In this document: one piece after another, positions 1 to 58,320 of the stretch
How the letters are laid out: the number at the start of each line of letters is the position of its first letter
How positions within the stretch are numbered: position 1 is the first letter of the stretch
IMG/VR virus record: IMGVR_UViG_3300032134_000003
Location: 1-58,320 of that record
Source of the DNA: a virus
Taxonomy: Duplodnaviria; Caudoviricetes
Strand: one strand, 5' to 3'
DNA length: 58,320 nucleotides
Notes under the pieces: model-generated
Databases searched by the model: none
What the model saw: only the letters and a program-made list of their open reading frames with translations
Told to the model about the DNA's origin: nothing
Made by a program: the position numbers and the translations under genes

Positions 1-127
1 AACCTCCACCAAATACGGATCTCTCAAACTCGTCTGCGGTACGCGCAGATAGGTCCAAGGGATTCGCAAATGGAGCGTATGATTGGCTAGATGAGGAGTC
101 ACCGACAGAGAGAAACCTGAGACGACT
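1..127. repeat. Terminal direct repeat, copy 1 (circular assembly overlap)
   Basis: Identical to 58194-58320; 127 bp is a common assembler k-mer overlap. Confidence 0.95.
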
Positions 128-2018
128 TCTGGATGATCGGAATAGAGAAATTGCCAGCGGAGAACTAACTGAAGATTTTCAGGACGAGTCGCTTCGAGAA
201 TTTATTGAGGACCTGAATCGACGCGAGCGCAGTCCGGGCTATGTTGCGCCTAGACAAGGTTACGCTGACCTACCCGAGATGGCTTCTGGGGGCTTTGCCG
301 GGATGGGATACAAAGACGGTGGGGACATCCCCTTGTCAGATGATGACACCCTGAACTGGCTGGAAAGGCGAGGGAAAAGAAGAGAACTAGAAAGGGCACT
401 AGAGGCCAAGGGAGAAACAGCGAGTGCGGCCATGCCGGAAGTCAGCCTACAAGATCTTGCGCTAATCGCTCCGACCCTAAACGAGGGGCTGAGACAGGGG
501 CGACCGTCGCTGGGCTCTAAATTGGTGGAAATGAACTGGGCAGGTATGCAGGACCCCACATCCCCAAACAGGCAGATATTGGAATCAAGGGACACCACCG
601 CCATCAACAGGCAACTGTTGGCACTCAAGGATGAGATTACTGGGGGCGACGAGATAGATCTTAGTATCTTGGATCAAGCGATTCCAGAGCATCAGGCGTT
701 GGCACCCCTTGTAGATACTTCCATGATAGATCGTGATATATCAATTCCTGACTATTTAGATGAACCAGAATGGAAGCGTACAGGACGAGCAGCAGATCGT
801 CGTGTGGAGGATGTGCTGGAAAACCTTAATTGGTCAAACGATCCAGAATGGAAGCGTACAGGACGAGCGGCAGATAGGCGTGTGGAGGATATACTGGGCA
901 AGATAGGCCAGGCTCCCTCTGTGCCTGATATGCAGGCGTTCGGCACCGGCTTCTTGCCAATAACTACGCCTGACCTACAGCAGAATAGTTCTAGCAGAAT
1001 GCCTGATGGACCTGGGGTTACTGAAACAAGTTCAAGTACGTCCGATTTTTTTTCCGAGGAGTTAAGTGGGGCTGGAGGAGATTGGAGTATAACAGATCAG
1101 CAGATACTTCAGGATCCGCAAACCGGACAGTATCAGGTAGAGATTACCTTCAGGATGCCTGATGGATCTGAGGTTACTGAAACAGGTTCAAGCACGAGCC
1201 TACGCCTTGCGCGTAGCATGGCCCGAAGCAAAGGATTCGCTGCCGCCGCCCGTTATAAGCGCGATCACCGTGATCAGCCTGACGCTTATGCATACGGTGG
1301 TATGGTTGGCCCAGCAGGGGACACCACCGCCATCAACAGGCGGCTATTGGCACTCAAGGATGAGATCGGCGGGGGTGAGGAGATAGACGAAGATGCGGAT
1401 GGCGCGATGAAGCGCAGGCCGAGAACCATTGAGGAACTAGAGGCTTTGTCGATGAAGAGAATATTCGACTTGGCTACAGCTAAGGAAGAAGAGCTTCGCC
1501 TACAAAACCCCGCAGAAAGAGCGCAGGAGGAGTACTGGGATACACGGCTTAGGCGGGAACAGGATAACCGCTTTAATATTTTGGCTGCGGATGTTGCTGA
1601 AACAATCGGTAGCAGGACAGGGACAGGCGATATTGCCCGAGGATTGGCTGGCGCTGCTCGTAATCAGGTAGAACAAGGGCGACTAATCACGGACCTTGAG
1701 GGACTTCCATTCGCAGAGGATGTTCGAAGATCCAGGGAGAGTACATATCGCGACCAGCTTGCGGCTCTTGGTGCGGCAGCCGATACGCTTGGATCCCGTG
1801 GGGAACTGGAAGCAACCCTCCAGCAACGAAGGGATGAAGTCGCAGATACTATCGCTGCCCAGTTAGCTAAAGATTATAGGATAACGAGTGATGACTATGC
1901 TATGACTATGCAGGTAATCGACAGGGCTCTGATGGAAGGGCCGACACCCCAGAGAACGAAAGAGCTAGAAGAGTGGAAAGCACTTTACGAAGATAAATGG
2001 CTTAACCAGGGATTCTAA
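1..2018 (+). CDS. 3' part of the same ~1012-aa internal virion/ejection protein
   Basis: Frame from base 3 is open into ORF 279..2018; lies between other ejection-type genes; internal duplications. Confidence 0.8.
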   Translation, partial: PPPNTDLSNSSAVRADRSKGFANGAYDWLDEESPTERNLRRLLDDRNREIASGELTEDFQDESLREFIEDLNRRERSPGYVAPRQGYADLPEMASGGFAGMGYKDGGDIPLSDDDTLNWLERRGKRRELERALEAKGETASAAMPEVSLQDLALIAPTLNEGLRQGRPSLGSKLVEMNWAGMQDPTSPNRQILESRDTTAINRQLLALKDEITGGDEIDLSILDQAIPEHQALAPLVDTSMIDRDISIPDYLDEPEWKRTGRAADRRVEDVLENLNWSNDPEWKRTGRAADRRVEDILGKIGQAPSVPDMQAFGTGFLPITTPDLQQNSSSRMPDGPGVTETSSSTSDFFSEELSGAGGDWSITDQQILQDPQTGQYQVEITFRMPDGSEVTETGSSTSLRLARSMARSKGFAAAARYKRDHRDQPDAYAYGGMVGPAGDTTAINRRLLALKDEIGGGEEIDEDADGAMKRRPRTIEELEALSMKRIFDLATAKEEELRLQNPAERAQEEYWDTRLRREQDNRFNILAADVAETIGSRTGTGDIARGLAGAARNQVEQGRLITDLEGLPFAEDVRRSRESTYRDQLAALGAAADTLGSRGELEATLQQRRDEVADTIAAQLAKDYRITSDDYAMTMQVIDRALMEGPTPQRTKELEEWKALYEDKWLNQGF

Positions 2019-2067
2019 CCCGCCGGAAGAGATAAAAATTATTTCTTAGACGACAAAAAGAACTTAA

Positions 2068-5000
2068 ATGCCCAGACGAATACAGCTACCTAATGGCAGA
2101 TGGGTCACCGTTCCCGACATGGATCCATATGTGCAGCAGATTATGGATCGTCGTCGCGGCCTTGAAGAGGAAGAAGAGGACGAAGGCACCTTAGCCGGAT
2201 CTGCATGGGAAGGCATTAAGTCCATACCGAGCGGTGTGGCAGATATATTTTACTCCGGCCTCCAAGCCTCTATCGGCGTAGCCACGCCATTTGCAGACCT
2301 GCCTGTAGAGAGGCGGTTGCGCGAGCAGGCTTCAAAAAGAGCGCGTGAGAGAGACCCCGCCTATCAGGATGCCTTCCTTCCCGCAGTTGGTACGGGTGTT
2401 GGTCAGGTCGCAGGGCTCAGTGCCATTAGCCGACTTCCATATGGATGGCACGCCGCTGTGGGCGCTGGTGTAGCTATGGGCATTAGTGATCAGACACGCC
2501 GCATAGCAGACTACGAGCAAAAAACTGGTACAGATGTGCCTTGGTACAATGAAAGCGCAGCACATCTGGCGGGTGCCCTCATCGGATTGTCAGAAGTGGT
2601 TCCCATCAAGTTCGGGATGTTTCCGGCTTCTGTGTCAAAAATGATGACCAGAATGAAGGGTGGCGTCACCCCTAATGCGGGTGGCCGTATGTCGCTACTG
2701 GAAAAGAAGTATGGACTTGGTGCCGCTGCGAGCATGGCCATGCAAGAGGCCACGCAAGAAGCATCTGCCCAATGGCTCCAGTCTGTTACTGCCCGTGGCC
2801 TGTATGATCCTGACGCTATGCAAGACTTAGCTCACTCCATGGCGGAGGATTTCAAGGTTGGTGGCGCTGTCGGAGGGCTGGTGAAATTGGTTCAGCATCA
2901 AATGCTTAATCCCAGGCTTAGGACGGCTGACCGGGATTTGGCGGCAGAAGGATCATTAAGAAGCAGCAGGGGACGAAATTATGCACTAGCAAGGGAACTC
3001 GACGACAACATTACCGGAATAACTAGAGAGTTGCCGGAGCTATTAACAAACGTTGGCGTAAATCCAATACTTGCTCGTGACATCAGTGAACAGTTCGGGG
3101 GCATAACGGCTGCTATACCCCGTGGCATGGACACAATACTAAAATCTGGCAGCATCACGCAATCAGACGTTCGGCAATTGGTGGTAGAACTCCAAACCAG
3201 AACTGACCGCGCCAAGAGCGAGCTAGACAGGTTGATCCAACATCGTCCGGCCTCAAGACAGGAATATGAAAAAGCAAAGGCCGCCTTAGATGTAATGACT
3301 GCCGATAGAATTAAAAACTTGAGCAGAACTACAACCGAATTGCGCGGTGGGCTTGGCGATATGGGCGGCCTTACTGGGAATGAACAGTATCAAGAGGCTA
3401 GACAGGCGGACCTAGAGTCCGATACTGGTGCCACAAGAGAAACTGTGATGGGCGTCTACGAGACGAGGAGGCAGGCAAGGCTGAATCCAGACGATCCCAA
3501 GACAAAGGGCGTATGGGCCTCGTTTAAGTCAGCGATACGATCTCTAATGGGTGGCTCATTTGGGATAGGTGGGTTCTATCAGATGGCCGAAGACCTGGGG
3601 GTTCGCAGGGGGCCAGGCTCAGAGAAAATAAATTTAGGTGTCGATCCGAATCTAGCATTGTCGGACATGGGGCTCGCTTCTTCCGATAGGAGCAGCTTCG
3701 ACGCCGCAGAACTTGGGGGTGTAATATTTGGTGGCCGTGGCGACCATAGCTCATCTACCCCTCAACGAAAAGTTGATAACAGTGATGTCATGGACAACCT
3801 TGTGTTTCCAGACATTATGCTGGAGGCAACGAGGGGTCCCACGGGCGTACAGTTGGTGGGGGTCAGGGCACAACTGAAGGCGTTGGAAGAGAGGAAAGCA
3901 AAGTTAGAGAAGCAGATTGACAACCTTTACGAAAAACATCCGTTCACCCGTGAGATGGATGAGATAGCAGAGGAAAGAAAGCACGCCGATGACGAAAGTT
4001 GGGTGCAGTACAGAGACTTGAGTCAGGAATTCCTCCTTAAGCAGACTCAAATGGTTAAGGCAAATATATCACAACTAAATCGCGAAAGAAACGATATTTA
4101 CTTGCGCCTACTTAACCAGAGGCTTCAACAAGCTCAAGATTATTTTGCGATTAAGGGTAACCTTGGATACAAGCAGTCAGCCGCCAAGCGAGTCCTTGGT
4201 AAGGCAGATGTAAGGGCTTTTGATACATGGCTTAATGGAACTATCGCTTCTGTGAACCAGAGCCAGATCAATGGCCAGAATATGGCCCAGCTTGCCGCAG
4301 ATCAGCGTGCAAAATTTGAAGCAGGGTTGGCCGCAGAGACAGACATCTCAAAGGACGCCAAGGCTGCGCTAACGGTCAAGTTTCTTTCTCAAAATGCACA
4401 GGAGTTTGGCACTCAACCCCGTGATATCTCCGCACGGCAATTTATGCAAGTTGCCAATCTTTTCGGTGCCGACTCTAAGGTTGTGAAGGCCCGTGCCCAG
4501 GGCGCATTCGCCCTGAAGGCGCTAAGTGACATCGCTAGGTGGCAGGTAGATGACAGACTGTATGATGTGACCGTGGACGGGCTGCCAGACATAAACGAAA
4601 GTGCGCCTGTAGTAAAACAATTTTTAAGCAAGCTGGAGGGGCTAGTTACCGACAAGAAAACTGGAAAGGTTTCCTTGGAAGAGGGCAAGCCAGGGTATAT
4701 TTCTGATGGGGACATTGTAGAGCTTCTTAGGTCTAAAAATATTTACCTCAGGGACGAAACAAGGATCGGTGAATCGTTAGCAAAAAAGACGAAGACCGGG
4801 GTAAAGAGCAAGCCGTTTGAGAAGTTGCTTCTTGATATGACCGGGGCATTAAGCTGGGAAAAAGCGACATACTCTCAAAGGCTGCTGATGTACTCGCGCT
4901 TGTTGCAGCTTCCCGCACATTACACTGCTCGGGGCAACCCCGAAGAACAACGCTTCCTAGAGGGGAAGGGGGAGCTAGACTACAGACCTCTTTTCCTGCC

Positions 5001-8000
5001 TGACTTTTATAACGACCCAAGCATTGATAGTCATACAGACTTTATGATCGACGAGGTTGCGAATATAACAGATCAGGGGCACCACAAATGGCCATCCCGA
5101 GCAATCGGTACACTGAAGAACAGAACCCAAACGGCGTTGGGTAAAGAGTTTGACAGTGAGTCGTTTTATGAGGCATTGGCGCGGCTAATAGAAACTGGGG
5201 TTTTCAACCCCACGGACTCAGCCGCCCCTGACGTTATCATATCTCCAGACTCATGGCTTTATGCCGCTCCGACAGACGAAAGCCAGCTTGAATTAGGACA
5301 AGACGCCGGAGGCCTGGGAGACCCCATAGCAGAGGTGCCGACAAGAGCTGCCCAGAAAAAGGAGTACGAGAGCAGGGAAGGCGAAAGGCAAGCAAGTGCG
5401 GTCAGCAATTCCAGGGTGCGCCTTAATGTGGAATACAAGGCGCTGGAGGATCCATGGGCTCCGACAAGCGAGGGTATGACGCAGCCTGGGGACACGAGGG
5501 CGCAAGACGAAGCATTCTGGGTCAGGGAATCAAAGCCACAACTTGTCAATAGACTCTTGACGGACCCCGATGCGATGTGGGCTGGTCAAGTTGACGAACT
5601 ATGGGCGAGATATAATGAAAAAAATACAGGCAAGCCGATAAGCAGGGAGGACTTTGTAAAACGGTTTACTGCGCTCATCACATCTACTTCTATGTTACAA
5701 GAACTTAGTGACATGGAGGTCCTAGATACCGTCCGGGGCGTGGTGGCACGCGGCAAGACAGCACCTACCGAGGACCTGCTTGAGCTAGGAACTGCCGAGG
5801 GTCGGAGTCTGGTCCAAAGCCTGATAAAGGCTGGCGCACTCCCTTCTTCTTTGCAGGATGACATCCATGCCAGGAGAAGGCGGTACGTCGATACGATGAC
5901 GAAGCGATTTGAAATATTGGATGCAAAGGTTGAAGAGGTTTTCAAATCAACACGGCTCCCAGACAACATACAGCGTCAATATGTAGATGATCTCGACGGG
6001 TTATACCAATTTCACCGCGATGTGGCAATTGGCGGTAAGCGGATGGAGGGCGTTCGTGCCCTGTACGACGCTCCCGGCAACAGGATCATCATCAACCTTG
6101 CCTTGGTTGATCCCAACGACATGGCCAGCGCACAAGAGGTTGTAAAAGATGCAGCCTTCCACGAAGGGCTACACGCGCTAATAATGCGAGATCATTTGTT
6201 GGACGAAGAATTAAAAACACTACGCAACTTCGTCAGAAACCAACAAAACATAGTGCCAAAGGAGGTGGACCCGGACGCGCATGATGCGAAAGTAACGTGG
6301 TTTGAACGCGCCATTGCACAGCACAAGGATAGCCAGCTAACCGAAGGAGATATTGAAAATGAAGCTATTATCTCCTTGCTACAAAACATGGTACGCAACC
6401 CCGATGCGTATGTAGCGGGCAAGAAAACCCGCAAGATCGGTGACGATCTCAGGGGGTTCCTTGAGAAGTTTGTGGGTGCAGCCAAGGATGCTGACATCGT
6501 TGACGTTATGAGAATACTTGGACGAATAGAGCGTGGCGAAGTTGGTGAGCGTGGGTCTGGGTTTGGATTCATAGATGGCGAAGAATACACAGACGATTCT
6601 ATAATTAGATCCAATATGCTGCTCCGTTATGCAAACCCAGCAGACATAAAAGAACTAAGAAAAGCTATTGTTCTGCGCGATGCTGCACCGTCTGATGGGA
6701 TGAGGCAAAGCGAACAGGCAAAGGTAGATGCCATTGCTGACAGGATCACCAATAGGCGTGAAATTATTCAGGGATCGGCAGGGCCGCCCCCCAGTGCGGT
6801 GACGAGCGTAGAGGATGAGCGCATCTTGCACGAGCACATTAATGCCACAGCTAGGGGGTCCCAGCCATTGCTGGCCCTAAGGTATGGCAAAAAGGACCCC
6901 GAGGCGTACAAGCTAGCCCTAAATACGTTCATAGAAACGCGCAACAAGGATCCCGAATACGCCTACAGGATGCCCGCTGAATACCAAACGCTCTTTGATA
7001 ACAAAGGGGATCTTGATCAGCCGGGAGATGATACCAGAAAAAGGTGGATAGACGCGGGGTGGGTTACGCCAATAGACGCGGACGCTACAAGAAAAAGTGT
7101 TAAGAAGTTATCGGATCTTGATAACAAAACTGGAGATACCGTTGAAGAGACAGAGAGCAACTTCGATAAAACTGTTGAAAACTTACGCTATCTATACTTG
7201 GATCGTCGCCAGTGGGTCGTGAAGCAGACCGACAGACTCCTAGCTGCACAGAACAGGGCAGAGTTAGATGCCGAGACATCTGCCTTGGTTATGTGGCGCA
7301 ATTCTGACAATGCACTTAACTGGCTACCGGGGCTGATGCTTAGGGGGCCATTGTCCTATTTGGGCACATCAGTTGGATCCGGGAGATTTGAAAATGCACC
7401 CGTTTATGACAATGATCTAGCGGAAAAATTCGGAGGCGATGGCCGGATCGGAGGGCTCAATGAAATATTTGCCCCGATTATAGATTCCAAGGACCAAGAG
7501 CTTGCAACCATCTACGGTGCGGCCAAGAGGATACTATGGACGAAGAAGCGCCGTGACGCACTCAGGTCTGCGACTGGGCAGTACGGCCCACTTGGAGATC
7601 GTACTTACGACAGGAGTGATCTCGACCCCTCAACAAGACTCAAGCTGGAAAAATTTGAGGCCGCATATGTGGCCATCAATGAGAACGACAGAATCAGCGA
7701 AGATGAATTAAATCAAACCATCAGAGATGTAGAGGAAGGCAACCCACATATCGTAGAGTTCTGGGATCGTTATAACGCATACGACAATCACATGATTAAG
7801 ATGTCGTACAACACTGGCATGATCACCAGGGAGGTTCGTGACGAGTGGATGGCTATGCCATATGCGCCGTTCTATCGTGACGTAGCTACGGAAGAAGATT
7901 TTCCGGTAGGCTCACGGCAAGAGATAGCCAAGCGTGGAAAGAATCTGGTAGAGAAGGCCCTGAAGGGTAGTACGGGACCGATAAAAACATCCTTGGCGGA

Positions 8001-9948
8001 TGGGATTATCCAGAACACGCAGGCATTGGTTCGCGATGCCATGATGAACGCGGCAGTGTCACGAACAGTTAGGGACGCCGTGTCCCTGGGTGAAGCAAGA
8101 AAAATAAAGATCAGTGCCCTGGAGGGCGTTCTTGATAACCGTGTTGTGCGAGTCATGGAAGAGGGCGTCCCGGTTTTTTATGAACTTGATGATGTCCGAC
8201 TTGCTATGTCCACAATGCTACTGGGATACAATCCCAAAAAGCAGTTGCAAGAATTATTTGGAGAACACAAGGCTGGCGAACTCACGCAGAAACTCCTTAC
8301 GGGCTCTTCGGAGTTGTTAAGAGAAGCTGTCACAAGGACCCCACCCTTTGCTTTAAAGAATGTTTTCAGGGATTCTTGGAATGCCATGAGCCTTACTGGC
8401 GGGGGACCAAAGCTTGTTCTTCAGGCGTTTAAGAATGCTTTCGATGTAGACATATTGCGTAGAGCGGACGAGGCCGGACTATCAATAGGGGTCGATTTTG
8501 TTGCGGAGCCTGGCAGGTTCGGTGAGAAAATGAAGAAGGAACTTGATAAGGCCAATCTAGATTGGAAGAATCCGCGCTCCCCCTTCGCCGCACTTTGGAA
8601 TTTCACAGGGCGTATCGCCAAGCAGTCTGAAGTCTCGACTAGGCTTGCTGTATATGATCGCGTACTGGCCATGACGGGGAACAAGTCGCTTGCACAGTAT
8701 TACGCCATAGAAATTATGAACTATGGCCGCAGAGGTTCAAGCGCAACGCTCAGTACATGGATGTCTACTGTGCCGTTTATGAACGGCAGGATGCAGGGCC
8801 TTGATGTTACCTATAGGGGCCTTCGTGGCAAGAAGGGTTCCTCTGATATTCCAGGGATTGCTGGGTACGGGCTAACTGCCGATCAGTATGAAGATCTTCC
8901 CGCATGGCAGAAGAGTACAGGGTCGGTCCTGGGGCGTGGCCTTATTTTGACCGCCGCAACCGGAGCCCTCTACCTCTTGATGCGAGATGATGAGGAGTGG
9001 CAGGACCTGAGGGATGAGACCAAATCTGATAACTGGGTGCTTCCCCTGTCAGATCATGCGTGGCTAAAGATCCCCATACCATTTGAAATCGGCGTTATTT
9101 TCAAGGTCATTCCGGAGAAGATACTTGAAGCGATTTTTGAAAAAGACGTAGGCGCGGTCGATGTGGGGGAGGAAGCTTATCGACAATTACGCACCTCACT
9201 AAGCATAGGGGGACCACAACTGTTTGCCCCAGTAGTTAATGCGATGCGTAATTACGATACGTTCAGAAAGGATGACATAGTTGATCATTGGATGGAAGAA
9301 ACCCTGTCCCCCAACGAGCAACGTAATTCGTATACAAGCAATGTCGCTCGGGGTATGGCAGACCTAGCCAACAGTATACCATTGGTTAAAAACCTAGACT
9401 TTCTAACATCTCCCATGAAGGTCGAATACATGATGCGTCAGTACGGCGGCACGATGGGGGGTTATGTGATAACGGTCGCGGACAGGATAGCCCGTACTGG
9501 GCCGCTCGCGGATGAAAGCGTGGTCGGCACCAACAAAGATTTTGACTTTAGGTCCATGGTCGGTGGCGAAGGTGTCGCCAATGTCCCCATCCTTGGCGAC
9601 CTATTAACTGACCCCAGAGGGCGCGGGGGCAGGCAGCAAGAGTTCTATGAGGCCCTGGAGGAACTTGATCTCGTCGTCGCTACGCTAAGAAGTATTACCG
9701 AAAGGGATCACCAAAGGGGCTTTACTTACGCAGAGAAGCACGCAGGTCTGCTGGAGAATCAAAGTCAGTTGAGGTCTATTGGCAGACAGTTGAAAGAGTG
9801 GCGCGAAGACAGGGATTATCTGGCAGAGATACCTCGCTCATCAATGTCTGATGACAGGAAGCGAGAGAGTTACAAGAGGTTACTTGAAGATCGTCAATAT
9901 ATTTTAAGAGACATTGATGCCCTGATGGAATCTATAAACCGGAGATGA
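2068..9948 (+). CDS. Large polyvalent virion protein (zincin-like metallopeptidase + C-terminal LPD38-like domain)
   Basis: 2626 aa; ALYDAPGNRIIINL...FHEGLHAL (HExxH); C-terminal DEEWQDL...NWVLP...KIPIPFEIGVIFKVIPE resembles LPD38. Confidence 0.75.
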   Translation: MPRRIQLPNGRWVTVPDMDPYVQQIMDRRRGLEEEEEDEGTLAGSAWEGIKSIPSGVADIFYSGLQASIGVATPFADLPVERRLREQASKRARERDPAYQDAFLPAVGTGVGQVAGLSAISRLPYGWHAAVGAGVAMGISDQTRRIADYEQKTGTDVPWYNESAAHLAGALIGLSEVVPIKFGMFPASVSKMMTRMKGGVTPNAGGRMSLLEKKYGLGAAASMAMQEATQEASAQWLQSVTARGLYDPDAMQDLAHSMAEDFKVGGAVGGLVKLVQHQMLNPRLRTADRDLAAEGSLRSSRGRNYALARELDDNITGITRELPELLTNVGVNPILARDISEQFGGITAAIPRGMDTILKSGSITQSDVRQLVVELQTRTDRAKSELDRLIQHRPASRQEYEKAKAALDVMTADRIKNLSRTTTELRGGLGDMGGLTGNEQYQEARQADLESDTGATRETVMGVYETRRQARLNPDDPKTKGVWASFKSAIRSLMGGSFGIGGFYQMAEDLGVRRGPGSEKINLGVDPNLALSDMGLASSDRSSFDAAELGGVIFGGRGDHSSSTPQRKVDNSDVMDNLVFPDIMLEATRGPTGVQLVGVRAQLKALEERKAKLEKQIDNLYEKHPFTREMDEIAEERKHADDESWVQYRDLSQEFLLKQTQMVKANISQLNRERNDIYLRLLNQRLQQAQDYFAIKGNLGYKQSAAKRVLGKADVRAFDTWLNGTIASVNQSQINGQNMAQLAADQRAKFEAGLAAETDISKDAKAALTVKFLSQNAQEFGTQPRDISARQFMQVANLFGADSKVVKARAQGAFALKALSDIARWQVDDRLYDVTVDGLPDINESAPVVKQFLSKLEGLVTDKKTGKVSLEEGKPGYISDGDIVELLRSKNIYLRDETRIGESLAKKTKTGVKSKPFEKLLLDMTGALSWEKATYSQRLLMYSRLLQLPAHYTARGNPEEQRFLEGKGELDYRPLFLPDFYNDPSIDSHTDFMIDEVANITDQGHHKWPSRAIGTLKNRTQTALGKEFDSESFYEALARLIETGVFNPTDSAAPDVIISPDSWLYAAPTDESQLELGQDAGGLGDPIAEVPTRAAQKKEYESREGERQASAVSNSRVRLNVEYKALEDPWAPTSEGMTQPGDTRAQDEAFWVRESKPQLVNRLLTDPDAMWAGQVDELWARYNEKNTGKPISREDFVKRFTALITSTSMLQELSDMEVLDTVRGVVARGKTAPTEDLLELGTAEGRSLVQSLIKAGALPSSLQDDIHARRRRYVDTMTKRFEILDAKVEEVFKSTRLPDNIQRQYVDDLDGLYQFHRDVAIGGKRMEGVRALYDAPGNRIIINLALVDPNDMASAQEVVKDAAFHEGLHALIMRDHLLDEELKTLRNFVRNQQNIVPKEVDPDAHDAKVTWFERAIAQHKDSQLTEGDIENEAIISLLQNMVRNPDAYVAGKKTRKIGDDLRGFLEKFVGAAKDADIVDVMRILGRIERGEVGERGSGFGFIDGEEYTDDSIIRSNMLLRYANPADIKELRKAIVLRDAAPSDGMRQSEQAKVDAIADRITNRREIIQGSAGPPPSAVTSVEDERILHEHINATARGSQPLLALRYGKKDPEAYKLALNTFIETRNKDPEYAYRMPAEYQTLFDNKGDLDQPGDDTRKRWIDAGWVTPIDADATRKSVKKLSDLDNKTGDTVEETESNFDKTVENLRYLYLDRRQWVVKQTDRLLAAQNRAELDAETSALVMWRNSDNALNWLPGLMLRGPLSYLGTSVGSGRFENAPVYDNDLAEKFGGDGRIGGLNEIFAPIIDSKDQELATIYGAAKRILWTKKRRDALRSATGQYGPLGDRTYDRSDLDPSTRLKLEKFEAAYVAINENDRISEDELNQTIRDVEEGNPHIVEFWDRYNAYDNHMIKMSYNTGMITREVRDEWMAMPYAPFYRDVATEEDFPVGSRQEIAKRGKNLVEKALKGSTGPIKTSLADGIIQNTQALVRDAMMNAAVSRTVRDAVSLGEARKIKISALEGVLDNRVVRVMEEGVPVFYELDDVRLAMSTMLLGYNPKKQLQELFGEHKAGELTQKLLTGSSELLREAVTRTPPFALKNVFRDSWNAMSLTGGGPKLVLQAFKNAFDVDILRRADEAGLSIGVDFVAEPGRFGEKMKKELDKANLDWKNPRSPFAALWNFTGRIAKQSEVSTRLAVYDRVLAMTGNKSLAQYYAIEIMNYGRRGSSATLSTWMSTVPFMNGRMQGLDVTYRGLRGKKGSSDIPGIAGYGLTADQYEDLPAWQKSTGSVLGRGLILTAATGALYLLMRDDEEWQDLRDETKSDNWVLPLSDHAWLKIPIPFEIGVIFKVIPEKILEAIFEKDVGAVDVGEEAYRQLRTSLSIGGPQLFAPVVNAMRNYDTFRKDDIVDHWMEETLSPNEQRNSYTSNVARGMADLANSIPLVKNLDFLTSPMKVEYMMRQYGGTMGGYVITVADRIARTGPLADESVVGTNKDFDFRSMVGGEGVANVPILGDLLTDPRGRGGRQQEFYEALEELDLVVATLRSITERDHQRGFTYAEKHAGLLENQSQLRSIGRQLKEWREDRDYLAEIPRSSMSDDRKRESYKRLLEDRQYILRDIDALMESINRR

Positions 9949-10274
9949 TGTGCATGAATATTATCAGTGAAATACTTAAGGATGAGCGCGGTTCCTTTAG
10001 TGCTGCCAGAACATTCCTTTTCGGAGCGTTGGTTTTTACGGGCGTCATCATAGTGCTGGATTCGATGGTGCTGGCGGTGCCAGAGATTGCGTACACCCTC
10101 CTGGGTAGCCTTGGCGTGGGGCTGGTTGCATGGGCTGGCGGCCCACGGGTGGCTCAGTATCTAGCCCCTCAGGTGGGGGCAGTGGCGTCTGGGATTGCCA
10201 GGGCCGTGAGGGATCCTGAGCGTCCCAAGCTGTTGGACAATTCCCCGGACTTTAGAGAACATGACGAAAGATGA
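9945..10274 (+). CDS. Putative holin
   Basis: Small, two hydrophobic segments, overlaps the endolysin start. Confidence 0.6.
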   Translation: MMCMNIISEILKDERGSFSAARTFLFGALVFTGVIIVLDSMVLAVPEIAYTLLGSLGVGLVAWAGGPRVAQYLAPQVGAVASGIARAVRDPERPKLLDNSPDFREHDER

Positions 10275-10731
10275 TTGGCTAGAAGTCTGCGGCAAACACC
10301 TGTCGGATCACGGCACTACAAACTTCTCTGCCCTAGAGATATGTGATGTTGGGCGCAGGAGCGGCGGTGCTATACTGTCCGCCCCCCCAGCGGGGAGCTT
10401 GGTTCCAATGTGGGAGAATGCGTACAAGCTGATCGACGTTCTTGAGTGGCTGCGAATGGAGGGTGGCACAGCTAGTGTGCTCGTCAACAGTTGGTATCGG
10501 TCCCCGCTATATAATGCAGCGATAGGAGGCGTCCCTCATTCGATGCACCTGACCTTGGGTGCTGCGGATGTGGTGAAGGCGGGACGCACCCCGTCCGAAG
10601 TTGCGGATATACTTGAGGGCCACCCAGACGCCAAGCTTCTGGGCATAGGCCGTTACAGAACCTTTACCCATCTAGACGTAAGGGGCATGATTGGCCGTCG
10701 ATCACCTGCACGGTGGGGCAGTAATGTCTAA
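10261..10731 (+). CDS. Peptidase M15A-family endolysin
   Basis: SWYRSP..N..IGG...SMH...AAD and GIGRY..FTHLDVRG zinc peptidase motifs. Confidence 0.85.
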   Translation: MTKDDWLEVCGKHLSDHGTTNFSALEICDVGRRSGGAILSAPPAGSLVPMWENAYKLIDVLEWLRMEGGTASVLVNSWYRSPLYNAAIGGVPHSMHLTLGAADVVKAGRTPSEVADILEGHPDAKLLGIGRYRTFTHLDVRGMIGRRSPARWGSNV

Positions 10732-12106
10732 CGGCATAAGATCATTACCCCGGTATCGACACGGTGGGCCACACCCTGAGATCCCACGGGGTAATTATCC
10801 GAGCATCGGGCCAACGCCATCATGGGTGGAACGTGTTGCTGCTCAAATTAAATCTGTTCCACGCAGGATAAATAGAGCCTTGCAACCAGAGACAGCCGAG
10901 GAAACTGCTGCTTTGGTCGGTGCATCTATGATCCCCGGCGTTGGTGAGGGTATCGACATAGCTGACATCGTAGCTGGAGCGCGGACATCTGACCTTTCCA
11001 GAGTAGGATGGGGTCTGGCGGGGCTCGCTCTTCCTTTTGTCGCTGGCTCGGCTTTGCGAAAAATAAAAAAAGGCGCACCAAGCTCGTATGGATCTGCTGG
11101 TTGGTCAGGCTTTCGCAAAAATAGTCTCGTTTCTCCTGAGGTATATTCAGACCATTCTGAGTTGTTCAAAGCTGTTACGCAGGATCAGGAACACGCAGAC
11201 GCCTTGGAAGCTATTATGAAAAATAACAATATAGATCCATCGTCTTTAGGTGATTATGATTGGGACAATTTGATGGACGGAGAACTGTTTGATTGGTGGC
11301 CTCCAGAGGCCCACATGGGCCGTGAGGTCCAGAGGACCTTGGCCGAGCATATTGCTGATAATGCACCAAGTATTAGTAAAGACCTACCGCTAGGGATTAC
11401 TGCTCTTGGGCGTGAAGCAAGAAAATTATCAAGCAGGATTGCCCGTAAGTGGGACGACATTCGCCTTCCGATGGACGAAGCATCTGTTGCAAGGCGTTTA
11501 GATGAACAAGAATATTTGCAACTTTTTCATGGGACAGGTCGCAGGGGAAGAAAGTTAGAAATAACTGATGACGCTCCCTTGGATAGAGGTAGAGTGTTTT
11601 ATCAAACAGCAAACCCCGCCACAGCTAAAGATTACGGCGAGGTCATCAAAACTTATTCACGGGCACCCAACCAGCTTCGTTTTGATGCAGAAGGCGCACC
11701 TTGGAATGACATACCACTAGAAAACGTTCGTCGGCATATGGATCTTGATGACCTTGTGGCGTTTGATCGGCTGGTAGGGAGGTACGCTCCGAAGGGAAGC
11801 GTCAGTATTGACACTGATAATCTTTCTCATATTGCGCGAATAATGGGCTATAGTGGCTTTGATGCAGATAGACTAAGGGACGCTCCCTTTTCAAGTGCCG
11901 TACAGTGGGAGGGGGAGTTATCAGATGTTCCGTCTTTTGTGAGAGCTATTTTAGATCCTGGGCTTATTAGGTTTGAGGGTGCTAGGCTTGATCCACGCGA
12001 TTTGGGAAAAAATCTACCATTATCTGGTATAGTGGGACTGTTAGGTGTTGGAGCCGCTGGGGCTGCTCGCAGAAATTATGTTGAGAGAGAGCGCCGCGAT
12101 GAATAA
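10724..12106 (+). CDS. Pre-toxin TG-like domain + putative ADP-ribosyltransferase (ART-PolyVal-like) protein
   Basis: ASMIPGVGEGIDIADI...GWGLAGLALPFV (PT-TG-like); LFHGT...FYQT.NP..A..YG...GYSG resembles H-Y-clade ART; ATG 10724 overlaps the endolysin stop. Confidence 0.55.
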   Translation: MSNGIRSLPRYRHGGPHPEIPRGNYPSIGPTPSWVERVAAQIKSVPRRINRALQPETAEETAALVGASMIPGVGEGIDIADIVAGARTSDLSRVGWGLAGLALPFVAGSALRKIKKGAPSSYGSAGWSGFRKNSLVSPEVYSDHSELFKAVTQDQEHADALEAIMKNNNIDPSSLGDYDWDNLMDGELFDWWPPEAHMGREVQRTLAEHIADNAPSISKDLPLGITALGREARKLSSRIARKWDDIRLPMDEASVARRLDEQEYLQLFHGTGRRGRKLEITDDAPLDRGRVFYQTANPATAKDYGEVIKTYSRAPNQLRFDAEGAPWNDIPLENVRRHMDLDDLVAFDRLVGRYAPKGSVSIDTDNLSHIARIMGYSGFDADRLRDAPFSSAVQWEGELSDVPSFVRAILDPGLIRFEGARLDPRDLGKNLPLSGIVGLLGVGAAGAARRNYVERERRDE

Positions 12107-12305
12107 CGGCATAGACTGTCCGCGCTGCGCTTCAGAGAATGACGATGATGAAGAGTTTTGCTGGATGTGTAGATGGGACTTCAGCAAGGAATTCTCTACC
12201 TGTGATCAGTGTCACAATGAGCTAGAACAGGGCGAGGATTGTTTCGTTTGCAAGGAAGATCCTACTGCGGGATCAGCAGTCTGGAGATCGGAGAATTATA
12301 AATGA
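12099..12305 (+). CDS. Double zinc-ribbon protein
   Basis: Four CxxC pairs (CPRC, CWMC, CDQC, CFVC). Confidence 0.7.
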   Translation: MNNGIDCPRCASENDDDEEFCWMCRWDFSKEFSTCDQCHNELEQGEDCFVCKEDPTAGSAVWRSENYK

Positions 12306-13141
12306 AGCATATAGTGGTGTGCGTGGGGGACACACACTGCGGCTCGACAGTCGGGCTGTGTCCTCCCGAAGGATTGGAGTTGGATGACGGGGGGATGTAT
12401 GAACCCAACAAATCTCAACATTGGTTGTGGGATAACTGGGAAAAAGCATGGGCCGCAGTCAGGTCAGTTAAGCGCAAGAATAGAAAAGCAAAACTGCACT
12501 TGGTTCTTAATGGTGACCTCATTGATGGAGACCATCATCGCACTACTCAGATTGCGAGTGGGCTGACGGGCGTTCATGTAAGGTGTGCGCTGGAATCACT
12601 CAGGGTTCCCTTGGCACTCAAGCCCGATACGGTACACATCCTAAGAGGTACACCTAGCCATGTCGGCAGGGCAGGTGGGTCTGAAGAGGGGATAGCGCAG
12701 GCACTAAGCGCAGAAGGCTGGAATGTTATAAAAGATCCAGACACCGGAAAAAGATCATCGTATTCAAGGTTGATTCAGATCGGTCCAGTTCTGTTTGACA
12801 TTAAGCACCATGGGCGTATGGGCAGGCGGGCACATACCAAGGGTCCATACATCAGATGGTTCGCTCAAGACATCTTCTTCAACTACATGATGGACCATGA
12901 GCAGCCGCCCGACGTAGCTGTCCGGTCCCACTTCCATCAGTTCGCTGACAGCGGAAGGATTCACAAGGTGAAGACCAGGGCCGTGGCACTCCCCGCTTGG
13001 CAACTCGCTACAGAGTATGTACATAGGGTGGCTGAGTCCTTGGCTGACATTGGGCTTGTATGGTTTGAGATTGATGACGATGATTATGACATGAAGACCG
13101 TACTTTATAAGCCCGACAGGCCAACAACTGTGGAGGTATAG
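12302..13141 (+). CDS. Calcineurin-like metallophosphoesterase
   Basis: GDTH, NGDLIDG, HHG, SHFH motifs. Confidence 0.8.
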   Translation: MKHIVVCVGDTHCGSTVGLCPPEGLELDDGGMYEPNKSQHWLWDNWEKAWAAVRSVKRKNRKAKLHLVLNGDLIDGDHHRTTQIASGLTGVHVRCALESLRVPLALKPDTVHILRGTPSHVGRAGGSEEGIAQALSAEGWNVIKDPDTGKRSSYSRLIQIGPVLFDIKHHGRMGRRAHTKGPYIRWFAQDIFFNYMMDHEQPPDVAVRSHFHQFADSGRIHKVKTRAVALPAWQLATEYVHRVAESLADIGLVWFEIDDDDYDMKTVLYKPDRPTTVEV

Positions 13142-13402
13142 GTGGGACAGGTTACTGAATCGGAACTCCTTCAGCAGGTTAGGGATGCCCTAGATTTTTC
13201 CGAGACACAAGACGGCGCAATGTCTGTGTTGGAACTAGCAGCATCTCTCAACATAAGCCCCTACGCTGTACGAAACAGACTAAGAAAGCTTATTGCGTCT
13301 GGATCGGTGGGGCTCGCTCGCGTAAGACGCGCAGGGCTAGACGGAGTTGTTCAAAATAGGGTGGCCTATCAAGCCGTCAAGCAACAAGTAGACAAGGACT
13401 GA
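13142..13402 (+). CDS. Winged helix-turn-helix protein
   Basis: SVLELAASLNISPYAVRNRLRKLIASG HTH pattern. Confidence 0.7.
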   Translation: MGQVTESELLQQVRDALDFSETQDGAMSVLELAASLNISPYAVRNRLRKLIASGSVGLARVRRAGLDGVVQNRVAYQAVKQQVDKD

Positions 13403-13530
13403 GGCACGCCAGGAAAACCTCCGCCTAAGGATTATTTTTTGCTGCATCAGCCCTGCCCTTGCTGCTATATTTTTAAAAAATTGTTTTTAGTGTACCGAAT
13501 GAACCGTATCAAGGCGTAACACCCGTAACG

Positions 13531-14160
13531 ATGAGCATAGAATCAAAAGAAATCGCCGTGCTGGCGGGCGTTCTCATTATACTAATCCTTGGCCTTAGGG
13601 GTTTTAGCAATGCGAAGGTCGATGCTCTAGTGACAGAAGAGCGAGTGCGGATACTAGAGGGACAGCGCATAGGGCTTGAGCGTCAGATGGAAGAAGCCGC
13701 TGAAGGCTACGAGGTCCTGCGCGATAGCCTGGATAGAGCCCATGATTCCATAGCTGGGGTACGAGAAGATGCCGTCGCAAGGGCCTCCCGTGCCTCTGTA
13801 AGCCTTGCCACCGACATGGAGGCACTCAGGGATAGTATCAGTGTCGTTCAGCCCGACAGTGGCCTAGGAGAGATCGTTGACAGAATACAAGCGGGCCATG
13901 AAGCTCAGGTCCAAGCGTATGAGGCCCAGGTCAAGACACTTGAGGCAGACAATCTCTTACTGTGGCGGCGGGTGGCGGTGTTGGACTCACTGTGGATCCA
14001 AGAGCAGGACCTAAACGCATCCCTTAGAATTGAGATAGCCGCCCTCAACCAAGAGTCTGACGCTTGGCGGAGAGCGGCTAATCCCAACATCTTTAAGAAA
14101 CTAGGTGGGAGTATTCCCTATGTCCTGGCTGGTGCCGGGGCCGTGATCCTTATGAATTAA
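13531..14160 (+). CDS. Membrane-anchored coiled-coil protein (possible spanin)
   Basis: N-terminal hydrophobic helix, long coiled coil, hydrophobic C-terminus; end of lysis region. Confidence 0.5.
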   Translation: MSIESKEIAVLAGVLIILILGLRGFSNAKVDALVTEERVRILEGQRIGLERQMEEAAEGYEVLRDSLDRAHDSIAGVREDAVARASRASVSLATDMEALRDSISVVQPDSGLGEIVDRIQAGHEAQVQAYEAQVKTLEADNLLLWRRVAVLDSLWIQEQDLNASLRIEIAALNQESDAWRRAANPNIFKKLGGSIPYVLAGAGAVILMN

Positions 14161-14725
14161 TACTGAGCCACGAATAAAAGGCGCTGGACTCATAGCCAGA
14201 CATGAGGTCTTGGTAGTCGAAGTGCCTACCAAGGGCGTCCACGATACTTACTCGTTCTGATTCAAACCCCAGTACCTCACCGGGAGGGTGGCTGTAGTAG
14301 CAAACGCCGCTGACGGTGGTCCTGTTGAGTGCAAAGTCCCGGCCTTTTCCCGTCAGCTTCCATAAGCCGCTTGACCTCTTTGTTGGGTCTGGATTCTTTG
14401 GGCTTTTTTTGATGAGCCCCCAGTACCGAAGTTTCGCATAATCACCGCCGCCATTTATGGCCCCTGATGTGGGTATGTGAAGGTACTCTCCCTCCTTGCC
14501 ATGGAATGCCATCCATATCAGTACCCGAGCGTATGACCCGATCTTATAGGCGTACACTTTCGAGTTGGCACCACAATGATTACACCTAGATATCGGCTCG
14601 CTAGACAGTTTTCGTAAGCGATCTATGTCAGAAAAATATTCAGTTTCTTTATTATCTGGGTTAAACATAGATAACTGGCTTGGACATTTTTCAGCTTGGG
14701 CGATCCATTCTGTTTCCTTGTTCAT
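14150..14725 (-). CDS. Hypothetical protein (CxxC + possible winged helix)
   Basis: Strong RBS GAGGAGGAG before ATG 14725; 191 aa. Confidence 0.65.
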   Translation of the reverse strand: MNKETEWIAQAEKCPSQLSMFNPDNKETEYFSDIDRLRKLSSEPISRCNHCGANSKVYAYKIGSYARVLIWMAFHGKEGEYLHIPTSGAINGGGDYAKLRYWGLIKKSPKNPDPTKRSSGLWKLTGKGRDFALNRTTVSGVCYYSHPPGEVLGFESERVSIVDALGRHFDYQDLMSGYESSAFYSWLSINS

Positions 14726-14808
14726 CACTCCTCCTCTCAATAAAGAATCCCAAGGGGGGCAGGGCGACCTACACTTCGTCGCCACCCCCCCCAGGTCCAC
14801 TACTTAGG

Positions 14809-15084
14809 TTACATATACCATTTCACATCTGCCTGCGCTGCATACGACTTGGTATCAGTTGGTGTCGCATCGGTGGCATCTGTGTACGCCGCTATCGCCT
14901 TGGTCATGTACGCCGTGATACTGATACCGTCTTTGTCGGCACATGAACGGGCTTCCTCAAACAGGCTGTGCGGAAGCCTGAGTAAGAACTGTTTCCTACC
15001 AGGGGAGTCCGTCACTGTCGCCCTCACTCTCTCCCTCGCTCTCGGTGTCTGTGTTGTTGGTCGGTTCGTCCATGGGCTTGACAC
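14809..15084 (-). CDS. Ribbon-helix-helix (Arc/HicB-like) DNA-binding protein
   Basis: KQFLLRLPHSLFEEARSCADKDGISITAYMTKAI RHH pattern. Confidence 0.7.
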   Translation of the reverse strand: MSSPWTNRPTTQTPRARERVRATVTDSPGRKQFLLRLPHSLFEEARSCADKDGISITAYMTKAIAAYTDATDATPTDTKSYAAQADVKWYM

Positions 15085-15316
15085 GCTCCAGTTCCAACCG
15101 GAAGAACTTATAATCCAACCCAGCCTTACTTGTGCGATTCCACATGGCGGCTCTCAGGACGGGCATTGTACCTGTCTTAGCTCTGTCTACCATCGCCTTT
15201 AGGAATTCCCTAGTGAACTCTATCTTGCCTACCTCCGAAGGGTGGCGGTCGGTCTTAGCGTACTTGTTTGCGAAGACCGCAAAGTCCAACTTTGGGTCGT
15301 TGTCGTAGTCACTCAT
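14996..15316 (-). CDS. Putative single-stranded DNA-binding protein
   Basis: Beta-rich core (FANK...HP...GKI...AAMW...SKAG..Y), acidic tail ending GLPW, adjacent to the annealase. Confidence 0.6.
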   Translation of the reverse strand: MSDYDNDPKLDFAVFANKYAKTDRHPSEVGKIEFTREFLKAMVDRAKTGTMPVLRAAMWNRTSKAGLDYKFFRLELERVKPMDEPTNNTDTESEGESEGDSDGLPW

Positions 15317-16016
15317 CGTTCTTTCCATCCTCGTTATCGTGAAGTTGTAATGCACTCTCTGCGAGTGTCAGGATATCCTTCCTTAGATTGACCAAGGTGT
15401 CCATGTCACGGCCCTTGATCGCACTGGTGATCTGCTTCTTGGCGGCAGCGTCGGCGGGTGTCCACCCTCGCTTGTGCAGGTCGGTTATTGTCGCCTTGAG
15501 ATTCGTGATCGCCCAGTCCACCTCCTCGTTGGTTGGTGTTGGTTCGGCTTGCGACTTGATCGGACGTTCGCTAGAAAGACTGGGCGTAGCGTCCACTGGG
15601 GCATCCTCACCAGCATATACATATGCACCTAATCCCAGGACCCCAAGGCACTTCGTGAGACAGCGTTGTTTCGCGTCAGAGATGGCGCGGCTGTCGGGAT
15701 TAGTTATTGCCCTGTTCCTGTGGTCCATTACGGGCAACCACATCTCTCTCTGTACATCACTCCCAATGGATATGGAGCAGCAGACAGATGCGGTGCCACC
15801 AGGGTAGGTCGTGATATCCCTGGTTACGCCCTTCTCGTCCGTCATTCCATGCCACTTGATAGTAAGCTGTGGGTAGTGGGCCATCATAATCGACCACGCC
15901 CAAGCCCAACTCAAGTAGGTTAGCCCTCCCTTCTCTTGGGTATGCTCGCTGACGTTGATAGCGTACAGCGTGTCCCAAACTTCCTTAGCTGTTGGATTCT
16001 TTTTTACTGTTGCCAT
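15309..16016 (-). CDS. Sak/Rad52-like single-strand annealing protein (DUF1071-like)
   Basis: EKGGLTYLSWAWAW...MWLPVMDHRN...AKQRCLTKCL..LGLG.YVYAGED. Confidence 0.85.
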   Translation of the reverse strand: MATVKKNPTAKEVWDTLYAINVSEHTQEKGGLTYLSWAWAWSIMMAHYPQLTIKWHGMTDEKGVTRDITTYPGGTASVCCSISIGSDVQREMWLPVMDHRNRAITNPDSRAISDAKQRCLTKCLGVLGLGAYVYAGEDAPVDATPSLSSERPIKSQAEPTPTNEEVDWAITNLKATITDLHKRGWTPADAAAKKQITSAIKGRDMDTLVNLRKDILTLAESALQLHDNEDGKNDE

Positions 16017-16719
16017 TACTACTTCCTCCCCATTGTGGACAAAACTCACTTACAGAACACCACCCTTCACACCTAATGAACTTTGTTCCAGCGGCGTTCA
16101 TCCAACGTTCCTCATCCGTACAAGGAGTAGTCTCGTCCTTGGTGTGGATGGCTATCCGTTGGGATACAAACCTCTCTTGTCTCTCCGGCGACCAAAGCGG
16201 AACTGGAATCGAAACAATTGGACTCTCTGGATAATTATTTTGCCAGCGACGACTCTTTGTCCAATCCCTGCATATCGCAACGATGGTCAAGCTATTTGTT
16301 TCAGTTCCATTTTTTCCTAGAAGCCACGCATACAGATTGAGTTGTGACTCCCAGTCAGACTTGAGGGACTTGGTTGCGGTGTAGACAGACGTAACCTTGT
16401 AGTCGGTAACGTGCCCATCTTTCACCAAGTCCACTGCACCGGAGATCTTTACGCCATCATGCTCAGAGAACAACCTCTGCTCCACAGTACCGTCACCGTG
16501 GCCCTCTAGTACAGCATGGACGCCAGACCCCAAGAGCTTCCAAAGCTCGTCACTAACGTCGGAGGTGATGAGGTCTTCATTCTCCTCCCACAGGCGGGTG
16601 ATTTGCGGAGGCTGGAGCAGCCCCGTTACGCTGAAGTCGGCTTCTCCCTTGTCATAGGGGTCAGCTTCAATGGCCCTTATGAAAACATCCGGTGCCCCGT
16701 AACGGTTTGTAAGCTTCAC
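15985..16719 (-). CDS. PD-(D/E)XK Cas4-like exonuclease
   Basis: G..VH, ISGAVD, DYKVT, QLNLY motifs and C-terminal Cys cluster. Confidence 0.85.
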   Translation of the reverse strand: MKLTNRYGAPDVFIRAIEADPYDKGEADFSVTGLLQPPQITRLWEENEDLITSDVSDELWKLLGSGVHAVLEGHGDGTVEQRLFSEHDGVKISGAVDLVKDGHVTDYKVTSVYTATKSLKSDWESQLNLYAWLLGKNGTETNSLTIVAICRDWTKSRRWQNNYPESPIVSIPVPLWSPERQERFVSQRIAIHTKDETTPCTDEERWMNAAGTKFIRCEGWCSVSEFCPQWGGSSNGNSKKESNS

Positions 16720-16988
16720 TCCGTCCTCCAGACACCGATCTTCCTGTCATCGCTCACGAAGCGGCAGGTAAATTTCTTATTGAGCTTCTTGCCATAACGA
16801 AAGGCCGCTGACCGTAGCCGATTCTCTACCGTCCTGCGCCCATCACTGTCCCCATCGGCCTCTGCGTCTACCACAAAAGACTCCCCAACTTCTAGGTCAT
16901 CAAAGGGATAATCCAAGGACCCAAGGCTCATCTTGCTGGGCATCGGTCGATCATTACGAATGTCAAAATTACTCAAGCCACCCTCCAT
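16716..16988 (-). CDS. Small phage putative DNA-binding protein (paralog A)
   Basis: YPFDDLEVGESF...RSAAFRY...KFTCR...IGVWR. Confidence 0.65.
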   Translation of the reverse strand: MEGGLSNFDIRNDRPMPSKMSLGSLDYPFDDLEVGESFVVDAEADGDSDGRRTVENRLRSAAFRYGKKLNKKFTCRFVSDDRKIGVWRTE

Positions 16989-17284
16989 ATTCCAATTCCA
17001 TAACCAGTCTTGCGAACAGTAAATTTCCTGCTCGTTCTGCGAGATACACGATACACATAACTTCTGATTGAACTGATCAGCGCATCTACTCCCTCCTTAT
17101 CCATGGGCATTTCGATGAGGTCCCCTACTGCCACGCTCTCTAGCGGCAGGTCGCCCCACTTGCGTCTTGGCCCAGGATTCACGGGCGGCGGTACGCCTAC
17201 TCCCTCGTAAACCCTGTACCGTGTGTGAACCTTGGCTTCTTCTTGCACCTTCAGCCTCCGGGTGTTATCGTCTGTGGCGCTCAA
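16973..17284 (-). CDS. Small phage putative DNA-binding protein (paralog B)
   Basis: LPLESVAVGD...RSYVYR...KFTVR...IGIWR, same pattern as its neighbour. Confidence 0.65.
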   Translation of the reverse strand: MSATDDNTRRLKVQEEAKVHTRYRVYEGVGVPPPVNPGPRRKWGDLPLESVAVGDLIEMPMDKEGVDALISSIRSYVYRVSRRTSRKFTVRKTGYGIGIWRVA

Positions 17285-17295
17285 CGTCGAGGGGA

Positions 17296-17754
17296 ATGAT
17301 AATCAACCGCTTAAAGAAACGCAATGGTATTGACAGCGATCCGTGTATCATTACTATACTTGGCGAGCCAGCCTCTAAGGCAAACTCCCGTCGCTTGGTT
17401 TACATGGGCGGTAGACCGAGGTTTATTAAATCAAAAAAAGCTCTTTTGTATTCAAGAGATTTCGATTTACAGTGCCCAGTTAGAAAGACTTTGTTTGAAG
17501 AAGATCTTAGTATAGCTATAAAGATTTACTATAAAACTAGAAGACCCGATCTAGATGAATCTTTAATACTAGATCTTTTAGAAGGTAAGGTGTTTAAGAA
17601 TGACCGAAGTATAAAATCCAAGTATGTTATACATGGATTAGATAAAGAACATTCTCGTTCAGTTATTGTTGTTAGTAGTTTAGGTAATGAATGTTTAGTT
17701 AGAGATACTTTATTAGCCCTAGTAAAAGAAGAGGAGGTTACCCAGTGCAAGTAG
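17296..17754 (+). CDS. rusA: RusA-like Holliday junction resolvase
   Basis: GEPASKANSRR, RPDLD, ILD.L.G.VFKNDR motifs; RBS GAGGGG before ATG 17296. Confidence 0.85.
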   Translation: MIINRLKKRNGIDSDPCIITILGEPASKANSRRLVYMGGRPRFIKSKKALLYSRDFDLQCPVRKTLFEEDLSIAIKIYYKTRRPDLDESLILDLLEGKVFKNDRSIKSKYVIHGLDKEHSRSVIVVSSLGNECLVRDTLLALVKEEEVTQCK

Positions 17755-19523
17755 TACAGCAGTTTCGCAGTGTAGTTTCTGGGCTTAGTAGTGGGCAACA
17801 CAAGAAGCAATGTCCAGAGTGTCAGGGCGATAGGTCTAGCAAGAACCGAAGTGACCGACCCCTCTCCATCAAGGTGGACCTTACGGGGGTTAAGTACAGG
17901 TGCCATCACTGCGGAGTGGAGGGTGGGTGGGATCACAACGACGATCTTAACTTCGACTCACCCAACTCTACGGCGGCTAATAACTACGTCCCCCCGAAGA
18001 GGGAAAACTTCCCCATTAAAACCAATCGCGAAGCCACCAATGGGGAGGCACTTAACTACCTGAAGTCCAGGCACATAACCGATGAGGTTATTAAGAGCCA
18101 TGCGATACTTGGCACCTATCGGTTCAATGGCAAGGTGACCCCAGCAGTCGGGTTTCCCTACAGAGAGGGCAGTGCTGTTAGCGCCGTGAAGTGGAGATCC
18201 GCTAACAAAGAGAAGCGGTTTAGCCAAGAAAATGTATGCGAAGATTTTTTTAATCTGGACCTCCATGTCGAGGGCAATGACGTTCTGATCTGTGAAGGAG
18301 AGATGGACGCGCTCGCTTGGATGAGTGCCAGCATCCCGAAGAATGTGACCATTCTTTCTATACCCAATGGCGCTCCCGCCACGGTGCGGGACGGCAAGAT
18401 TGATCCGAAAGATGACAACAAGTTTCGGTATATCTGGCGGGCGAAGAAGCAGTTGGATTCTGCACCAAGGATCATCCTGAACACCGACCACGACGCTCCC
18501 GGAAGAGCCCTCCAAGAAGAGATCATCCGCAGGGTGGGCAGTGCAAAGATCTGGACGATAGACCTTGGTGACCACAAAGATGCTTCGGAAGCCTTGGGTG
18601 TCGAGGGTGCCGCATATCTTGAGCAACAGTTGGAGTACTGCGAAAGGATTCCAACCATTGGGTTACATGGCGCAGAAGAATTTGTCGATTCATTCGTAGA
18701 TTTATACGACAATGGCCAGATGAAAGGGGCCTCTACTGGCTTGGCCTCACTGGATAGGTACATACAAATTCCCTTGGGTATGCTTACGGTGGTCACGGGC
18801 TTCCCCGGTAGTGGGAAGTCAGACTTGGTTGACCAGATTTGCATCAACTTGGCAAAATCACATAACTGGAAAACGGTTTACTGTTCTTTTGAAAAGCCGC
18901 CTGAGTTACACATGGCCCAGTTAGCGCAGAAGATCTGTGACCGCCCATTTTTCGAGGGTCCGTCCGCTCGTATGAGTGCCGAGGAACGTGACTTTTCCGC
19001 TGACTGGATTAAAGAAAACTTCATGTTCATGGACAGTCGGCGTGACAGTCCGAATGACATTGAGGGAATCCTAAAGACTGCTAGTGCGGCAGTAATGAGG
19101 ATGGGTTGCAGGATCTTGGTGATAGATCCTTACAACCACATAAAGCTCAACTACGGCCAGCGTGAAACGGATGCTATTTCGGAGATGCTAACCTCCGTGC
19201 AACAATTCGCTCGTGATCATGCGTGTCATGTATTCTTTGTGGCCCACCCGACCAAGCTCCCGCCTGACCGTCGTGGAGGTGCCAAGGTGGTAGTGACTGG
19301 CCACGATGTGGCGGGTTCAGCGGCTTGGTTTGCGAAGGCCGACATCGGCATGACTGTGTGGCGTCACCCAAGAGATGAGGATCCCCCAGAAGCTCACATC
19401 TGGAAAACCAGATGGTCTTGGATGGGCAAGAATGGTGTCTGCCCCCTGCACTTCAACCCCATCACTGGACGTTGGCAGGACTTTAGCCCTGCGCTTGACG
19501 ATTATGATTGGGAGTTTGAGTAA
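17745..19523 (+). CDS. T7 gp4/Twinkle-like primase-helicase
   Basis: CPEC...CHHC zinc finger, TOPRIM (ICEGEMDAL, DHD), Walker A TGFPGSGKS, LVIDPYN, VAHP. Confidence 0.92.
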   Translation: MQVVQQFRSVVSGLSSGQHKKQCPECQGDRSSKNRSDRPLSIKVDLTGVKYRCHHCGVEGGWDHNDDLNFDSPNSTAANNYVPPKRENFPIKTNREATNGEALNYLKSRHITDEVIKSHAILGTYRFNGKVTPAVGFPYREGSAVSAVKWRSANKEKRFSQENVCEDFFNLDLHVEGNDVLICEGEMDALAWMSASIPKNVTILSIPNGAPATVRDGKIDPKDDNKFRYIWRAKKQLDSAPRIILNTDHDAPGRALQEEIIRRVGSAKIWTIDLGDHKDASEALGVEGAAYLEQQLEYCERIPTIGLHGAEEFVDSFVDLYDNGQMKGASTGLASLDRYIQIPLGMLTVVTGFPGSGKSDLVDQICINLAKSHNWKTVYCSFEKPPELHMAQLAQKICDRPFFEGPSARMSAEERDFSADWIKENFMFMDSRRDSPNDIEGILKTASAAVMRMGCRILVIDPYNHIKLNYGQRETDAISEMLTSVQQFARDHACHVFFVAHPTKLPPDRRGGAKVVVTGHDVAGSAAWFAKADIGMTVWRHPRDEDPPEAHIWKTRWSWMGKNGVCPLHFNPITGRWQDFSPALDDYDWEFE

Positions 19524-19554
19524 GGACTAATAGGGGCTATCAAAACCTGTGACA

Positions 19555-19602
19555 CGCTGACTGTTAATCAGCGGGTCACAGGTCAGAGTCCTGTCGCCGG
19601 AG
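19555..19602 (+). pseudogene. 3' fragment of tRNA-Asn(GTT)
   Basis: Anticodon arm GCTGA-CTGTTAA-TCAGC, T-arm ACAGG-TCAGAGT-CCTGT, acceptor 3' strand CGCCGGA-G; no D-arm or 5' acceptor strand. Confidence 0.6.
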
Positions 19603-19614
19603 CTTGAGAAAACC

Positions 19615-19652
19615 AAGGCCCTGCAACCTTTTCTGGGTTGTGGGGCTTTGTG
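19615..19652 (+). terminator. Hairpin/terminator between convergent transcription units
   Basis: AAGGCCCTGCAACC...GGTTGTGGGGCTTT stem with G-U pairs. Confidence 0.45.
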
Positions 19653-19908
19653 TTGTCCAGCGACTAGGCAGTGCTGGGACTCACTCCACCTAAAATTATT
19701 CTTAGGTGAGACATTTTTCCACAGTGTGTGTCCTGTGTGTCCCGTGCCCCCGGTCAGGGCCGCTTGACGGGGGGCGACCGCTGGAATACATTGTGTCCAT
19801 ACTACATGACCTCCTCCTTGTAGTATTAGATGTGGATTGGGTCTACGTCTCCCGCCGTCAGCGTGCTTCGCGCTGGCGGCGGTTTTTGTGAGGGTGTATC
19901 GCATTGTA

Positions 19909-20376
19909 TCACTCATTAGTGTCTTCCTTTTCCCATGCCCTCACCTTCCTAGAGTAGACGCTTTGGGGATGGGTGAACAGCTTGCGGGCGTCTCCGGTCA
20001 CGACGAACACCGTGTTCCGACGAGCGACTTCTTGGTCGATAAACTTAGGCAGATACTTGCCGTCTAGTGGGTGACGCTTGGCGTTTGGATCGACGTAGGC
20101 TACCCACGCCACGCCCCTATCTTTATCTGACTCAGCGTGAAGCACCGCCCCGGTCCTATCGGGCCTGTGCTCTACGCCACGGCCAATCCCTCTGCGCCAC
20201 CCGCACAAGAACTCCCGGCACGACTCAGGGCGATCCTCGTAGATGCCGCACCCACTGGGCGTCAGGTGGACGCAAGGCACCCCGTTGGGTTTGTCCAACT
20301 CAGGCACCGCCATCGCCGTGCAACACAGAGTGCAAGCTCCGCACTTCCTGTCATTACCCATTAAGTCATTACCCAT
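19909..20376 (-). CDS. YkgJ/CxxCxxCC cysteine-cluster protein
   Basis: CGACTLCC...CVHL...CGIYEDRPESCREFLC. Confidence 0.85.
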   Translation of the reverse strand: MGNDLMGNDRKCGACTLCCTAMAVPELDKPNGVPCVHLTPSGCGIYEDRPESCREFLCGWRRGIGRGVEHRPDRTGAVLHAESDKDRGVAWVAYVDPNAKRHPLDGKYLPKFIDQEVARRNTVFVVTGDARKLFTHPQSVYSRKVRAWEKEDTNE

Positions 20377-20665
20377 TAAGAAAGTTTAGCATTTGGTGAT
20401 AAAAATACTTTGCTGTCCTCCTGGCCAAGATGGCGATTGCCATCCAAGGGGATGGCGATTGCCTACCATCGGGACATTCCACTTCGGCCATTGATCCGTT
20501 GACTATGGCGGGTGAGTCCCAGATGTCCATGACAGCATCGCAGTCATTGAGGCATCCATATAGCTCGACCGCCCCCGACTTAGAGATAAGGGCTACGTCA
20601 TGGCCGTGCTTCCGTGCACCCTTTAGCGCCCTTGCCCTCGTGCGCCTCGCTTCCTTGGTTCTCAT
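20369..20665 (-). CDS. Hypothetical protein
   Basis: ATG ORF tightly coupled to both neighbours. Confidence 0.6.
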   Translation of the reverse strand: MRTKEARRTRARALKGARKHGHDVALISKSGAVELYGCLNDCDAVMDIWDSPAIVNGSMAEVECPDGRQSPSPWMAIAILARRTAKYFYHQMLNFLNG

Positions 20666-21021
20666 TAGTTTGCCCGTTGGGCGTAAGTGTCTTCTTCTTC
20701 CACTCGCTCTGATAAATGGGTAGCGATCTCCAAATAATTAACGTCACGCAAGGCCCCATTCATTAGGTCCCGGTACAGGCCTTCTACGTCGGGTGCCCAT
20801 TCATCGAATTGCTCACGGAGAATACCTGAGAGATTGATGGCAGATAGTTTCTTGTTTAAGGGGTGGATGGACCCATCAGCCAGGGCCGTCTTTGCAGAAA
20901 TTTCTTCGCGGGCCAGCATCAGGCAGTGTTCATAAAGGCCTTGGTCGTTATCAATCCACAGATTAACCAACCAAGTTTCCCAATTGGTCCATCCGTTGTA
21001 GGTGTCGTCGCTAGAATTCAT
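20665..21021 (-). CDS. Conserved phage hypothetical protein (YNGW.N.ETW family)
   Basis: YNGWTNWETWLVNLWIDND...VNYLEIA motif; RBS GAGGAG. Confidence 0.75.
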   Translation of the reverse strand: MNSSDDTYNGWTNWETWLVNLWIDNDQGLYEHCLMLAREEISAKTALADGSIHPLNKKLSAINLSGILREQFDEWAPDVEGLYRDLMNGALRDVNYLEIATHLSERVEEEDTYAQRAN

Positions 21022-21023
21022 TT

Positions 21024-21203
21024 TTATTCCTCCTCGTCGTCGTCGTTGGTGGTGTAGCTGGGGTAATCGTGATCCGGTTCCTCGTCGAAGTGACTGGAAT
21101 ATTCCTCACTTCCGCACCTCGGGCACGGCCACTGCTCTGGTCCAGGCTTGTTATTCATCTCTGCCCTGCCGCAGCCCAAACACACATGATCCATGCAAGC
21201 CAC
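21024..21203 (-). CDS. Small zinc-ribbon protein (not in ORF track)
   Basis: AAGGAG RBS, GTG start; MACMDHVCLGCG...CPRCGS...acidic tail; 59 aa. Confidence 0.6.
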   Translation of the reverse strand: MACMDHVCLGCGRAEMNNKPGPEQWPCPRCGSEEYSSHFDEEPDHDYPSYTTNDDDEEE

Positions 21204-21218
21204 TGTTGAACTCCTTGT

Positions 21219-22532
21219 TTAAATGTGAACCACTTTACCAAATAGTTTGCGCCCGCCTGGCGAGCGGAGGCTGGGCGCTCGGCCAGTTGTAATCCATAGG
21301 ACCGGGAAGTTGGGGTTCCTGTCCCCGACAGACCCGTAACCATCAGTGAAGTACACGAGCCCTCCGACATCTTCATTGGTCTTATCTATGTAATCGAATA
21401 TAGGATCGAACGATGTCCCGCCGCCCCCGAAGATGTTTAGCTCCATGGCGTCTGCTCCAGTTCCGTTCTTCAGGTCTATGTCGTACCACGGCTCATCGGT
21501 ATCAGCATTCTTGTGTATCACACGGTCCACATAGGCTACTCGGATTTTACTTAACCCTAGTTCCTTCGACCACTTCACTAGATTGCTCCGACATTTTTCA
21601 AAATCATCTCGGCCCATGGAAGCTGAAGAATCAATGCAAGCATAGAGTGTGTGAGGAGTTTTTATCTTGCTTGGTAAATATATCTTTTTGTGCAAGAACC
21701 GCCTGTTCGGGCGCTTGTAGCTGCGGACATGGGAGAAGTGTTTTTTTAAGAAGTGTCGGATGTGGTCTGACGATGCAGTCTTTCCAGTCGATGTAAAGAT
21801 CTTGTCAACCATGGAGCCCGTGCCCCCACCCACCTGTCTCTCAAGCATTGCCGCCTCTGCCACACGACGGTTGATATTCTGCTCCTCTTTGGCTATCGCG
21901 TCCTTGGCCTCCTGAGAATCCCCCTTGCATTCTTGAGGGACTAGGATCTCCCCACATCCATTGTCTGAGGGACCATTGGCGTTGCCTTGGCCACCTGTGG
22001 CCTTACCTTGGCCACTTCCATTCTTAGGCTTGGGCTTCCATCCCTTGTCTAGAAGGTCGTTGCATATCTTCTCGACGGGCCATCCGCAGGTAGAGTAATG
22101 GTCATCCCATAAAACATTATCTGGTAATGTAAAGTCCACGCCGTAGTTCGGACTATGCATTATGGCACCGTTGATAGAATAGTCAGCACCTATATTCCAC
22201 AACTCGCTGGCGTCCTCTGTGGAGAGAATGCAACGTTTCATCCATAGCGCGAGTCGTAGGTGGTGCTTGTTCCCGATGTGTAGGGATTCGTGAATCATAA
22301 TCCCACGAGTGTCGAGATCGTTTATGGATTCCGCGTAAGATCTGTTGACCAGAATTACTTTTCCATCGGTAGCAAACGTCCGCACCTGATCACTTACCTC
22401 AATGGGCAAGAAACCCATCAGTTGGTGCGAGCCCGGCGCACACCCAAATAACTTGGAGCGTTGTTTCTTTACGCGCCTTACTATTAGCTCGTCATCCGTC
22501 AATATCGAACGCTTCGATTGACCTGCGTACAT
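21219..22532 (-). CDS. Metallopeptidase + VWA domain protein (DUF2201-like)
   Basis: ATDG...HESLH (HExxH); DSSASM MIDAS, GGGGTSF, YFTDGYG. Confidence 0.85.
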   Translation of the reverse strand: MYAGQSKRSILTDDELIVRRVKKQRSKLFGCAPGSHQLMGFLPIEVSDQVRTFATDGKVILVNRSYAESINDLDTRGIMIHESLHIGNKHHLRLALWMKRCILSTEDASELWNIGADYSINGAIMHSPNYGVDFTLPDNVLWDDHYSTCGWPVEKICNDLLDKGWKPKPKNGSGQGKATGGQGNANGPSDNGCGEILVPQECKGDSQEAKDAIAKEEQNINRRVAEAAMLERQVGGGTGSMVDKIFTSTGKTASSDHIRHFLKKHFSHVRSYKRPNRRFLHKKIYLPSKIKTPHTLYACIDSSASMGRDDFEKCRSNLVKWSKELGLSKIRVAYVDRVIHKNADTDEPWYDIDLKNGTGADAMELNIFGGGGTSFDPIFDYIDKTNEDVGGLVYFTDGYGSVGDRNPNFPVLWITTGRAPSLRSPGGRKLFGKVVHI

Positions 22533-22633
22533 ACCTCCCCCTTTCTCAGTTTTCTGAGGTTATTACCTGGTTAAAATCTCTGGCTAAATTTATTTTTTTA
22601 TGTAGCAGTAGATCGTCAGGGCTGTCTTTCCAA

Positions 22634-23617
22634 TCAGTTGCCCATGAACTTGTCAAACCTATCTGTCGCGGGCGCTACTGCTGTGCTGATCTCAGCTAAC
22701 TTGTCGCGAACGCTCTTCCTGTCGGTGCCATCCTCGCCGGATAGGGCGGAGCGGGCAGAGCGGAGATCGCCACCTCCTATATCTTTTATACTTACCATCA
22801 GGTCTCGGATCTTGTCAGCGGCGTCGGTCAAGTCCTCGTCATCCAGTGCTTGACGCCACACATCAATTTTATCAGCCAAGTCTTCTAATTTCTTCCAACC
22901 CTTTTCGTATGGAAGGGTGTTCTTCCTGTTGTCATCCGCAACGTGGACGTACTCGTCAATACGTTTCACGATAGCGTTCGCCTCAGCCATAACGCTGTCC
23001 GCAATACCTCCCACGACATTTGCTATCTTCTGGGCTTGCTCGCGCCTCGCTCCCTCTACGCATCTATCCAAAACTTCTGACGGAGCCTTGAGCCTGATGT
23101 CATTACCGATGTTAGCTTCATCTACGAGCGGCTTGATCCGGACATCCCACTTGTATCTCTTTCGTAGGTCCTCAACGGGTATGAAATATTCTTGGAACCT
23201 ACCATTCAACTGGGTCATTGCCTCGGCCCTAAACAAATCCCACTGGGAAAATAAATTACTTTCCAGCACGCGCTCCCATTCCGTCCTATAGCCAGCCATC
23301 GTTTCTTCGTATTCGACCAGTCTGTCCGGCGCAAGTAGGTATTCGTTGCCACTGACACGACCGCCGTTGTCATTGTTTCGTGACGTACTCCATGGGTCGG
23401 TCACGCTCTTCATGTACTGCCTAGCTTTGTTCACTGGGCCTTTGATCGCTCGCACTATCGCCTCATCGACGATAGCTACCTGCCCCTTGGCCCTGCGCTT
23501 GTCTATTCCCGTGGCATCTGCCCCGGCATCAGACAATTCACTGCACCTCTTTAGGTGGCCGTACTGATCGACGTTGAAGGTAGTGAGCATGAAGTGTTCA
23601 AAAAGTTTCTTATTCAT
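22634..23617 (-). CDS. Helical protein associated with AAA/VWA genes (DUF3150-like)
   Basis: 327 aa, all-alpha character, between ATPase and VWA genes. Confidence 0.55.
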   Translation of the reverse strand: MNKKLFEHFMLTTFNVDQYGHLKRCSELSDAGADATGIDKRRAKGQVAIVDEAIVRAIKGPVNKARQYMKSVTDPWSTSRNNDNGGRVSGNEYLLAPDRLVEYEETMAGYRTEWERVLESNLFSQWDLFRAEAMTQLNGRFQEYFIPVEDLRKRYKWDVRIKPLVDEANIGNDIRLKAPSEVLDRCVEGARREQAQKIANVVGGIADSVMAEANAIVKRIDEYVHVADDNRKNTLPYEKGWKKLEDLADKIDVWRQALDDEDLTDAADKIRDLMVSIKDIGGGDLRSARSALSGEDGTDRKSVRDKLAEISTAVAPATDRFDKFMGN

Positions 23618-23626
23618 GTGTGTTCC

Positions 23627-24814
23627 CTAGAAGTAAAAGTCTTGATTTCTGGTGTAGTGTCTTACGAATTCCTCTTCTGTTTGAATGTCCTTGTTTAGTG
23701 CAAGCGCCGCACTCACACAGGCGACGGACGCTTCTTGGTCGATTCTGTTTACAAACTTAATTATATTATTAATCTGGCTGGCTCCTCCAAGTGCATTGTA
23801 AGTACTACGTTTTTTATCCAAGCGAGACACGAGCATACAAATAACACTGCATAGCAGCGCCCTCCCGTTGCGGCTTGTGTCTCTCTTGAGCTTATCTATC
23901 TCAGGGCCGTAGCTGTCGGGGTCCGCGAGCATCATGTCTAGGTCCCCAAAATCTTTTCCCGCCTTGTATGTCGAGAACAATTCTGCCGTGCCTCGGAAGC
24001 CAATAAGCCCTAGCACTATGGCCTCAGAGACGGGGGACTCCATGTCCAGTCCATCCCTTAACAAATTACTGGTCTGGAAAACTGTGCTAGGCGTACAGAA
24101 AGGTTGCCCACTCGCCTCATCGTTCTGGGTGAATAAGAACTGGTCGCCTTGGTACTTGAGGATGGTTGACACCAGGGGGTGCAATTCGTCCTTGTGATAT
24201 TTCAAGAAGCCCTTGACGGTGGCTCGTACCTGTAGGATGCACGCCCTCCTGATCAAGTCACTGTGCATAGCGAACGCCCCCGCTCCATCGTCCGCACCGT
24301 TGGTTGTGCCGATGAAGTATGTGTGGGGCGGCACTTGGTAGTTGGTGCCCAGAGTTCTCTCGTTAAAAAGCTCTGACCAGATCTTAAAGTTCTCTGGCTT
24401 CTTCCCCATCTCTTCGGCAATGACAGTACAGCGGATGTCTTCCCGCTCCACACCCTTCGTCCAACTTGCATCTGCTCCCGGCAACGCAGTCGTGACGTAC
24501 CTGTCGTAGGTACTATCTCCGATAGCGGGCATTGCGAAATCTTCTGGATCGTATCCGGTAGCATTAAAGACCTGCATACCGTACTCGCCTGCTCCTGGCC
24601 TACTACCAGAATTGCAGTTCACAATTGACATGGGCTCACCGTCATTGTGGCGGCGAGAGATCTCTATAACCGCCTGCTTGGCGGCAGCAGTCTTACCATG
24701 CCCCGGTGGTCCAGACAGAATCACTGGATAGCCTTCCCTCTCTAGCTGGGCGGCGGCTTCGGGCACCTCGCTCGGCTCCACGAACTGTCTAAGGTGATAC
24801 TCTGAATCGTGCAT
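23627..24814 (-). CDS. MoxR-like AAA+ ATPase
   Basis: Walker A GPPGHGKT, Walker B-like VIAEE, sensor GTTN. Confidence 0.8.
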   Translation of the reverse strand: MHDSEYHLRQFVEPSEVPEAAAQLEREGYPVILSGPPGHGKTAAAKQAVIEISRRHNDGEPMSIVNCNSGSRPGAGEYGMQVFNATGYDPEDFAMPAIGDSTYDRYVTTALPGADASWTKGVEREDIRCTVIAEEMGKKPENFKIWSELFNERTLGTNYQVPPHTYFIGTTNGADDGAGAFAMHSDLIRRACILQVRATVKGFLKYHKDELHPLVSTILKYQGDQFLFTQNDEASGQPFCTPSTVFQTSNLLRDGLDMESPVSEAIVLGLIGFRGTAELFSTYKAGKDFGDLDMMLADPDSYGPEIDKLKRDTSRNGRALLCSVICMLVSRLDKKRSTYNALGGASQINNIIKFVNRIDQEASVACVSAALALNKDIQTEEEFVRHYTRNQDFYF

Positions 24815-24888
24815 ACCTACCTCCTCTTTCTAGAACTGAGGGGAATTTTTCCCCTACCTTGTTTCGATCCTACGGGTACAACTATTCA

Positions 24889-25188
24889 CTACACACCCCC
24901 TCCTTTGGTAATTTCTTGCAAGCGGTTATAGAGTGATTCTGTCTGGGCCTCTGTGGCGCTCATGCGTCCCCCCGCCACCTTATGATATTCACTAAGTATG
25001 GATTCGATTTTTGCCACCACTGCGACCACGCGCTTGTGTAGTCGGCCTTCTTCTTGGTCGTGCCACACCAAAAATGTTGCCTTGTCCTGACAGCATGGTC
25101 CCCTTGCAGAGTTAAGATTCTCTGCTACTTCAGTCATGTCATCAATACAAGCCTCTAAGTTCTCTGCCATCCAAGATGATAGCGCCAT
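24889..25188 (-). CDS. Hypothetical protein
   Basis: ATG with GAGGA RBS in the minus-strand operon. Confidence 0.6.
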   Translation of the reverse strand: MALSSWMAENLEACIDDMTEVAENLNSARGPCCQDKATFLVWHDQEEGRLHKRVVAVVAKIESILSEYHKVAGGRMSATEAQTESLYNRLQEITKGGGV

Positions 25189-25210
25189 AATAATCCTCTA
25201 AGTTTTATTT

Positions 25211-25432
25211 TTAATAAGTTCTGGTTTCACGCAAACTGTAGCCACTACTGAAACCCACATCTATCAACTCGTATACCATGTACTCGACCTCTCTCACTCT
25301 GGCGTCGGATTCTGTCCTCAGTGTTCGCCGTGTGTAAGCTCCTTGGGATAGCTCGGACTCCACCCTTAGGCTGATAGCTTCCCGTATCTGCGCCATTAAT
25401 TTGTCTACGTCATCCCTGCTCGGATGCAGCAT
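25211..25432 (-). CDS. Hypothetical protein
   Basis: ATG with GGAGGAG RBS. Confidence 0.6.
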   Translation of the reverse strand: MLHPSRDDVDKLMAQIREAISLRVESELSQGAYTRRTLRTESDARVREVEYMVYELIDVGFSSGYSLRETRTY

Positions 25433-25476
25433 AATCTCCTCCCTGGTCTATAAATTTATTCACGGACATCCCCTTG

Positions 25477-25602
25477 CTATCTGCTCTCGCCCCTGTAATA
25501 GGCACTGATATCAGCTATGACCCACGCGGATATCACACCTGCGGCGTACCCGATTACAAATATTAAAACAAAGTCGTAGAATACTTCGCTGAGAATATTC
25601 AT
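25477..25602 (-). CDS. Small membrane peptide (not in ORF track)
   Basis: MNILSEVFYDFVLIFVIGYAAGVISAWVIA..., 41 aa, hydrophobic. Confidence 0.45.
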   Translation of the reverse strand: MNILSEVFYDFVLIFVIGYAAGVISAWVIADISAYYRGESR

Positions 25603-25605
25603 AGC

Positions 25606-25794
25606 TTAGTAATCCTCCGGTTCGATGGGCTCGTCCGCCCAATAGCCTGAGTCGGTGAGAACGTCCTGTCGATACTTGGACAGCTTCTCGTCCACACAGT
25701 CATCGCATACCTTGCACAAGGGGATGCCCCGTGCGTCTACTTCCCACCATGTGAAGGGCTGTGTGTGGCTGTGCCCACATGTCACGCCCTTCAT
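25606..25794 (-). CDS. Hypothetical Cys-containing protein
   Basis: DARGIPLCKVCDDC; overlaps upstream stop. Confidence 0.65.
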   Translation of the reverse strand: MKGVTCGHSHTQPFTWWEVDARGIPLCKVCDDCVDEKLSKYRQDVLTDSGYWADEPIEPEDY

Positions 25795-25985
25795 TCTCCC
25801 GTCATCCTGAAGAGTAGCGATATCTCGTGGTTGGTGGCACGGTGTAGCCTGTCGATCTGCTCAAAGAGGAAGGGGGAGCTATCTAGGTCCTGATCTGACT
25901 TAGCCTCCCACCATGCATTGATGGTGGCTTCCCGTATCTTTCGCAGTCTCATGCGCTGGCGCTCTAGTCCATTGTTCTTGCTCAT
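25791..25985 (-). CDS. Hypothetical protein
   Basis: AGGAG RBS upstream; coupled to downstream gene. Confidence 0.6.
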   Translation of the reverse strand: MSKNNGLERQRMRLRKIREATINAWWEAKSDQDLDSSPFLFEQIDRLHRATNHEISLLFRMTGE

Positions 25986-26049
25986 CGCTTGACGTTCTCC
26001 TGTATTAATGGGGAAAACTTCCCCGGTTATGGTATTACTTCCTCGTCCC

Positions 26050-26553
26050 CTAGAAATTTCCCTCGGCTACTTGAAATACCGTGAGCCCTAGTTCCCGATA
26101 GGCTTTTACCACCGTGGCCCTGTCATCAAAGATGATGTCGGGCGGGTGATCCCAGTCGATGAACTCCATCTTGGCAACGTGATCGCGACGGCGGTCGCCA
26201 TCCTTTCTCATCTTCAAGCGCCACGATGAATCGACCAACCGGCTTAACTTCACAAGATACAGAGGGTAACCCCATCCCTTCGCGCATACCTCACGGGTCA
26301 GAACGTATTTGTTCAACCATTCAACTGTCGTGTCCCGCTCGGCTTCCCTCCTGCCCGTCCAGAACTCCACGGTATGACCCGCAAGCATTAGATCTTGGCA
26401 AAGTTTCACGGTCTGAGGTATCGGAGCGTCCCGCTCGCACGCTGCAAAGAATCCATCCCAATCTTTTTTCTCGCCCACCGACTCGGGTTGGATGAAGTGC
26501 AGACGATGGTCTAAATTCGACAGTGTATTGTCGATATCGAATACAATTTTCAT
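26050..26553 (-). CDS. HAD-family phosphatase (T4 PNK 3'-phosphatase-like domain)
   Basis: FDIDNT, TGR, K and FDDR HAD motifs; FQVAEGNF end. Confidence 0.85.
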   Translation of the reverse strand: MKIVFDIDNTLSNLDHRLHFIQPESVGEKKDWDGFFAACERDAPIPQTVKLCQDLMLAGHTVEFWTGRREAERDTTVEWLNKYVLTREVCAKGWGYPLYLVKLSRLVDSSWRLKMRKDGDRRRDHVAKMEFIDWDHPPDIIFDDRATVVKAYRELGLTVFQVAEGNF

Positions 26554-26592
26554 AGTTCTCCTCCCTAGGGGAAAATTTCCCCGGTTATGGTA

Positions 26593-26769
26593 TTACTTCC
26601 TTGCCGCATCCCACAGTTCGTGGGCGTACCACCACGCCAACAGCAACACGGCCAGCCCTCGCACAGCCCACAGCGGCGGGTCGTGTCTGGCCTCCCCGAG
26701 CGCGTCGTCCCAGTCTTTGCGGGTGATCTCCCAGCGCATTCCCATCACTAGGCCCTCTGTTGTACTCAT
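26593..26769 (-). CDS. Small hypothetical protein (not in ORF track)
   Basis: AAGGAG RBS, ATG 26769, 58 aa ending ...DAARK*. Confidence 0.6.
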   Translation of the reverse strand: MSTTEGLVMGMRWEITRKDWDDALGEARHDPPLWAVRGLAVLLLAWWYAHELWDAARK

Positions 26770-26793
26770 GATCGGTCTCCTTCGGTTACTGGT

Positions 26794-27564
26794 TTACTTC
26801 CGCTCATCCGGCAAGCCGCAGTAGAGGCATTCATCCATTGCGGGATCTTTGTAGCTGTCGTAGACGCAGAGCATGACCGGCGACTCCTCGCAGCCCCAAG
26901 TACAATGACCCAGCCTAGGGGAGACAGCGAACTCGTGACCATCCGTTTCATCTGAATGGTAGGTTCCAACAGTGTAGGAGACTGCTTCATCTAGGATGCC
27001 AGCGATTGTAACGCCCGCGTCCCTCTGCATGCTCACCATTAACTCTAGGATGGAACGTATATCCCACTTGCTCATGGTCATGGTGCTTTTACACCCACGG
27101 TCGGGTGGCTCCAACAATCCCTTCGGGAGTTTACCCTTCAGTCCAGAACCATCCTCCGGTGCTTCTGCTACCTCGTAAAGATCGCTGCAATCTTTCAACA
27201 CATCATCCCACCCTATGTCTTCGGCTTTCCCACCCATTCTCTCCTTGGCTGCCTCAAGGGACTCCACACACTCGGGTTTTGTGCAGGGTCCGTGGCCTCC
27301 ACAGTAGAGACACACCCATGGGGAAAATTTCCCCGGCTTATCTACCTCTGGATTCGGATTCCCATACCATTTGGGCTGATCCTTAATGGTCTTTAGCCGC
27401 TTTATTCTGGAGGGGATCACGACCATATCATTACACACAGTGCAACATCGACCATCATTTACTGGTTCTGCATTATGTCCTCCGGTCCAGTAAACTTCCC
27501 CTATTTCGGGGTGCCTAGTACCATGCATGTCATCAACCGGCCCACTGCAAATGGAACATTGCAT
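26794..27564 (-). CDS. Cys-rich multi-zinc-binding hypothetical protein
   Basis: CSIC, CCTVC, CLYC (x2) clusters; AGGAGG RBS. Confidence 0.65.
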   Translation of the reverse strand: MQCSICSGPVDDMHGTRHPEIGEVYWTGGHNAEPVNDGRCCTVCNDMVVIPSRIKRLKTIKDQPKWYGNPNPEVDKPGKFSPWVCLYCGGHGPCTKPECVESLEAAKERMGGKAEDIGWDDVLKDCSDLYEVAEAPEDGSGLKGKLPKGLLEPPDRGCKSTMTMSKWDIRSILELMVSMQRDAGVTIAGILDEAVSYTVGTYHSDETDGHEFAVSPRLGHCTWGCEESPVMLCVYDSYKDPAMDECLYCGLPDERK

Positions 27565-27609
27565 ACTGCTATCCTCCTGTGCTTGGGGAAAATTTCCCCG
27601 GTTATGGTA

Positions 27610-28137
27610 TTACTTCCTCTTGGCCATTCCGGCCTTGCGTCCAATCACGGACGTATCCACGGCCTGCTTCATGCACTTGCTGTGGTCCGTGACCAAGCGC
27701 ATGGTGTTGCCAGCGGCCATCCACGCCCGCCGCATATCCCTGCCACACCCATGGCACGCATGCTCCTTGGGTATTCTCCGGATGCCGCTCGCTAGTGGGG
27801 AAGTTTTCCCCATAGTTGGGCTGGCCTTGACTGCGCCCGCGCTGAACCCCTCAACGGATCGCGTCTGCTCCGTCGCACGATGGCTGTAATCAGCAGGGTC
27901 GGTTCTTCCCTGCGAGTATTGGCCTGTCGTGTTAGGAACCCATTGCTGGTGCTTCCCTTCCCGCTTCCATGGCTTGACTAACGGTATCGGCAAGAGGTGT
28001 TCGATCTTGCGTAGCCACTTGTCATAAGCCTCCTCATACGACTGGCATCTAACTGCCATGAAGTAGACGGATGGACTTATCGCCTTGGCGCAGGTGGGAA
28101 CGTTCGCGGCCACAGCCGCGTTGATCCCGTACGGCAT
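27610..28137 (-). CDS. Hypothetical protein, first gene of the minus-strand accessory operon
   Basis: GAGGAGG RBS; downstream of predicted promoter. Confidence 0.6.
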   Translation of the reverse strand: MPYGINAAVAANVPTCAKAISPSVYFMAVRCQSYEEAYDKWLRKIEHLLPIPLVKPWKREGKHQQWVPNTTGQYSQGRTDPADYSHRATEQTRSVEGFSAGAVKASPTMGKTSPLASGIRRIPKEHACHGCGRDMRRAWMAAGNTMRLVTDHSKCMKQAVDTSVIGRKAGMAKRK

Positions 28138-28246
28138 CTGCTAGTGCCTCCTCTTGGGTCGTGCCTTCGGTTGGGGAAATTTTCCCCATATGGGTGGCGG
28201 GTACACCTCTCCTGTAAGGCCCCGCGCCTTCTTTATCCTACCAATA

Positions 28247-28275
28247 AATATAACCAATTTCAAGATTTGTGTAAA
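28247..28275 (-). promoter_or_regulatory. Sigma70-type promoter for the leftward operon
   Basis: TTTACA-N17-TATATT on the minus strand. Confidence 0.6.
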
Positions 28276-28329
28276 TCCCTATCTAACCCAAGGCTGGGCT
28301 GACCTGATGGAGGGGAAAGTTTCCCCCTG

Positions 28330-28358
28330 TTGACGGGGTGAGGGGCTAATGGTAAAGT
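28330..28358 (+). promoter_or_regulatory. Sigma70-type promoter for terS
   Basis: TTGACG-N17-TAAAGT with extended TG; palindrome at 28312-28326 just upstream. Confidence 0.55.
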
Positions 28359-28364
28359 AGGATT

Positions 28365-28802
28365 ATGACTAATCCCAATGGTGTTAGCCCGAAACAGTCG
28401 GCGTTCGCGGCCTTTGTGGCTGAAGGCGATAGCTACACGGACGCCTATCGCAAGGCGTATGATGCGTCGAACATGAAGGATCAGGTGGTGTGGAACGCAT
28501 CGTCTCGACTGGCGAAGAACAAGAAGGTGCAACTGCATATCGACGCACTAAAGAAGCGTGACGCCACGGCGGTCAAGGCGCAGGAGAAACTAAGCAAAGA
28601 CTGGGTGGTTCAGCGATTGCAGGACGAAGCGCAGAACAGTAAGAACCCTGCCGCGACCCGCGTGCGGGCACTTGAGTTGCTTGGCAAGACAAGCGGATTG
28701 TTTGAGGAGTCTACTCACATCACGTTTGAGAATCGTACCCCTGAAGATGTCGAGAAAGAACTGCTAGAGAAGCTGGCTGTCTTGTTCCCAGCGAAGGCCT
28801 GA
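28365..28802 (+). CDS. terS: Terminase small subunit
   Basis: SPKQ..FA..V..G.S..DAYRKAY...ASSRL...V...I...RVRALELLGK..GLF pattern. Confidence 0.8.
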   Translation: MTNPNGVSPKQSAFAAFVAEGDSYTDAYRKAYDASNMKDQVVWNASSRLAKNKKVQLHIDALKKRDATAVKAQEKLSKDWVVQRLQDEAQNSKNPAATRVRALELLGKTSGLFEESTHITFENRTPEDVEKELLEKLAVLFPAKA

Positions 28803-29151
28803 TAGCAGGGGTAGTATAGTAGGGGTTGGGTATGTTAAAAATCAGATGGGGAAGTTTTCCCCCACATGATTTGGACTAACCCAAGCTAGGCACCCGTACC
28901 TCGTGCTGGGGTCGGCTGGACTGATGGGGAAATTTTCCCCAAGGGGTCGAGGCACCCGTACCGCGCGGCTGGCGCAGGGGTGGGGCGGGGTGGGCGGGGC
29001 GGGTGGCGGGGTGGCTGGGCGGGGTGGGCGGTTCGCAGTTAAAAACAAGTCGCGAGCACATTAACATCACCTTCCTTACTAGCTCGCGTCCTCGCTGTTA
29101 AAGCCGCGAGCGACACTAGCTCGCGTCCTTTCGCTCTGGCCCTCGTGGAAC

Positions 29152-29191
29152 AAAAAAAAGGGGACAGTCAAGCCGAAGCCTGACTGTCCCC
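29152..29191 (-). terminator. Rho-independent terminator
   Basis: Minus strand GGGGACAGTCAGGC-TTCG-GCTTGACTGTCCCC followed by T8. Confidence 0.85.
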
Positions 29192-29203
29192 TGGTACTGG
29201 TTG

Positions 29204-29425
29204 TTAGTCCTCTAGGTTGAGGACGATCTGGTCGATATCCACGAACGGTTCGCGGTCCTTGCTGTAGTGCAGATCCAACTCGTGGACACTCTCGTCGAGT
29301 GCCCGATGCTTCCATGCGTAGTACTCGTAGTAGGCTTCCTCGTAGCTTTCGCGGGTTCTAAGGTTACCCAAGAGGAGGTAGTCCCGGTAGTCGTTCATAA
29401 ACCGGAGGAATGCGTCGTCGTTCAT
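29204..29425 (-). CDS. Small acidic/aromatic hypothetical protein
   Basis: AAGGGG RBS before ATG 29425; 73 aa; bracketed by duplicated hairpins. Confidence 0.55.
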   Translation of the reverse strand: MNDDAFLRFMNDYRDYLLLGNLRTRESYEEAYYEYYAWKHRALDESVHELDLHYSKDREPFVDIDQIVLNLED

Positions 29426-29486
29426 GCTACGATACCCCTTGGGGACAGCCAAGCCGAAGCCTGACTGTCCCCGGTAGTGAGGGAGA

Positions 29487-30350
29487 TTAGCGGTCCGTGA
29501 GCTTGGGACGCGCTTCGCGGATGGAGAATTCCGAATCTCTAGCTTCGTCTAAGAACTTCCGGATGATCGTATTGTCACTGGCGAGGCGGGACTTACAGAT
29601 CTCTACGGCCCCCTGAGCGGCTAAGAAAACCTCGCCGCTAGGTAGGAGGTGTATAACGACCTCGACATCCTCGGTCTTTCCCTTGGGGCCGAAGGTGGTG
29701 GTGGTGTATTCTTCCTTCTTGCCATCCACCTCACGAGTCTCGACTAGATGGGTCGATGCATAGTCCTCGCCCATCAGCCGACGCCGCCCATCCTCCGCGA
29801 TGCCTACGGCGACTTTCATGGTGCTCTGCGCCGCTCGCGTACGCAACGGATTGGACAGTATGTGACAGAGTTCTGTCCAGTTGAGTCCGTCGGCTCCCTT
29901 GACCTTGGCTCTGGCGTAGGCATCACGGGCCAGTGCCGGATCCAGCTTGATGCACTCGACGGTATTTTCAAGGACGCTCCTTCTCATCCGGATACCTTTC
30001 GTCGAGTTCTTCTTGGCGTCACTCAGGCTCAGTGACGGAGCCCTACCGACGCCTTCGGCCGCCGCCGCCGTCTGCTCTGAGTGGAGGGCTACGACCTTGC
30101 GCTCGGCACCATCCTTGGCCGCCTCAAAGTCGAACTCAATGTCATCACGCATCCGTTTCGTGTCCTTGAGGACGCTGGGCGGGGCGTTGGTCCAGGCGAT
30201 GCCCAGATCCACGAAGTACTCCGCGCTCTTGCGGTCGGCTTCATTCTTCTCGCCGGTTCGCATGGTGGCTTCGGCTACGCCTGTGACGTAGGCCTGGACC
30301 GCCTTCGCTCGGGCCGCGACGTACTCAGCGACTGTTGCTCGTCCTGACAT
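29487..30350 (-). CDS. Hypothetical protein (287 aa)
   Basis: AGGAG RBS before ATG 30350 (MSGRATV...); the longer ORF-track start runs into the structured region. Confidence 0.7.
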   Translation of the reverse strand: MSGRATVAEYVAARAKAVQAYVTGVAEATMRTGEKNEADRKSAEYFVDLGIAWTNAPPSVLKDTKRMRDDIEFDFEAAKDGAERKVVALHSEQTAAAAEGVGRAPSLSLSDAKKNSTKGIRMRRSVLENTVECIKLDPALARDAYARAKVKGADGLNWTELCHILSNPLRTRAAQSTMKVAVGIAEDGRRRLMGEDYASTHLVETREVDGKKEEYTTTTFGPKGKTEDVEVVIHLLPSGEVFLAAQGAVEICKSRLASDNTIIRKFLDEARDSEFSIREARPKLTDR

Positions 30351-30392
30351 GATACGTTCTCCTGGTAATGAGCAGACATTGCTGCTCGGGTT

Positions 30393-30930
30393 CAGCACGT
30401 TTCGTAGGTGTGCTGTTGTATCCCCCTTCCTTTTGTCTGGGTGGCGCTCACAAGCAGAGTCCTGGCGGCCACTGAAATCTGTATGACCAACGGGAAAGAT
30501 TTCAGGGGGCGTCAGGCGACACTTGTGTTCATTTCTGGCTTGCCAGGAAATGACAGCGCCGGGTCCCCAGACAAATACATTCTGGGATACACACACTCAG
30601 AACCCACGCAGACACTAGCGTGCGTGGGTTCTGACGCTCAGTCCTGGGCAGCTTGTTTCCTCTGGAAGCCAACTGGGTGGGCTGTTTGGGTCAGTTGCGG
30701 GAAATGCGGGAATCCCGATCTTGATCGGTTGACCGCATTTGGCTGACAGTAGGCTCGGATTCGGGAATCCCAATCGGTTCCGTGACCGATTGGTTGACCG
30801 TATCCGGGCCTTAGGGAGCAAACAAGCTGTTGATTCGCAATTTAAAGGCGCGGAGCTACAACCGCGCCTGTGGATTCGCGGAGCTACAACCGCGAATCCG
30901 TCCTGCGAATCATGTCCCAGGAGGCGTCGA
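30393..30930 (+). ncRNA. Putative large structured non-coding RNA
   Basis: More than 15 nested complementary segments, G-U pairs and CUUG tetraloops favouring + strand, duplicated loop motifs, no credible ORF. Confidence 0.7.
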
Positions 30931-31109
30931 AAAGAGCCCTTGCACCATTCGTTCCGCGACGAGAGGGGGGTGAGGGGGACCCCCCCTGCTGGAGGTTTGA
31001 GGTTGTCTACACTATAAACAGTGTTTTGCTCAAACGGTGGCCCAATTTTAAACTCTACCACTTCTTCCCACGAGCCATTGCGCTTCAGAACTGATTCTTC
31101 GTGGCAGTC

Positions 31110-31241
31110 TAATATCTAGATTGAATACCTAGCTAGATTATTATTTTAGGTTACTAGGCTAGATTATCTAGACTAGATTATTTAGTCTAGATTACCTAGT
31201 CTATATTATCTATATAGATAATTAGGATAGAAAGCTTCTAG
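31110..31241. repeat. AT-rich CTAG/CTAGATTA repeat array
   Basis: 10 CTAG in ~126 bp; CTAGATT(A) five times. Confidence 0.8.
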
Positions 31242-31405
31242 ATGCTTGGGGGGACGGCGGTGCCAAAGGGGATGAGTTTGGCCAAGGCGAGTGCGTTAAC
31301 GTTGCTACTGGGTGCATCGACCCTGGTGGCTCTGCGCTATGCGGCCAAGTATGGTTGGCTGGCAGGCACAACGCACTGGATGACGTACAAACACAGAGGG
31401 CGTGG

Positions 31406-32899
31406 ATGGCCGTAGACATCGCAGAGATCACGAAACAACTAAACTCCATTTCGCCACACAGCCGAAAAGAGATCTTAGTTCTTCTGAACGAGTTGTCGGA
31501 AGCCAAGCAAAGGATTGACGCTCAGAACGACTTCCTGACGTTCGTTAGAAAAATGTGGCCCGCATTCATTGAGGGCAGTCATCACAAAGTCATGGCCGAT
31601 GCTTTCAATCGCATAGCGGATGGCAGCTTGAAGCGACTGATAGTGAATATGCCTCCCCGCCACACAAAATCAGAATTCGCATCTAACTTATTCCCAGCCT
31701 GGTATCTCGGTAGGTATCCGGACAAAAAGGTTATCCAGACTGCCCACACAGCAGAGTTGGCAGTTGGATTTGGGCGGAAGGTTCGTAATCTCGTGGGGTC
31801 CCATGGTTATAAGAAAATATTCACCGACGTATCTCTAAGTTCGGACTCTAAGGCGGCAGGTCGTTGGGACACCAATAAGCGTGGAGAATACTTCGCTATT
31901 GGCGTAGGCGGTGCCGTCACGGGTAAGGGTGCTGATATTCTTATCGTGGATGATCCGCATTCTGAGCAGGAAGCTGCGCTCAAGGACCCCTCAGTGTATG
32001 ATCGAACGTATGAATGGTATACGTCCGGTCCCCGGCAGAGGCTCCAGCCCGGAGGTGCGATCTGCTTGGTGATGACTCGGTGGTCAAAACGGGATCTGAC
32101 TGGCAGTATTATTAAAGCATCCATAGAGAGAGGTGGCGCAGACGAGTGGGAGGTTATTGAGTTTCCCGCAATCCTGCCCAGCGGGAAGTCGCTGTGGCCT
32201 GGGTTCTGGCCGATAGAGCAGCTTGAGTCGTTGAAAGCAGAACTGCCCATATCCAAGTGGAGTGCCCAGTACCAGCAGGATCCGACTTCTGAGGAAGGCG
32301 CGATCATTAAGCGTGAGTGGTGGAATGAGTGGACGGAAAAAGATCCACCTCAGTGTGATTTCGTGATTCAATCGTGGGACACCGCGTTTCTTGCAAAAGA
32401 AACCGCCGACTACAGCGCGTGTACGACCTGGGGTGTATTCACGAACAGCAAGGACGAGCCAAACATTATCCTACTAGATGCGATACAGGAGCGTCTGGAG
32501 TTTCCTGACCTGAAGGCCCGCGCCTATGAAGTCTGGAAAGAGTACAAGCCGGATGCGTTTATCGTGGAAGCAAAAGCTGCTGGCACCCCATTAATATTTG
32601 AACTCAGGAGAATGGGAATCCCGGTTGCGGAGTACACCCCCAGCCGTGGCAAGGATAAGATTGCTAGGACAAATGCGATTTCTGATATATTTTCTTCCGG
32701 GCTCGTGTGGGCACCCAAGAAAAGATGGGCCGAGGCGGTCATCGAAGAATTCGCCTCATTCCCAAATGGTGATCATGACGATCTCGTAGACTCATCTACA
32801 CAAGCACTGTTGCGGTTTCGGCAGGGTGGCTTTATTTCGATCAAGAGTGATGAGCCGATGGAAGAGTTTTTCCCAGCCCGCAAAGCAGACTATTATTGA
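31406..32899 (+). CDS. terL: Terminase large subunit
   Basis: MPPRHTKS Walker A-like, LIVDDP Walker B, QYQQDP, SWDTA and HDDLVDS nuclease motifs. Confidence 0.95.
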   Translation: MAVDIAEITKQLNSISPHSRKEILVLLNELSEAKQRIDAQNDFLTFVRKMWPAFIEGSHHKVMADAFNRIADGSLKRLIVNMPPRHTKSEFASNLFPAWYLGRYPDKKVIQTAHTAELAVGFGRKVRNLVGSHGYKKIFTDVSLSSDSKAAGRWDTNKRGEYFAIGVGGAVTGKGADILIVDDPHSEQEAALKDPSVYDRTYEWYTSGPRQRLQPGGAICLVMTRWSKRDLTGSIIKASIERGGADEWEVIEFPAILPSGKSLWPGFWPIEQLESLKAELPISKWSAQYQQDPTSEEGAIIKREWWNEWTEKDPPQCDFVIQSWDTAFLAKETADYSACTTWGVFTNSKDEPNIILLDAIQERLEFPDLKARAYEVWKEYKPDAFIVEAKAAGTPLIFELRRMGIPVAEYTPSRGKDKIARTNAISDIFSSGLVWAPKKRWAEAVIEEFASFPNGDHDDLVDSSTQALLRFRQGGFISIKSDEPMEEFFPARKADYY

Positions 32900-32921
32900 T
32901 GCCCATCATGGGAGCTGAAAA

Positions 32922-35444
32922 ATGCCGATAGAAAAACCAATGGATCCTTTCTTTAATCAAGATGATTTTGAGATGGGACCGACAGGATTCTTGGTAGATG
33001 AGGGGGATACGCCTTCGGGTGAGCCCACACTCACGGAAACGGAAGACGGTGGGATACTCGTTGACTTCGATCCCGAAGGTATTTCCGTAAGTGGAGACGA
33101 TGTGCCGTTTGAGTCGAATCTTGCAGAACATATTGAAGACGGAGAACTAGAGGCTCTTGCATCGGATCTTATTTCTAAGTTCAACGCCGACAAGAGTAGT
33201 AGGGGCGACTGGGAACAGAAATATGAAGAAGGATTAGATTACCTAGGACTGGGGATTGAAGATCGCACGACTCCGTGGGCTGGAGCCTGTGGAGTCTTCC
33301 ACCCCATGCTATCAGAGGCCGTGGTTCGATTTCAAAGCCAGACCATTCAAGAGGTCATGCCCGCACAGGGTCCAGTCAAAACTAAGATCTGGGGCAAGTT
33401 TAGTCCCGAAAGAGATAAGCAGGCTAAGAGGGTTCAGCAGTATCTCAATTACCAGCTTTTAGAGGTGATGACAGAATATCGCTCCGAAACGGAGAAGCTA
33501 CTGTTCAGCCTTCCGCTTGCAGGTTCAGCCTTCCGTAAGATTTACTTTGACCCGTCGCTTGGTAGGCCGACTTCCATGTTTGTGCCCGCCGAGGACTTTG
33601 TAGTCGCTTTCAATGAAGCGGACCTAGAACAGGCGGAACGTTATACCCATGTGATGAATCGCAGCACAAATCAGATAAAAAAGCTTCAGGTTAGTAAATT
33701 TTATCGCGAATGCGAACTCACCTCATCAAATATCGAAAGCAACCCCATCGCAGATAAGTACATAGAGATTGGGGGCGTGAAGCCGTCCTGGGATAAAGAC
33801 GAGAGGCATCAGCTTCTGGAGATGCACGTTGATCTGGACGTACCAGGCTTTGAGAGCCCCGATGGGATTGCGCTTCCATATGTAGTTACAATCGACAAAG
33901 GCAACAGCAAGGTTCTGTCGATCTACAGGAATTGGTCCGAAGACGATATCCACAGAACCAAAAAGCAGCATTTCGTGCATTATGGATATGTGCCTGGGAT
34001 TGGATTCTACAATCTCGGCTTGATCCATATGATCGGAGGACTTGCGAAGTCAGCGACTAGCTTACTGCGCCAACTTGTCGATGCAGGAACTTTGTCCAAT
34101 TTGCCCGGAGGACTGAAGACCCGTGGGCTAAGAATCAAGGGTGATGACACGCCGATCATGCCAGGGGAGTTTCGGGATGTTGATGTCCCCGGTGGTGTAA
34201 TCAGGGATAACATCGCCTTCCTTCCATACAAAGAACCATCTGGGGTTCTTTATCAGTTGTTTGGGAATATCGTGGAGGAAGGCCGAAGATTTGCTTCGAT
34301 GGCTGATATCAAAGTAGGAGACATGAATTCGGAGGCTCCCGTAGGGACTACTCTTGCGATCATGGAGCGGGCAATGAAGGTGCAGTCCGCGATCCAAGCG
34401 CGTATTCATGCAAGTCTTAAGCAAGAATATAAAATTCTAGCCACGATTGTTCGCGATTATACAGATCCTTCATACCCATACGAGACGGATGAGGGGGAGG
34501 GTATCAAGGCAGAAGACTTCGATGATCGTATTGATATCGTCCCCGTGTCGGATCCCAATGCGTCTAGCATGGCACAACGGATCATGCAGTACCAAGCTGC
34601 GCTGCAATTGGCAGCCCAGTCCCCTGATCTATATGATATGCCGCTTCTGCACAGGCAGATGATGGAGCTTATCGGTATTCCGAATGCCGACAAGGTTGTC
34701 CCAGAAAAGGAAGACATACTTCCTACGGATCCTGTCAGCGAAAACCAGGATATGTTGATACTCCGCCCCGTTAAAGCATTTGAATATCAGGACCATGACG
34801 CGCATATGCGTGTTCACATGGCAATAAAAAATGACCCAGACGTTGCACAGATAGTGCAAAATAGTCCAAATGGACAAGCGGTCAGTGGTGCTATGGACGC
34901 CCACGTTCGTGAACACCTGGCATTTATCTTCCGTAGGCAGATCGAAGAAGAACTTGGTGCTCCGCTACCGCCGACCAATGAAACATTGCCTCCAAATCTG
35001 GAGAAACGACTGAGTGTCATGGTTGCTGACGCTGCTGATCAGATGACGGGCAAGAAAGAGCAGAAGGCTCAAGCGGAACAGCAAGCGAAGCAGCAGGAGG
35101 ATCCAATCATTAAACAGCGCGAACGCGAACTCGCTATACAGGAACAAGACGCCCAAAGAAAACAGCAGACCGACCAAGCCAAGCAGGAACTTGAGCAGCA
35201 AAAGCTCGCGGCGAATCAGGGGCGGGATGCGGCGAAGCTTGAACTGGAGCGCGACAAGCTGGAAAGCAAAGAGCGCATAGAAGCCGCCGGATTGACGCTG
35301 GAAGAGCAGGCATTGATTGCGAAGACTAAATCCGATCAGCAAAGGATAGATATGGAGACGCAGCTAGAAGGATTCAAGCTTGGTCGTGAGTTAGGCAAAG
35401 ACGCGGACGAGGGCACGAGAAGGGATGGGGGAGAGAATGCCTGA
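32922..35444 (+). CDS. Portal protein
   Basis: 840 aa directly after terL; long C-terminal coiled coil typical of P22-like podovirus portals. Confidence 0.85.
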   Translation: MPIEKPMDPFFNQDDFEMGPTGFLVDEGDTPSGEPTLTETEDGGILVDFDPEGISVSGDDVPFESNLAEHIEDGELEALASDLISKFNADKSSRGDWEQKYEEGLDYLGLGIEDRTTPWAGACGVFHPMLSEAVVRFQSQTIQEVMPAQGPVKTKIWGKFSPERDKQAKRVQQYLNYQLLEVMTEYRSETEKLLFSLPLAGSAFRKIYFDPSLGRPTSMFVPAEDFVVAFNEADLEQAERYTHVMNRSTNQIKKLQVSKFYRECELTSSNIESNPIADKYIEIGGVKPSWDKDERHQLLEMHVDLDVPGFESPDGIALPYVVTIDKGNSKVLSIYRNWSEDDIHRTKKQHFVHYGYVPGIGFYNLGLIHMIGGLAKSATSLLRQLVDAGTLSNLPGGLKTRGLRIKGDDTPIMPGEFRDVDVPGGVIRDNIAFLPYKEPSGVLYQLFGNIVEEGRRFASMADIKVGDMNSEAPVGTTLAIMERAMKVQSAIQARIHASLKQEYKILATIVRDYTDPSYPYETDEGEGIKAEDFDDRIDIVPVSDPNASSMAQRIMQYQAALQLAAQSPDLYDMPLLHRQMMELIGIPNADKVVPEKEDILPTDPVSENQDMLILRPVKAFEYQDHDAHMRVHMAIKNDPDVAQIVQNSPNGQAVSGAMDAHVREHLAFIFRRQIEEELGAPLPPTNETLPPNLEKRLSVMVADAADQMTGKKEQKAQAEQQAKQQEDPIIKQRERELAIQEQDAQRKQQTDQAKQELEQQKLAANQGRDAAKLELERDKLESKERIEAAGLTLEEQALIAKTKSDQQRIDMETQLEGFKLGRELGKDADEGTRRDGGENA

Positions 35445-35625
35445 CGATGTTCTGACATTGCTTAAAAAGAAAATTAGAGTTCAGATGAACGAACTTGCTG
35501 ATCACTTGGCAATGGGCTCCGCGAAGGATATGGAGGAATATCGAAAAGTATGCGGCTGTATTGAAGGTCTGGCATGGGCGGAGCGCGAAATTATAGACCT
35601 AGATGAGCAAATGAGAAACCTGTAA
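35437..35625 (+). CDS. Small head-module protein
   Basis: Overlaps the portal stop; EEYR..CG.I.GL pattern. Confidence 0.65.
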   Translation: MPDDVLTLLKKKIRVQMNELADHLAMGSAKDMEEYRKVCGCIEGLAWAEREIIDLDEQMRNL

Positions 35626-35683
35626 GAGGGACTTGTAACCTGAGGTACGCCATCCTGGCGCAACAATTCAACGAGAGGTCTTA

Positions 35684-36133
35684 GTGGCTATGCTCGCAAA
35701 AGAAGTTACCACGAAGGAAGCTGATGATCAGCTTGGCAGGTTGACGAAAACCGAGGAAGACGATACGTCGGCACCTTCCAAGGACGGTAAGAACAGGTAT
35801 GCATCACAGTTACCGAAGCCCCAGGGCTATAAACTACTAATTGCACTCCCCGAAATTGATGAAATGACCGAGGGAGGCATCATAAAGTCAGAAGGTTCGC
35901 GGCATGAAGAGTCCATTGCGACCGTTGTGGGCTGGGTAATGAGCATGGGGCCGGATGCTTACGCAAATTATGGCCGATTTCCCGGTGGTCCGTACTGCCA
36001 GGTGGGTGATTGGGTCGTTTTTCGAGCATTTAGCGGCACTAGGCTTAAAATTCATGGCAAGGAATTTCGTTTAATCAATGACGATACCGTCGAAGCGGTT
36101 GTAGAAGATCCCAGGGGGGTTGAAAGAGCATAA
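35684..36133 (+). CDS. groES: Co-chaperonin GroES-like protein
   Basis: P.GYKLLI...TEGGII...G.V.SMGPD...VGDWV.F...SGT......EFRLINDD.V.AVV. Confidence 0.85.
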   Translation: MAMLAKEVTTKEADDQLGRLTKTEEDDTSAPSKDGKNRYASQLPKPQGYKLLIALPEIDEMTEGGIIKSEGSRHEESIATVVGWVMSMGPDAYANYGRFPGGPYCQVGDWVVFRAFSGTRLKIHGKEFRLINDDTVEAVVEDPRGVERA

Positions 36134-37140
36134 TGGACGACGAAATCAGTAGGACGAGCGAAGAAGACAAGTTTTTAGGCATTAAGCACACCGTTGACAC
36201 GACGAAGCCAGAAGAATTGAGCGTCGAAGTCGTGGATGACCGCCCAGAAGAGGACCAAAGGTCTCCCGCAGTCAGAACATCGGACGATGAAGGCTCTGCG
36301 AACGAAGAAGAACTGGAACAATTGGGAAGTCGCGCCCAAAAACGCATCAAAAAGCTAAAATGGGAGTTTCACGAAGAGCGCAGGGCCAAAGAGTCCTCCA
36401 CTAAGCTTGCAAATGAGGCTATTAGCTATACGCAGGGGCTACAAACCGAAAATCAGCGCCTTGTACAGCTTGTTCAGGACTCTCAAGAGGCATTGTCACA
36501 CCAGGCGAAGCAACGTGCCAGTACTGCGCTCGCCATGGCCGAACAAGCCTTCAAAAACGCACACGATACCGGCGATTCGGGGGAAATTGCGAGAACGCAG
36601 CAAGACTTGACCAATGCACAGCTTGCTCAGGCCTATGCGCCGTCTGTTTCGCAGAAAATCATTGACAATTGGAAGCGTAATGTTCTTGCCCAGGACCAGG
36701 CGCTGGCAAATGAGGCTTCGGAGCAATATGTACCTGAAGTTCTGCCAGAACCCACTCAAAGCGCTGTGGACTGGCAAGAAAAGAACGATTGGTTCGGCCA
36801 AGACAGAGAGATGACAAGCTTTGCATACGGAGTACATGAACGATTGGTAGGAGAGGAGGGTATTGACCCAGACTCTGATGAGTACTATAGATTGATAGAT
36901 AATCGTATGAAAGAAGTCTTTCCTACGCACTTCAGTACTGGTTCGACGCATTCAAGTAATGCTGTCGTAGTTGATACTGCACCTCGACGTAAAGCGAGTC
37001 CCGTGGTTGCACCGGCATCTAGAAATAGTGGTGCGCCATCGCAAAGAATCACGCTGACACAGACCCAGGTTAAGCTCGCGGAACGCCTGGGTATCACGCC
37101 ACAACAGTATGCGGCACAGCTAATTAAGGAGATGTCCTAA
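36133..37140 (+). CDS. Capsid scaffolding protein
   Basis: Acidic coiled coil; C-terminal LT..QVKLA.RLGI...QYA; position before capsid genes. Confidence 0.65.
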   Translation: MDDEISRTSEEDKFLGIKHTVDTTKPEELSVEVVDDRPEEDQRSPAVRTSDDEGSANEEELEQLGSRAQKRIKKLKWEFHEERRAKESSTKLANEAISYTQGLQTENQRLVQLVQDSQEALSHQAKQRASTALAMAEQAFKNAHDTGDSGEIARTQQDLTNAQLAQAYAPSVSQKIIDNWKRNVLAQDQALANEASEQYVPEVLPEPTQSAVDWQEKNDWFGQDREMTSFAYGVHERLVGEEGIDPDSDEYYRLIDNRMKEVFPTHFSTGSTHSSNAVVVDTAPRRKASPVVAPASRNSGAPSQRITLTQTQVKLAERLGITPQQYAAQLIKEMS

Positions 37141-37613
37141 TGGACAACGAACGCGCCCCCAGGCAGCCCAGGAAGACAGAGACTCGTGAAAGCGAGGCTC
37201 GCAGTATGTCGTGGGAGCCTGCATCGGTTCTTCCAGATCCCGATCCCCAGGACGGTTGGGTGTTCAGGTGGATACGAACATCTATGGTAGGTAGCGCAGA
37301 CAACACGAATGTTTCCAGAAAATTTCGTGAAGGCTGGGAGCCTGTTAAAGCCGAAGACCATCCAGAACTCCGGATTATGAGCGATCATAAATCGGAATGG
37401 AAAGAGAAGGGAGCGATCGAACTCGGTGGGCTATTGCTCTGCAAGCAGTCTGCGGAAAGCGTAGGCAAGAGGCGCGATTACTACGAAAGACACGCCGCCT
37501 CACAGATGCAAGCCGTCGATAACAGTTATATGCGGGAAAGCGATCCTCGGATGCCCGTTCTCCCGCCTGATCGTAAAACTCGTGTAACCTTTGGTGGTGG
37601 CGGTAAACGCTAA
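37140..37613 (+). CDS. Head-module protein
   Basis: FRWIR...REGWEPV motif; translationally coupled. Confidence 0.65.
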   Translation: MDNERAPRQPRKTETRESEARSMSWEPASVLPDPDPQDGWVFRWIRTSMVGSADNTNVSRKFREGWEPVKAEDHPELRIMSDHKSEWKEKGAIELGGLLLCKQSAESVGKRRDYYERHAASQMQAVDNSYMRESDPRMPVLPPDRKTRVTFGGGGKR

Positions 37614-37657
37614 GGTTATCTAACCAGTAATATCTGAAGTAAATTAGGAAAAATAAT

Positions 37658-38275
37658 ATGGCTACTACAGCGTCCCCATACGGGGCTAGGCCTATAGGCA
37701 CTCTTAGTGCTTCCGGGTCGTTTACTAGCAAGACGAGACACTTGCCGATTATCACTACTTACGGCACACAGATCTCCAATGGTGATTTTTGTAAGGTGGC
37801 AGCGGATGGTACTATCCAGAAGGATGCTGGCACCACTGCGCTTACCTCAGTTGGAATCTTTTTGGGTTGCTCTTACACGGACCCCACGACCAGCCAGAAG
37901 ACGTTTTCAAATTATTGGCCTGCATCGAATGCGGCCACTGACGCGATGGCGTATGTGCTGGACGATCCTTCTGTTGTTTTCCAGATGCAAGCCGACGAGG
38001 CATTGAACACTACGGATCGCGGTCTTAACGCATCTGTGGTTGTCACGGCGGGCAGTACTACTTTCGGTAAATCTAAAAACGCACTTGATGGCAGCACGCC
38101 AGCAACAACGAACACGCTGCCTCTCCGTATCATCGACTTTGTTGACGGGCCTACCAGTCTGCCTCCGAAGGGAACGACGGCAAGTGATGCTTATCCGGAT
38201 GTAATCGTGAAGTTTAACGCTGCGTCTAGCGGGTCAGCTTCTAATCATTCCTATTTGAACGCCACTGGCGTCTAA
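37658..38275 (+). CDS. Putative capsid decoration/cement protein
   Basis: Beta-rich, Thr/Ser-rich, immediately before the major capsid gene. Confidence 0.55.
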   Translation: MATTASPYGARPIGTLSASGSFTSKTRHLPIITTYGTQISNGDFCKVAADGTIQKDAGTTALTSVGIFLGCSYTDPTTSQKTFSNYWPASNAATDAMAYVLDDPSVVFQMQADEALNTTDRGLNASVVVTAGSTTFGKSKNALDGSTPATTNTLPLRIIDFVDGPTSLPPKGTTASDAYPDVIVKFNAASSGSASNHSYLNATGV

Positions 38276-38288
38276 GGGGGGTTGACTA

Positions 38289-39224
38289 ATGGCTATTTCA
38301 CGCGCACAACTTCTCAAGGAACTACTTCCGGGCCTGAACGCGCTCTTCGGAATGGAGTATGCAAATTATGATGACGAGCATACCGAAATCTACGAGACAG
38401 AAAGTTCGGATCGTTCCTTTGAAGAAGAAGTGAAGCTTTCGGGCTTCGACGCAGCACCCGTAAAGAGTGAGGGTGATGCGATTTCGTATGACGCTGCACA
38501 AGAGTCGTTCGTGGCGCGGTACAACCACGAAACTATTGCCATGGGCTTTGCCATTACGGAAGAGGCCATGGAGGACAATCTTTACGACTCACTGTCGGCT
38601 CGTTACACCAAGGCACTGGCTCGCGCCATGGCCCACACCAAGCAGGTAAAGGCTGTATTCCCGCTTAACAACGGGTTTACCGCTGCCTATCAGGGCGGCG
38701 ATGGCGTGAATCTGTTCACAGCAGATGGTGATGGCGTAACTGGTGGTGACGGTCACCCGCTCGTTTCGGGTGGCAAGAACTCCAATCGTCCGGTTACCGC
38801 TGCTGACCTCAACGAGACTTCTCTTGAGGCCGCAGTGATTCAGATTGGTAAATGGACGGACGAACGCGGTCTATTGATCGCTGCTCGCCCGAAGACTCTC
38901 GTCATCCCGCCCGACTTGCAGTTTGTGGCGACACGGGTGATGAAGACTGAGCTTCGTCCTGGGACTGCCGATAATGACATCAACGCATTGCGTTCGATGA
39001 ATATTATTTCGGGAGGTACGGTTGTGAATCACTATCTAACGGACACGGATGCGTGGTTCCTTCTGACGGATATCCCAGACGGAATGAAGCACTTTAGGCG
39101 CGTGGCCCTGGAAACGAGCATGGACGGTGACTTTGATACCGGAAATGTTCGCTACAAGGCTCGCGAGCGTTACAGCTTTGGCGTCTCTGATCCCCTTGGG
39201 ATCTGGGGTTCGCCCGGAGCGTAG
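38289..39224 (+). CDS. Major capsid protein
   Basis: MAISRAQLLKELLPGLNALFG...YKARERYSFG..DP.G..GSPG; 311 aa followed by a terminator. Confidence 0.9.
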   Translation: MAISRAQLLKELLPGLNALFGMEYANYDDEHTEIYETESSDRSFEEEVKLSGFDAAPVKSEGDAISYDAAQESFVARYNHETIAMGFAITEEAMEDNLYDSLSARYTKALARAMAHTKQVKAVFPLNNGFTAAYQGGDGVNLFTADGDGVTGGDGHPLVSGGKNSNRPVTAADLNETSLEAAVIQIGKWTDERGLLIAARPKTLVIPPDLQFVATRVMKTELRPGTADNDINALRSMNIISGGTVVNHYLTDTDAWFLLTDIPDGMKHFRRVALETSMDGDFDTGNVRYKARERYSFGVSDPLGIWGSPGA

Positions 39225-39229
39225 TAAGT

Positions 39230-39277
39230 GGGGGGTGGGGACGGTCCCGTATTGGGGCCGTTCCTGCCTCTTCTTTT
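39230..39277 (+). terminator. Terminator after the major capsid gene
   Basis: GC-rich stem (ACGGTCCC/GGGGCCGT core) followed by TTCTTTT. Confidence 0.6.
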
Positions 39278-39326
39278 CCCTGACTATCAATTTATTGATA
39301 GACACTAGCCACGACAGGAGAAACTA

Positions 39327-39854
39327 ATGGCTAACACAACTTTTTCAGGTCCAGTACGGTCGGAAAACGGATTCCAATCCGTTGATAGGAGCGGCACAAC
39401 TGGTGCCATTACTACTAGGGTGGTTCTAGGTAAGGGTGTCGGACACGCTTCAGGCGTTACGGTTAATACCACAGCAGGCGATAGCTCCGCTATCGGTGAG
39501 TTTACCCAGCCAGCCAACACTGTCATCACCGCAATCAAAATTGTGTGTATCACCGCTCCGGTTATCGGAACGGGAGACATTGGGCTTGAGGTTGGAACAT
39601 CAAGTTCCGGTGCCCAGATTGTTGCGGCGATCACCGATCATATCCTAGACGGCGGCACGACTGTCGTTGTTGGCAATGTCGTAGATTGCACACTGGTAGG
39701 CACAACGCATAGTGGTACTACGGCTCCGGTATCGCCTCAGTACACTGGTTCCGAGCGGACGGTTTACTGCAATATTACAAACACTGTAGATGCTACCACT
39801 GCGGGATCGTTCACATTCATTATCGAATATGTTACGACTGCGTCGCTGTCCTAA
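39327..39854 (+). CDS. Virion structural protein
   Basis: MANTTFSGPVRSENGF start, beta-rich, AGGAG RBS. Confidence 0.6.
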   Translation: MANTTFSGPVRSENGFQSVDRSGTTGAITTRVVLGKGVGHASGVTVNTTAGDSSAIGEFTQPANTVITAIKIVCITAPVIGTGDIGLEVGTSSSGAQIVAAITDHILDGGTTVVVGNVVDCTLVGTTHSGTTAPVSPQYTGSERTVYCNITNTVDATTAGSFTFIIEYVTTASLS

Positions 39855-39865
39855 CATGACAAACT

Positions 39866-39907
39866 GAGATAGGCCGCCCATCTAAATGGGTGGGCGGTTC
39901 TTATCTC
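39866..39907 (+). terminator. Long intergenic hairpin
   Basis: GAGATAGG-CCGCCCATCT...GGGTGGGCGG-CTTATCTC. Confidence 0.5.
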
Positions 39908-39952
39908 CTATTGCAAGCGGGGCAGGAGTCCTGTCCTTGCGGGGAGAATTAG

Positions 39953-40348
39953 ATGGCTGATGCAGTAACGTCCCAAACGATCCAAGACGGCGACCGTATT
40001 GCTGTTTTGAAGTTCACCAACATTTCTGATGGTTCTGGTGAAGCCGCAGTTAAAAAGATTGACGTATCCGCACTCCAAGCGGAGTCTGGTACAGGCAAAG
40101 CCTGCGCCAAGGTAGCCATTGAGCAGATGTGGTACGACTGCTCTGGCATGACTGTTGACATTCTGTGGGACGCCAGCACCGATGTGATTTGCTGGACACT
40201 GAGTGGCTATGGTTTCTATGACTGGCGACAGGCTGGTCCCCTCGTGAATAACGCCTCTAGTCCTACTGGGGATGTTATGTTCACCACTACCGGCCACTCA
40301 AGCGGTGATCGCTATACCGTGATGGTGGCCGTAAGGAAGAGTTACTAA
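39953..40348 (+). CDS. Virion structural protein
   Basis: GGGGAG RBS; beta-rich; structural module context. Confidence 0.6.
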   Translation: MADAVTSQTIQDGDRIAVLKFTNISDGSGEAAVKKIDVSALQAESGTGKACAKVAIEQMWYDCSGMTVDILWDASTDVICWTLSGYGFYDWRQAGPLVNNASSPTGDVMFTTTGHSSGDRYTVMVAVRKSY

Positions 40349-40591
40349 ATGTCTTCTAATGCGGAGAGGGAGCGGGCTAAGGCCATCGCCGCGAGCTACG
40401 CCTCTGGCGGATTAATTAGTGGCGATATGCTAAAAAAAATATTAATCAAGAATACGAACCTTGCTGACCTATCTCACATGAGGTCCCAGGGGATGGTTGG
40501 CAATGGGTCCAAGCTGGCCAAGGGTGGCGTTGTTCCCTACAAGGAGTCTGTACGCAAGAAGTTCGGGTATTCTGATCTGGACTCAGACTGA
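40349..40591 (+). CDS. Small basic protein with xxGG motifs
   Basis: YASGG and LAKGG; coupled to neighbours. Confidence 0.55.
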   Translation: MSSNAERERAKAIAASYASGGLISGDMLKKILIKNTNLADLSHMRSQGMVGNGSKLAKGGVVPYKESVRKKFGYSDLDSD

Positions 40592-41268
40592 TGGCTACAT
40601 CTGGAACTTCTGCGTTCAACCTTGATGTTTCAGAGGTCGTAGAAGAGGCATTTGAGCGGTGCGGGCTTCAGTCAAAGACGGGCTATGATATGGATACGGC
40701 CCGTAGATCACTGAACCTCCTGTCCCTTGAGTGGACGAATCGTGGCTTAAACTTCTGGACCGTGGAGCAAGGAACCGCTACCGCATCAGACGGTGTTTCC
40801 ACGATTACGCTACCAGCAGATACTATAGACTTGATCCAGTACTGGATTCGTGATGGGTCTGGCACCACGCAGAGCGACCTGCCTATATCGCGATTTAGTG
40901 TGTCGCAGTACTCCACGATCCCGAATAAGCTTACTGAGGGGAGACCCGTAAACCTGTATATCGACAAGCAGCGTGACGCCCCAGTTGTCTACCTGTGGCC
41001 CACACCCAACAAAGACTATACGTTCGTTTATCAGCGCATTAGGCGTATTGAGGATACGGGCATTGCAGGGTCAAACAACGCTGACATTCCCGCCCGCTTC
41101 CTACCTGCGCTTGTGTCCGGCCTGGCGTATCTCATATCACAGAAGTACCCAGAAGCATTTGCGCGATCTGCCGAACTCAAAGCTGAATACGAATTCCAAT
41201 GGCAATTAGCAGAGCAAGAAGATCGTGACCGCGCCTCAGTGCATTTTGTGCCTGGAGGGTATAGCTGA
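40591..41268 (+). CDS. Head-tail adaptor-like protein
   Basis: EEAFERCG...ARRSLNL...YLWPTP...LVSGLAY helical adaptor pattern. Confidence 0.6.
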   Translation: MATSGTSAFNLDVSEVVEEAFERCGLQSKTGYDMDTARRSLNLLSLEWTNRGLNFWTVEQGTATASDGVSTITLPADTIDLIQYWIRDGSGTTQSDLPISRFSVSQYSTIPNKLTEGRPVNLYIDKQRDAPVVYLWPTPNKDYTFVYQRIRRIEDTGIAGSNNADIPARFLPALVSGLAYLISQKYPEAFARSAELKAEYEFQWQLAEQEDRDRASVHFVPGGYS

Positions 41269-41603
41269 TGGCCAAGTATGCTGCTGGCAAGTACGCCTTT
41301 GGGTTCTGCGACCGCACTGGGTTTCGTTATAAGCTCAAGGATCTGGTCCCGCAGGTTAAGGCTGGCCGCATGACGGGCCTGATGGTTGGTAAGGATATGC
41401 TAGACCAAGATCAGCCCCAGAACTTTCTCGGCAGGCTGGGTGATTATGCTGACCCACAGGCCCTTAAGGACCCACGCCCTGATTTGTCACAGGACACTAG
41501 CAGGCGATTGTCTGCGTTTGATCCCGTAGGGAATGGAAACGCAGGCGGAGCGGGAAACATCTTGGCACATGGACAGGCGGGAAGGGTGACGGTGACTACA
41601 TGA
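41268..41603 (+). CDS. Hypothetical protein
   Basis: CDRTGFRY...DPQAL.DPRPD; coupled. Confidence 0.6.
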   Translation: MAKYAAGKYAFGFCDRTGFRYKLKDLVPQVKAGRMTGLMVGKDMLDQDQPQNFLGRLGDYADPQALKDPRPDLSQDTSRRLSAFDPVGNGNAGGAGNILAHGQAGRVTVTT

Positions 41604-42232
41604 CCTATGCTGAATTGACTGCGGCCATTAAGGATTATTGCCAGAATACGGAAACAAGTTTCGTGGCTGCGATTGATACTTTTATCAAGCAGGCTGAAGG
41701 ACGCATCTATCGTTCGGTTAACTTGCCGGTTAATCGGAAAAATGTTGCTGGCACGATCACTGACGGAAACCAATACCTGTCGATGCCTACGGACTTTCTT
41801 TTTCCGTTGTCGTTATCCCTAACAAGCTCCAGTAATCAAATCTTTTTGTTGAACAAGGATGCAAATTTTATTCGGGCTACCTACCCCAATGCGTCTACCG
41901 AAGGGGTGCCGAAGTATTACGGTGTATTTGACAGCGATACGTTTATTGTTGGCCCTACGCCGAATGCCGATTTTGTCACAGAGCTTCATTATTATTATCA
42001 GCCAGCCTCAATTGTTGACACAAGCCCTTCGTGGCTAGGCACCAATGCGGATACTGTGCTGCTTTATGGCTCCCTGATAGAGGCATACACCTACATGAAG
42101 GGTGATGCGGACATAATGCAGTTGTATCAGCAGAGGTATCAGGAGGCATTGGATCTTCTCAAGATGCAGGCAGAAGGACGTATGACTGTTGATGAATACA
42201 GGAATGGGACCATCAGGGTGCCAGTCAACTAA
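41600..42232 (+). CDS. Tail adaptor/tubular A-like protein
   Basis: MTYAEL..AI.DY...FI.QAE.RI...GPTP...LLYGSL.EA pattern. Confidence 0.6.
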   Translation: MTYAELTAAIKDYCQNTETSFVAAIDTFIKQAEGRIYRSVNLPVNRKNVAGTITDGNQYLSMPTDFLFPLSLSLTSSSNQIFLLNKDANFIRATYPNASTEGVPKYYGVFDSDTFIVGPTPNADFVTELHYYYQPASIVDTSPSWLGTNADTVLLYGSLIEAYTYMKGDADIMQLYQQRYQEALDLLKMQAEGRMTVDEYRNGTIRVPVN

Positions 42233-42510
42233 TGTTTATCGCGGAAGTAGGAAGCGTCAGCGTCGTGACAAGCAACGACACAACCCTTGGCCCAGATCAT
42301 TGGGCGAGGCGGGCGTCTGATCAGGTCATGTCTGTTGGCAAGGACGCGCACCCCTTGATAGCAGAGCAGGCGTTGGAGTTTAAGGGGTTTATTGAGAAGG
42401 CGGTAAGGTATTATATGTACGAAGCAATCAAGGAAGATCGTTCTAGGATCGTTACCCTGCTGCGTTCAGCAGGCCATAACGACCTGGCTAACTCCGTGGA
42501 GAAGTTGTAA
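42232..42510 (+). CDS. Hypothetical protein
   Basis: Coupled ORF in the tail module. Confidence 0.6.
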   Translation: MFIAEVGSVSVVTSNDTTLGPDHWARRASDQVMSVGKDAHPLIAEQALEFKGFIEKAVRYYMYEAIKEDRSRIVTLLRSAGHNDLANSVEKL

Positions 42511-42941
42511 TGGCTATTACACAGGCAATGTGTACGTCTTTCAAGAAGGAACTAATGGAGGCGAAACATAATTTCCTTAATTCGGGTGGCAATACGTTTA
42601 AGATTGCGCTTTATACGAGTAGCGCGACCATGAGCGCAGCCACTACAGCGTATTCCTCAACTAATGAAATCAGTGGCACGAACTACACTGCTAAAGGAAA
42701 TACGCTAACGCGGGTAGACCCCTCCAGTAGCGGCACTACCGCTCTTACGGACTTTGCCGATACCTCGTGGTCTACCGCAACATTTACTGCTAGAGGGGCT
42801 TTGATTTTTAACGAAGATACCAGTGGTGATACGTCTGTTCTTGTCTTGGACTTTGGTGCGGACAAGACTGCGACTGCTGGTACGTTTACTATCGCTTTCC
42901 CTGCGGCAGATGCGAGTAACGCAATTATTCGCATAGCGTAG
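42510..42941 (+). CDS. Tail-associated structural protein
   Basis: FKIALYTS...LDFGADKT.T.GTFTI.FP pattern. Confidence 0.6.
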   Translation: MAITQAMCTSFKKELMEAKHNFLNSGGNTFKIALYTSSATMSAATTAYSSTNEISGTNYTAKGNTLTRVDPSSSGTTALTDFADTSWSTATFTARGALIFNEDTSGDTSVLVLDFGADKTATAGTFTIAFPAADASNAIIRIA

Positions 42942-42942
42942 T

Positions 42943-43707
42943 ATGGCAAACGTAACTGGCTGGGGTCGTTCTACTTGGGGCTCTGAGACTTGGGGCCAGC
43001 CTGTACCCATTGAGGTAACAGGTATAGCGGCAACTGGTGGTGTTGGAAGCGTTACGGTAACGGGTGCATCAAATGTTACGGTGACGGGAGTAGCTGCAAC
43101 GGGTGCCGTGACTTCGGTATCTGTTTCAGCAGACGCCAACCTTGCAGTCACGGGGGTGTTGGCAACGGGGTCAGTAGGAAGTGTTACCGTAACAGGTACG
43201 GCAAATGTTGCGCTAACGGGAATAGCAGGAACGGGCGCGGTTAGCTCAGTAGCAGTAACAGGTGATGCAAATCTCACGGTCACAGGAGTGGCAGGGACAA
43301 GCGCACTTGGTTCGGTGGCAGTAACGGTTGATGCGAATATTGCCCTGACTGGAATTGCTGCGACTGGCGGGTTGAGTTCGGTGACGGTGACAGGGGATGG
43401 GAGTGTCACTGTTACTGGGCTGGCAGGAACGAGTACGGCAGGAAGCGTTACGACGAGCGTGAGTCAAGATATCGACGTAACGGGCGTAGTAGGGACCATG
43501 GGGATAACTGGAGTCAATATATGGAGTATTATAGATGACTCGCAGACACCTAATTGGTCGGAAGTATCTGACTCACAGACACCTAATTGGGCGGCAATAG
43601 ATGACTCACAGACACCAAGTTGGTCGGAAGTATCTGACTCACAGGCACCAAGTTGGTCAGAGGTATCTGACTCGCAGACACCTGACTGGGTGCCCGTGCC
43701 CTCGTAA
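42943..43707 (+). CDS. Repetitive tail fibre/appendage protein
   Basis: About seven 22-aa repeats (VTGxAxTGxVxSVxVxxxANxx) and five 11-aa DSQTPxW repeats. Confidence 0.65.
   Translation: MANVTGWGRSTWGSETWGQPVPIEVTGIAATGGVGSVTVTGASNVTVTGVAATGAVTSVSVSADANLAVTGVLATGSVGSVTVTGTANVALTGIAGTGAVSSVAVTGDANLTVTGVAGTSALGSVAVTVDANIALTGIAATGGLSSVTVTGDGSVTVTGLAGTSTAGSVTTSVSQDIDVTGVVGTMGITGVNIWSIIDDSQTPNWSEVSDSQTPNWAAIDDSQTPSWSEVSDSQAPSWSEVSDSQTPDWVPVPS
43537..43701 (+). repeat. 33-bp tandem repeat x5
   Basis: Encodes DSQ(T/A)PxWxxxx units. Confidence 0.8.
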
Positions 43708-43734
43708 TGATTCTGCCAGAGATAGGAAAGAAAC

Positions 43735-45867
43735 ATGGCAACATATGTAAATAATTTGCGGCTAAAGGAAATTGCTACAGGTGCCGAATCGGGTACTTGG
43801 GGCACCTCCACCAATACGAACCTAGAGCTTATAGCAGATGCTCTTGGTTCTGGTACGGAGGCAATTACGACTAACGCCGATACTCATACTACGACTATTG
43901 CAGATGGTGCTGCTGACGAAGGCCGTGCCCTATTTCTGAAATACACAGGAACACTGGACTCTGCTTGCACCATTACGCTGGCACCGAATACCGTCAATAA
44001 GATGTGGTTCATTGAGAATGCTACAAGCGGATCTCAGAACATCATCATCAGCCAAGGCTCTGGTGCTAATATTACAATAGCCAGCGGCAAAATTGCTGTG
44101 ATATACACCGATGGCGCGGGATCAGGCGCTGCTGTTCTTGATGCGCTTGCAGACCTAGAACTAAGCAGCACCCTGAGTGTGGCGGGTGCGACCACGCTTA
44201 CAGGCGTTACCACGCACGGCGGCAATGTAGTATCTGACACCGATAGCACGGATGATTTAGGTACTACGGGGGTCCGCTGGGCAAATCTTTATGTAGACGA
44301 TGTTGTGGCAACGACAACCGTCAAACCCGGAACCCTAGTTCTAGCGGCTGGCTCAATTACCGATACATCAGGTGCCATCACGTTCGGTAACGAGAATCTA
44401 GTTACCACGGGTACACTAGGGAGCGGAGCCCTAACTGCTAGTACGATTGCCGGTACAGATATCACGGCCTCTGGCGATGTCATCATCGGAACCAATCCAG
44501 CATCTTCTGGCGACATCAGGCTCAACAAAGACTTTCAAGTATATACCCGTAACAACGCCAACGATGCGAACAAAGTGGTGATGGGTGAAAATGTCGTAAC
44601 AGGCAATGACACTTTGGATATCGGGGACAACACCAAATGGGCCGCTATTCGTTTCCATGTATCAGTTGCCAACGTGATGGAGCTTACGCAGACAGCCATC
44701 AACCTCAACAAGGCGGTCACAGCCTCTTCCACTCTGGCAGTCACGGGCGACGCGACCGTCACAGCCGATGTGATCCTTGGCACCAACAATACGTCGAAAC
44801 TTATAGGGATCAACACTTCGGGCGCTGAGACAGATTTAGTTTATCTGGACAATGCGAACGATGTTTCCCTTGGTGGTGGAGGCAACAGTGTAACTATGGC
44901 GGGCGACCTCAAGCTGGCCGCCACCAAGAAGCTCTACCTCGACGGCGGCGGCGACACCTACATCATAGAAACTGGCACTAATGCGGTTGATGTGTTTACC
45001 GGAGGCACCGCCAGATTGAGAATAGAGAACGGGCACATCGCCATTCCGGCTACCAACAAGTTTTACCTCGACGGCGGCGGGAACACCTACATCGTAGAAG
45101 AGTCGGCTGATGATCTGCATTTTGTCACTGGCGGAACTGCGCGTCTGACCATCGCGGCAGATGGTAAAACACACGTTAACGGAGGCACGGCTGCTGCGTA
45201 TCCTGCGGCGGGCTTCGCGACGTTCTGGACTACCGCAGACCAATATGCGGCCAACTTCCGACATGACGGAAACGCCACTACAAGTGTGGGTATCAGTATT
45301 ATTTGTGGTGCAGATGACGCCGCTGGCACCAACACTGCCGTTTCCATCTTATCGGGTAATGGCACTACGCAGGGAACCATCACCTTCACTTCTGGAACCG
45401 TTAGTTACAACGCCTTCACTGCTGGTCACGACGCATCACTCCCAGTTGGCGAAACAGCTTACGCCTACGGGACGCTGGTGGAGATTGTTGAGATTTATTA
45501 CAAGCAAGAAGACGGACAGGACATGGAGCGCGGCATCCTCTACAAGGTGCAGAAATCTCAGTCGGCTTACGCCAAGAACGTCTTGGGTGCCTACTCCGGT
45601 CAGTACACAGAATCAGTAGTAGATGACGAAAACCTCCACCAAATCTATTGCTTGGGTGACGGACATATTATTTGTAACGGTGAGAACGGCGACATCGAAG
45701 TGGGTGATGGGATTTGCACCTCATCAACGGAAGGCGAAGGCATGAAGGCCGATCAGCTTTCCATGATTATCGGGATGGCCCAAGAGGATACGAGCTTCAG
45801 CAGTGCCTCAGAAACTAAGCTTGTTCCAGTCCAATACGGCCTGAAACAATTCCAGCCTTGGAGCTAA
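43735..45867 (+). CDS. Tail fibre with putative C-terminal autocleaving chaperone domain
   Basis: Thr/Gly-rich, internal duplicated YLDGGGxTYIxE module, FTAGH then GD.I.TS..EG.GMKA C-terminal domain. Confidence 0.75.
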   Translation: MATYVNNLRLKEIATGAESGTWGTSTNTNLELIADALGSGTEAITTNADTHTTTIADGAADEGRALFLKYTGTLDSACTITLAPNTVNKMWFIENATSGSQNIIISQGSGANITIASGKIAVIYTDGAGSGAAVLDALADLELSSTLSVAGATTLTGVTTHGGNVVSDTDSTDDLGTTGVRWANLYVDDVVATTTVKPGTLVLAAGSITDTSGAITFGNENLVTTGTLGSGALTASTIAGTDITASGDVIIGTNPASSGDIRLNKDFQVYTRNNANDANKVVMGENVVTGNDTLDIGDNTKWAAIRFHVSVANVMELTQTAINLNKAVTASSTLAVTGDATVTADVILGTNNTSKLIGINTSGAETDLVYLDNANDVSLGGGGNSVTMAGDLKLAATKKLYLDGGGDTYIIETGTNAVDVFTGGTARLRIENGHIAIPATNKFYLDGGGNTYIVEESADDLHFVTGGTARLTIAADGKTHVNGGTAAAYPAAGFATFWTTADQYAANFRHDGNATTSVGISIICGADDAAGTNTAVSILSGNGTTQGTITFTSGTVSYNAFTAGHDASLPVGETAYAYGTLVEIVEIYYKQEDGQDMERGILYKVQKSQSAYAKNVLGAYSGQYTESVVDDENLHQIYCLGDGHIICNGENGDIEVGDGICTSSTEGEGMKADQLSMIIGMAQEDTSFSSASETKLVPVQYGLKQFQPWS

Positions 45868-45935
45868 CAGCGACTGACCACTAGGGTCATTGAGCTAGAA
45901 TCCACAGTTCAGTAACTATAAGAAGGACGAAGCAA

Positions 45936-46268
45936 ATGAGGATCTTCAAGCTAGACACAGCAGTTGATGGGTACACCCACGGCGAGGTTTACGATGAGAG
46001 GCGAGAACACTCTGCCGGGATGCTGGTGGTCGCATTTCACTACGGCACGATGGACGGGAAGGACTTCATCCCCTCATCTCTCGGGAATCGTGGGTCGCTG
46101 ACGATGAGCGTAGAGGACATGACAGATCTGCGAGATGCCACGACGGGTCGCCCAGCGGATCTCCCGGCCTATGAGTACAGGACGGAGGATGTTATTGAGT
46201 TTCTCCCAACGCTGAAGGTTGCGAGAGAAGCTCGGGCAGCCGCAGCAGAAGCAGCAGAAGAGGGGTAG
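45936..46268 (+). CDS. Hypothetical protein (possible fibre assembly factor)
   Basis: AAGGA RBS; follows the fibre gene. Confidence 0.55.
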   Translation: MRIFKLDTAVDGYTHGEVYDERREHSAGMLVVAFHYGTMDGKDFIPSSLGNRGSLTMSVEDMTDLRDATTGRPADLPAYEYRTEDVIEFLPTLKVAREARAAAAEAAEEG

Positions 46269-46289
46269 TATGATTGAGATTCCGACCTG

Positions 46290-46631
46290 ATGACGCCGGA
46301 AGCAATTAAGGAGTCAGCTAACGTCAGCTTCTCTTTGAGCTTTTTGCTGCAACTTGTTGGGATACTGATGGCGGGGGTATGGGGATACTCACAACTTGAC
46401 GCCCGCATATCAACGATAGCCAACGCCTCTGTGCAACACACTGAGGGAATTGAAAGAATTGAGACTTCGATGGAAAAAAATCAGGATGCCCCAATTAGCT
46501 CAGACCACATCCAGAACACAAAGCTGAACTGGTTAGAATCTGTTAATATTGATATGCTGACGCGGTTGGATAGAATGGAGGTGAGGATGTATGAAATGAG
46601 GGGCGAGATAAGGGGTGGCAATGGATCCTGA
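46290..46631 (+). CDS. Membrane protein with coiled coil
   Basis: One hydrophobic helix, then heptad repeats. Confidence 0.55.
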   Translation: MTPEAIKESANVSFSLSFLLQLVGILMAGVWGYSQLDARISTIANASVQHTEGIERIETSMEKNQDAPISSDHIQNTKLNWLESVNIDMLTRLDRMEVRMYEMRGEIRGGNGS

Positions 46632-46848
46632 CATGACTGCCTTGATTACACTGCTCTCTGGCCCCCTAGTGCCTATCCTAGCGGCTGGCGCTGCCTATGG
46701 AGGGGTCAAGGTGGGCCTAAACGGGCTAAGGGCTACAGCAAAAGAACTGGAGAGATTGTGCCAGAAACTTGATGACCGTCTGGATCTTCATTCAGAGCGA
46801 ATTACAAAGCTTGAAGTACAGACGGAAGAGCGTACTGGGCGAAAATAA
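46621..46848 (+). CDS. Small membrane protein with coiled coil
   Basis: Hydrophobic N-half, then LD.H.ERITKLE. Confidence 0.55.
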   Translation: MDPDMTALITLLSGPLVPILAAGAAYGGVKVGLNGLRATAKELERLCQKLDDRLDLHSERITKLEVQTEERTGRK

Positions 46849-46972
46849 GCAGGGCGTTGCCCAAGTTGAATTGATCGTCAACAGATCCAACGACACGATG
46901 AGTCTACATGGAGAGTGTTTTGCGTCGATTGAAACGGAAATCAAAAACCTTAAATACAAAAAAAGGGTTACC

Positions 46973-47276
46973 AATGCCGAATAACGAAGAAAATAAAAGT
47001 ACTTCTGAAAGTGAGCCCGTGGATGCAAAGGCGAATGGCCAACTTACCAGAGATATTTGTTTTTCTTTAGAGCAGGCCAATTTAGCTAAAAGCTTGCTTC
47101 AGGCCGTAAACGAGTCTCGTGATGTACACGTTAATGCTCAGTCCAGATGGGAAGCCTTTCTCGTAGGTGTAGGTATGCGTCCCGGCGATGAGATTGTCGG
47201 TGGTGACCTAGACAGTAATGATCGGAATAAGCGTTGCTTGACGATTAAGATGAGCAACGGTATCGCTAAGGAATAA
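46973..47276 (+). CDS. Hypothetical protein
   Basis: ATG (MPNNEE) with AAGGG upstream. Confidence 0.55.
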
Positions 47277-47281
47277 CGGCT

Positions 47282-49663
47282 ATGCCCTTTACAAAAATCG
47301 CACCCAAAGCTGGGCTTTTCACGGATGGTACTAGGTACTCCGCGCAGGGTACTTGGTATGATTCTGATAAGGTGCGGTTTCGTAAAGGGTTTGCCGAAAA
47401 GATCGGTGGCTGGGTTAAGTATGTTGCCGCAACTTACTTAGGAACTGCCCGAAAACTCCATGACTGGGCTACCGATTCCGGCAATAAGTATGTCGGACTT
47501 GGAACCAATCTCAAGTTGTATGTAAACCTTGGCGACAACTACTACGATATTACGCCTATCCGCACCACACTCACGCTTGGCACGGATAAGATCACGGCTG
47601 TCGATGGCACTGCTGTTGTCACCATCGAAACAGCTACAAACCACGGGGCAGTTGTAGGTGATTATGTAACTATTGCGGGCGCAACGGCTACGGCAGGTAT
47701 CGGCACGGGCGCACTCAATACAGAACATCGTATTGTAGCACTTGGCGATCCTAGTGATGCCAACCCCGACACGAAATTCCGGGTTGTGTGCTCTACGAAA
47801 GCAACGTCCAGCGCGAGCGGTGGTGGAAGCAGTGTAACTGCTGCATTCCAGATCAATACTGGACTCAATACTTATGTATCGGCATCTGGCTATGGCGCAG
47901 ATCCTTGGGGATCTGATGGTTGGGGATCTGGAGCCGGAATAGGTCAAGCCAATCAGTTACGCTTGTGGTCCGTAGTCAATTTTGGCGATGACATGATCGC
48001 CAATGTTCGGCAAGGGAATATTTATTACTGGGATGAGAGCGTGGGTACGGGAACTGCTGCTGTAGCACTCAGCGGTATAACACGCCGTACCCTGACTCTT
48101 TCAAGTGATCCGGTAACAACCGCTAGTGGTTCTACTGTTATTACGATCATTGACAAAGCCGGTCATGGGGCAACCGCTGGAGATACGGTTACGGTTTCGG
48201 GGGTAAGCGGGGCCATAGGCGGCATAAGTGCGGCAAGACTAAACGTGGAGATGACCGTAGCCTCTGTTACAAATAAGGCCACGTTCACGGCAGATGTTGG
48301 TGGTTCAAATGCTACTGGCACGGCCACGGGTGGCGGATCCGCCGTAGTTGCAACATACGAGGCCGGAACCTACTACACGCCTGTCGCCGCTCATCAGGTG
48401 ATGATGTCGGATGTCGCCCGTCATGTGATCGCATTTGGTTGTAATAACATTGGCGAAACTACGATTAATCCGCTGCTTGTCAGATGGTCTAGCTCAGAAG
48501 CTGCTGGGGTATGGCAACCGCTATCGACCAATAGTGCTGGTGGCCAGGAATTACCGGCTTGTTCGGAAATTGTCGGTGCAATGATGACACGCCAGGAAAT
48601 ATTGATATGGACCGATTGTGGCATCGTCAGTATGAGATATATAGGTAGTCCCTTTTACTTCTCGTTCACGGAGACGGCCAAGGGGATGTCGATGGTGTCG
48701 CCCAATGCGGCGATAAACGCAGGTGGTGCAGTCTACTTCATGGATCGCGGTGCATTTTACACTTATACCGGAACAGCGCAGAGACTTGTCTGCCCTGTAC
48801 TGGGCACTGTCTTTGATGATTTCGATGATAGCCAATCCCATAAGGTTGTTACTGGGTCAAACACAGACTTTTCCGAAGTCATGTGGTTCTACCCATCTGA
48901 ATCTGGTGATGGGGAAATCGACAAGTATGTCGTTTTTAACTATGCCGAAAACATTTGGTATACCGGAACGATGGTGCGTGGCGCATGGAACCATGCGGGC
49001 ACTAAGCCTTATCCGCTTGCTTCTTCGATACGAGACAGGGACCTAAGCAGTGATGCGATAGCGACAAGTAGTGGCTCTGGCACAGTCACGATTACAGACG
49101 CGGACCACGGGCTTATCGTAAGTGACAATGTTATTCTGGATAGCGTAGCGGCAGTCGGTGGCCTATCAGCCTTGGTGCTCAACGACCAGCATATTGTTGC
49201 ATCTATTACGGATGCAGACACCTATACGATTACCTTGGGGGACCTCGCTACATCTTCTGCCACAGGGGGCGGGGCCACGGCAAAAGGTATTTATCCGAAC
49301 TTGTTGTACAGCCACGAAAGCGGCCATGACGATGATGGATCAGCGATGACGGCCTATATCGAAACGGGCGACGTAGAGCTTGGTGATGGCTATCAGTTTT
49401 GGTCACTGAATAGGATTATCCCAGACATCCAATTTAGAGATGGTGATCCTGGCAATGAGGTGACAGTGAGCCTGAACGGACACAACTATCCCGCACAAGC
49501 GCAATCTGAGATAGCCAGTGCCACGATAACACCCACTACAGACCAATCGTTTATCCGTGGCAGGGCCAGGCAGGTGTCGATGAAGGTAGAGAGCACGGGT
49601 TCTGGGTACGGCTGGCGCGTAGGTCAGGTAAGATTAGACGGCAGAACGGACGGCAGACGATGA
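47282..49663 (+). CDS. Tail tubular B / packaged-DNA stabilisation-like protein
   Basis: 793 aa; W.DSDKVRFR.G..EKIGGW start, RWS, beta-propeller-like, R.RQ...WR.G..RLD...DGRR end. Confidence 0.7.
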   Translation: MPFTKIAPKAGLFTDGTRYSAQGTWYDSDKVRFRKGFAEKIGGWVKYVAATYLGTARKLHDWATDSGNKYVGLGTNLKLYVNLGDNYYDITPIRTTLTLGTDKITAVDGTAVVTIETATNHGAVVGDYVTIAGATATAGIGTGALNTEHRIVALGDPSDANPDTKFRVVCSTKATSSASGGGSSVTAAFQINTGLNTYVSASGYGADPWGSDGWGSGAGIGQANQLRLWSVVNFGDDMIANVRQGNIYYWDESVGTGTAAVALSGITRRTLTLSSDPVTTASGSTVITIIDKAGHGATAGDTVTVSGVSGAIGGISAARLNVEMTVASVTNKATFTADVGGSNATGTATGGGSAVVATYEAGTYYTPVAAHQVMMSDVARHVIAFGCNNIGETTINPLLVRWSSSEAAGVWQPLSTNSAGGQELPACSEIVGAMMTRQEILIWTDCGIVSMRYIGSPFYFSFTETAKGMSMVSPNAAINAGGAVYFMDRGAFYTYTGTAQRLVCPVLGTVFDDFDDSQSHKVVTGSNTDFSEVMWFYPSESGDGEIDKYVVFNYAENIWYTGTMVRGAWNHAGTKPYPLASSIRDRDLSSDAIATSSGSGTVTITDADHGLIVSDNVILDSVAAVGGLSALVLNDQHIVASITDADTYTITLGDLATSSATGGGATAKGIYPNLLYSHESGHDDDGSAMTAYIETGDVELGDGYQFWSLNRIIPDIQFRDGDPGNEVTVSLNGHNYPAQAQSEIASATITPTTDQSFIRGRARQVSMKVESTGSGYGWRVGQVRLDGRTDGRR

Positions 49664-49672
49664 GAATAAATA

Positions 49673-49957
49673 ATGGCTAAAGATTCTATATTAAAACGAA
49701 TCGGCGTAGCTGGTTACAATAAACCAAAGCGAACGCCTAAACACCCTAAGAAGTCCCATGTGGTCGTTGCCAAGGAAGGGTCTAAGGTAAAGACGATACG
49801 CTTCGGAGAGCAGGGTGCGAGTACTGCTGGCAAGCCAAAGGCTGGTGAATCTGATCGCATGAAAAAGAAACGTTCCAGCTTCAAGGCGCGTCACGGCAAG
49901 AACATAAAGAAAGGCAAAATGTCCGCAGCCTACTGGGCTGACAAGGTGAAGTGGTGA
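49673..49957 (+). CDS. Small highly basic protein
   Basis: KTIRFG.QG...SFKARH...SAAYWADKVKW. Confidence 0.7.
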   Translation: MAKDSILKRIGVAGYNKPKRTPKHPKKSHVVVAKEGSKVKTIRFGEQGASTAGKPKAGESDRMKKKRSSFKARHGKNIKKGKMSAAYWADKVKW

Positions 49958-49961
49958 TGAT

Positions 49962-50141
49962 ATGAAAGGGGTAAAGCACTACAGAAAAGACGGGTCAGCG
50001 CATACTGGCAAGAATCACAAAATGAAAGATGGCACATTGCATAGTGGCGTTACGCATACTGCGTCTAGTGTAAAGCTATTTCATTATGGTGAATTGAATC
50101 AAAAGGCAAAAACGAAAGCCAAGAAGGGTTGGCGCAAGTAA
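49962..50141 (+). CDS. Small basic His-rich protein (not in ORF track)
   Basis: MKGVKHYRKDG...HKMKDGTLHSG.TH...KLFH, 59 aa, fills the gap exactly. Confidence 0.65.
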   Translation: MKGVKHYRKDGSAHTGKNHKMKDGTLHSGVTHTASSVKLFHYGELNQKAKTKAKKGWRK

Positions 50142-50345
50142 ATGCCAATTAAAACCTATCGGGCATTGAACTCTGCGCCACCAGAATATAAGGAAGTAGA
50201 CGAAAGTCTATCTCGTAGAACCATCGAACAAAACTTCCAAGATGTCAGCAGCGACATACATTCTGTAAAGGTGCAAGCTGACAAGGACAGTTCTCTGTCA
50301 CTCCGCAAATATCAATTCTTGTTGCTTGGTGCTAGCAATGGCTGA
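50142..50345 (+). CDS. Hypothetical protein
   Basis: Coupled ORF. Confidence 0.55.
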   Translation: MPIKTYRALNSAPPEYKEVDESLSRRTIEQNFQDVSSDIHSVKVQADKDSSLSLRKYQFLLLGASNG

Positions 50346-50667
50346 TACATTAAAGGTACTGGGGCAATCAGCACCGTTAGCTACAACTAATACCGATCTG
50401 TACACGGTACCAGATGCTACTGTAACGACGGTCAGTTCTATTGCCGCCTGCAATCGTTCCGGTGGGGCACTCACCTTCAGGGTGGCTGTCCGTCCATCGG
50501 GCGCAACCGTAGCAAACGAGCACTACATCTACTACGGGAAATCGGTTGCCGCCAACGACACTGTATTCATCATTGTTGGCATAACCCTAAGCGACAACGA
50601 TGTGATTACAGTTTATGCAAGTTCAGCAGATATGTCGTTCAGTATCTTCGGCGTAGAGACGAGTTAG
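50338..50667 (+). CDS. Virion structural protein
   Basis: KVLGQSAP.ATT.TDLYTVP...SFSIFGVE pattern. Confidence 0.6.
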   Translation: MADTLKVLGQSAPLATTNTDLYTVPDATVTTVSSIAACNRSGGALTFRVAVRPSGATVANEHYIYYGKSVAANDTVFIIVGITLSDNDVITVYASSADMSFSIFGVETS

Positions 50668-50670
50668 GCT

Positions 50671-53600
50671 ATGTCCAGTATGAACGAGCCAAGAACGGAT
50701 GCACAGGGCCTTCCAGTCCTCTTTAGCGGAGGGCTAGGCCCCAATGGACCAACAGGGAGCTATAAATACGCACAGGGCCATCCAAAGTTTGGGCAGCAAT
50801 TTGACCCAGCGGACGATCCAAGAAACAGGCCTCCTTCTCCGATGGGAAATAGAATGCAAATTATGAGTAGCGGCCCGTTGATGAACTATAGCCCTGGCAG
50901 AGGTATCGGTGGGTTGCGTGGTCAATTCCAGCAGCTACAGCAGAGGCGGCAGCCACAGCAGATTGAGCAGCCACTATTTGGCCCGAACGAGCGATTTAGG
51001 CCTGCGGTTCTCAAACATGATAATGCGCTGCGACAGCAGCAGATGCAACGCCCTCTTCCATATGGCGGTGGACCAGGCTACGCCATACCACAATCGCCTC
51101 CACCCTCCGCTCCTAATAATCCTAGTAGCGCAGGTGGAGCCCCAACGAGTTGGAAAATGAGTATTGAACCCATGGCTGGTGGCGGCATGATTCAGGGCTA
51201 TCAGAATGGTGGCATGATTCCGGGCTATCAGAATGGTGGCCAAGCCCTAGTGCCCTACGAGGCGAATACTGCTGGCCACACGCCGATGGTCTATTCCAAT
51301 GGTGGTTGGGTTCCTGCCTACGCCAACGGTGGTGAAATTCCCGGTTATTTCTTGGGCGGCAAATGGGGCACCAAATTTAAAAATCTTGTTAAAAAAGCTG
51401 CACCCGTCGTACTTGGAGCAATTAATCCTGCGCTTGGTGCGGGTATTGGCGCGTTAATAAGTGGTATTGAAAATAAAAGCTTGAAGTCTGCCCTAGCGGG
51501 TGGCATGAAGGGCTACTTAGGAGGAAAGGCCTTGAGTGCGGGGCTGAAGGGTGCTGGCCTAGCTGGCGGAAAGGGCGAGAGCCTGATGGGCGGAATTAGA
51601 TCCATAGTCAGGGGTAAGGGGTTATCTCAAGGCGCTGGTAAGGCGTATGATTATTTGTCAGACCCCAGAAAAATAGCATCGGTATATCCGCTTCTGGCCG
51701 AACTTGAGGCACAGCAGGCACAGGAGAATCCGGATCCAGAGACTCAGATGCCGAGTGCCTATACCGCCCAAAGCCAAGCTATCATGCCGCAATCCTCTAC
51801 TCCTGGCTATGTCGCACCAGCACAGGGCTATGCTAGTCTGCCAGGAGGGGGCACTCCTTCTCAGCAAACGGGGGCACTAGGCCCTCTTCCGCGAGCAGAA
51901 GGTGGATTGATGTCACTTCCGCTTCCGGGATACCAATCGGGTGGGTCGTTCCAAGAGAGACACCCAGGCTTGACATACAGTCAGAGTGGGGGATGGTGGA
52001 AGGATGGCAAGCAAGTGGAACATTCAAAGCTTCCTAAAGAAGTTCTGTCTCTTTACCAGGATCCCAACCAAGGTAAAGGCTGGGGGACTGAACGACCGGG
52101 GGGTAGGGGGGCATATTCGAAAAAAAAGCCTGCTGCTAAGTTTCTTAAAGGATACGAACAGCATAAACAACGAGCTATTGTCAACGCCAGGAACTATCAG
52201 CGAGAGCAGGCCAATTATAAGCGTACAGGAGAGTGGAAACGCGACCACATGGGCAAAGTAAAGGAGGGTGGCTTTTACCCTTCCCCTGAAGTCTTCGATG
52301 CTAGGTTCAGAAAGGGTCTAAGCCAGGAACAGATTGATGACAGGCTAAAAACCGCTCAGTTCGCAGTAGCGGACGAAAGAACTAAGGTAGCGATGACGAG
52401 AGAGTGGGAGGACAATAAGGACCTTACGGGAACAACTCAGGGCAGGATTGATAGCTTCTTGTCTGAAAATTTTGGAACTCCTATTCCCGATAGAGCGCCG
52501 AACAAGGAACAGGTGGCTCGGGCTCGGCAGAGAGAGGACGAGGACTTTGATCGTATGGCCGTTCCCTACTCTGAACGAAACACGGGTCCTGAACCATCCG
52601 CTGAACAGATAAGAGCTAACGTCCAAGGAGCATATCGCTCAGATCGGTCCTACCAAGAGGCCCTTAACAGCGCACGAGGCCGAATTAAACAAGTTTTAGA
52701 CCCTGGATTTGCCAGAAAGCACAGGGAGAACATCCGTGGAGGAGTAGCGGGACCAGGCTATAAAAATGCAGCAGAGCAACGAGAGGCCCTGGAGGCGCAA
52801 TATGGCGACTTAGACAAGTTTCTCGCGAACACCACGACCGAAGCCACCGTAACTGGCCCTGGTGGGGTTGACTTACATGACGGGCGAGGCCCGATACCCA
52901 TACGCGAGGCCTACCCCCATTTGTTTACCCCTGACGGGAGACGCATAGCGGGCCTAACAAAAGAAGAGCAGGCCAAGTATACGAAGACTGGGGAGCCGGT
53001 TAGTCCAACAGATGCGCCGGGGCCGTTCGATCCGACAGATGTGCCGGGGCCGAATGTTTATCCACCGTCACCGTTTGATCCAATTGATGGGGATCCTGGG
53101 AGCGGCAGGGCACCGGCTACCGGGATTGATGCAGGAGGCCCAGGGGGCCATTGGAAGCCTAAGGCAAGGCCGAGGGTGATGCCGAAGTCGCAGACCAGAT
53201 TCAATACGAAGACTAACGCAAGCCCGACTCCCGCATTTTCTTCGGACCCCACCTATCGTGCTGGGCTGATGGCTGAAACCGCATCGGAAACCGGGAACGC
53301 TCCAATGGTTGGGCACAATCCGTTTAATATGCCCACAGCCGGTCAAGCTTCTCAATTTGGTCCTGCTTATGGTGGGTTGATGGGCAGACTTGGTGGACAG
53401 GAGGAACTAGGCGCAGGTCCGGCACCGCAGATGCAACCGCAGATGCAACCGCAGATGCAACCGCAGATGCAACCGCCGATGCCGTCAGGCACTCCAATGA
53501 GGGCGGACGGTGGTCCGATTGACCCCTCTATGATGCAACCGGGGGGCGAGGAAATGCCTCCAGAGATAGAGCAGGTTGCCATAATGGCCCTGAAGGGTCA

Positions 53601-54054
53601 GATGCCTCCCGCTCAAGCGGCAGAGCTTCTTGATGAGATTAGAAAATTATTTCCTGCACAAATTGACGAACTAACCAATCAAATACGAGTCATGGCAGCG
53701 AGTGAAGGTGGAGCGGCTGGGCTAGTAAGTGAGGGATACCTGCCTCCTTATCCAGATAATGGATTGCAGGGCAATGGCGAAGTAGACGATATGGTTGCCA
53801 TTGGCCCGATGCCGACCTCTGGCTATCAGGCTGGTGGCTCGACAAAAGATTTTGAGAAAGCCTTTCAGGAGCGTGTGGCTGGCGGAGGTCCGCTTCCCGT
53901 AAGGGCGCTGCTCGCTGGAGGGGAATACATTGTAAACGCAGGTGATGCAGAAGCAGGACGACAAGAATTAATAGATGCAGCCACTGGAATTGATCCCAGG
54001 TTGTCTCCCGGTGCGGCGGTATGGGATGACTTTGTTGGCAATATCAACGGATAA
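50671..54054 (+). CDS. Large low-complexity internal virion protein
   Basis: 1127 aa, P/G/Q-rich, many xxGG motifs, C-terminal LL.GGEYIV. Confidence 0.7.
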   Translation: MSSMNEPRTDAQGLPVLFSGGLGPNGPTGSYKYAQGHPKFGQQFDPADDPRNRPPSPMGNRMQIMSSGPLMNYSPGRGIGGLRGQFQQLQQRRQPQQIEQPLFGPNERFRPAVLKHDNALRQQQMQRPLPYGGGPGYAIPQSPPPSAPNNPSSAGGAPTSWKMSIEPMAGGGMIQGYQNGGMIPGYQNGGQALVPYEANTAGHTPMVYSNGGWVPAYANGGEIPGYFLGGKWGTKFKNLVKKAAPVVLGAINPALGAGIGALISGIENKSLKSALAGGMKGYLGGKALSAGLKGAGLAGGKGESLMGGIRSIVRGKGLSQGAGKAYDYLSDPRKIASVYPLLAELEAQQAQENPDPETQMPSAYTAQSQAIMPQSSTPGYVAPAQGYASLPGGGTPSQQTGALGPLPRAEGGLMSLPLPGYQSGGSFQERHPGLTYSQSGGWWKDGKQVEHSKLPKEVLSLYQDPNQGKGWGTERPGGRGAYSKKKPAAKFLKGYEQHKQRAIVNARNYQREQANYKRTGEWKRDHMGKVKEGGFYPSPEVFDARFRKGLSQEQIDDRLKTAQFAVADERTKVAMTREWEDNKDLTGTTQGRIDSFLSENFGTPIPDRAPNKEQVARARQREDEDFDRMAVPYSERNTGPEPSAEQIRANVQGAYRSDRSYQEALNSARGRIKQVLDPGFARKHRENIRGGVAGPGYKNAAEQREALEAQYGDLDKFLANTTTEATVTGPGGVDLHDGRGPIPIREAYPHLFTPDGRRIAGLTKEEQAKYTKTGEPVSPTDAPGPFDPTDVPGPNVYPPSPFDPIDGDPGSGRAPATGIDAGGPGGHWKPKARPRVMPKSQTRFNTKTNASPTPAFSSDPTYRAGLMAETASETGNAPMVGHNPFNMPTAGQASQFGPAYGGLMGRLGGQEELGAGPAPQMQPQMQPQMQPQMQPPMPSGTPMRADGGPIDPSMMQPGGEEMPPEIEQVAIMALKGQMPPAQAAELLDEIRKLFPAQIDELTNQIRVMAASEGGAAGLVSEGYLPPYPDNGLQGNGEVDDMVAIGPMPTSGYQAGGSTKDFEKAFQERVAGGGPLPVRALLAGGEYIVNAGDAEAGRQELIDAATGIDPRLSPGAAVWDDFVGNING
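53425..53472 (+). repeat. 12-bp tandem repeat x4
   Basis: CCGCAGATGCAA x4 (PQMQ). Confidence 0.9.
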
Positions 54055-54058
54055 AGCT

Positions 54059-57000
54059 ATGCCTAGAAAAATTAATTATCCTGGTTATCAGGTTGGTGGA
54101 TCGACATCCAACTCTGACGCCAAGCGCGATAAGGCGAGGTACTATGACGAACTAATGGGTCAGGAAAAAGATCCAGAAGATAGAAAAAGTATATTTCAAC
54201 GGCTTTTTGGTGGATGGGATAACCGCCTTCGCGGGGAAGAAGAAGCTCGTGAGCAGCACGAGGCTAGGGAAATACGGAGGGAAGATGAAACCGAACATAG
54301 AAGACAGATACTGTGGGAGCTGATGCGGAAGGCAAGGGAAAGAAGGCGCACACCGAGAAGAGCTTCTGGCGGCATAATTGGGCTACAAACTGGTGGTCCC
54401 TCACCTCAGATGTCCGAGGTTACCTCCTATGGAGTGCCGCAGCAGACCGAGCACCAGTGGGCCAATCTTACTGATCGTATCGTAAACGAAGGAAGTCGCG
54501 GCTATCAGCAGTATGGTGGGCAAAGGTTTGCTGGGTTTACAAATCCTGAAGCTGCTGCAATGGCTGGCCAAGTTGCGTATGGCCAGGGCATGGGGCCGAT
54601 GGGGACTCGTCAGGCGGCTCAAACGCTTGGTCAGGCTGGCCAAATGATCGGTGGTGCCCAGCAAGGACTAATGGGCCTACAGCCACAGTACGCTCAAATG
54701 GCCGGTCAGTTTGGATCTGCCGCAGCACAGGCACAGCAACAGGCACAACAGGCCGCTCTGGGTATGGGCCGACTTGGTGCCCGCTCCGAACTGCAAGGCC
54801 GTCTTGCTGGTGCGGGGATGAGGCAGACAGGGGCGGCGGGACAAGCAGAGCAACGACTATTGGGCATAGGGCAAGCGGCACAGGCCCAGCAATCCCAAAT
54901 TGAGCAACAGCGGCTAGGTGCTGGACAGGCACAGGCCGGTATGGCAGGCCAACAGCAAATGTCTGGTCTAGGTGCAGGAATGGCGGGGGCAGGCCAGGCT
55001 GCATTAACGGCACAGCAACGATATGCTACTGGAATCCAGGGGCTTGGAGCCGGTGCGGCAGGACAGGCCCAGTCCCGTGAGGCGCAGGCGGCAGGACTAG
55101 GACAGCAGGCACAACAAGCTGGTGCCGCTGGACAGGCCCAAATGTCTGGCCTGGGCACCCAAGCTCAACAGCTTGGCCAAACCGCTATGGGCCAGATGGG
55201 CGCTACTGGGCAGCAAGCTCTTGGAATGGGCCAACAAGCCATGGCGCAAATGGGTGGCTTGGGTGGTCAGGCAGGAGCGTTAGGTCAGGACATTAGAGGT
55301 CAATTGGGTGGAACCGGATTACAGGCACAGCAAGCTGGCCAGATAGGTGCCGCCGATATACGGGCGGCTGGCCTTGAGGGTCAGCAATCAGCACTGGCGG
55401 GCCAAGAGGCCATAACTGGCGTAGGTGGTCGAGCAGGGGCTGCTGGAGCACAAGCCGCTCAACGTATGCGTGACATAGGCGGGCAGGCCCCTCAGTTGCA
55501 GAGTGGCGCAGATTTGTCTGGCTATATGTCTCAGTACACTGCTGGTGTCACTGATCCTCAGTTACAGCAGTTGATGGAATTCCAGAGGATGCAGGGTCAG
55601 GAACTGAAGTCGAAAGCAGCCCAGGCTGGCGCATTCGGTGGTCTTCGCCAAGGTGTCGAAGCTGCAACACAGGCGCGGGACGCCTCACAGCAAGCCGCCG
55701 ATATTATCGGCAAGTCACAACAAGAAGCATTTCAATCCGCACAGGCGGCATTTCAAGGCGACAGGGCGGCACAGCAACAGGCCCAGCAGGCCGGACTTAG
55801 CGCGGAGCAGCAGGCGGCACAAGCCCAACAGTCTGGCCTTGGCCAAGAACAACAGGCTCAAATTGCAGGAATGGGCGTTGCCCAGGCTGGACAAGCAGGC
55901 CGTCAAGCGGCTGCACAACAAGCTGTGCAGGCACAGCAACAGGGTATTGCTGCCTTACAGCAAGCCCAACAGTCTGGCGGCAGTGCTGCACAACAAGGCA
56001 TGAGCCAGCAAGCGCAGTTGGCACAGCAAGCTGCTGCCGCTGGCCAACAGGGTGTCGCTGCTCAATTACGGGCACAACAGGCTGGTGTTGGGGCTGCACA
56101 AGCAGGTGGAGCACAGCAATTACAGGCTGCACAGCAGGGTATGGCCGCAGGTCAGCAGGGCAGAAACGCACAAATGCAGGCTATGCAAACAGGTATTGCT
56201 GCTGGCCAGTATGGCAGTGATGCCCAGATGAGGGCGCAGCAGCAAGCTGCGGCTATGGGACAGGCTGGCGCAGGAACGTATCAGCAAGCTCTCGCGGGAC
56301 AGGGCGCTCTTGCAGGACAGGGTATCGGCATGGGTATGCAGGGACTCGACGCACAGCAACGGGCCGCACAGGTGGGCGCACAGCAATATGCACAAGGGCT
56401 GGTACAGCAACGAGACGCCGCTCAAGCAGGCGTTGGAATGTCCCAGGCGGGCCAACAGCAGGGCTCCCAGGCAGCGCAAGCTGGTACGCAGCTTGGGCTA
56501 GGTGCCTTACAGGCCGCCCAGGGTGCCCAGCAGCAAGGTTGGGGCACCTATGGCCAAATGCTCGGACAACAGCAAGGCGCGGTAGGGGCGCAGGGCCAAT
56601 TGTATAACCAGACGGGAGCGATGGGTAGTCAACTAGCCGGTGTCGGTGGACAACAGATGCAGCTAGGTGGCCAGCAACAGCAACAGCAGCTTGAAAGATT
56701 GCGAGCGATGCAATCAGCGGGCGAAAACCAGCGTAGAATGCAGAATCAATCGCTCTCTATGGGTTATCAGGACTGGCAGAACCAGCAAGATCAAGAAAGA
56801 GCAAACATTGGGTGGCAACAGGCCGCTATGTCTGGACTTCCCTACCAGGGATCCGTTACACAAAGCAGGTATACGCCGCAACCGAGCAACACCTCTAGTC
56901 TTATGGGCGCTGGTATTGCTGGCATGAGCGCCTGGAACAGCTACAACCAGGGCAACCAGGGCAAACAGGGCAAACAGGGCCAGAACAGATACAACAACAG

Positions 57001-57157
57001 CTACAATCAGGACCCAAATGTCTTTGCCGGTTCAAACATGGGTATGCAAAACCAAACGAACGGCAACTCAGAGCCAGGCAGTATCTGGAGCCAAAACGAT
57101 GCTCTAACTACGAGCGGCAAATGGGATAAAAACAACCAAAGCAACTCAACTTGGTGA
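54059..57157 (+). CDS. Q/A/G-rich DNA ejection/pilot-like protein
   Basis: ATG 54059; 18-aa periodic arms around YMSQYT...QAGAFGG.RQ core. Confidence 0.7.
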   Translation: MPRKINYPGYQVGGSTSNSDAKRDKARYYDELMGQEKDPEDRKSIFQRLFGGWDNRLRGEEEAREQHEAREIRREDETEHRRQILWELMRKARERRRTPRRASGGIIGLQTGGPSPQMSEVTSYGVPQQTEHQWANLTDRIVNEGSRGYQQYGGQRFAGFTNPEAAAMAGQVAYGQGMGPMGTRQAAQTLGQAGQMIGGAQQGLMGLQPQYAQMAGQFGSAAAQAQQQAQQAALGMGRLGARSELQGRLAGAGMRQTGAAGQAEQRLLGIGQAAQAQQSQIEQQRLGAGQAQAGMAGQQQMSGLGAGMAGAGQAALTAQQRYATGIQGLGAGAAGQAQSREAQAAGLGQQAQQAGAAGQAQMSGLGTQAQQLGQTAMGQMGATGQQALGMGQQAMAQMGGLGGQAGALGQDIRGQLGGTGLQAQQAGQIGAADIRAAGLEGQQSALAGQEAITGVGGRAGAAGAQAAQRMRDIGGQAPQLQSGADLSGYMSQYTAGVTDPQLQQLMEFQRMQGQELKSKAAQAGAFGGLRQGVEAATQARDASQQAADIIGKSQQEAFQSAQAAFQGDRAAQQQAQQAGLSAEQQAAQAQQSGLGQEQQAQIAGMGVAQAGQAGRQAAAQQAVQAQQQGIAALQQAQQSGGSAAQQGMSQQAQLAQQAAAAGQQGVAAQLRAQQAGVGAAQAGGAQQLQAAQQGMAAGQQGRNAQMQAMQTGIAAGQYGSDAQMRAQQQAAAMGQAGAGTYQQALAGQGALAGQGIGMGMQGLDAQQRAAQVGAQQYAQGLVQQRDAAQAGVGMSQAGQQQGSQAAQAGTQLGLGALQAAQGAQQQGWGTYGQMLGQQQGAVGAQGQLYNQTGAMGSQLAGVGGQQMQLGGQQQQQQLERLRAMQSAGENQRRMQNQSLSMGYQDWQNQQDQERANIGWQQAAMSGLPYQGSVTQSRYTPQPSNTSSLMGAGIAGMSAWNSYNQGNQGKQGKQGQNRYNNSYNQDPNVFAGSNMGMQNQTNGNSEPGSIWSQNDALTTSGKWDKNNQSNSTW

Positions 57158-57172
57158 TGACGGGAAATAATA

Positions 57173-58320
57173 ATGGCTATTAGTTTTGTACAATGGGAAA
57201 AATATGTACAGAGTTTCCCTGATGACCGCCTTGGGCAGGAGTTTCAGAATCCGGGAAGCACCGTTGCTGGCGAAGAAAAACCACCACAGGCCGTAATTAT
57301 AGCCGAGATGGGGACCCGTAACGCAGCAAGAAAGGCCGATAAGGCCATGCAAGCTAGTCAGGGGGAGCCATCAGGAACCATCGGTGAACAAACCTATGAT
57401 GAGTTTGCTGGAGAAAGCCGTCCTGCGGGTGGTCCCGGTGGCGGTCCTTCTCCTGGGGCCATGAAAGCTAGTAAGGGGCAGCCTGGCGGTCCTCCAATGG
57501 GTCCCGGTGGCCCTCCTCCTGTCGGTCCTCCCATGGGTGGTCCCCCGATGATGGCCTACGGTGGTTCTGTTCCCGGATATCAATACGGTGGTTCTGTTCC
57601 CGGATATCAAGACGGTGGAGATACCGAAGATCCTGGGTGGATGCGTAGGCTTGTGGGCATGGCTACTGGTGCGGACTCATGGGAAGATGCAGCAGAAAAT
57701 CCTTTTAGGACTGCTGGGCACACAGCACTTACGGCTGCGATGATGCATCCCGGTGCGAGGATTGCCGGTGGGATAGGACGGCTTGGGTCGGGGCTGATGG
57801 GACTAGGAAGCGGTTCGGGTATTTTGTCAGCCATTGGCAGAGGGACGGTTGGCATGGCCGGGAAGGGTGGGATGGGCAGTCGCCTAGCTAGACTTTTGGC
57901 GGGCAATAAAAGAATTAGTAGTACGGGTGCTGCTAGGCGAATACCTGGTAGTGTTAAGGAGGGGAGAGAAGCTTTGAAGCAGGCGACTTTTGGCCCAGGT
58001 GGACGATTAAGGCCTGGATCCAATTTACAGACATATAGTGCGCGCAGGGCTGCTATCCGTGCCCAAAGGGTAAGTGACGCTGCTATTGGTAGGGCGGTAG
58101 CATTAAGGGGGGGAGGATTGGGGGTAGCAGGATTACTCGCTCTGGATCCCTTTGATGGGCCAGAACCAATGTCAAGTGACGGCACCCCGCCCGAACCTCC
58201 ACCAAATACGGATCTCTCAAACTCGTCTGCGGTACGCGCAGATAGGTCCAAGGGATTCGCAAATGGAGCGTATGATTGGCTAGATGAGGAGTCACCGACA
58301 GAGAGAAACCTGAGACGACT
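57173..58320 (+). CDS. 5' part of a ~1012-aa putative internal virion/ejection protein spanning the circular join
   Basis: ATG at 57173 (MAISFVQWEK...); open to the window end and in frame with 3..2018; contains YxxGG repeats. Confidence 0.8.
   Translation, partial: MAISFVQWEKYVQSFPDDRLGQEFQNPGSTVAGEEKPPQAVIIAEMGTRNAARKADKAMQASQGEPSGTIGEQTYDEFAGESRPAGGPGGGPSPGAMKASKGQPGGPPMGPGGPPPVGPPMGGPPMMAYGGSVPGYQYGGSVPGYQDGGDTEDPGWMRRLVGMATGADSWEDAAENPFRTAGHTALTAAMMHPGARIAGGIGRLGSGLMGLGSGSGILSAIGRGTVGMAGKGGMGSRLARLLAGNKRISSTGAARRIPGSVKEGREALKQATFGPGGRLRPGSNLQTYSARRAAIRAQRVSDAAIGRAVALRGGGLGVAGLLALDPFDGPEPMSSDGTPPEPPPNTDLSNSSAVRADRSKGFANGAYDWLDEESPTERNLRR
58194..58320. repeat. Terminal direct repeat, copy 2 (circular assembly overlap)
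   Basis: Identical to 1-127. Confidence 0.95.

Follow-up and report, generated by a model that had tools for sequence, protein, structure and literature searches.

In enterobacteria, the REP/BIME elements are mosaics of palindromic units that are located outside genes and differ between closely related strains. The individual REP units are ~35 nt long, share a consensus and number in the hundreds as dispersed copies, and the mosaics are transcribed within operons and act via RNA secondary structure, for example by stabilizing mRNA. The RNA II/RNA I system of ColE1 is based on a multi-stem-loop RNA of ~550 nt that is located upstream of an AT-rich, origin-like region and is accompanied by a G-run/C-run element; the loop sequences set specificity, and variants form new compatibility groups. 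A primer RNA of this type is characterized by a promoter ~0.5 kb before the origin, a persistent RNA–DNA hybrid and the antisense RNA I. In T4-type phages, the elements termed PeSL (promoter-early stem-loop) are reported to be hairpin-containing intergenic motifs that border segments gained, lost or exchanged between very close relatives (PMC2839356, PMC4122927). In staphylococcal phages, cabRNA is reported to be a structured phage RNA from the terminase gene region (PMC10686824). The locus described here lies in a viral window of 58,320 nt, the whole stretch of DNA that was analyzed. Judged by comparison with related phages, positions 30365–30921 of this window are one allele of a hypervariable, recombining noncoding cassette.

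The window covers a complete viral record of 58,320 bp, whose 127-bp terminal repeat is an assembly overlap. An earlier note on this DNA had placed a structured RNA of ~540 nt between terS and terL; this placement is correct, and the interval, which measures ~2.5 kb, also includes two leftward ORFs and a promoter-like block. The small terminase subunit gene, terS (28365–28802, + strand, 145 aa), matches phrog_51 (E 2.5e-13) and, weakly, Pfam Terminase_2, and the large terminase subunit gene, terL (31355–32899, + strand), matches phrog_38 (E 3e-104) and Pfam Terminase_6C. The terL matches of relatives start at residue 11–20, and the gene probably starts further downstream than the TTG at 31355; the portal gene is next after terL. 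A G-rich tandem repeat is recorded in the terS–terL interval at 28965–31031. On the − strand, a terminator-like hairpin composed of a 15-bp stem followed by TTTTTTT (29159–29192) serves the leftward genes, and a second, 32-nt copy of this hairpin, 97% identical, is found at 29441–29472. An indel hot spot at 29196–29210, visible in metagenome contigs, adjoins the first copy.

The two leftward ORFs are both on the − strand. One, of 78 aa, precedes the other in the interval. The other, ORF287 (29487–30350, 287 aa), is conserved and is read away from the cassette. The 32 homologues of ORF287, none of which has an assigned name, are 30–90% identical to it, and by this conservation ORF287 is a real gene family. 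Its AF2 model is confident (pLDDT 90.3). No Pfam or PHROG match to ORF287 was obtained, the model had no PDB or BFVD match at E<=0.001, VIA-align returned generic helical-bundle matches only (Z<=8.3), and tblastn gave no match in the cultured-phage collection. The ribosome-binding-site segment of ORF287 (30351–30364, − strand), which has a Shine-Dalgarno sequence of the AGGAGA type, is conserved and forms the left recombination boundary of the cassette.

On the terL side of the cassette, a G-run/C-run element (30965–30986) is kept in all allele types in the alignment and is positioned ~40–60 nt before a universally conserved block (31012–31075, + strand). This block is conserved in all relatives examined, with invariant alignment columns, and contains the promoter-like sequence TTGCTC-N17-TAAACT (31026–31054), which is preceded by the palindrome AAACAGTGTTT and is the sole match to this pattern in the genome. 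The TTGCTC and TAAACT elements, with the 17-nt spacing, are present in 5/5 compared relatives (L003, L007, L011, L013 and L017); the length of the spacer is held at 17 nt and its sequence varies. A scan of L005 did not find the motif at the corresponding position. Following the block, a unique iteron array of 6.2 copies of a 14-nt unit (31129–31212) falls within the 120 nt with the highest AT content in the genome (GC 0.26). The terL of the window is 55–57% identical to those of the Pelagibacter phages HTVC027P and HTVC023P and of phage 023Pt_psg01. The nearest cultured phages (HTVC027P and 023Pt_psg01) have small ORFs in place of the cassette arrangement, and a distant-mode search with 30351–31354 found no similar DNA in cultured phages.

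Related loci were collected through terL (80 loci) and through ORF287 (22 loci). In these loci, BLAST identity to the window breaks off at 30364 and is regained from 30922 onward. L003 has flanks with 95.5% (30011–30364) and 97.5% (30922–31354) identity to those of the window, and nothing between them aligns, the 557 nt of the window being matched in position by an unalignable insert of 510 nt. L005 and L006 likewise carry an unalignable insert, and the flanks of L003, L005 and L006 are 91–97% identical. The earlier note had read the region as one multi-domain RNA class of ~540 nt. A single conserved noncoding RNA class is rejected: the closest relatives are without homologous sequence at the syntenic site, and relatives with flanks of 95–97% identity replace the whole 557 nt.

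Exchange at the same positions is observed among DNA contigs from the four metagenome runs that were compared. Runs X2 and X4 carry the allele of the window, type A, nearly unchanged (in X2, two differences over 30088–31500). A contig of run X14 joins 30364 to 30946 via 501 other letters, and both alleles occur in run X8, where one contig continues past 30364 with the 30 letters that open the L003 insert. The joints in these contigs fall at 30364/30946, at 30459/30511 and at 29196/29210, the last being next to the hairpin at 29159–29192. An all-against-all BLAST of 14 gaps separates at least five allele families, with 2–3 independent sequences per family: A (the window and, in part, L011), B (L003/L005/L098), C (L007/L045/L105), D (L013/L100/L101 and, in part, L099) and E (L011). 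Every relative examined has a noncoding gap of ~0.7–1.6 kb at this slot. The gap persists in L017 and L019, whose leftward genes are no more than distant relatives of ORF287, and in L021, L026, L029 and L035, in which the leftward gene is not detectably related to ORF287. By these alignments, the slot, which extends from the ORF287 ribosome-binding site to the promoter-like block on the terL side, is fixed in a clade of marine phages.

The type A cassette (30365–30921, + strand, 557 nt) is flanked by the ORF287 ribosome-binding site and the universal block. The dense nested pairings described in the earlier note are real, as 13 of the 14 listed helices have equal arms and are free of mismatches (107 Watson-Crick pairs, 4 G-T and 0 A-C in a base-by-base check); the remaining helix, 30529–39/30542–53, has arms of 11 and 12 nt and therefore carries a bulge. 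The minimum-free-energy fold of 30393–30930 agrees, giving the same domains as the listed pairings. With 100 dinucleotide shuffles per strand as controls, the fold of 30393–30930 has an energy of −266.7 kcal/mol on the + strand versus −195.8±7.1 in shuffles (z −9.97) and of −249.0 kcal/mol on the − strand versus −174.7±6.7 (z −11.02), and on each strand 0/100 shuffles are as good. These z-scores, which were computed on both strands for the window allele and L003, are far below the shuffles and thus indicate self-complementarity well beyond chance on both strands; the energy advantage of the + strand in the window allele is no larger than composition predicts.

The type A fold comprises two domains with a hairpin between them. 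Domain 1 (30417–30591, + strand) has an outer scaffold common to L011 5147–5345 and includes an exchangeable tip arm (30460–30510, + strand) with a 34-nt apex at 30472–30505. A perfect 14-bp hairpin (30597–30634, arms 30597–610/30621–34), correctly described before, lies between Domain 1 and Domain 2 (30642–30922, + strand), the latter of which is composed of two duplicated arms and of twin hairpins with identical 8-nt loops, the twins being an exact 18-nt duplicate. The two CUUG-capped stems of the earlier note are likewise present, with loops at 30539–30542 (closing pair G-C) and 30720–30723 (closing pair T-A). For Domain 2, the collections that were searched yielded no homologue. Exact-pattern scans of IMG/VR gave nothing for the twin hairpin and, for further copies of type A, returned only already known contigs. 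Within its own genome the cassette matches itself only, and its keto skew (G>C, T>A) is unlike either coding orientation around it.

Comparison of the alleles shows that they are mosaics of nested hairpin modules, in which outer scaffolds are kept and inner arms and tips are exchanged. In L011, the single informative homologue of type A, the Domain 1 scaffold is near-identical, another hairpin stands in place of the apical arm, and the CUUG hairpin differs from that of the window by one compensatory change from G-C to A-U. The 34-nt apex at 30472–30505 recurs at the apex of the giant hairpin of L003/L005 and is absent from L098, which has a homologue of this giant hairpin. A contig of X8 skips exactly 30460–30510, the tip arm of Domain 1. 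In type C, the long-range scaffold is kept around swapped inner hairpins, and type D shows the same behavior. A non-palindromic apical loop motif, GCYTCAYC, caps hairpins in four of the allele families and has the + orientation in every case. A tip motif with 17 fixed bases was matched exactly 36 times in 596 Gb of genome sequence from prokaryotes, in scattered, unrelated phyla, and the chance expectation, by our own arithmetic, is ~70 hits. A host origin of the tip motif is rejected on this frequency in genome contigs, which is close to that of chance.

The type B insert folds as a single imperfect hairpin of ~200 bp. For L003 355–864, the energy is −315.6 kcal/mol (z −19.7) on the + strand and −251.6 kcal/mol (z −17.5) on the − strand, and L098 reaches −313.5 kcal/mol at only ~72% identity. 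In the alignment of the three sequences on which the type B test rests, L003, L005 and L098, 96.2% of 524 cells are paired versus 93.5±0.6 in shuffles, and 13/179 pairs are double-changed versus 4.9±1.8, a number reached by 0/500 shuffles. Slid controls, in which the partner was moved by 1–3 columns, have 38–42% of cells paired and 0–2 double changes. These three sequences provide good evidence that pairing is maintained within type B. Double-changed pairs were also counted in type C (12) and type D (28). Template switching in DNA quasi-palindromes can yield compensatory changes, and could have contributed to those found here.

The strand on which the cassette functions was approached through the non-Watson-Crick oppositions inside predicted helices, pooled over 15 nonredundant cassettes in the + orientation. 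In this pool, G.T outnumbers A.C (393 vs 229), G.G outnumbers C.C (41 vs 16), G.A outnumbers C.T (42 vs 22) and T.T outnumbers A.A (43 vs 12), counts that are taken from predicted folds and are inflated by the G+T richness of the + strand. The more stable partner is on the + strand in all four mismatch classes, a bias that suggests that a single deamination bias is a less easy explanation; strand-biased mutation pressure could mimic the mismatch pattern. G.T exceeds A.C in 12/15 cassettes, is tied with it in L007 and L021, and is exceeded by it in L029 (13:27). The G.T:A.C ratio is 20:1 in L003, 59:10 in L017 and a modest 16:7 in the window. The + fold is more stable than the − fold in 10/11 cassettes folded, and in L003 the + fold contains 20 G.U pairs, the − fold contains 1, and the + fold is more stable by 64 kcal/mol. 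Stable tetraloops are not enriched (4 on the + strand and 3 on the − strand among 26 four-base loops) and were dropped as an uninformative indicator of strand. Together, the mismatch pattern and the compensatory changes in the related allele family favor a single-stranded, + strand form of the cassette. The + strand RNA of the earlier note is thus borne out in part, by the + mismatch pattern and the type B compensatory changes; the z-score of the window itself is no better on the + strand.

At slightly less than even confidence, the best reading of the cassette is a structured + strand RNA in which selection acts on pairing and not on sequence, a reading in which we infer the transcription, the RNA nature and the function of the cassette. 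In its active form, the cassette would be a single strand of + sense, most likely an RNA, and rightward transcription entering from the terS side would make this RNA. The search for sigma-70-like promoters gave none on the + strand to the left of the cassette and none on either strand within it; a + strand RNA would therefore need to derive from read-through of the terS unit. Among the sequencing runs searched, the stretch occurs in ~20 DNA runs and in no RNA run. Between terS and the cassette, the + strand has two weak terminator-like sites, and the convincing terminators are all on the − strand. A search of the cassette for a hairpin followed by a T-run found nothing except a weak site at 30636–30649. 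The sole convincing promoter-like motif, in the universal block, lies downstream of the cassette; a second motif of this terL type was sought, and no consistent further site was obtained.

Transcription in the opposite direction would make the cassette the structured 5' leader of the ORF287 mRNA, a − strand RNA that would start in or near the AT-rich iterons and would control the translation or stability of ORF287 in cis. We consider this unlikely. The variable segment does begin directly at the ORF287 Shine-Dalgarno sequence, and at least 11 of 17 upstream sequences have, by eye, a hairpin of 5–9 bp a few bases before it. A leftward promoter-like site is located at 31170–31143 in the iteron region, and in L011 a − strand tRNA-Asn, identified by ARAGORN and Rfam, lies in the gap between the universal block and the iterons, so that leftward transcription exists there. 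The promoter-like match, the tRNA-Asn and the boundary at the Shine-Dalgarno sequence fit leftward transcription through the cassette, and once composition is considered the − strand folds as well as the + strand (z −11.0 vs −10.0). However, the promoter-like match is in AT-rich DNA, where chance matches are expected, and the mismatch classes favor the + strand both overall and in 12/15 cassettes, as do the L003 fold with its 64 kcal/mol difference and its 20 versus 1 G.U pairs and the + orientation of the apical loop motifs. In addition, the exchange of cassettes is not tied to ORF287: one allele accompanies ORF287 variants with ~3% base differences, and ORF287 proteins of 85–91% identity are found with different alleles.

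The cassette may also function as DNA, with hairpins extruded from one strand or as cruciforms, the adjoining iteron and AT-rich region being a replication origin or a packaging (pac/cos) site. The hairpins could then serve for priming or loading on single-stranded DNA, or as a topological buffer that separates divergent transcription units. The location between terS and terL is in keeping with such a role, as is the position of the cassette against the AT-richest 120 nt with its unique 6.2-copy iteron array, the conservation of the G-run/C-run element in all allele types and the equal self-complementarity of both strands in the window allele. For a cruciform, the two strands should be equal in their mismatch types, but a bias is seen. 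Since G.T is the best tolerated mismatch in DNA, the + bias would also fit single-stranded DNA of the + strand. Long palindromes, however, are a liability in DNA, and a specific origin or pac element usually changes together with the protein that binds it, whereas the alleles here swap without changes in neighboring genes. An element acting at the DNA level is, on balance, decidedly unlikely.

A distinctly improbable account gives the cassette no phage function at all and regards it as a set of selfish or neutral palindromic modules, derived from MITE-like or REP-like insertions into hairpin loops or from template-switch expansions, that are shuffled by recombination in a tolerant slot. It would accommodate the nesting of hairpins in hairpins with gain and loss of tips, the unrelated alleles in one slot, the duplicated arms of Domain 2, the indel hot spot beside another hairpin (29196–29210), and the scarcity of canonical RNA tetraloops together with the lack of a core conserved across alleles. 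It does not account as readily for modules that are not dispersed, the cassette matching only itself in the genome and the tip motif being no more frequent than chance (36 hits vs ~70 expected in 596 Gb). Nor would neutral modules be expected to keep a ~200-bp helix at 72% identity with 13 double compensatory changes, to have all four mismatch classes skewed on one strand toward the partner of higher stability, or to maintain a gap of ~0.7–1.6 kb in all relatives examined, even where the leftward gene is a different one.

Several further candidates were rejected: a coding cassette, as the three overlapping ORFs (112, 148 and 92 aa) are without Pfam matches at E<=0.1 and their DNA is replaced in close relatives, which upholds the earlier view that no credible ORF covers the region; a retron, the genome having no RVT_1 match in a search to which control genomes responded; a type III antitoxin RNA, with no tandem array in 30365–30921; and dispersed repeats of the REP/BIME or MITE-like kind, the cassette being single-locus and its tip motif at about chance frequency.

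If the cassette is a + strand structured RNA, the target of selection would be extensive base pairing, which extends to a near-continuous helix of ~200 bp in the sister allele, and because pairing is selected over sequence, the mode of action is most likely structure-dependent. One option is a long RNA of double-stranded character that undergoes processing, or one that gives neighboring transcripts protection or insulation; another is that the cassette RNA titrates a factor that binds RNA helices. It would be an unusual large phage RNA, in which pairing is conserved while alleles and tips swap between near-identical, co-occurring genomes, and the imperfect ~200-bp hairpin of type B would rank among the longest RNA helices of natural origin suggested for bacterial viruses.

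A more far-reaching proposal, and an unlikely one, is that the cassettes represent a new class of fast-evolving, allele-swapping giant-hairpin RNAs, with G.U-rich helices that are near-continuous over as much as ~200 bp, and that these RNAs serve as specificity determinants in marine phages. The exchangeable apical loops could provide RNA-based superinfection immunity or incompatibility, or the RNAs could be decoys for host factors or defenses that sense double-stranded RNA. To our knowledge, an allele-swapping pattern of this kind normally marks diversifying selection (immunity, anti-defense, compatibility) and is known almost only for proteins. Should the proposal hold, co-circulating phages that are near-identical would differ chiefly in their cassette RNA. 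Should the cassette instead be a DNA-level or selfish element, it would still mark a recombination hot spot beside the packaging genes. The conserved promoter and iteron region, for its part, may be a late promoter, a pac site or an origin of an abundant, uncultured marine clade that is related to HTVC023P-type pelagiphages at the level of 55–57% terL identity.

The cassette was compared with known RNA families, 6S RNA, tRNA and tmRNA among them, by scanning Rfam 15, at the gathering score over the whole window and at E<=10 over 28700–31400. At the gathering score, the only match in the whole window is Mu-gpT-DE (39278–39329), and at E<=10 three chance-level matches were obtained in 28700–31400 (best E 1.7), none inside 30365–30921; the earlier note had likewise been unable to match the RNA by eye to GOLLD, ROOL, phi29 pRNA or group I/II introns. 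Among 19 related loci, the only Rfam match is the tRNA in L011, and ARAGORN found no tRNA in 18/19 loci. Of the new class of phage noncoding RNA that had been suggested, the structure, the absence of a family match and a hint of the + strand remain, and the single conserved multi-domain RNA does not. GOLLD, ROOL, HEARO, phi29 pRNA and group I/II introns resemble the cassette in size range and phage context. Unlike these RNAs, the cassette has no core conserved across relatives and no covariance-model match.

The resemblance to cabRNA is limited to the terminase neighborhood; unlike the context described there, the cassette is intergenic and hypervariable and is found in unrelated marine phages. 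In behavior, the nearest described systems are PeSL cassettes and REP/BIME mosaics. Similar to PeSL, the cassette is located at swapped and indel junctions between close relatives, and its swap boundaries and indels likewise fall at hairpins. The PeSL motifs are reported to be short composites of promoter and terminator that flank swapped genes (PMC2839356, PMC4122927). The cassette does not combine an early promoter with a terminator stem-loop, and the swapped unit is itself 0.5–1.2 kb of noncoding nested hairpins, inside which no promoter was found. Unlike REP units, the cassette modules are single-locus, are without a consensus across alleles and form stems of up to ~200 bp. With ColE1, the elements observed in common are a size of ~550 nt and a G-run/C-run element and AT-rich iterons nearby, and no origin, primer, antisense partner or suitably spaced promoter is seen here, unlike in ColE1. 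Within this analogy, ColE1 RNA II/I is a possible functional analogue for loop-bearing alleles that co-circulate.

The cassette, the hypervariable and hairpin-rich non-coding stretch between the ORF287 ribosome-binding site and the block preceding terL (30365–30921, +), is one allele at a slot where close relatives carry sequence that does not align with it, and at least five allele families occupy this slot. In four otherwise unrelated families, a GCYTCAYC loop motif of constant orientation is found at the tips of hairpins: at position 1545 of L007, 5350 of L013, 568 (−) of L091 and 431 (−) of L098, all related phage loci with the equivalent gap, and in their duplicates. L091 and L098 have in common a longer tip module surrounding the motif, the closing stem of which carries compensatory changes.

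The block before terL (31012–31075), kept in all relatives examined, comprises the palindrome AAACAGTGTTT followed by TTGCNC-N17-T(G/A)(T/A)A(C/A)T, whose spacing is fixed at 17 nt in the five relatives compared for it while the sequence of the spacer varies. The palindrome and TTGCNC-N17 site occur only once in the genome, and the block is probably the terL operon promoter plus a regulator site. Shortly 5′ of it lies a G-run/C-run element (G6..C7, 30965–30986), which every cassette allele type retains. Beyond the block, a 14-nt unit (CTAGTCTAGATTAT) is repeated 6.2 times at 31129–31212. The repeats fall within the 120-nt stretch of the genome that is richest in AT (GC 0.26), and CTAGATTA is absent from the genome outside them; candidate roles are an operator array, an origin, or a pac site bound by terS. 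In the equivalent gap of L011, a tRNA-Asn (GTT) gene (5768–5840, −) is placed between the conserved block and the iterons. The TTG at which the 514-aa terL frame opens lies within a 57-aa ORF with a hydrophobic stretch, P0033 (31242–31415), and sequence similar to this ORF is recognizable by eye in L005 and L017. Because the matches of relatives begin at residue 11–20, terL itself probably starts downstream of this TTG.

On the other side of the cassette, ORF287 (29487–30350, −) is the founding member of a marine-only protein family with 32 homologues, and HMM matches of this family reach the leftward ORFs in L017 and L019. AF2 models the protein with confidence; searches returned no family match in Pfam or PHROG and no fold match in PDB or BFVD (E ≤ 0.001). 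A terminator-like 32-nt hairpin is present in two copies, 97% identical and 281 nt apart (29159–29192 and 29441–29472). Matching DNA contigs from three metagenome runs (X2, X4 and X14) contain 235–239 additional letters at 29196–29210, adjoining the first copy, which suggests that in this region, too, indel junctions are marked by hairpins. A G-rich tandem repeat (28965–29031, +), with units such as GGGGTGGGC, is G-quadruplex-prone, and similar G-runs are found within the L017 gap.

Elsewhere, the genome encodes a polynucleotide kinase homologue (26050–26553, −; phrog_415) and a 2626-aa protein (2068–9948, +) carrying the "large polyvalent protein" domain LPD38, and the sole Rfam match in the window at the gathering score is a Mu-gpT-DE RNA motif (39278–39329, +; 55.2 bits).
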